Made by a program: the position numbers and the translations under genes. A stretch of DNA of 31,791 nt, from NCBI GenBank assembly GCA_043228905.1, contig JBHGNT010000360.1, positions 1 through 31,791 on the forward strand, written 5' to 3'. This DNA is from Azolla caroliniana (lineage: Eukaryota; Plantae; Polypodiophyta). This document shows positions 1-31,791 of this stretch, one piece after another. The notes under the pieces were generated by a model. It saw nothing but the letters and a program-made list of their open reading frames with translations, did not search any database and was not told the origin of the DNA. Each line of letters begins with the position of its first letter. The stretch's first letter is position 1.

Positions 1-3000
1 AAGGTCAATATTTTGATGCATAGAAGCTCCTTTTCGCATGTTGGGAATTGGCTGCTACTAAGTTATTCCTTTATTACATTGGCACATGACCTAGAGTTCT
101 TAGATTATTTGTTAAAACACATCCCTTTCAATGGCTCCGAAGTTAGAGACCAAAGATAATTATGCTTCTATTGATTAAACAAAAAAAACTTGCATAGATT
201 AAAGGTTGATCTCATCCAGCATTACACTTGAGATTCTTAACAATATATTTATTTTTTGTTTGTATATGTATGCAGTATGAAATGTTGATGATATGGGAGC
301 TACCAATGAGATCCCTAGTAAGAGGAAGAAAGTGCATTGCCCAATTATGAATGACCATTTAATAAATAGCTCATCGATCTCATCTATATCCAACTAATAT
401 ATCAATGAGATAATGTCACAATATATATAACCCATTTCTTTCAATTAATTATTTGTCATAGCTACTAGTTAAACTCTTTTGAGTTAGGCTATTTATTGGA
501 TCTTTCACTTATTCTATATGCTTTATGTCTAAAACAAAAGTATATGACAAGAGCAACCTAGGAAACACAATGACAAACATTTTCTATAGTCAATTTCTTC
601 TACAAGGACAAAAGTTGCAGAAGTTGGATCCAAGATGTTTCTTCGAATCAACATGCTCTAGAAGTGTGGGGTGAGTTGTGACATGAATACCATATCCTGA
701 TTTCTTTTTATTGGGTATTGGGGTTTTTTCATGAGGTTGTCTTGACTCTTATTGCACTAAAAATGTCAAGCTTGTAAAGGGCTAGGGGCATGTGCATGTT
801 TATGACATTGAGTTCCTCACATATATAACCATTTTATCATAAAAGAAAACAAAAATGCACATGCACACATATCTGCAATTTATTATAAGAAGTTGGGTTA
901 CAATTCAAATACAAATGTTACATTTACATTTGCGAATGACTTCCAAAAGACTTATACTTGAAGGTAGGCATGTTACTATCTAAGAGAAAAAGTGCAAATG
1001 AATGACACATCAAATGAAGTGTAAACATTAAGAACTATGGAAACTCTAATGAAGCTTGCTTGTTAGTTTCACTTGAGATGAAGCTAACATTGATACTTTT
1101 GGTCCGATATTTATTATTTCAACTATAGAAGTTTTAGCCTTTTGTTTCTTAGAACTTCACCCACCAAACTTTCAAGTTTTTCCAAATGTCATATTTAGGT
1201 TACGTCCAATATTTTGAATAAAACATAATGTGTGCACATGATTAGTATAAACAAAATTTCATAAGAGAATGTTTGTCTAGACTCGAACCAAAGTACCATA
1301 TAAGATATACAAAATCATTTATAGTGAATATCCTATCAAATGATTCAAAAGGATAAAACTGAGTATACAAGGTCGGCCCTTGTGAGAAACATCATAAGAT
1401 AGTTAGTGTGAAGAGATACTATGCATGAAATTGTCTACTAGAAATAGTATGTTATTTTTATTTGATGTTAAGGTCATTTTCTCTATCTTGACTTCATCTT
1501 GCTTATGCCTTTTCAATATTCTATTAGAAATATAACCAACACTTATATCAATGATCATTCACAATAAATCGATTGCAACATGACAAAGAGAATAATAATA
1601 ATTTAAGCTTCAATGAAAACAAATAATCATAGATTTATTGCAATGTGACAATGAAAGAAGAAGGACGAAGAACCAATGTTTTTTCTCTCACGGATTGCAT
1701 TGAAGCCAAGTATAAGATTGTAACCATCTCATCAAGTATTTTATCATCGAATCATATGGTAAAATCGTTGATTTAGAATGTGGTCGATATATAATTTGTT
1801 ATAGTAAATCCTAAAATCATTCGCCTTGATAATTTGAAATCTTATTTTGAAAATTCATCTGCGTATGGCAATTTAAATTTTTATTTATAAAAAGAAAGGG
1901 GGGTTTAGGGTTTAAAATTGAAATTTTGAAATATGTTGCTGCAAGTAGCAAAACTCAAGAAACTCGACAAGGATTTATATTTCTCTCTAAAATACAAAGA
2001 CTAGAAATTTTGCCAATACCACTATCTAAATAATTGAGTTACTTGAACCAAATGTATTGTTGTAGACGGATTATGGTGTTAAGGTAATTATGTACAATAC
2101 ATGCACTACATCTGTGATTCATATACACATATATGCAAGCTCAAGCGAGTACATAGCCAACCTTTCTCATAATGGTTTTCTAGTTTTTGTGTATTTAGGT
2201 TTACAATATGATTCCCAATTTGTCACATGTCCTTTACGATCATATCAATTGATCTTTGTTCATTTACATAGTCAAAATTTTAGGCACAATTGAAAATCAC
2301 TTTGCTTAGATGCAACCAAAGTATTTCGTTTCACATTATCCCAAACATGCGACCAACTTTACTTCCAGTTCAAGCAACTCAAATATTTTTAGCCCAACTA
2401 ATTTCACAACCATCATTTGTGAATAACACATTCTCTTGTTTCTCAACAGGTTGAACAACTTAGAACAAAATTTTGGCACATTGAGGCACAAACCACACAT
2501 CTATGAAGTTCTTAAACTATATCATTCAGCATTTGAACTTCAACATCATCACTTCCTTTACTGCAATATAAAACATATCATTTTCCGTGTAATTGCTGAA
2601 GCATAACATTTTAGTTTTTTAATCAAATAAATAAATATCATCCTCTAGTAAATCAATCTACCATATATCATCCACATTTTTTGATGTGGTTGCAATTATC
2701 ACATCGTCATTGTATGTATCGTGTTCATCATAACTAATTGATGGCATTTCATCTTCTGAAGCAAAGAGATCTTCCTTGACAAGGTAATGAAACTCCTCTC
2801 ATGTGCACATATTATGATAAAAGAGATCACCGTGTGCAAGTTAAAAATTTGTAAGAAGTAATTTTGCCTCGGAAGATGAAATTCCATCAATTGCTTATGA
2901 TGAACATGATACATAACAAGTATAGTGTTGCATAGTACTTTTTTGGATCTTCCTTGACTTGGGTAAATTTCATTACTTTCACAAACAAATTTGTCCACAT

Positions 3001-6000
3001 TCAACACTATTCAACCACTTTCTCCACCATTTTCAATTAATCCACAATTTTTCGTTTTTGCTGCATAATCCAAAACATTTATGCCTTTCTCTATCGCTAT
3101 ATTCCACACATATTTTACTATTATGCACCAATTATTGCAAATCCCTAGATATTTCATTGATGAATATGTTTTGCATTATTTGTATATAAAAGTGACGTGT
3201 TTCAAGAATATCTCGAGATAAAATCCATTGTTGAAATCGATATAATAGAAACGTAAAAGCTTTTGAGTGGTATAGTGAATATATTGAAGGTCAATTTGGT
3301 GTCTAAAAGAGAATTGAAAGAATGAGATACATAAAGCCGTGGTATATATACTCGTAACTCCCAAGATGAAAAGAGTAGCTGAAAGAAAAAACCGGCCTAT
3401 CTTAGGGTGTGTGAGAGCCGTGATATTTAAAAGGAATGCTCAAAAGGTGTTTTGGGCAAATGCATGCACTATGGAATAACATTGATTACCAAAAATGCCA
3501 ATAACAATCATTAACAACAATACTCTATATGAAATTTTTTTGGACGAAAGCCTAGACTCTAAAAATAACAATTTAAAAGTGTTTGGATGCGTGCATGTCA
3601 CGTGCACGTGCATAGACAAAGTTGGAATAAATTTGATGGAAACACATTAAAATGTATTTTTCTAGACTTTGATAATATAAAATCTGGATATTGATCCTAC
3701 GACATAGAAGCCTGGAGGCAAGAAAGTCTATGTTTCTCATTCGTGATGTCAAATTGCAAATACACCAACCACAAAAAGTTGTTGAAAAGAAAGACGAAAA
3801 AAAATCACACAAAGAAGAAGAAGAAAACTTAGATTGAGATCATGGGGTTGTGTTTGAACCACTTACATCACAAAGGGTAAGAAGATATGGACAAACTAAC
3901 TTACCGTTTACTTTTTGTAGAAAATGGTTTGCTATGCAAAAAAATGAGCGCTATATTGAAACAAGTTCAAGTGAGGATATATATTGTACGGAGAAAAAGG
4001 CGAGAAGCCACGTAAGAAGAAATGGATGGATTAAAGAAAAAACACTAGATGGGAATTGGTGCATAGAGTTCATGGCCAGAATATAACTAGTTGTAAATGG
4101 ATTTATAAGGTAAAGTATAGTTTTGCTTGAATAAATTATTTTTTTCCAAAAAAACACTAATTCACATTAGTTAGCAAATAGTAAACAGTAGAGATTACTG
4201 GAATCTACAATGGGATCAACATATACAACTCGGAGGAACAACTCCAAAACTATCAAACAAAAATAGCAAAAACTCACACGACCCTTAACTCCAACAAAAC
4301 TGAAATAAAGCTCATTTTACCCCCGACTCTACTTCTCCCAACTAACTCTTTTATAACAAAGTTATCCAGGTAACATGACTATACTAACCCACTTGTGCTT
4401 GAGCTACACATACATAATTACAACCCATGTACAATATTGGGAGCCATCGGCGGAAACAACCACCTAGGCGCCTGGTAATTCCACTTAGGCCTCGACGAAG
4501 ATTTGACCATCATGGGAGAACCACCCCATTTAGCAAGAACTTTGACCTTGCCCTTTATGCTTCATCCGATCCCCCTTGAATCGAGTCATACCATTTGCGC
4601 AACCAAGCCACACGCTCAAACCAGATATTTAACATCACCTCCCCACATGAGAGCTTTTGCTGCTGAAAAACAAACTTACAACTCCTAATCTAGATATGCC
4701 AGACTGATAAACACACCACCATAAGCCAAATCTCCTAAAAAAATTCAGAATTTGTGTCAGGTCTCACCCCATCACATTGGAACACGCTACCACCCTACAC
4801 TATAAATCCATGTCCTTGTGGGTTTAACTCTTCCCCCAACTTTCCCCTTTTAGAGACAGTCCTTGTATGGAGCCCCACACAATGTTCCCATTAATTAATT
4901 GATATAAAGCTCAACTTGCCAATGCAAAGGGCCATGAACAATTTTGTGGTTTTAGATTGTGAGGAAACATTCACACATGTTGAATAAATGTTTATTATAA
5001 GATCTACAATTTCATTTGTGGTCGGTCATAATTGAAAACTTTATAAAACGGAACTTAGACGTACATTTTTCCATGTGGTCTATATGATTTTACATCCATT
5101 GAACAAACACGAGAATTTACATATACGGGTGTGTGTATACATATGGATGAAAGGTAAAGAAAGTTTTATATGCATTTGAATAAGGACCTTGTGCTATATA
5201 CACAAGGATCATGTGCTCAATTCTACCATGTACGTAAGCTTTGAAATGCTCTTTGTATGATTACATCATTGCCAACTTTTTGTGTTTAAATGTATGTGCA
5301 TTATTGGTATGGGGGTTTGTTAATCAATGGGCTCATAGCAAGGACGATATCTGCTAGTGCACCTCTTCTAGTAGTTGGGAAATATCGCTGCATACCCTTG
5401 TTTAAAAAGTGAAATTCCTCATATTGAAACATATAACTGATAAAGTTATTACTTGGTGTATAGTTGAAACTTGAACATTCTTTTAAGAAAAAAAAAAGTA
5501 TACAAAATCCAAGCTTCAATGTAATATGATTGTTTTATGCTAAAATTGGACTTTCACGTTCATTTTGGACCCTACTCTAAAATTGATATTAAACGCTCAT
5601 TTTCATATTAAAATTGGTGTTACAAGTATAATAATTTGAGACAGCATTTACAAGGTATGCAATCTAGTTAGAGTCATTATAAGACATTGAAAAGAAGTTA
5701 TAAAGTAAGTTCCAACTTTTTCTTATCTATCGCCTAGTCCTATACAAGAGAATGGTAATGAATTGAAGGTTGCCTAGTCCCAGACAAGAGAATAGCTATG
5801 AATTGTGTGTCAGCTAGATGTATTATCACACATGAAGGTTGTGATTCGTGTGTAAAGGTAGCATGTTCAACTTTCAACATTAGGAATATTGCACGTTTTA
5901 TAAATAAATGTTGCGATACATGATTTGCTCCGTATTGATTTTCCTTGGAAATCAACCAATCCCCATGGAGAGAGGTTTGTTTCTGGTACTTGATAATACA

Positions 6001-7245
6001 CTAGCTAAGACATGTGTTATTTGTTATAGGCAAGATAAAAAGAATTTAATCCCTTCTATGCTTCTTGATAAGGTGAACCAATAATCAACTTACAACAATA
6101 GGCCTTTTTTTGGAAAAAAAACAACGATGGGCCTTTTACTAGGGCAATGTTGCAAAAGAACCCCCTCTTTTGTATTGTTCAAAATTCAAATTGTACATTC
6201 ACAATAAAACATACCATATGATATATTTGTAGAGCTTGAGACACAAAGGATGATTTCTTATTCATGTGGGCAACACATTTCATATTTGCTTGAGGTTTCA
6301 CGATTAGTGATAACACTCTACATATGTGACACCACCAAGATTAAATATACCACATGCTGAACAAAAACATAACAAATGAGAAGTTGTGGACAAGAGGGTA
6401 GCTCAGTTGTCGAGGATGGTAAAAGAATTTCATAAATGGAGCAACCGTGAACGATTACCTAAGGTTCCTATCAAGGGATTCAATATTTATGATATATAAA
6501 TGCAGTGTAAATTTGTTCCACGCCTATTTATATAACAAAAACAAAGACAAATGGTTCTATGGTCTAAAGTTGATGACAAAAGTGCACATGTTTCAATACA
6601 AACTACCCATTCCGTACATGATAATCTCTTTTGTTTTTGTTTTTTGTTCACCCATCTAGGATATGTTAGTCCTACCCCATATAACATATGTATCCTTTAT
6701 TGATAAAACATTAAATGGATTAGAGAAAAGGCATGGAAATTAATCAAGGTGTATTTGTTATTTTATGATAGTATATACCTTTTGTCGAGTATTTTACCAG
6801 TTGATATATTGAGTTCCTCATATTTAAGAATTGATAAACCCATGTGATGGTTGATCTCCCTCCATATTATGATGTAGATTTCCAAGACACTTTTTGTCGG
6901 CTGTTTTTTCTTGGTGAAATGAAAGCTTGGACCCATGGCAATACATTGAAGTCTATTTTCCCATTTGTTGCCTAAAAACCATATTTTTAAGGTCCAAACA
7001 AACATGAAATCATTATTGTGGTGGTGTAAAACATATGGCGACCCCTCATTTTTGAAGAATATATCTAGTATATGTACTTCAAATTTATAAGAACCAAATT
7101 GTGTAAATGTGTTGGACCTTGCTTGGGGTCCAAAATAGATTAAGGTTGCTCTTATTCATCAATTATAAGAATTAGACGAAACGGCGTTATCTTCTAATTG
7201 GGTCATCCCACTATTTTATATATATGTATCAGTATGTATGACATG

Positions 7246-7665
7246 TAAGTTTGCCTTCATGCAACATGTAGGTCCCTAGAGAATACCAACTAGCCAAACA
7301 TCATGGTTAATATATTCCTACGATTAAACCACATGACTTACCAATGAGAGGTTTGCCAAGTTTCTATCCTCTAGGTCCCCCAAAAGACTAATTTGATCAT
7401 TTATGCACATTGGGGAATATGTAGACTAGATAAATATTTGCATTAAGATTAAGTAAGATGATTGCCCTCCATATAATCATTGAACAACGTTGTGCTCAAA
7501 AGATTTTAATTGTTAGAATTTAAACATGTGGGGATGATAAATGTGTTTCATGAATTGCCAAAAGGCCACATCATTGATGAGCTTATGATATAAAAATAAG
7601 TTTGTCTTCATGCAATGTGTAGGTTCCCAGAGAATATTAAACTAGCCAAACATCATTGTAAACAT
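7246..7665. repeat. Pair of diverged ~65-bp direct repeats (7246-7310 and 7597-7662)
   Basis: taagtttgccttcatgcaacatgtaggtccctagagaataccaactagccaaacatcat vs taagtttgtcttcatgcaatgtgtaggttcccagagaatattaaactagccaaacatcat. Confidence 0.8.
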
Positions 7666-8194
7666 TTGTACGAGAGACCAATATTATATGATGCATCATG
7701 CTAGGATTTACTAACAAATGCCCTAAATTCCTTTACAATCTTTGTTGATGTCCAATTGAACAAATACTTATTTTGCCCACCAACTAGCAAGTTCTGTAAA
7801 CTAATATAAATCAATATCCGATGGAAAAGGTAGGTAATTAGCAATCACTTTCAATCATTGTTTGGACCTCATTTGCTCACATGGGCTTAAATATTTTAGA
7901 GACTCCCCGTATCGCAATACGACACTATTAAAACAAGGGCCCAAAGTGTGAGCTAAGCACAAAATTTTAAATAAGTTTCAAGGATATACTCATAGCACTA
8001 TGCACACTCAACATCTACACTAAGGTTATGGAAAAGTGAGATGTAACAAATATGGATTGTATGCTATCTACATCGACACTTAATGCGCTACTGTATATAC
8101 AGACGATCGGTCTATTCATGACAAAGATGCATACATCATTTAAAAGTATTCTATTCTATATATCTTTGTAAGCTATGCCATTTTAACAATACAC

Positions 8195-8198
<4 letters not shown>

Positions 8199-8263
<65 letters not shown>
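8199..8263. repeat. (AC)n microsatellite, about 32 units
   Basis: Perfect AC run about 50 bp upstream of the MYB ATG. Confidence 0.97.
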
Positions 8264-8266
<3 letters not shown>

Positions 8267-8311
8267 CTTGTCAATGCAATACAGGAGAAATTCAAGCAGA
8301 AGAATATAATT

Positions 8312-9944
8312 ATGAGGAAGGGTTTATGGTCTCCAGACGAGGACGAAAGATTGACAAGATGCATATCTAAGTATATGAATGGCACATGGAGTGACATAGC
8401 CAAGAAAGCTGGTATAGATCACATTGGTCCATCAATTACATTGGTTCATTAAGTGTGTAAATTAAGTAGATTATGAATAATGTTCATTGAGCATGCCAGT
8501 ATTACTGCTCCTTGAATGTGTGCATTAAGTAGACCATGATTAATGTTTATTAAGTGGACTATGGTTAGTGTTCCATTAAGTGCATCACATGATGATTAGT
8601 TTCCAATTTTATTATATGTTCATTAAGTGGATGCCAACAAGTTGCTTTGAATTACTAGACTATGATTAATTGCTAATTTTGTATGAACTACTAGACCATG
8701 TTTAATTGCTATAGGAATTTTTCATTAAATCAAACTTGACACTTGGGGTTTAAATCCCTACGTGGGTGTGCTCAACTCAATTCGACTAGTGGATCGTGAT
8801 TAGGCTTTTTAAATTCTCATGCATACTAAGCTTCAATATGAAATCAACTTTTGCTATTATCAAAATGAAGAGTAGCTACAATATCCCATAAGAAATTTTA
8901 CTAGGCATTTCCTCATTTATACATGATTCATAAATCCAAGTTTGACTTGATAATGTTAATGTACTAGGGATTGATCGTTGTGGGAAGAGTTGTCGAAGGC
9001 GATGGATGAACCATTTGAGGCCGGATTTGAAGAGGGGACGATTCTCACCCATGGAGCTACAGAAGGTGGTGGAATTGCACAAAGTCCTTGGCAACAAGTA
9101 ATTATATATACTTGGCTGTGAAGTTGGCCCAACCACCACCTATAATCATCAATATTGACAATATATTAAGTGTGAAGATTAGTTTGCTAATTTTCAATCT
9201 AATGGAGGACACTCTCTCATGTAAGAGCTTTAATCAATGTTAATCTTATCTAGAATGTGTACACTCATTAATTAAATGTTCCTACGAGGTACTAGATGGT
9301 CCGAGATAGCGATGCACCTTGTAGGACGAACCGACAACGATGTGAAGAATGTGTGGAGCACCCAAATCAAGAGACATTTAAACACATATTACAAGGTGAG
9401 TGAACGAGGAGCGAAATCGGATGCGATTGAAGGAGCAGTTATGGCATCTACCATCCCAGAAAGTTCCTTGTGCACACACAACAATGTGATCACCAATAAG
9501 GTTGACGAGACCACCAACATTAGTGGTGTAGGCAATTTTGCTCCAATGTTATCGACTAATAAACAAACCATGTCTCCTAGAAAAAGCCCCTTAATGGGAG
9601 ATTACATGTTGCAAGATGCGGTTCTTATGTTGCCACCGTTAATGCCAAGCCTTAGTTCAAGTGTGAATGAAGTTGATTCATGCACAACCTCTACTACCGA
9701 ACCTATGATGAGCTATGATCAATCTAGTTCAGATAAATCAATGATCGATATCGATTGGATATTCATGAATAGCTATGATAGCTATTCACAATCTGAATCC
9801 TTAGTGGACCGTCATAGTTTGGTTCCAGATTTATCGCCCCAATATACTAATGCATGGTACACATGTGAAACCCTCGACTTGGCCTCCACAGGCCATTTTG
9901 TGCCAGAATGTTGGACATTTGATTCTTTGGTTGTGGATCTTTAG
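8312..9944 (+). CDS. R2R3-MYB transcription factor, 3 exons: 8312-8411, 8968-9097, 9296-9944 (about 292 aa)
   Basis: Spliced translation: [105 protein letters not shown], followed by a S/T/M-rich C-terminus. GT-AG introns (8412-8967, 9098-9295) sit at the conserved plant R2R3-MYB positions, with the canonical 130-bp second exon. The start codon is the least certain part: 8312 is the first in-frame ATG after the stop at 8141. Confidence 0.93.
8445..8725. repeat. Degenerate minisatellite in MYB intron 1
   Basis: Recurring variants of GTTCATTAAGTG and ATTAAGTAGACCATGATTAAT / CTAGACYATGWTTAATTGCT. Confidence 0.55.
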
Positions 9945-10949
9945 TACATAGTGATAACAACAATTCATTTTTTCTAAGTTAAATGTTGAAACAAAGAGTA
10001 CACCAATATCCCCCTTGGATAATGTAGATAAATAATAAATGGCATGCATGTAAGTTTCACAAAATGGTGTTGAATCTTGTTTTTGTTGTCTTTAACTATG
10101 AGATCATCTTGTCCCTTTAGCTGAAGAAATAGTTTATGTAAATAATTAAGAGTTTGTTTGTAACTTTAAAAAGCACTCGATGACCCTTGAACCTTAAGTA
10201 TCGTGATTATTGATCTTGAAATATAGTCGTCGACCTTTTTCCATAAAGTCTATATGTGATACATGACACCAAAATCATTTTATTATATCAAAACTCAGCT
10301 GATATGTCAACACTATTTGCATTGTGAGGGTGTCTTATTACAATTGAAACCACGTCGGAGTCTTTCAATTTTATACTTAATAGCATATATGCCCCATGTT
10401 GTGTCTCATTAATCTTTCATTGAAAATGTAACTTTATTAATTTGTGATGATGCCGCAAAGTTTTAATTATTTATAGTAGTTTGTATCTCAATTTCTTGTA
10501 TGGGAATATATAATCATTAATCAATTACACAATGTTTACCAAAATTCTTCAATATTTTGATTGTTTGGTGTGGAGATAACATAACTAAGCACAAAGAAGT
10601 TAGGAGTTGGAAGGTGGTAATTTTTCTATTCGTTAATCAAATTTGGACAACTTTGATTAGCTAATTAATGCAAAGTTTGTGAAAATTATTTGTAGTTACG
10701 AAAAGAGGGCATTGTGGCAATTCGATAAAACTTAGGTCGTTTGTTATATGTTTAGGTACTAATGTGTCATCATTTAAAACTTAGACTATATAACTTCATT
10801 ATAGTTTTGTCATCTTGATCATAGAAAAGCGACATACTAAACTACATCTCCTATAGGATCCAACTGCTTGTCTTGTGTTGTTGTGGGTTCCATACCAAGT
10901 GATTTGCAGTAGATTACTAAACATTTGGCAACCTTGTTGCGAACAAAAG

Positions 10950-13440
10950 ATTTCATCAAATTTCAAGAATTTATAACATATTTACCAAGCACTTCATTTA
11001 AACTATTCGGGTCTTTATGTACATGTAGCTACTCTCCTTGACCAAACTTTCTCCCTCTATTATTCCCACAAGATTTGTGAACAAGACTAACATTTCCTTA
11101 AGTTGTAGACTAGTTTCTTTGACTTATCTTGTGTTGAGTTCATTGACAGTTTGGGTGCCAAGAGTGTTTTGATGATTATGTGCTTGGGCATTCCTCTACA
11201 GAGCTTGAGGACCCAACACTATTCAATTGCTCCGATCTCTGTAATATTGTTGTCTTCCTTAATCAAAGGTTCGATAACTTTCAAGAAAGTCATCAATTTA
11301 GAAGCTTCGTACCCTTGGGTTTGAACCTTGTGGTCCACCCATATGTATTCACCATTCATCATACTTGTAAAACACTTTTCTATCATTTCCTTAAGTTGCG
11401 GACTAGTTTCTTTGACTTATCTTGTGTTGAGTTGATCGATAGTTTGGGTGCCAAGAGTGTTTTGATGATTATATGCTTGGGCATTCCTCTACAGAGCTTG
11501 AGGACCAACCACTATTCAGTTGCTTCGATCTCTGTAATATTGTTGTCTTCCTTAATCAAAGGTTTGATAACTTTCAAGAAAGTCATCAATGTAGAAGCTT
11601 CGTACCCTTGGGTTTGAACCTTGTGGTCCACCCATATGTATTCACCATTCATCATACTTGTAAAACACTTTTCTATCATTTCCTTAAGTTGCGGATTAGT
11701 TTCTTTGACTTATCTTGTGTTGAGTTGATCGATAGTTTGGGTGCCAAGAGTGTTTTGATGATTATATGCTTGGGCATTCCTCTACAGAGCTTGAGGACCC
11801 AACACTTTTCAATTGCTCCGATCTCTGTAATATTGTTGTCTTCCTTAATCAAAGGTTCGATAACTTTCACGAAAGTCATCAATGTAGAAGCTTCGTACCC
11901 TTGGGTTTGAACCTTGTGGTCCACCCATATGTATTCACCATTCATCATACTTGTAAAACACTTTTCTATCATTTCCTTAAGTTGCGGACTAGTTTCTTTG
12001 ACTTATCTTGTGTTGAGTTGATCGATAGTTTGGGTGCCAAGAGTGTTTTGATGATTATGTGCTTGGGCATTCATCTACAGAGCTTGAGGACCCAACACTA
12101 TTCAGTTGCTCTGATCTCTATAATATTGTTGTCTTCCTTAATCAAATGTTCGATAACTTTCAAGAAAGTCATCAATGTAGAAACTTCGTCCCTTGGGTTT
12201 GAACCTTGTGGTCCACCCATATGTATTGACCATTCATCATACTTGTAAAACACTTTTCTATCAAAAGTTAGTTCAACTTTCTTTTCTTCCCCTTTTGCCA
12301 AGTTCATGATGAATGTAGGTTCATATTCAATTTAATCTAAATCCTCATTCGTGGGGGATTCCATACTTAAGTGATACAATCAATTGTGACAATGCCATCA
12401 AATACCAAGAACATGAAGCAATACACTTGCAAATGAACTCATCTTCAGTTTTCATTTATCTTACTCCAACCTTCTTTCCTTGGGTACTAACCTTTATCCA
12501 CTTGATAAATGACACCTTAAGTTTCTCATCTTCTATCCTTTACTTTGGTGTGCCTAATGATTGTCAAGGTTTAAGTCATGGTTTAAATGGGTTTCTAATA
12601 TGATTTCACAAAATTGTCCAGAATGGATTGATGTGTTGAATGAATGTCAACACCAAATTGATTATGCGCATCACATCCTCTATGCTTTCATATCCATCAT
12701 GTTGGGATGGATAAGGACAATCAACCTTTTTGGATCCTTAGTTTTTATTAGCATGCATTACATTTATAGATGATTTGTGAGAATTGTTTGAGCAAATGTC
12801 TTCACCATTGGGAATTTGCTAACACATAACTATCATAAATGAAATTAATAATTTTTAATATTATATCCTATGGCTCAAATCGGTTTCAACTTTCTACCCA
12901 CATGTTGTGAAAAAGCCATAAAGATTTGTTTTGTGAAAGAATAAAACTGAACATGTACCAATAGTGCCATTGGCAAAGACTTACGCATGTCTATTGATTT
13001 CTCGCAAAATTCAAAACAATGATGAAGTGGTTAGAAGACTACATCTAGTAGAGTTGTCATATCAAATACTTTGTGCAAAAACTAATAATAATATATCAAA
13101 TACATTCTATCCCTCTGACGTCACATTTCCGTATGTTGAGTAGATAAGATGTAAATCCATGTTTATCTTGATGCAACCAAGTCCATGGATCAAACTTAAG
13201 AACTTCCAAAGCTAATTGTTTCCAAGCATTTGGCTCAAGGGCATTTACAATCAAGTGTTGAAAGTACAAGTTGATGCATCAATATACATATTGAAGTCAC
13301 CCATGAGCAATGTTGAATGGCCCATTCATAACCATTGGTGAAGGGAAGACATAACTCAATAATTAATACATTGAGTAGCATTGTGATAGGCATAAATGCT
13401 TGCAAAAAATAAAGCCTCATCTAACTAAGCGATTTCTACA
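10950..13440 (-). mobile_element. Highly degenerate LINE ORF2 relic (APE endonuclease plus RT fragments)
   Basis: Minus-strand frames give LFFASIYAY...LLMGDFNM (about 13400-13290), FDPWTWLHQDKHGFT, RDRMYL and SSNHF, matching the LINE endonuclease motifs IYAP / GDFN / FT / RLDR / SDH in the right order. Weaker matches follow: FDGIVTID (PGxDG-like, ~12400) and FYIDD inside the tandem unit. Many stops and frameshifts; boundaries approximate. Confidence 0.62.
11091..12263. repeat. Tandem array, 4 x 293-bp units
   Basis: Units start catttccttaagttg at 11091, 11384, 11677 and 11970. Copies differ by scattered substitutions, and unit 4 has a 1-bp deletion. The 293-bp period matches the ORF track (11180/11473/11766). 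Confidence 0.97.
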
Positions 13441-13785
13441 ACAAAAAATCAACCATAGGGATCATTGTGCACAACAGTGGACAAAAGTTGTCATGCACTA
13501 TCATTACCACACGTGAATAATGATGAGAAAGTTGTGTTGCATAAAATAAAGAATAACCATGCAAGTGGATTATGGTGTCATGGCACATATGTTTAATGAC
13601 ACACAATGTATTCCATTCTCTACTTAAGATAGTTCCCTTGGTATATATATCTTATTTGGGGGCCATGACACACAACTCTTAAATTCCATGACCATTTCCA
13701 TGCAATTAGCGTAATTTAAGTGTTTGTTCTTGTAGAGGCAACTAATTGTATAAAATTATTGAATGTGTTTTTCAAGGATGCATAA

Positions 13786-16170
13786 GGGAAGCAGTAGCCC
13801 TTGCCAAGTGTACCAACAACAAGGTAGCGGTGGTGCTACTAGATTTTGAGAAAGCATATGACAGGGTTTGCTGGAAGTTTCTTGAAAGTGTGATGGGGAA
13901 ACTCGGCTTTCAAGAGACATGGATCAAAGGGATTGCAGTACTTTATAGGAACAACAACAGTTGCATTTCACTGGCAGGTGAAAGGGGTCCCTTTTTCCGA
14001 ATATCCCGATCTATACGACAAGGATGCCCACTAGCTCCATCCTTATTTCTATTATACGCCGAAGCACTCTCTTGCTTTCTCAACTTGCGGCATCTCAACC
14101 TATGTCGTCTTCTCGTGCCTCATTCTCATCGAAGCATCCTAGATATAGAATTTGCAGATGACACAGCGGTCTACCTGCAAGGGGACTTAGAAAACCTAGA
14201 AAAGCTCGAAAGTGGGTTAGCTGTATTTTGCAAGAGATCCAATGCCATGATCAATTGGCACAAATCCTGTGCAATATGGCTTTCTCATGAAACACATCCT
14301 ACGTGGCACCCACATCTCGCTTTCAAAGGGATCAATCAAGGAGCGAGCACCAAATATTTGGGTTTCCAAATTGGTTTCAACATACCGCCGGAGACTATGA
14401 TTGCACCCGTTATCCATTCCATTCGACAAAAGTTGATACATTGGAGTTCGAAATAATTGTTGCTAGCGGGTCGCATCATAGTGGCAAACCAGGTACTATT
14501 TGCAACAACATAGTACAATCTATCATGTTGGACAATCTCCAAGGACAGTATACATGAGATTCAACGACTAGTACGCAACTACATTTGGTCTGGTAAGGAA
14601 GATCATGTAACTCGTGCCAAGGTGGCATGGCCTATACTCACAACACCTAAGTCGAGAGGGGGATTGGGTCTGGTTGATCCCCTCTCACAATCAAAATCCT
14701 TACTTGCCAAATTTGTGGTGCGAGGACTCCAACCAGGAAATGATTGTTGGAAAATGCTACTGTGGTTACATTTCGCTTACTTTAGGCCACGAAAAGGGGT
14801 TAATTGGGCCCCCCAAACGGGATGGATTCTAAATATGGATCTCAAACCTAGTTTCTCCCGCCAATTGGAGGATAGATTCAGTGCATCCATGTGGAAGGCA
14901 TGGTGTGACATTAGACGACGGCTCAAGTGCGATCAACCGAGTCTGAACTTGCCTGGCTCAGTCAACATATCCTATAGAACCCATGTATCAAGGATGAATC
15001 TAATCAACTACTTGGATCAAGTAAGGGGTTGTCATGGGGATACATTGCAGAAGGTCCGGGAAAAAGTATAGAATGTTGGAGAGAGTTTATGTCACTGCCA
15101 CTACAAGATCAAGCCAACATACTCCATGGCATTAGGGGTGGATGGACTATGAGATAGGAAATCAATAACGCTCTACTGATTAGGGAAGCCACTACTCATA
15201 GGACGACAATGGAGAAATGGATAGGATACGAGGAGGAGGGATCTTTGATCCGGAGAGGTAGGGGATCACCAGACAAGATCAAAGGCTCTGAATTGCGAGA
15301 CACTGAGACACCAACACAGAATAACACAATTTGAGTACTCGCGTATACTGGTCATAAATGGATTGTAGATCCTGATCCGATCAAAGTACAACCCGATTGG
15401 CACATATGTACTCATGAAAACACATGGCTATGTAAGGTCAGTTGGGACCCTTTGCAATGGACATGGCGTGATCCTTATGCGGAGCAAGGAAGCAAACCCA
15501 TCCCTTTCTTCCAATTCACAACTAGATTGGGTCACCACATCCTAGCTACTCAAATTGCCTGAGAGCCGGCTACTGCAAAGGTCTGGCACACATATCAAGT
15601 TCCTCACACAATTATCACCAAGTTTTGGCAGAAAATCTGGAAACAACAACACGCAAGGTGAATTACCACGTTCCAATGGCAATTAATACATAAATCACTA
15701 TCCGAGTTGGCAGATACGAGCATCAAGAGGGGGGGATGACTTTGGTGATAAAATCACAAGAGGTTTTTTCTCCACCATCGGCAATGTCCACTCAACTCCT
15801 CTTAATGACAAATCTCAAGTTGTGTTGGAATTGGTCACCCCAATAACTCTTTGGATTCTATGGAAACAACAGTGTAGACGGGTCTTCTCCAACCAAATCG
15901 CGCATCCAACAATGTTACTACAAGAGATATGGAGTGAAATTGTAGCCACTCTAAAGAGCCAATATGATGGCCTCAAGGGCAGCTCCGATGGAGTTAAAAG
16001 ACAACGAGTAGCCTTCATCCAACAATGGTTGTCCTCTCCCTTTCTTGAGTCAGTGGGCATCCACATAAGATGGAACTATCACATCCCTACAGGGATTTGT
16101 ATATAATCATCTCATTTGTAAAATTTTATAACTAATGGAAGGAGTTTTTTTTTGGAAAAAAGAAGAAGAA
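13786..16170 (+). mobile_element. 5'-truncated, decayed L1/Tx1-like LINE (RT plus C-terminal region)
   Basis: RT motifs VLLDFEKAYDRVCW, SIRQGCPLAPSLF, EFADDT and KYLGF. These are followed by VAWPILTTPKSRGGLGL, FWQKIWK...FQWQLIHKSL (zf-RVT-like) and LWILWKQQCRRVFS. ORF ends at 16106; A-rich tail at about 16156-16170. Premature stops (e.g. 14454) and frameshifts; no TSD found. Confidence 0.92.
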
Positions 16171-16207
16171 GGTTTTGAATGACGACCAATCAAGCATTTG
16201 CATAAGG

Positions 16208-16916
16208 ATCCTTGACAAAGATAATCTTGAAACAATGCATTACTCCTTCAAGTGCAATTTGATCCTTTAGGTCGGGTTGTACATTCACCCATTTCTCAAG
16301 GATCTTACATTTGAGGGCCCAAACATAAGGTCTCAATACTTGCATGGAAATCTTTATGGCAAGGCCCTCCAATGTGAGACCCTTGAGCATTAGGCAATCG
16401 TACAACCCGACCCAAAAAATAAAATTGCCATTAAAGGTAACAATCGGCAACGGTTCGGTTCGAGAGGGTCAAAACCGAACCATTAAAAATTTTAGAAACC
16501 TGAACCGAACCGAACCACAAAACTGTTAAACCAAACCATTAGAAAATTTTCAAACTGTTAAGCCATTAAACTGGTAAAACTGCGGTTTTGTGGTTCGGTT
16601 CCATTTTCAACTTGGGTCAAATTTTAAATTTTAAAATATTTCATTATTTAAATTTTCAAAAGTTTAAATATTTTCCTAAAATGTGAGAATGAGGCATTAA
16701 AATGGAAAGATTGTTTAAAAACTTTTTTTTACAATTTTTTTAAAATAAAATTAAAAATAAAAAACCGTTAAACCGTTTAAAAACCGAACCTTTAAACATA
16801 AACCCGAACCATTTAAACCGTTATGCCACGGTTTCGTGGTTCGGTTCAAACCGAACCATTGCCAATTGTTAATTAAAGGGGCAACCCACTATTTCAAGAT
16901 TATCTATCTCAAGGAT
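16208..16916. mobile_element. Older foldback (palindromic MITE-like) element of about 270 bp, interrupted by the hAT MITE
   Basis: With the hAT insert removed, the arms pair along their length: atccttgacaaagataatcttgaaa / tttcaagattatctatctcaaggat; gtcgggttgta / tacaacccgac; ctcaaggatcttacatttgagggcc / ggccctccaatgtgagacccttgag. Centre at about 16340. Confidence 0.78.
16438..16871. mobile_element. Non-autonomous hAT-type element (MITE), 434 bp
   Basis: 26-bp TIRs taacaatcggcaacggttcggttcga / tcaaaccgaaccattgccaattgtta (3 mismatches). Perfect 8-bp TSD ATTAAAGG (16430-16437 and 16872-16879). About 14 subterminal AACCG/CGGTT motifs; AT-rich core. Confidence 0.93.
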
Positions 16917-19336
16917 TATTCTTGGGATCCTCCCTCAATCTTGAATCTCTTTTCAAGAGTGACTATTAGTACCTACCTCCTTACTTTCCTTGCACATCAT
17001 GTCACTATTTCTCCTCAAAGTTATTCTCTTTTGGCATGATAGCTAGTTGTTTTTCATTATTAGGACCGTGACTTCAAGTTTGATTATCATTGCTATACAT
17101 ACCTTAGATTTTCCTTTACTCATGAATCATAAACACGTCAACAATTGACAATCCAACATTTGCCCCCCATTTTCTTCCTTCCTTCCTAGCCTCGTCAATA
17201 AGGACCTCCATTGATGGGAGGTACATGTTGGTATTCAACCATTAGTGTCCCCATTTACCACATTCAAAACAATGACCTACAAATGTCTCCACTTCAATTT
17301 AAAACAATGTTATTTCATTCCAAGTGTATTCATATGCAATCTTACGATTTCTGTCATGTATCATGTGAAATTAACGTTTATTTGATGAATTGGCTTACGA
17401 TGTCATGAGAATTATGCCCTTGTATGTGAATGTTGAACACGAGAAGATGGCTTTGTTGATGACACTAGTGATGAAGGGTTGGGGTTATGGATTTCTCTTC
17501 TATCTTTGAAAAGTGGATATGCAGGTTATTTCTACATATATGTATATTAGGATACACAAAAAAGTTTATATGATCTTATGGCATCACACTTGTGTAAATG
17601 TACGAGAATAGATGTGAATGTGTTGTGAATGTGTGAAAGGGGAAAGAAGAAAATAGTGTAAAACCTAGATGTGGAGTGTCTGGGTGACTTTGGTCATTGG
17701 TTGTCGGTGTCAGGCTACATTCACATTAGTGGATTGCACATTCTTCTTTTCTTTTCTTCTCCGCTACTCCTTGTTCGCCAACAGAGAAGCACTTGAATTG
17801 GTATTTTGACCAAAGTTAAATGTTGTTTGGTCAAACAAATATGATGTTGCAAGTTTGAATCTTGCCATTTGTTAAATTTTGTTTCTTTGTAATTTCTTCC
17901 CTAGCACTCGAAATTTCAACCAAAAGCTTTTGTTGCATTCCTTGTGGAAACCATTAGATGATGGTACATTGATTGATCCAAATCCAACCTCCTACAAAAT
18001 TAAGGCACATTTGAGTGTAGTTTTTACTCTGACACATGCTTCATGCTTGTTTATTAACCTTTCACATTATGATCCAATTGCCAATTACATCTCTTACCTC
18101 GTGAGTCATGTGTTTACATTGTTTAAAAAAATCCTTTTCTCACTATTTCTTCAATACTCGGTAGTCCTAATCTATTGTGCAATTGTGTGTAGGGTAGGAG
18201 TCCCTCTTTGAAATCTTTGGAGGTGTCTAAGCTTCTAATTTAGCAATATAACCCAATGGTTGCGCCCTATACTAGTATTGAGGTTATCGGTTTGCCCTTA
18301 GGCATGTGTTGGTTTAGTTAGAGTATCCAAAATCAACTATGCTTAAGAAACTGAAATTAGGTTGCAACTTTGTGCCACCCTTGACTCCTTGTTAATGACT
18401 TTTGGAAGTGCTACATGGCATGAGTACGTTTATTATATCCTTTTGTTATAATCCCATGCACACTAACAACTACTTAAGTTTCTTTCGCCCGTGTGCAGTG
18501 ATTTGTTTGGGAGGTGTGGGGCTAACGTCCATTGATGGTTAAGAATGTGAGTCTTGCTTTAGGACCCATTGTGATTTTGGCGTTTTTTTGGGCCATGATG
18601 TTTTGGTAATGACCTTAGACCTTACATATTTTGACAGTTGAACAAACAAGATTTCAATTTCTTTCTCAACAACCTTGGGCTCCTCAAGGACATCTAGAAG
18701 TTTGGTTTCTAAGGTGATGTGTTCTATGACCATGTCAATATATTCCAATGTGTTAGTTGAGAAAGCATTAGCATGATGACCTACATTCAAGTATAGCTCT
18801 CTTTGTAACCTTGTTGTCAACCACCCTTGCATAGGTTTTGTTTCTATTCTGAACTCTTTGTCAAATTGTATTCCTTTATTTTCATTTTCTATGATGGGCC
18901 TAAAAACTGAATAGGTCACAGGGCTTCCCAACTAACATATTATGTCTCTACTTTTTTTGAAATATTTGTATAAAGCCTTCTCATGAAAGGCATCATGTGT
19001 TGGGTTAAGGAAAATCCTTCACATTAAGCGTTCATGAGAAATCCTTCGCAGGAAACTGTCTTGAGAAATCCTTCACATCTAGTCTTCATGTGAAAGGTTT
19101 TATGTGTTAGCATTGAGAAAAGCCTTCATGTGGTGTGCATAACCATAACTAAGCATGAGATAGATTTTCCGCAATTTTCCCTAATCTTATGATAAGTGAT
19201 AGAAATTTCCAATTTTACAAGTCTATGATGGAACCTAGAAACTACCTTGAGCATGTGCACCACAAACCAACCTCGGTCTCATGGACTAATAGAACAAGTG
19301 TTCAAATCGATGAGGAATATGCTTTAACCTTATGGG

Positions 19337-19800
19337 TGTCGTGACTTGAGAATAGGAGAGAGAAAAATAAGAGGACAGTAGAAGGTAGAGGGAGAGAGAG
19401 AGAGAAAGAACACTAGAAATGGAAAGAGAGTTTATATTATAAGAGAACAAGGATTACAAAGAGTAGGCTAAGGGGCTACAAACTGCTGTTGAACCGAATG
19501 AGTTGTGATGAATGAATAGACACCTATTTATAGGTCCTTATGGAGTATTCTAGAATGTTCTAGAATATTTTAGATATTTATGATATTTAATATAATCATG
19601 GAATATCCTAGAATGTTCTAGAATACTCTAGGTTGTTCTGGAATACTCTAGAATGTTCTAGAATACTCTAAATGTCTTGTAATAACTAATAATACATTTA
19701 TTATAACTATACATCATATATGTTAGTATAATGGTTAAAGGTTTAACATATAGACCAAGACGTCTTGGGCTTGAATCCTTGTAAGGCCAAAATGTATGTC
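19337..19800 (-). repeat. 3' LTR, truncated at its inner end
   Basis: Matches the 5' LTR with about 9 substitutions counted by eye, one 20-bp indel and a shorter GA run. Lacks the terminal bases present at 25195-25203 and abuts chromodomain coding sequence directly. Confidence 0.95.
19546..19670 (-). promoter_or_regulatory. Heat-shock element arrays in U3 of the 3' LTR
   Basis: Same arrays as the 5' LTR, with two additional 10-bp units (distal array 19600-19670). Confidence 0.72.
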
Positions 19801-22800
19801 ATGCAGCAACCATTTCGAAGGCATTAGCAAGATTCTCAAGAGGTTCCCATGTTCGATCATTAGGTGTATAACCTAACCAGTCAACCAAATAATACAGTTT
19901 GTTGTGAACGATCTTGGAGTCAAGAATGGCAACAACTTCATATTTGGAGCCATTCGAAACTTCAATTGGAGGTGGGGGAGATGTAAGACGGCCTGGAATA
20001 GAGCTAGTTGTGTACGGCTCCAAAAGTGAAACATGGAAGACCGGGTGAAGATGCATATGAGGGGGAAGATCAAGGCGAAATGCTACATCATTGATCTTAC
20101 CAGATATCACATATGGGCCAAAACGTTGATAATCCAATTTGCAACAAGGTCGGGTTGTTTTAATGCGACCTTGTAAAAGCCATACTCAATCCCCCACTTG
20201 AAACGTAGTCGATGAAACACATCGATGACGGTCGGCAACCTTCTTTTGAGTGTTTTGAGCATCACATAAATGGTGCAAAAGGATATCTTGAACTTCTTGG
20301 AGTTGGGTGAGCCGATCTTCAACAGCCAGGTTTGTTGGGAGTTCGAGATGTTCAAGCATAGTCCAACGAGGATGGTACCCAATGTTTGCAAAAAATGGGG
20401 AATATCCAGTAGAAGAATGTTCTGAGTTGTTGTAAGCAAATTCCGCCAAATGTAATAGATCAACCCAATCATCTTGTTGATAGTTGACAAAACAACGAAG
20501 ATATTGTTCTACTGTTTGGTTGGTGCGCTCACTCTGTCCGTTAGTTTCTGGATGGTAGCCGGAAGAGAGTTTGCAAGAAGTATGTAAGAGTTTGAACATG
20601 TGCCACCAAAATTTTGAGATGAACTGGGGACCCCGATCATTGATAATATCATTAGGAAGACCATGATGCCGAAACACCTCTCGCATGAGTAACTCGGCTG
20701 TCTCTTGGCTCGTAATGGCCTTTGTGCAGGGAAGAAAATGTGTCATCTTGGTAAAACGATCTACTACCGTGAGAATAGAATCAAAACCCTTGGAACGTGG
20801 TAGATCCGTAATGAACTCCAATGAAATAGATTTCCATGGACAAGCCATATGGATGATGTCGAGGTTTTTTGGATCGGCAACATGTATCACAACTACAAAC
20901 ATAATCCGTAACAAAATGGCGAAGTTGTGGCCACCAATACCTTCGAGAAATTAGCACCAAAGTCTTGTGGATTCCAAAATGTCCAGCCATTGGTGTATCA
21001 TGACATTGTTGCAAAACTTGGAGTCGAGAAGGACCATCAGACACATATAAGAGATTTTGTCGAAAAAGTAAACCATCATGCCAATTGAACTGGTTGTAGT
21101 CTTGACGAGGATTTTGAGATTGTGAACAAGAAGCACGATCTGGGATAATATGGTTCAGAATATCTTGGGCGAATTCATCAGTCTCAATATGCTCCCGAAT
21201 GGAGTCTAGAAGACTTGAATCCTCCGATGTGTCTATAGCATGAAAAGCCATTAGTTGAAGACGGTCAGGACCCAAGAGGATTTGCTTCTAACTTTCAAAT
21301 GCGGCCTCTCCTGGTTGAAGTTCCATATATGAACGCCGAGATAAAGCATCTGCTTTGCCGTGTTGCGTCCCAGGGCAATATAGAATTACGAAATCAAAAC
21401 AAGTTAAAAATTGTGCCCAACGAGCTTGTCGACGACTCAAGACTCGAGCACTTTGGAAGTACGTTAGATTTTTGTGATCATTATAGACAATGATTTGTTG
21501 AGACGAACCCTCCAAAAAATGACGCCATTGTTGAAAAGAATCCATAATGGCAAGAAGCTCTTTGTCGTGAATCTCATAGTTGATTTCTGCAGCTTCGAAT
21601 TTTTGTGAATGAAAAGCCACAGGGTGCAGTTGGCCATCATTGCTAATCTGTGATAATACGCTTCCTAGTGCGAAGTCAGATGCATCAACTTCCAGTATAA
21701 AGCGCTTCAATGGATCAACATGCATCAAAATTGGTACGGATGTAAATGCTTGCTTTAATCCTTCAAATGCAGAGTTTGCATTTATACTCCACACAAATGG
21801 TTGATTCTTTTGTGTCAATTGAGTGAGGGGCAATACGATCTTTGAATCATCTTTGATGAACTTGCAATAAAAGTTTGCGAACCCTAAAAAACATTGTACA
21901 TCTCGCATAGACTGTGGTGTTTGCCAATCCAAAACTGTTTGAACCTTTGCTGGATCCATAGAGATGTGATGCGAAGAGACTATGTACCCCAAAAATTCCA
22001 CTTGACGCTGGTCAAAACTACACTTCTCCAATTTTGCATAGAGACCATATTCACGCAACCGTTGCAAAGCTTGTCGAACGTGTATATCATGATCCTCTTG
22101 AGTTTTTGAGTAGATCAAGATATCATCTAAGTAAATTATGACGAAAATATCGAGGAAAACTTGAAAAATGTCATTCGCCATATGTTGGAAAACTGTTGGT
22201 GCATTCGTGAGATCAAATGGCATCACTGTATACTCAAAATGGCCATAGCGAGTACGAAAAGCAGTCTTCCATTCATCCCCAGGACGAATTCAAACAAGAT
22301 TGTAAGCACCTCGAAGATCTAACTTTGTGAAATACTTAGCTCCATTGAGGCGTTCCAGAAGGCTCGAAATCAGTGGTAGAGCATATCGGTTTCGAATAGT
22401 TACTTTATTCAATCCTTGATAATCCACGACCAGACAAAGTGAACCATCTTTCTTCTTAACGAAAAATATGGGTGCGTCGGCAGGAGATCTTGAATGTTGG
22501 ATAAACCTATTCGCCAAGTTCTCATCGATATATTCCCGAAGAACCTCTAACTCCGTGGGTGAAAGGTTATAAATTGGCCCCCATGGAGGATCTTTTCCGG
22601 GCTGCAAATCAGTCGGGCAATCATATGGTCGATGCTCTGGTAGTCTATTGGCCTTCACCTTATCAAAAACATCGGAGAATTCTATATATTTCTTCGGTAG
22701 TTGGACCCCCGATTCTTGTGAGCTCGATGTGGGAGTTGCTAAAACTGCGAACACCAACATGTCTTCCTTCCGTCCTTCCTCACATAATTGATGTATAGAG

Positions 22801-23321
22801 ATTGTCGAAATCTTTGTCATATCCTTTGTTGGAGTTTTAAGAGGCTCAAACTGTATTGTGACTTCAATGGTTCTTTTTCTCCAATCAATAGTTGGGTTAT
22901 GTAGCTCAAACCATGGAAGACCAAGAACTAGGGAGTGCTCTGGACTACTAATGATGTTGAATGAGATGACACTAGCCAAATTGCCTAGGACTACATGAAT
23001 TGGTTCAGACTCTTCAACTATATCACCTGATGCTATGGGGCGTCCATCAATGACTCCGACTGACACTGGGCTTGGGAGCTTATGCAACTGAATATTATGC
23101 ATTACAGCAAACTCACGATCCATGAAACAAGAGTTGGCTCCAGAGTCTAAGAGGGCAAAAGTTGGGACTCAATGGCACCTAGATGTGTTAAGCTCAACTT
23201 GTGCAGAGAAAACTAGACTAACTTGACCGGATGAAATGGAACCACAACTAGGGACGGACGTTACATGCCTAGGGCTGTCCAACCAAATGGCTCCGATTTT
23301 GGCCGGACTTACTCGTTTAAC
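19799..23321 (-). pseudogene. pol: Retrotransposon pol (protease, RT, RNase H, integrase, chromodomain), disrupted
   Basis: Protease ALLDSGA (DSGA at 23147-23136). RT: KLDLRGAYNLV, MPFDLTNAP, IYLDDILIYS. RNase H: EVDASDFALG, DKELLAI, ADALSR. Integrase: HDTPMAGH..C..C, NDRGPQF, GQSERTNQ, GPY. Chromodomain YEVVAILD...YLVDWLGY...TWEP. Several stops and frameshifts. Confidence 0.96.
23277..23321 (-). other. Putative -1 programmed ribosomal frameshift signal (gag/pol)
   Basis: G_TTA_AAC (23321-23315) in the gag frame, then a 6-nt spacer containing the gag stop, then an 11-bp stem GTCCGGCCAAA/TTTGGTTGGAC. The -1 frame is the protease frame. Confidence 0.75.
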
Positions 23322-24627
23322 ACATCATCTAATTGGCTCAAGACATCAAATGTATTTTTATGACAGGGACTACTAGGCCTACTTGGGTTACGAGAAGGCG
23401 GGGCAGAAATTGAGATGGGATTGTCATGAGCACTTATTTGGTTAACTTGTCGTCGTGGTTTATGTGGACAATTCACAACAATATGCCCTGGACCACCACA
23501 ATAGAGGCATAGACGATTCGCTCGTCGTCGTTGCTTTTCAGCATCCGATAATGGTCCTCGACGTTGTGTTGTCTCGATTTCCATTGGAGTAGGTCCTTCC
23601 ACCACACTTGACTTTGATACTTGGGGTGGAGTTGCAACCACCAAAGCATATGTTTCTGTTGGTCGAAAGTGTAACATTTGTTGGCGCTCAGAATGCCGCT
23701 CAAATAAGCGATTGTCACATCGCACGGCCCAGCTTACTGCTTCAGTAAGAGATTTTGGATCATCATGGAAGGTAAGAAGTAAATCCTTCACATCATTGCG
23801 TAGACCTTGACGAAATTGGTCCATTAATGTTACCTCGTCCCATGGAATATCACATGCTAGAAGGTGAAAATCTGCAGCATAAGCGGAAGCAGGACGATCT
23901 CCTTGTCGTAATCGCTAAATTTTGTTTATTGCAGTCCTCATACTATCAGTGTCTCCAAAGTTGGCTTGGAACTCATTAATAAACCCTTCAAAATCTTCTA
24001 ATAATGGTGAGTGCTTCTCTAGGAGTGGTGCAAACCACGCTAATGCGGTACCCGTTAACAAGGTACCAACTAGACCCACACGAGCAACATCAGTTGGGTA
24101 ACGGCTAGGATGCAATTTAATCACAAGTCGTACCTGATTTAAAAATCCACGAAATTGAGACCTTGTACCATCAAACTTGGCCAACAGACTAATCTTGGGT
24201 TCCTTCGGCGAGGTTTGAACTTCCGCCGCTTGTCGTTGCAATAGAGTAGTCTCCAATTGATGCACCCGTTGAGATAATTCTTCATATTGTTAGTTGGGTA
24301 ACGGCTAGGATGCAATTTAATCACAAGTCGTACCTGATTTAAAAATCCACGAAATTGAGACCTTGTACCATCAAACTTGGCCAACAGACTAATCTTGGGT
24401 TCCTTCGGCGAGGTTTGAACTTCCGCCGCTTGTCGTTGCAATAGAGTAGTCTCCAATTGATGCACCCGTTGAGATAATTCTTCATATTGTTGTACTTTCT
24501 CAGCACTTACTTGTTGTAGGTCTCCCATCAATCTTTGATTTTCATGCTCTAGTGCCACGAATTTGGTTGTTAGCATTTCGAGCTCGGAGAGAACACGCAT
24601 ATATTCTTGCTTGCTAATGGACTCCAT
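23309..24627 (-). pseudogene. gag: Retrotransposon gag (coiled-coil N-terminus, capsid, CCHC knuckle), disrupted
   Basis: EPKISLLAKFDGTRSQFRGFLNQVRL, RLRQG, FRQGLRNDVKD, GPTPMEI and LCLYCGGPGHIVVNC. Broken by a 200-bp duplication and an in-frame stop at 23915. Confidence 0.93.
24092..24491. repeat. Perfect 2 x 200-bp tandem duplication within gag
   Basis: agttgggtaacggctagg...ttcatattgtt at 24092-24291 and 24292-24491; no differences seen. Confidence 0.96.
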
Positions 24628-24707
24628 AGTTGCGATAGAAAATTGCTAGATTTGGTTGAATAAGGTTAAGATAAGAAGAAGAAGTTGGAGAAGAAGAAAA
24701 GAGATAG

Positions 24708-24718
24708 ATTCAGTTCAA
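24708..24718 (-). other. Primer-binding site, self-priming (Tf1) type
   Basis: TTGAACTGAAT lies 2 nt inside the 5' LTR and has no TGG tRNA-type start. It is complementary (one G:U pair) to ATTCGGTTCAA at 24913-24903, 33 nt downstream of the TATA start. Confidence 0.78.
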
Positions 24719-24720
24719 AC

Positions 24721-24771
24721 TGTCGTGACTTGAGAATAGGAGAGAGAAAAATAAGATGACAATAGAAGGTA

Positions 24772-24823
<52 letters not shown>

Positions 24824-25203
24824 ACACTAGAAATGGAAAGAGAATTTATATTATAAGAGAGCAAGGATTACAAAGAGTAGGCTAAGGGGCTACAAACTGC
24901 TGTTGAACCGAATGAGTTGTGATGAATGAATAGACACCTATTTATAGGTCCTTATGGAGTATTCTAGAATGTTCTAGAATATTTTAGATATTTATGATAT
25001 TTAATATAATCATGGAATATCCTAGAATGTTCTAGAATACTCTAGAATGTTCTAGAATACGCTAAATATCTTATAATAACTAATAATACATTTATTATAA
25101 CTATGCATCATATATGTTAGTATAATGGTTAAAGGTCTAACATATAGACCAAGACGTCTTGGGCTTGAATCCTTGTAAGGCCAAAATGTATGTCGTCATG
25201 ACA
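24721..25203 (-). repeat. 5' LTR (483 bp)
   Basis: Direct repeat of 19337-19800 with intact inverted termini. TATAAATA on the minus strand at 24946-24939; expanded (GA)n at about 24776-24818. Confidence 0.97.
24956..25060 (-). promoter_or_regulatory. Heat-shock element arrays in U3 of the 5' LTR
   Basis: aTTCtaGAAtgTTCtaGAAt (24961-24980) and gGAAtaTCCtaGAAtgTTCtaGAAtaCTCtaGAAtgTTCtaGAAt (25014-25058) are alternating nGAAn pentamers in phase, 15-110 bp upstream of the TATA box. Confidence 0.75.
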
Positions 25204-26593
25204 ATGGGAACAATAACTTCCTTTTATCGAATTTTCTCCAAACATACATCAATTGGATTTAGTCCTTTGATGTTGATGTATTATTCTAGCAACAAACCTC
25301 GTTAAAGGTTAGCATTCATCATGATGAGTCATACATACCATAAACTAAGGGATATGTAAATATATCTTGCATATTGCATGATTCAAGTTAAGGCCTCTAC
25401 TGCATACCACAATTTTACGCCAAGTAACATTAGCAATATCATGCATTTAGCCTTACTTGAAAGTTATTTCTATGTGTATTTCTAAACTCTAAGACTTTGC
25501 ATGTAAGTGCACTAAACCATGTGTATTTCTAAACTCCGAGATTTTGTCTACAAATAAGTATGAAAGCCCCAAAAGTTTATAGACTTCACAATCCCCAAAT
25601 GCATTGGTTCATTTACTAATTGATTAACCTTCTAATTGGCAAAAGACATCAAAATTCATTGCAAGAATTGGATCTTTTAAAGTGAGGCAGCATGTTACAT
25701 GCATAACTATAGCTTATCATCGTATAAGTTTTTCGTAATTTTCCTTAACCTTACGATAAGTATGTGTGGGTTGATTTCGAAAGGGATGAAGGTATCTATT
25801 GAATTACAATTATATGATGTGAGATAACTACTAAATGTGTTATCAATTGACCACTTCACATGAAGTAGTCAAGTATATGAACACACTAAGGCCCAAGCTT
25901 TCTATCTATGACAAAAGACTAGCTAAGTTCTTATCAAAAGAGGTTTGACTTATGTTGAGTTTATTTTAGTGTAGCTATATGGTTGTTAGCTATGCTCGTG
26001 CAATCCTTACAAAACCGAAGGCAAGGTACAACTTGTATCAACGCTTGATGATATGGAACATCAAGGTGGTTCAGGTTCATCTCACATTGTCATTGAGGGG
26101 TAATCTAGTTTGAAGCTTTCTAACATTTATTCTTAATTTGAAACTTTGAAATATATACTCTTTTTTCTATGTGTTGAGATAAGTGTGCATAAATATGTAC
26201 GTTTGTATGCATGTTCATTGGCATGCCTGTGTAATTCACTTATACACTCCCTTGGCTACCCCAATTGTTGCGAGGAAGCAAAATGTGAGGCTCGTATTAA
26301 CTACAAATGAAACAAACAATTGCAGTTAAGGCCTCGGTCACTAGTCTTCGGGTGTTTGAGAAGCAAATGGAGGCGAACATCTAGCTGACACTTGAGAGGT
26401 GGCCCTCCCTAGGGGAATTGCATAGTTTCCATGTCCCTTATCATCTTTTCTATCAATGTCTCTTACTAGGGTCCAATCAGCCACTATAGTTTCTGCCCAT
26501 TGCCTTCCATTCCCAACCTTGGTTTGTTGCCAATCGGATTCCTTCTATTCTTCTCCTCATCGAATTTATATTGTTTTCACCATTATATTCAAT

Positions 26594-26730
26594 TCCACAA
26601 CTTCGATTCTGTTGTGTGAGGACCACCATTCTTGACAATGACAATGTGGGCACATTCTCCACAACTTCGATTCTGTTGTGTGAGGACCACCATTGTTGAC
26701 AATGACAATGTGGGCACATTCTCCACAACT
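26594..26730. repeat. 64-bp tandem duplication (2 copies plus 9 bp)
   Basis: tccacaact recurs at 26594, 26658 and 26722; one mismatch between units. Confidence 0.93.
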
Positions 26731-28329
26731 ATTTGAGAGGTTTCCTTAATGGTTTAAAGCATCCTTTTACCTAATTCATAATCTTGGGACTGAGAATGGG
26801 GTCAGCAATCACAATCTCAAACTCATCATCACCTCCCGATCACTCAAAACCTGCAAGAAATATAGCATTTAATATATGAAAAGAGGAAACATTTGCTGTA
26901 GCAATATATAGAACTAAAAACATGTAAGAGAAAGGATTTGTACAAGCTCTCAAGGTCAAGCACCACAAAAGATAAGACATCCTGTTCAGAAACAAATACA
27001 TACATACTTTAGATGGTGTCACAAATCAAAATATGTCTTTAGTTAAAGTCACAAACAAAAATACAACAGTGTTAGTATCACATATCAATACAGGCCCACA
27101 TGTTAGTTCTAGGATATACTACTAGCTATTCTATAAAGGATATAACTGAAATCAAACTTGCAAAATTACCATACCTTTACTTCACTAAGCCACTAGCTGG
27201 TATAACATAGACAGGTTAGGAATGAGGCACAATAGGTTTTGTTTGTGGTAACAGTCTCAATTTGCCCCTTTCATGTGCTCAATTCTTCTATTGAAGTTTC
27301 CAATCACATATCTGAGGTGAGGAGCCACTAGTTATGCTCATAACTGGACAACACAATTTCCCCATTTCTACAAATAGAAAAATGTCGAGAACAGTTATTT
27401 AAACTGGCAGTCTTCTTGTCGGATGAACAAAAATAAAATAAAAGTTTGATGAATAATCTAACAATAACACATGAACTCGGATATCAAACAGTGCTGCGTA
27501 GCATTGGCATACAAACTTAAATGAAAAACTTATTATCGCCACAAAACTAAAATAAAATACTAAAAGTGTACTAACAAGTAAACAAGAAATACTCCGAACA
27601 AACGAACGAAGAAACTATATTGGAGACACAATATGTAGCATGAGAAAAACATGATTATATATGAACCAATGCACAAAAGTGTGAGAATCACCTTTTCCAT
27701 GCCTAATGCATGTTGGACTCTTAGAAAAAAAGAAAGGATTTTCTGGAACATTGTAGATGGAAACAACCTATTTGTTTTACAATGCATCTGGGGTAAGTAA
27801 AGTATGCAAGGGATTTTTCTAGAAAATTCTAGATGCTTGTATGATAATTATGTAACCCTAAACTCTTCTTGAAAAACAATATATTTATCATATTTTTATG
27901 GTCCTCACAACTTCCTCTTGCCATGATGTCGATATTGAGCTAGAGCCGGAGTAGTTAAACTAAGTGTGTAAGGATGAAATCAATGATTAATCCTGTTGAG
28001 AGAATACTTCCCAATTATAAACAAAATATACTCAAACATTAATCCTGTTTAGAGAATCCTGATTAATCTCTCAAACATTAGATTCTTTATGATCATCACT
28101 CTCAAATGGAGGAGATCACAATATAAGATTCTACACCAACTTACTTAATCACACACATATCTTAAAATCTAGCACTTAAGCAATTAATCACTTAAAAATT
28201 CTGATGTAATCATTGAATTATGGCCAATTTTGGTCTTAGAAGACGTTAATATGTCTTTCTTTCTTTCTATCTATCTCTTTCACTCATGTTCTTACACATA
28301 AAGTTTTGATACATCTCGCATCCTGAAGA

Positions 28330-28640
28330 TTGCAGATCCATTCAAGATGGAAGAGGGCAATTGAATCAACATATAATGACAAGCTTCAAGATATATCTTT
28401 AAGAGTAAAGAGAGTTCAGGATTACCGTCACCAATCTGAGGTACCTCTAAGGTATGACAGCAAGAATATTGGATGATTTTGGACAAGATCTTGCTTGAAA
28501 CATTGAGGAGAGGGACAATACTACGTGTGCCTGTGTCTTCCACCATGTCGATTGATGATCCGTGACTCGAAAGCCACCAAGATCTCTTCCACCTAGAAGA
28601 GCTCATTATCAGAGGCGCTGAGGTTCCCCTTATTTTCTTT
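28330..28640 (-). mobile_element. Small, very degenerate LINE RT fragment
   Basis: RSIVPLLNVSSKILSKII resembles RPISLLNxxYKIxxKI, and SLLLKIYLEA resembles LLKLDFEKA, in the correct order with deletions between them. Confidence 0.45.
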
Positions 28641-28875
28641 TACACATGGCAGCAAAGAAGAAGAAGAAGAAGAAAACAGAGTAGGGAAATAATTTAGGGT
28701 TAGGGTTTGAATGAAAACAAAAAATAAATAAAACTAGGAATTTGAACCTAAAACTTGGCATTAAAAAACAAATTGAATAGAAATGGAAATATGAAAATTA
28801 TATGGATTAATTGAGAGCTCTTACTTGCATCTCTCCTTAGTACTAATCTCCGACACAAACTTCCTTCTATATAGT

Positions 28876-29360
28876 TGTAAGTATCATTTGACACTCACTC
28901 TCCTTCTATTTTGCCCATATAATATCTCATGGTAAAGATTATACCGTAGTATTCTATACACGTGGATGAGAAAGTGTTATGAGGGTTAAACAAGAGTGTA
29001 AAGAAGGGAATGATTACTTTTAATCCTTGGGATTGAGACAACCCATTAAGGTCAAGTGTGAAGTTGCATGAGGGGCCTTAGGTCTGGCTATAAATATGAG
29101 GCCTAGCTACCTTTATTTTGCCACATTATTGACTACGTTGAGACTCTAAACTCATGGTGATCAAACTCTCATAGCGAGCACGCCAGTACCAGGTACGACT
29201 CGACGCCACCGTGGTGGTATGGCACGCCGATTGAGGCTCGAGTCCGTCTTAATCCCTTCGCTTGGGGGTGGTCGTGTGGATCGGCACCCTTCTTTCTCTC
29301 TCTCTCTCTCCAAGACCTCTCTATTTTCTAATAATATATATTCCTTATCTCATGCTTACA
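28876..29360 (+). mobile_element. Candidate solo LTR (485 bp) of an unrelated family
   Basis: Inverted termini TGTAAGTA...TGCTTACA, TATAAATA at 29089-29096, a GC/CpG-rich segment, then a CT-rich tract. Flanks atagt/ttagg match only 3/5, so the TSD is unconfirmed. Confidence 0.5.
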
Positions 29361-31047
29361 TTAGGATCTAGCTCTAATAGGTGGTATGCCCCTAAACATT
29401 GATCTTGAGATGGTCCTCAAGAAGAACTCTTGAGTAATACAGAACTTTCGATGAGAACACACAATAAGTATACCATCTTTACATCCAAGCACATGTGGAT
29501 GGTTTGGTTTTTTCCGGTCCTTTTTCTCTATCAAAATCCAACTCTAAAATTAACTCAAATGGGTGGTTGAGTAGTTGGATTGTCTTTGGATCTAGTTGGC
29601 GTTAATTGGACTCCTTGAAGCTCAAATGATGGACTTGTCCTATCTAATATGGTTATGATTTAGGCATTTCTATTTCAAGATTGTTGGGAGTCAAAAGTTA
29701 CTATGTTATTGCTTTGTTATTGCTTTGGCTCAAGTTGATAGTGGAGCATATCTTTATTTTGTGGATAGTATAGTCGCTTCTAAGCACACAATAATTAGAA
29801 TCAAACTAGAGCACCTAGGAGTTGGTGTGATTTATGGTTGCGAGATTTCCTCTAGAGAAGTTACATGATGTACTACATCCCTTTGTATTTATTTTTAATT
29901 AATATCAACGTTGATTAAATTTAGGACATCAAGAAGTGACCGCAATAAATGCTGACTAAAAATCAAAATGAATGAATGAAGGGTGAAGTGGTTGGAATTA
30001 ATTGTATGTTTGCAATGCTTAATTCCATATTTCTAACACAATCTTTGATTGTTTGGTGAATAAGCATAGAGCGTTTTGGAGAGGCTTATTTGGTATAGCG
30101 ATACCTACAATAACGTCCATGGGAAACTTTGTAGTGTAGATTTTGACGAACTGGTTAGTGAATTGACAACATTGGATAATTGCCCTAGGATGACATCATT
30201 CATCTTGATGAAAAAGTGTGGTGAACCGATTTGGATCTAGGATAACCCTAAGATAAACCCATGCTAGTTCCCATTAGTGTTATAAAGGGAATCCTTTGCG
30301 CATACACAAAAAGAGGGCATAGATGCATGGACAAACGAAAGGTATGAGTCCATTAATGATGTCAGTGAGTGAATGGATGATGATGGAACAATGATGTATC
30401 GAATAAGGTCAACTAACTCTAATAGAAAACAGAGGGTAAAACCTAAGCCCAACTCCAACTAATGTTCTCTTTCCAAGTCAACCCATTTTTCAATGGAGGC
30501 TAGAATATATGTTCTTATTATCGTCGATCTGACGAAAACAACTAACGAGCACAAGCGTGATATTTATCCATTTGAAAACTGACGGGGCGATAGCAAATTA
30601 TTCAAGTGGACTACACGATATGATAATATAAAAGCTTAGGCAAGGTTTCGGAAACGAGATGTCTCATCTAATCAATCGATAGTTTTCATTTGAAAGGATA
30701 TCCACGATTGAATGACGGAAAGAGTCGAGTTGACTTTCGTAATGATAATCATCGGTCAAACAAGCTAAAACCACTTCGAAGATTCTGAAGGTAGATAGAC
30801 GACAAAGAAGATCCGGGTTACAAGTACGCTATCCGATTATCGCGAGCGAATCGACGAAAGGGTCAAGGTGAGCAGCGACAACAGAATCATCACAGATTAT
30901 AATATATCGAAACGTGACAAGGAGCGGCTTTGACGGAGGCTGCAACGAAAGCATTTGTGGCGATCGAGCCAGCCGAAGCCAGAAAACATTTCCGATTCGT
31001 TAAAGATTAGAAGCTCTGGGAATGTTACGGAGAAAATGCTCTGTCGA

Positions 31048-31113
31048 TCTGAGTCTGGGTGTGGGTGTGGGTCTGAGTCTGAGTCTGGGTCTGAGTTTGA
31101 GTCTGCGTCCGAG
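31048..31113. repeat. Imperfect hexamer repeat (TCTGRG), about 11 units
   Basis: tctgag tctggg tgtggg tgtggg tctgag tctgag tctggg tctgag tttgag tctgcg tccgag. Confidence 0.88.
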
Positions 31114-31363
31114 AGACTCAGGGGAGTCATTCTGGGAACTCGACCCGCGAGATGAAACAAACTTTAAACTTAACCAGAGTTTGTGTGTGTGGTGAATGAA
31201 ATGGTCTCTTTTTTTTTTTTCATCGCTACACGTTAAGCTCACAAGACCCTCGAGTCAATCGATCTGTGCAGATTAGATAACATAAAAGGAAATCTCCCCC
31301 CTGCTCCTCCTACCTGAGACAATCAATGATCTATCTCTGAGAGAAAGAGGCATCTCCATAGAC

Positions 31364-31693
31364 ATGGTTTATCAATCCTTTACTCCTGACAATGTCAAGG
31401 GCCTTGCCCTCGCCTTAAGCTCTTGCATCTTCATTGGATCTAGCTTTATCATGAAAAAGAAAGGTCTCAAGAAAGCCGGTACCCTTGGTCTCTCAGCAGG
31501 TATACAAACATACTACTAACACACGCACACACACTTCTAATCTGTTTATGTTTTGTCTGAATGCATGAATTATGTATATGCATCATGTTGATCTCACATC
31601 ACTTTGTATGTTTCTGTTGTAAAAATATACTTATAGACTCTGGAGGTCATTCATACTTGCTGGAACCTCTTTGGTGGGCTGGAATGCTGACAA
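31364..31693 (+). CDS. NIPA: NIPA-family (DMT superfamily) probable magnesium transporter, exons 1-2 (31364-31499, 31637-31693); 3'-partial
   Basis: Spliced translation [64 protein letters not shown] matches the plant NIPA N-terminus (DNxxGLxLAxSSxxFIGxSFIxKKKGL...YLxEPxWWxGM). GT-AG intron 31500-31636; next donor GTAAGT at 31694. The symbol is family-level only. Confidence 0.93.
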
Positions 31694-31791
31694 GTAAGTA
31701 TTGTTTTATCTCTCTTTTCCCTTTTTTTGTCCATATTTTAGATGTTGAATGCATCTCTTTTTTGTTTTGCTAACAAGGCTATGAGGCTTGT

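What the first reader, a model, noticed from the sequence alone, without database searches (positions are those of the whole stretch)
24708..24946. tRNA-independent self-priming site: PBS complementary to the predicted first 11 nt of the element's own RNA
Seen: the sequence after the 5' LTR (GTTTGAACTGAAT) lacks the TGG of a tRNA PBS. Its 11-mer pairs with ATTCGGTTCAA in the LTR (10 Watson-Crick pairs plus one G:U), which starts 33 nt after TATAAATA, where a TSS is expected. Established: S. pombe Tf1 primes reverse transcription with the first 11 nt of its own mRNA, released by RNase H. Inference: this plant element uses the same mechanism and its TSS is at or near 24913.
Basis: partly seen in the sequence, partly recalled or inferred. 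Interest (0 to 1): 0.72.

Follow-up and report, generated by a model that had tools for sequence, protein, structure and literature searches.

The report
Self-priming Tcn1 retrotransposon, probably in fern
A dead plant jumping gene has no tRNA primer site, and the bases after its left repeat pair with the predicted start of its own RNA, with matching changes in relatives, so it likely primes its own copying, a trick already predicted in print for this group in mosses and spikemosses and seen here in what is probably a fern.

Summary
Observation confirmed. The site lies in a decayed 5.87-kb Ty3/gypsy chromovirus (minus strand, LTRs 25203-24721 and about 19800-19337, 5-bp target duplication). 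The 11-mer two bases after the 5' LTR pairs with an LTR 11-mer 33 nt after TATAAATA; 4 of 1000 shuffled LTRs match as well. The G:U is this copy's own change: 88-96% of related contig depth in 7 of 8 runs gives 11 Watson-Crick pairs. Relatives change both sides together (L013, L014, L015, L040), and the published Selaginella SM-Tcn1 shows the same layout with 15 pairs. The element is a Tcn1-clade member of the Tf1/sushi group, for which self-priming is already predicted (83% of 1500 elements, Neumann 2019). The scan noted the same in moss genomes before. Not shown: the start site, RNase H cleavage, or Tf1's three-duplex structure. Small additions: covariation evidence, a constant 2-nt spacer, and a probable fern host (about 0.75), where the papers read report Tcn1 as absent. 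New member of a known kind; interest 0.3.

The parts
25204..25208 (-). 5' copy of the 5-bp target-site duplication (CCCAT)
   Evidence: same 5-mer follows the 3' LTR at 19336-19332
24721..25203 (-). 5' LTR, 483 bp, TG...CA with a short terminal inverted repeat
   Evidence: related contigs run on into a purine tract exactly at 25203 (loose ends)
24939..24946 (-). TATA box (TATAAATA), predicted promoter
   Evidence: a TATA-like box lies 32-33 nt before the paired block also in L013, L014, L015, L039
24903..24913 (-). predicted first 11 nt of the element RNA (self-primer), preceded by C so that +1 is a pyrimidine-purine step
   Evidence: nearly invariant across family contigs; start site inferred, not mapped
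24719..24720 (-). 2-nt spacer (GT) between LTR end and PBS
   Evidence: GT also in L013, L014, L015, L018, L040 and SM-Tcn1
24708..24718 (-). primer-binding site complementary to the LTR 11-mer; 24712 differs from most family copies
23309..24627 (-). gag, broken by a 200-bp tandem duplication (24092-24491) and a stop; carries a CCHC knuckle
   Evidence: Ty3_capsid, Retrotrans_gag, DUF4939
23276..23321 (-). gag/pol overlap: GTTAAAC heptamer followed by an 11-bp stem, candidate -1 frameshift signal
   Evidence: same layout in L013 and L018; function inferred
19799..23282 (-). pol (protease motif, RT, RNase H, integrase, chromodomain); 5 stops and 1 frameshift against P0001
19337..19800 (-). 3' LTR; its first bases, the PPT and the chromodomain end are missing (about 90 bp relative to L039)
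   Evidence: 9 substitutions in 444 aligned positions against the 5' LTR (edge mismatch left out)
19332..19336 (-). 3' copy of the target-site duplication (CCCAT)

Best explanation
This is the primer-binding site of a decayed Tcn1-clade chromovirus whose family likely starts minus-strand DNA synthesis with the 5' end of its own RNA instead of a tRNA. Shown: no TGG, an 11-bp duplex between the PBS and an LTR block 33 nt after a TATA box, conservation of that duplex in the family and compensatory change in relatives. Inferred: transcription starts at or within a few bases of 24913; the first 11-12 nt fold back onto the PBS; the element's RNase H cuts after the conserved CAA, as in Tf1; RT extends the freed 3' end through the GT spacer into U5, so the cDNA would carry two extra bases beyond the LTR's CA that integrase would have to trim. 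This copy itself is dead (stops, frameshift, duplicated gag stretch, lost PPT).
For: Duplex and null test. Family contigs give 11 of 11 Watson-Crick pairs: G at 24712 in 88-96% of summed contig depth in 7 of 8 runs, the eighth not covering the site. In one search the only other listed change inside the two 11-mers is 24910 at up to 3%, while neighbours 24893, 24895 and 24900 differ in 67-100%. L013 and L014 (79% and 77% RT-RNase H identity) each have 12 Watson-Crick pairs with different letters; own primer/PBS pairs score 11, 11, 10, 10 of 11 for L013, L014, L015 (3' LTR copy) and L040, against 4-9 for cross pairs. 34 chance hits forced to share the outer anchors matched 2.35 of the next 8 positions on average, longest run 6. 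Predicted pairing probability of the 11 pairs is 0.63-1.0. SM-Tcn1 has the same CA-GT-TTG and CAA-CACCAG frame with 15 pairs, read by eye from its published sequence. Tcn1 elements are predicted self-primers, and Tf1 self-priming is established (PMC7175516 passage).
Against: No start-site or cDNA data. The two flanking duplexes that Tf1 needs are not conserved: no helix of 5 bp or more downstream of the PBS in 2 of 5 folded leaders (this copy, L014), and different, weak helices in the rest. The whole leader is no more stable than shuffles (z -1.09, 27 of 200 as good). L018 (9 WC + 1 G:U of 11) and the 5' LTR of L015 (8 WC + 2 G:U) pair less well. This copy's primer pairs as well with the L018 PBS as with its own (10 and 10). 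The host tRNA set could not be searched.
Confidence: 0.88

Rival explanations
1. A host tRNA fragment primes: the primer-side sequence contains GGTTCAA, which resembles the tRNA T-loop (recalled consensus), so a tRNA cut near position 58 could bind the PBS.
For: T-loop-like letters in this family, L013 and L018. Half-tRNA priming exists in plant Copia lineages.
Against: L014, L015, L040 and SM-Tcn1 lack the GGTTC motif yet keep full complementarity to their own LTR; each would need a different tRNA plus a chance LTR match. Neumann 2019 found half-tRNA priming only in Ty1/copia. No Rfam tRNA match at 24500-25300.
Confidence: 0.04
2. The duplex is real but transcription starts further upstream, and the primer is cut out of a longer 5' end or supplied by a second RNA copy, so the route differs from Tf1 in detail.
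For: Duplex length varies from 10 to 15 bp among relatives; the Tf1 three-duplex structure is not evident; L013, L014 and L018 have a small inverted repeat across the predicted start.
Against: The TATA-to-duplex distance stays at 32-33 nt in five elements, each with a C before the first paired A, as expected if the duplex starts at +1.
Confidence: 0.06
3. The match is chance or a structural leader helix unrelated to priming.
For: An 11-mer with one G:U is short, and the leader as a whole folds no better than shuffles.
Against: 4 of 1000 and 0 of 805 in the null tests; fixed position 2 nt after the LTR in 15 of 19 elements examined; no other primer site; compensatory changes.
Confidence: 0.02

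Closest known systems
Plant chromovirus|Tcn1 clade (REXdb; Neumann et al. 2019, PMC6317226, passages and Additional file 5), including SM-Tcn1 of Selaginella moellendorffii (Novikova et al. 2010, PMC2864245, passages and supplement S3)
   Same: Chromodomain, 5-bp TSD, about 6 kb, overlapping gag and pol, pyrimidine-rich leader, no tRNA PBS, PBS complementary to the LTR. RT 86 of 104 residues identical to SM-Tcn1 (counted by eye); same CA-GT-TTG and CAA-CACCAG frame.
   Different: Host is probably a fern, whereas both papers give mosses and Selaginella only, and the 2010 PCR survey of 26 ferns and horsetails found none. Different primer letters. The 2010 paper saw no self-priming signal in SM-Tcn1, though its deposited sequence has a 15-bp one.
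Tf1/Tf2 of Schizosaccharomyces pombe and the Tf1/sushi group (Tj1, Tosmo1-3, Tcry1, Cryptococcus Tcn1); seen through passages of PMC7175516, PMC4600332 and bioRxiv 2022.12.06.519325
   Same: Chromovirus; 11-nt LTR block after a TATA box complementary to the PBS; RNase H present.
   Different: Mechanism is shown for Tf1, only predicted here. The two flanking duplexes of the Tf1 'pretzel' are not conserved here. A 2-nt spacer separates LTR and PBS (that Tf1's PBS abuts its LTR is recalled, not checked).
TAR lineage of plant Ty1/copia (Houba, Osr-1), predicted self-priming in 89%
   Same: Predicted tRNA-independent priming in plants.
   Different: Copia domain order, no chromodomain; separate lineage.

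Membership tests
Ty3/gypsy chromovirus | gag-PR-RT-RH-INT order with a C-terminal chromodomain, LTRs and TSD | tested here: met
   Pfam RVT_1, RT_RNaseH, Integrase_H2C2, rve, SH3_Tf2-1, Chromo in that order; LTRs and 5-bp TSD
Tcn1 clade | RT/RNase H groups with Tcn1 references | tested here: met
   RT 86 of 104 identical to SM-Tcn1 by eye. Quick tree (careful search unfinished, SH-aLRT only) nests it in a 37-row group (94) with chytrid and mucoralean elements, apart from seed-plant, Closterium and vertebrate rows. No named Tcn1 sequence was in the tree.
Tcn1 clade | group I chromodomain with aromatic cage | tested here: inconclusive
   KYEV...YLVDWLGY is present and nearly matches SM-Tcn1; cage positions judged by eye and from recall, not by alignment to the reference set
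Tcn1 clade | overlapping gag and pol frames, 5-bp TSD, 5.5-9.4 kb | tested here: met
   element spans 5867 bp
Self-priming (Tf1-type) | no tRNA PBS; 10 or more nt 0-5 nt after the 5' LTR complementary to the LTR (Neumann's criterion) | tested here: met
   11 pairs with one G:U in this copy, 11 Watson-Crick in most family contigs; a strict perfect-match search would miss this copy (longest perfect run 6)
Self-priming (Tf1-type) | complementary block is the 5' end of the RNA | not testable with these tools
   No RNA raw reads listed; only TATA spacing and the C-A step support it
Self-priming (Tf1-type) | three-duplex 'pretzel' structure around the PBS | tested here: inconclusive
   A 6-bp U5 helix stacks on the duplex in this copy, but no downstream helix in this copy or L014; helices differ among 5 leaders
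Self-priming (Tf1-type) | RNase H cleavage frees the primer | not testable with these tools
   biochemical step
tRNA-primed LTR element | PBS starting TGG, complementary to a tRNA 3' end | tested here: not met
   no TGG in 31 nt after the LTR; host tRNA set not available

The most novel reading that the evidence does not exclude
Self-priming Tcn1 chromoviruses form an abundant, diversified family in a fern lineage where published surveys found none, and they prime through a bare 11-15-bp duplex in a fixed CAA-CACCAG / CA-GT-TTG frame shared with Selaginella and a distant relative (L040), without the Tf1 pretzel and with a 2-nt cDNA overhang.
Probability: 0.4. Interest if true: 0.45.

Novelty: new member of a known kind. 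Interest (0 to 1): 0.3.

Why it matters
Self-priming in plants has been predicted from complementarity; five literature searches here listed no experimental test in a plant. The compensatory changes add comparative support and fix the likely cut site (after CAA) and start site, which makes the plant case directly testable. If the host is a fern, the patchy range of Tcn1 (mosses, Selaginella, fungi) that underlies the horizontal-transfer argument has to include ferns. The mechanism itself is not new.

Tried and rejected
No host genome is held, so no copy-by-copy survey and no host tRNA search. No RNA holder was listed; both read-laying runs used contigs, which cannot show a start site; the one 'RNA?' run laid was judged probably DNA by the tool. 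ARAGORN found no tRNA in the window. Rfam gave only sub-threshold miRNA-like hits on the U3 palindromic repeats. The sigma-70 scan is irrelevant to a plant promoter. Pattern scans of viral contigs returned 34 hits with no extended pairing, used as a chance control; I did not check whether any is a retroelement. Of 91 protein-found loci, 18 with definable LTR ends were scored; L042, L090 and L091 were dropped because their ends did not resolve, and circular or partial contigs were not scored except L040. The L074 row was mis-anchored by one base and is ignored (one search gives 11 pairs). MYB searches did not name the host. The NIPA exon's named best hits were angiosperms and Selaginella, no fern. 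Short SM-Tcn1 peptide motifs matched none of the fetched proteins. The careful tree did not finish. Searches for Tcn1 in ferns listed no report, but one search was swamped by unrelated fern papers. Unseen files that may bear on novelty: Additional files 1 and 3 of PMC6317226 (too large), the .doc supplements of PMC2864245, and the Figshare tables of PMC8282616, which include two Salviniales ferns classified with REXdb.

Full report
The element. The finding lies at the left end of an LTR retrotransposon on the minus strand. Two LTR copies align over 444 positions with 9 substitutions. The 5' LTR runs 25203-24721 and the 3' LTR ends at 19337, with CCCAT on both flanks. Related contigs continue into a purine tract exactly at 25203, which fixes the LTR start independently. 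Pfam finds capsid, RT, RNase H, integrase, SH3 and chromodomain in gypsy order. The copy is dead: a 200-bp duplication and a stop in gag, 5 stops and a frameshift in pol, and a deletion of about 90 bp, relative to L039, that removed the chromodomain end, the PPT and the first bases of the 3' LTR.

The observation. Every coordinate checks. After the LTR's CA come GT and then an 11-mer that pairs with 24913-24903 through 10 Watson-Crick pairs and one G:U, 33 nt after TATAAATA. There is no TGG in the 31 nt after the LTR. 4 of 1000 shuffled LTRs and 0 of 805 internal 30-mers gave as good a duplex. Folding 24913-24628 puts the 11 pairs in the minimum-energy structure with probabilities 0.63-1.0, although the leader as a whole is no more stable than shuffles (27 of 200 as good).

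Conservation in the family. Contigs from 8 of the 22 listed runs were laid on the region. Seven cover 24712, and in each 88-96% of the summed contig depth has G on the plus strand, which makes the G:U a G-C pair. The change sits in a CpG, so decay in this copy is the likely cause (inference). In one search, which listed differences from 2% up, the only other change inside either 11-mer is 24910 at up to 3%, while 24893, 24895 and 24900 differ in 67-100%. Contig depth is not a copy count and the two sites are not phased.

Covariation. Of 91 loci found with the Pol protein, 18 had definable LTR ends; with the window that gives 19 elements. Nine have 10-12 contiguous pairs, nine have 8-9, and one (L015) has 6 but 10 of 11 against its 3' LTR copy. 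The duplex starts 2 nt after the LTR in 15 of 19. The closest relatives are the most telling. L013 pairs ATTCCGGTTCAA with TTGAACCGGAAT and L014 pairs AATTCGAATCAA with TTGATTCGAATT, 12 of 12 each. Own pairs score 11, 11, 10 and 10 of 11 for L013, L014, L015 and L040, cross pairs 4-9. Against the reading: L018 and the L015 5' LTR pair less well, and this copy's primer fits the L018 PBS as well as its own. A control of 34 chance hits forced to share the outer anchors matched 2.35 of the next 8 positions, longest run 6. In the window, L013, L014, L015 and L039 a TATA-like box lies 32-33 nt before the first paired base, which is an A after a C; L018 has a changed TATA and L040 no exact one.

Clade. 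The published SM-Tcn1 sequence (PMC2864245 supplement S3, read whole) has RT 86 of 104 residues identical to this copy, counted by eye, and similar gag and chromodomain. Its LTR ends at 496, then GT, then a PBS that pairs over 15 bp with LTR bases 392-406, followed by CACCAG as in L013 and L014. That paper's text says no evidence of self-priming was found. A quick RT-RNase H tree of 64 rows (careful search unfinished, SH-aLRT only) places the window in a 26-row group of unnamed sequences (98), inside a 37-row group (94) with Powellomyces and Cunninghamella elements, away from Tanacetum, Closterium and vertebrate rows. No named Tcn1 sequence was in that tree.

Mechanism. Shown here: duplex, position, conservation, compensatory change, no tRNA site. 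Established elsewhere: Tf1's first 11 bases pair with its PBS and RNase H cuts between bases 11 and 12 (PMC7175516 passage; the primary papers were not read). Inferred here: a start at about 24913, a cut after CAA, extension through the GT spacer, and a 2-nt overhang; relatives also have a few non-purine-tract bases between PPT and TG. Tf1 needs two more duplexes (bioRxiv 2022.12.06.519325 passage). I found a 6-bp U5 helix stacking on the duplex in this copy, but no downstream helix here or in L014, and unlike helices in the other three leaders folded, so that feature is inconclusive. A tRNA T-loop fragment as primer is unlikely because L014, L015, L040 and SM-Tcn1 lose the T-loop-like letters but keep the LTR match. 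The host tRNA set could not be searched.

Host. The window holds an R2R3-MYB gene, a NIPA transporter exon and a LINE, so the host is a land plant. Earlier scan notes on this genome suggested a fern (unchecked). As a test I searched the neighbouring LINE RT and looked up 16 of the 150 listed hits, chosen among the best and longer ones: 8 carry names, 7 Adiantum nelumboides and 1 Selaginella, at 37-43% identity. The NIPA exon named only angiosperms and Selaginella among plants. Fern is probable (about 0.75), not shown.

What is known. Neumann et al. 2019 (passages and Additional file 5) predict self-priming for 83% of 1500 Tcn1 elements and place the clade in mosses and club-mosses only. Novikova et al. 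2010 (passages) found no Tcn1 in 26 ferns and horsetails. PMC3350952, PMC4600332, PMC13469084 and PMC8282616 were seen as passages, the last also as supplement rows. Searches listed no report of Tcn1 in ferns, but the PMC8282616 data set includes two Salviniales ferns and its tables were not seen. The scan reported the same layout before in moss genomes.

Verdict. The additions are covariation evidence, the overlooked duplex in SM-Tcn1, and a probable fern host. New member of a known kind, interest 0.3.

Noticed in passing
window 23321-23276 (-); L013 5637; L018 2204: GTTAAAC heptamer, 6-nt spacer and an 11-bp stem at the gag/pol overlap, conserved in 3 of 5 elements scanned; candidate -1 frameshift signal.
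   Followed up: partly
PMC2864245 supplement S3, SM-Tcn1 bases 392-406 and 499-513: A 15-bp LTR/PBS complement in an element for which the paper reported no self-priming evidence.
   Followed up: yes
window 19336-19332 and L039 about 1010-1014: Both 3' LTRs of this family are followed by CCCAT, at different insertion sites; chance or a target preference (n = 2).
   Followed up: no
L013 4295-4325, L014 4480-4500, L018 765-790: A short inverted repeat (TGAACC...GGTTCA or TCGAA...TTCGA) spans the predicted start site; absent in the window copy.
   Followed up: no
window 24942-25064: U3 holds palindromic TTCTAGAA-type repeats that vary in number between the two LTRs and give sub-threshold miRNA-like Rfam hits.
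   Followed up: partly
window 8311-9944 (+): Three-exon R2R3-MYB gene with unusual repeat residues and no named close relative.
   Followed up: partly
window 13746-16106 (+): Decayed LINE whose named closest hits are Adiantum proteins.
   Followed up: yes
window 11087-12265: Four tandem copies of a 293-bp unit, with no Pfam match in the one plus-strand frame scanned.
   Followed up: no
window 16208-16916: Nested inverted repeats around an AACCG/CGGTT-rich stretch, MITE- or DNA-transposon-like.
   Followed up: no
window 28292-28639 (-) and 31364-31498 (+): A decayed SKP1-like fragment and the first exon of a NIPA magnesium transporter.
   Followed up: partly
L016, L019, L021-L023, L027, L061, L069; L057, L074, L085, L088: Two other chromovirus groups from metagenomes, each with its own 8-12-bp LTR/PBS complement 1-2 nt after the LTR.
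   Followed up: partly
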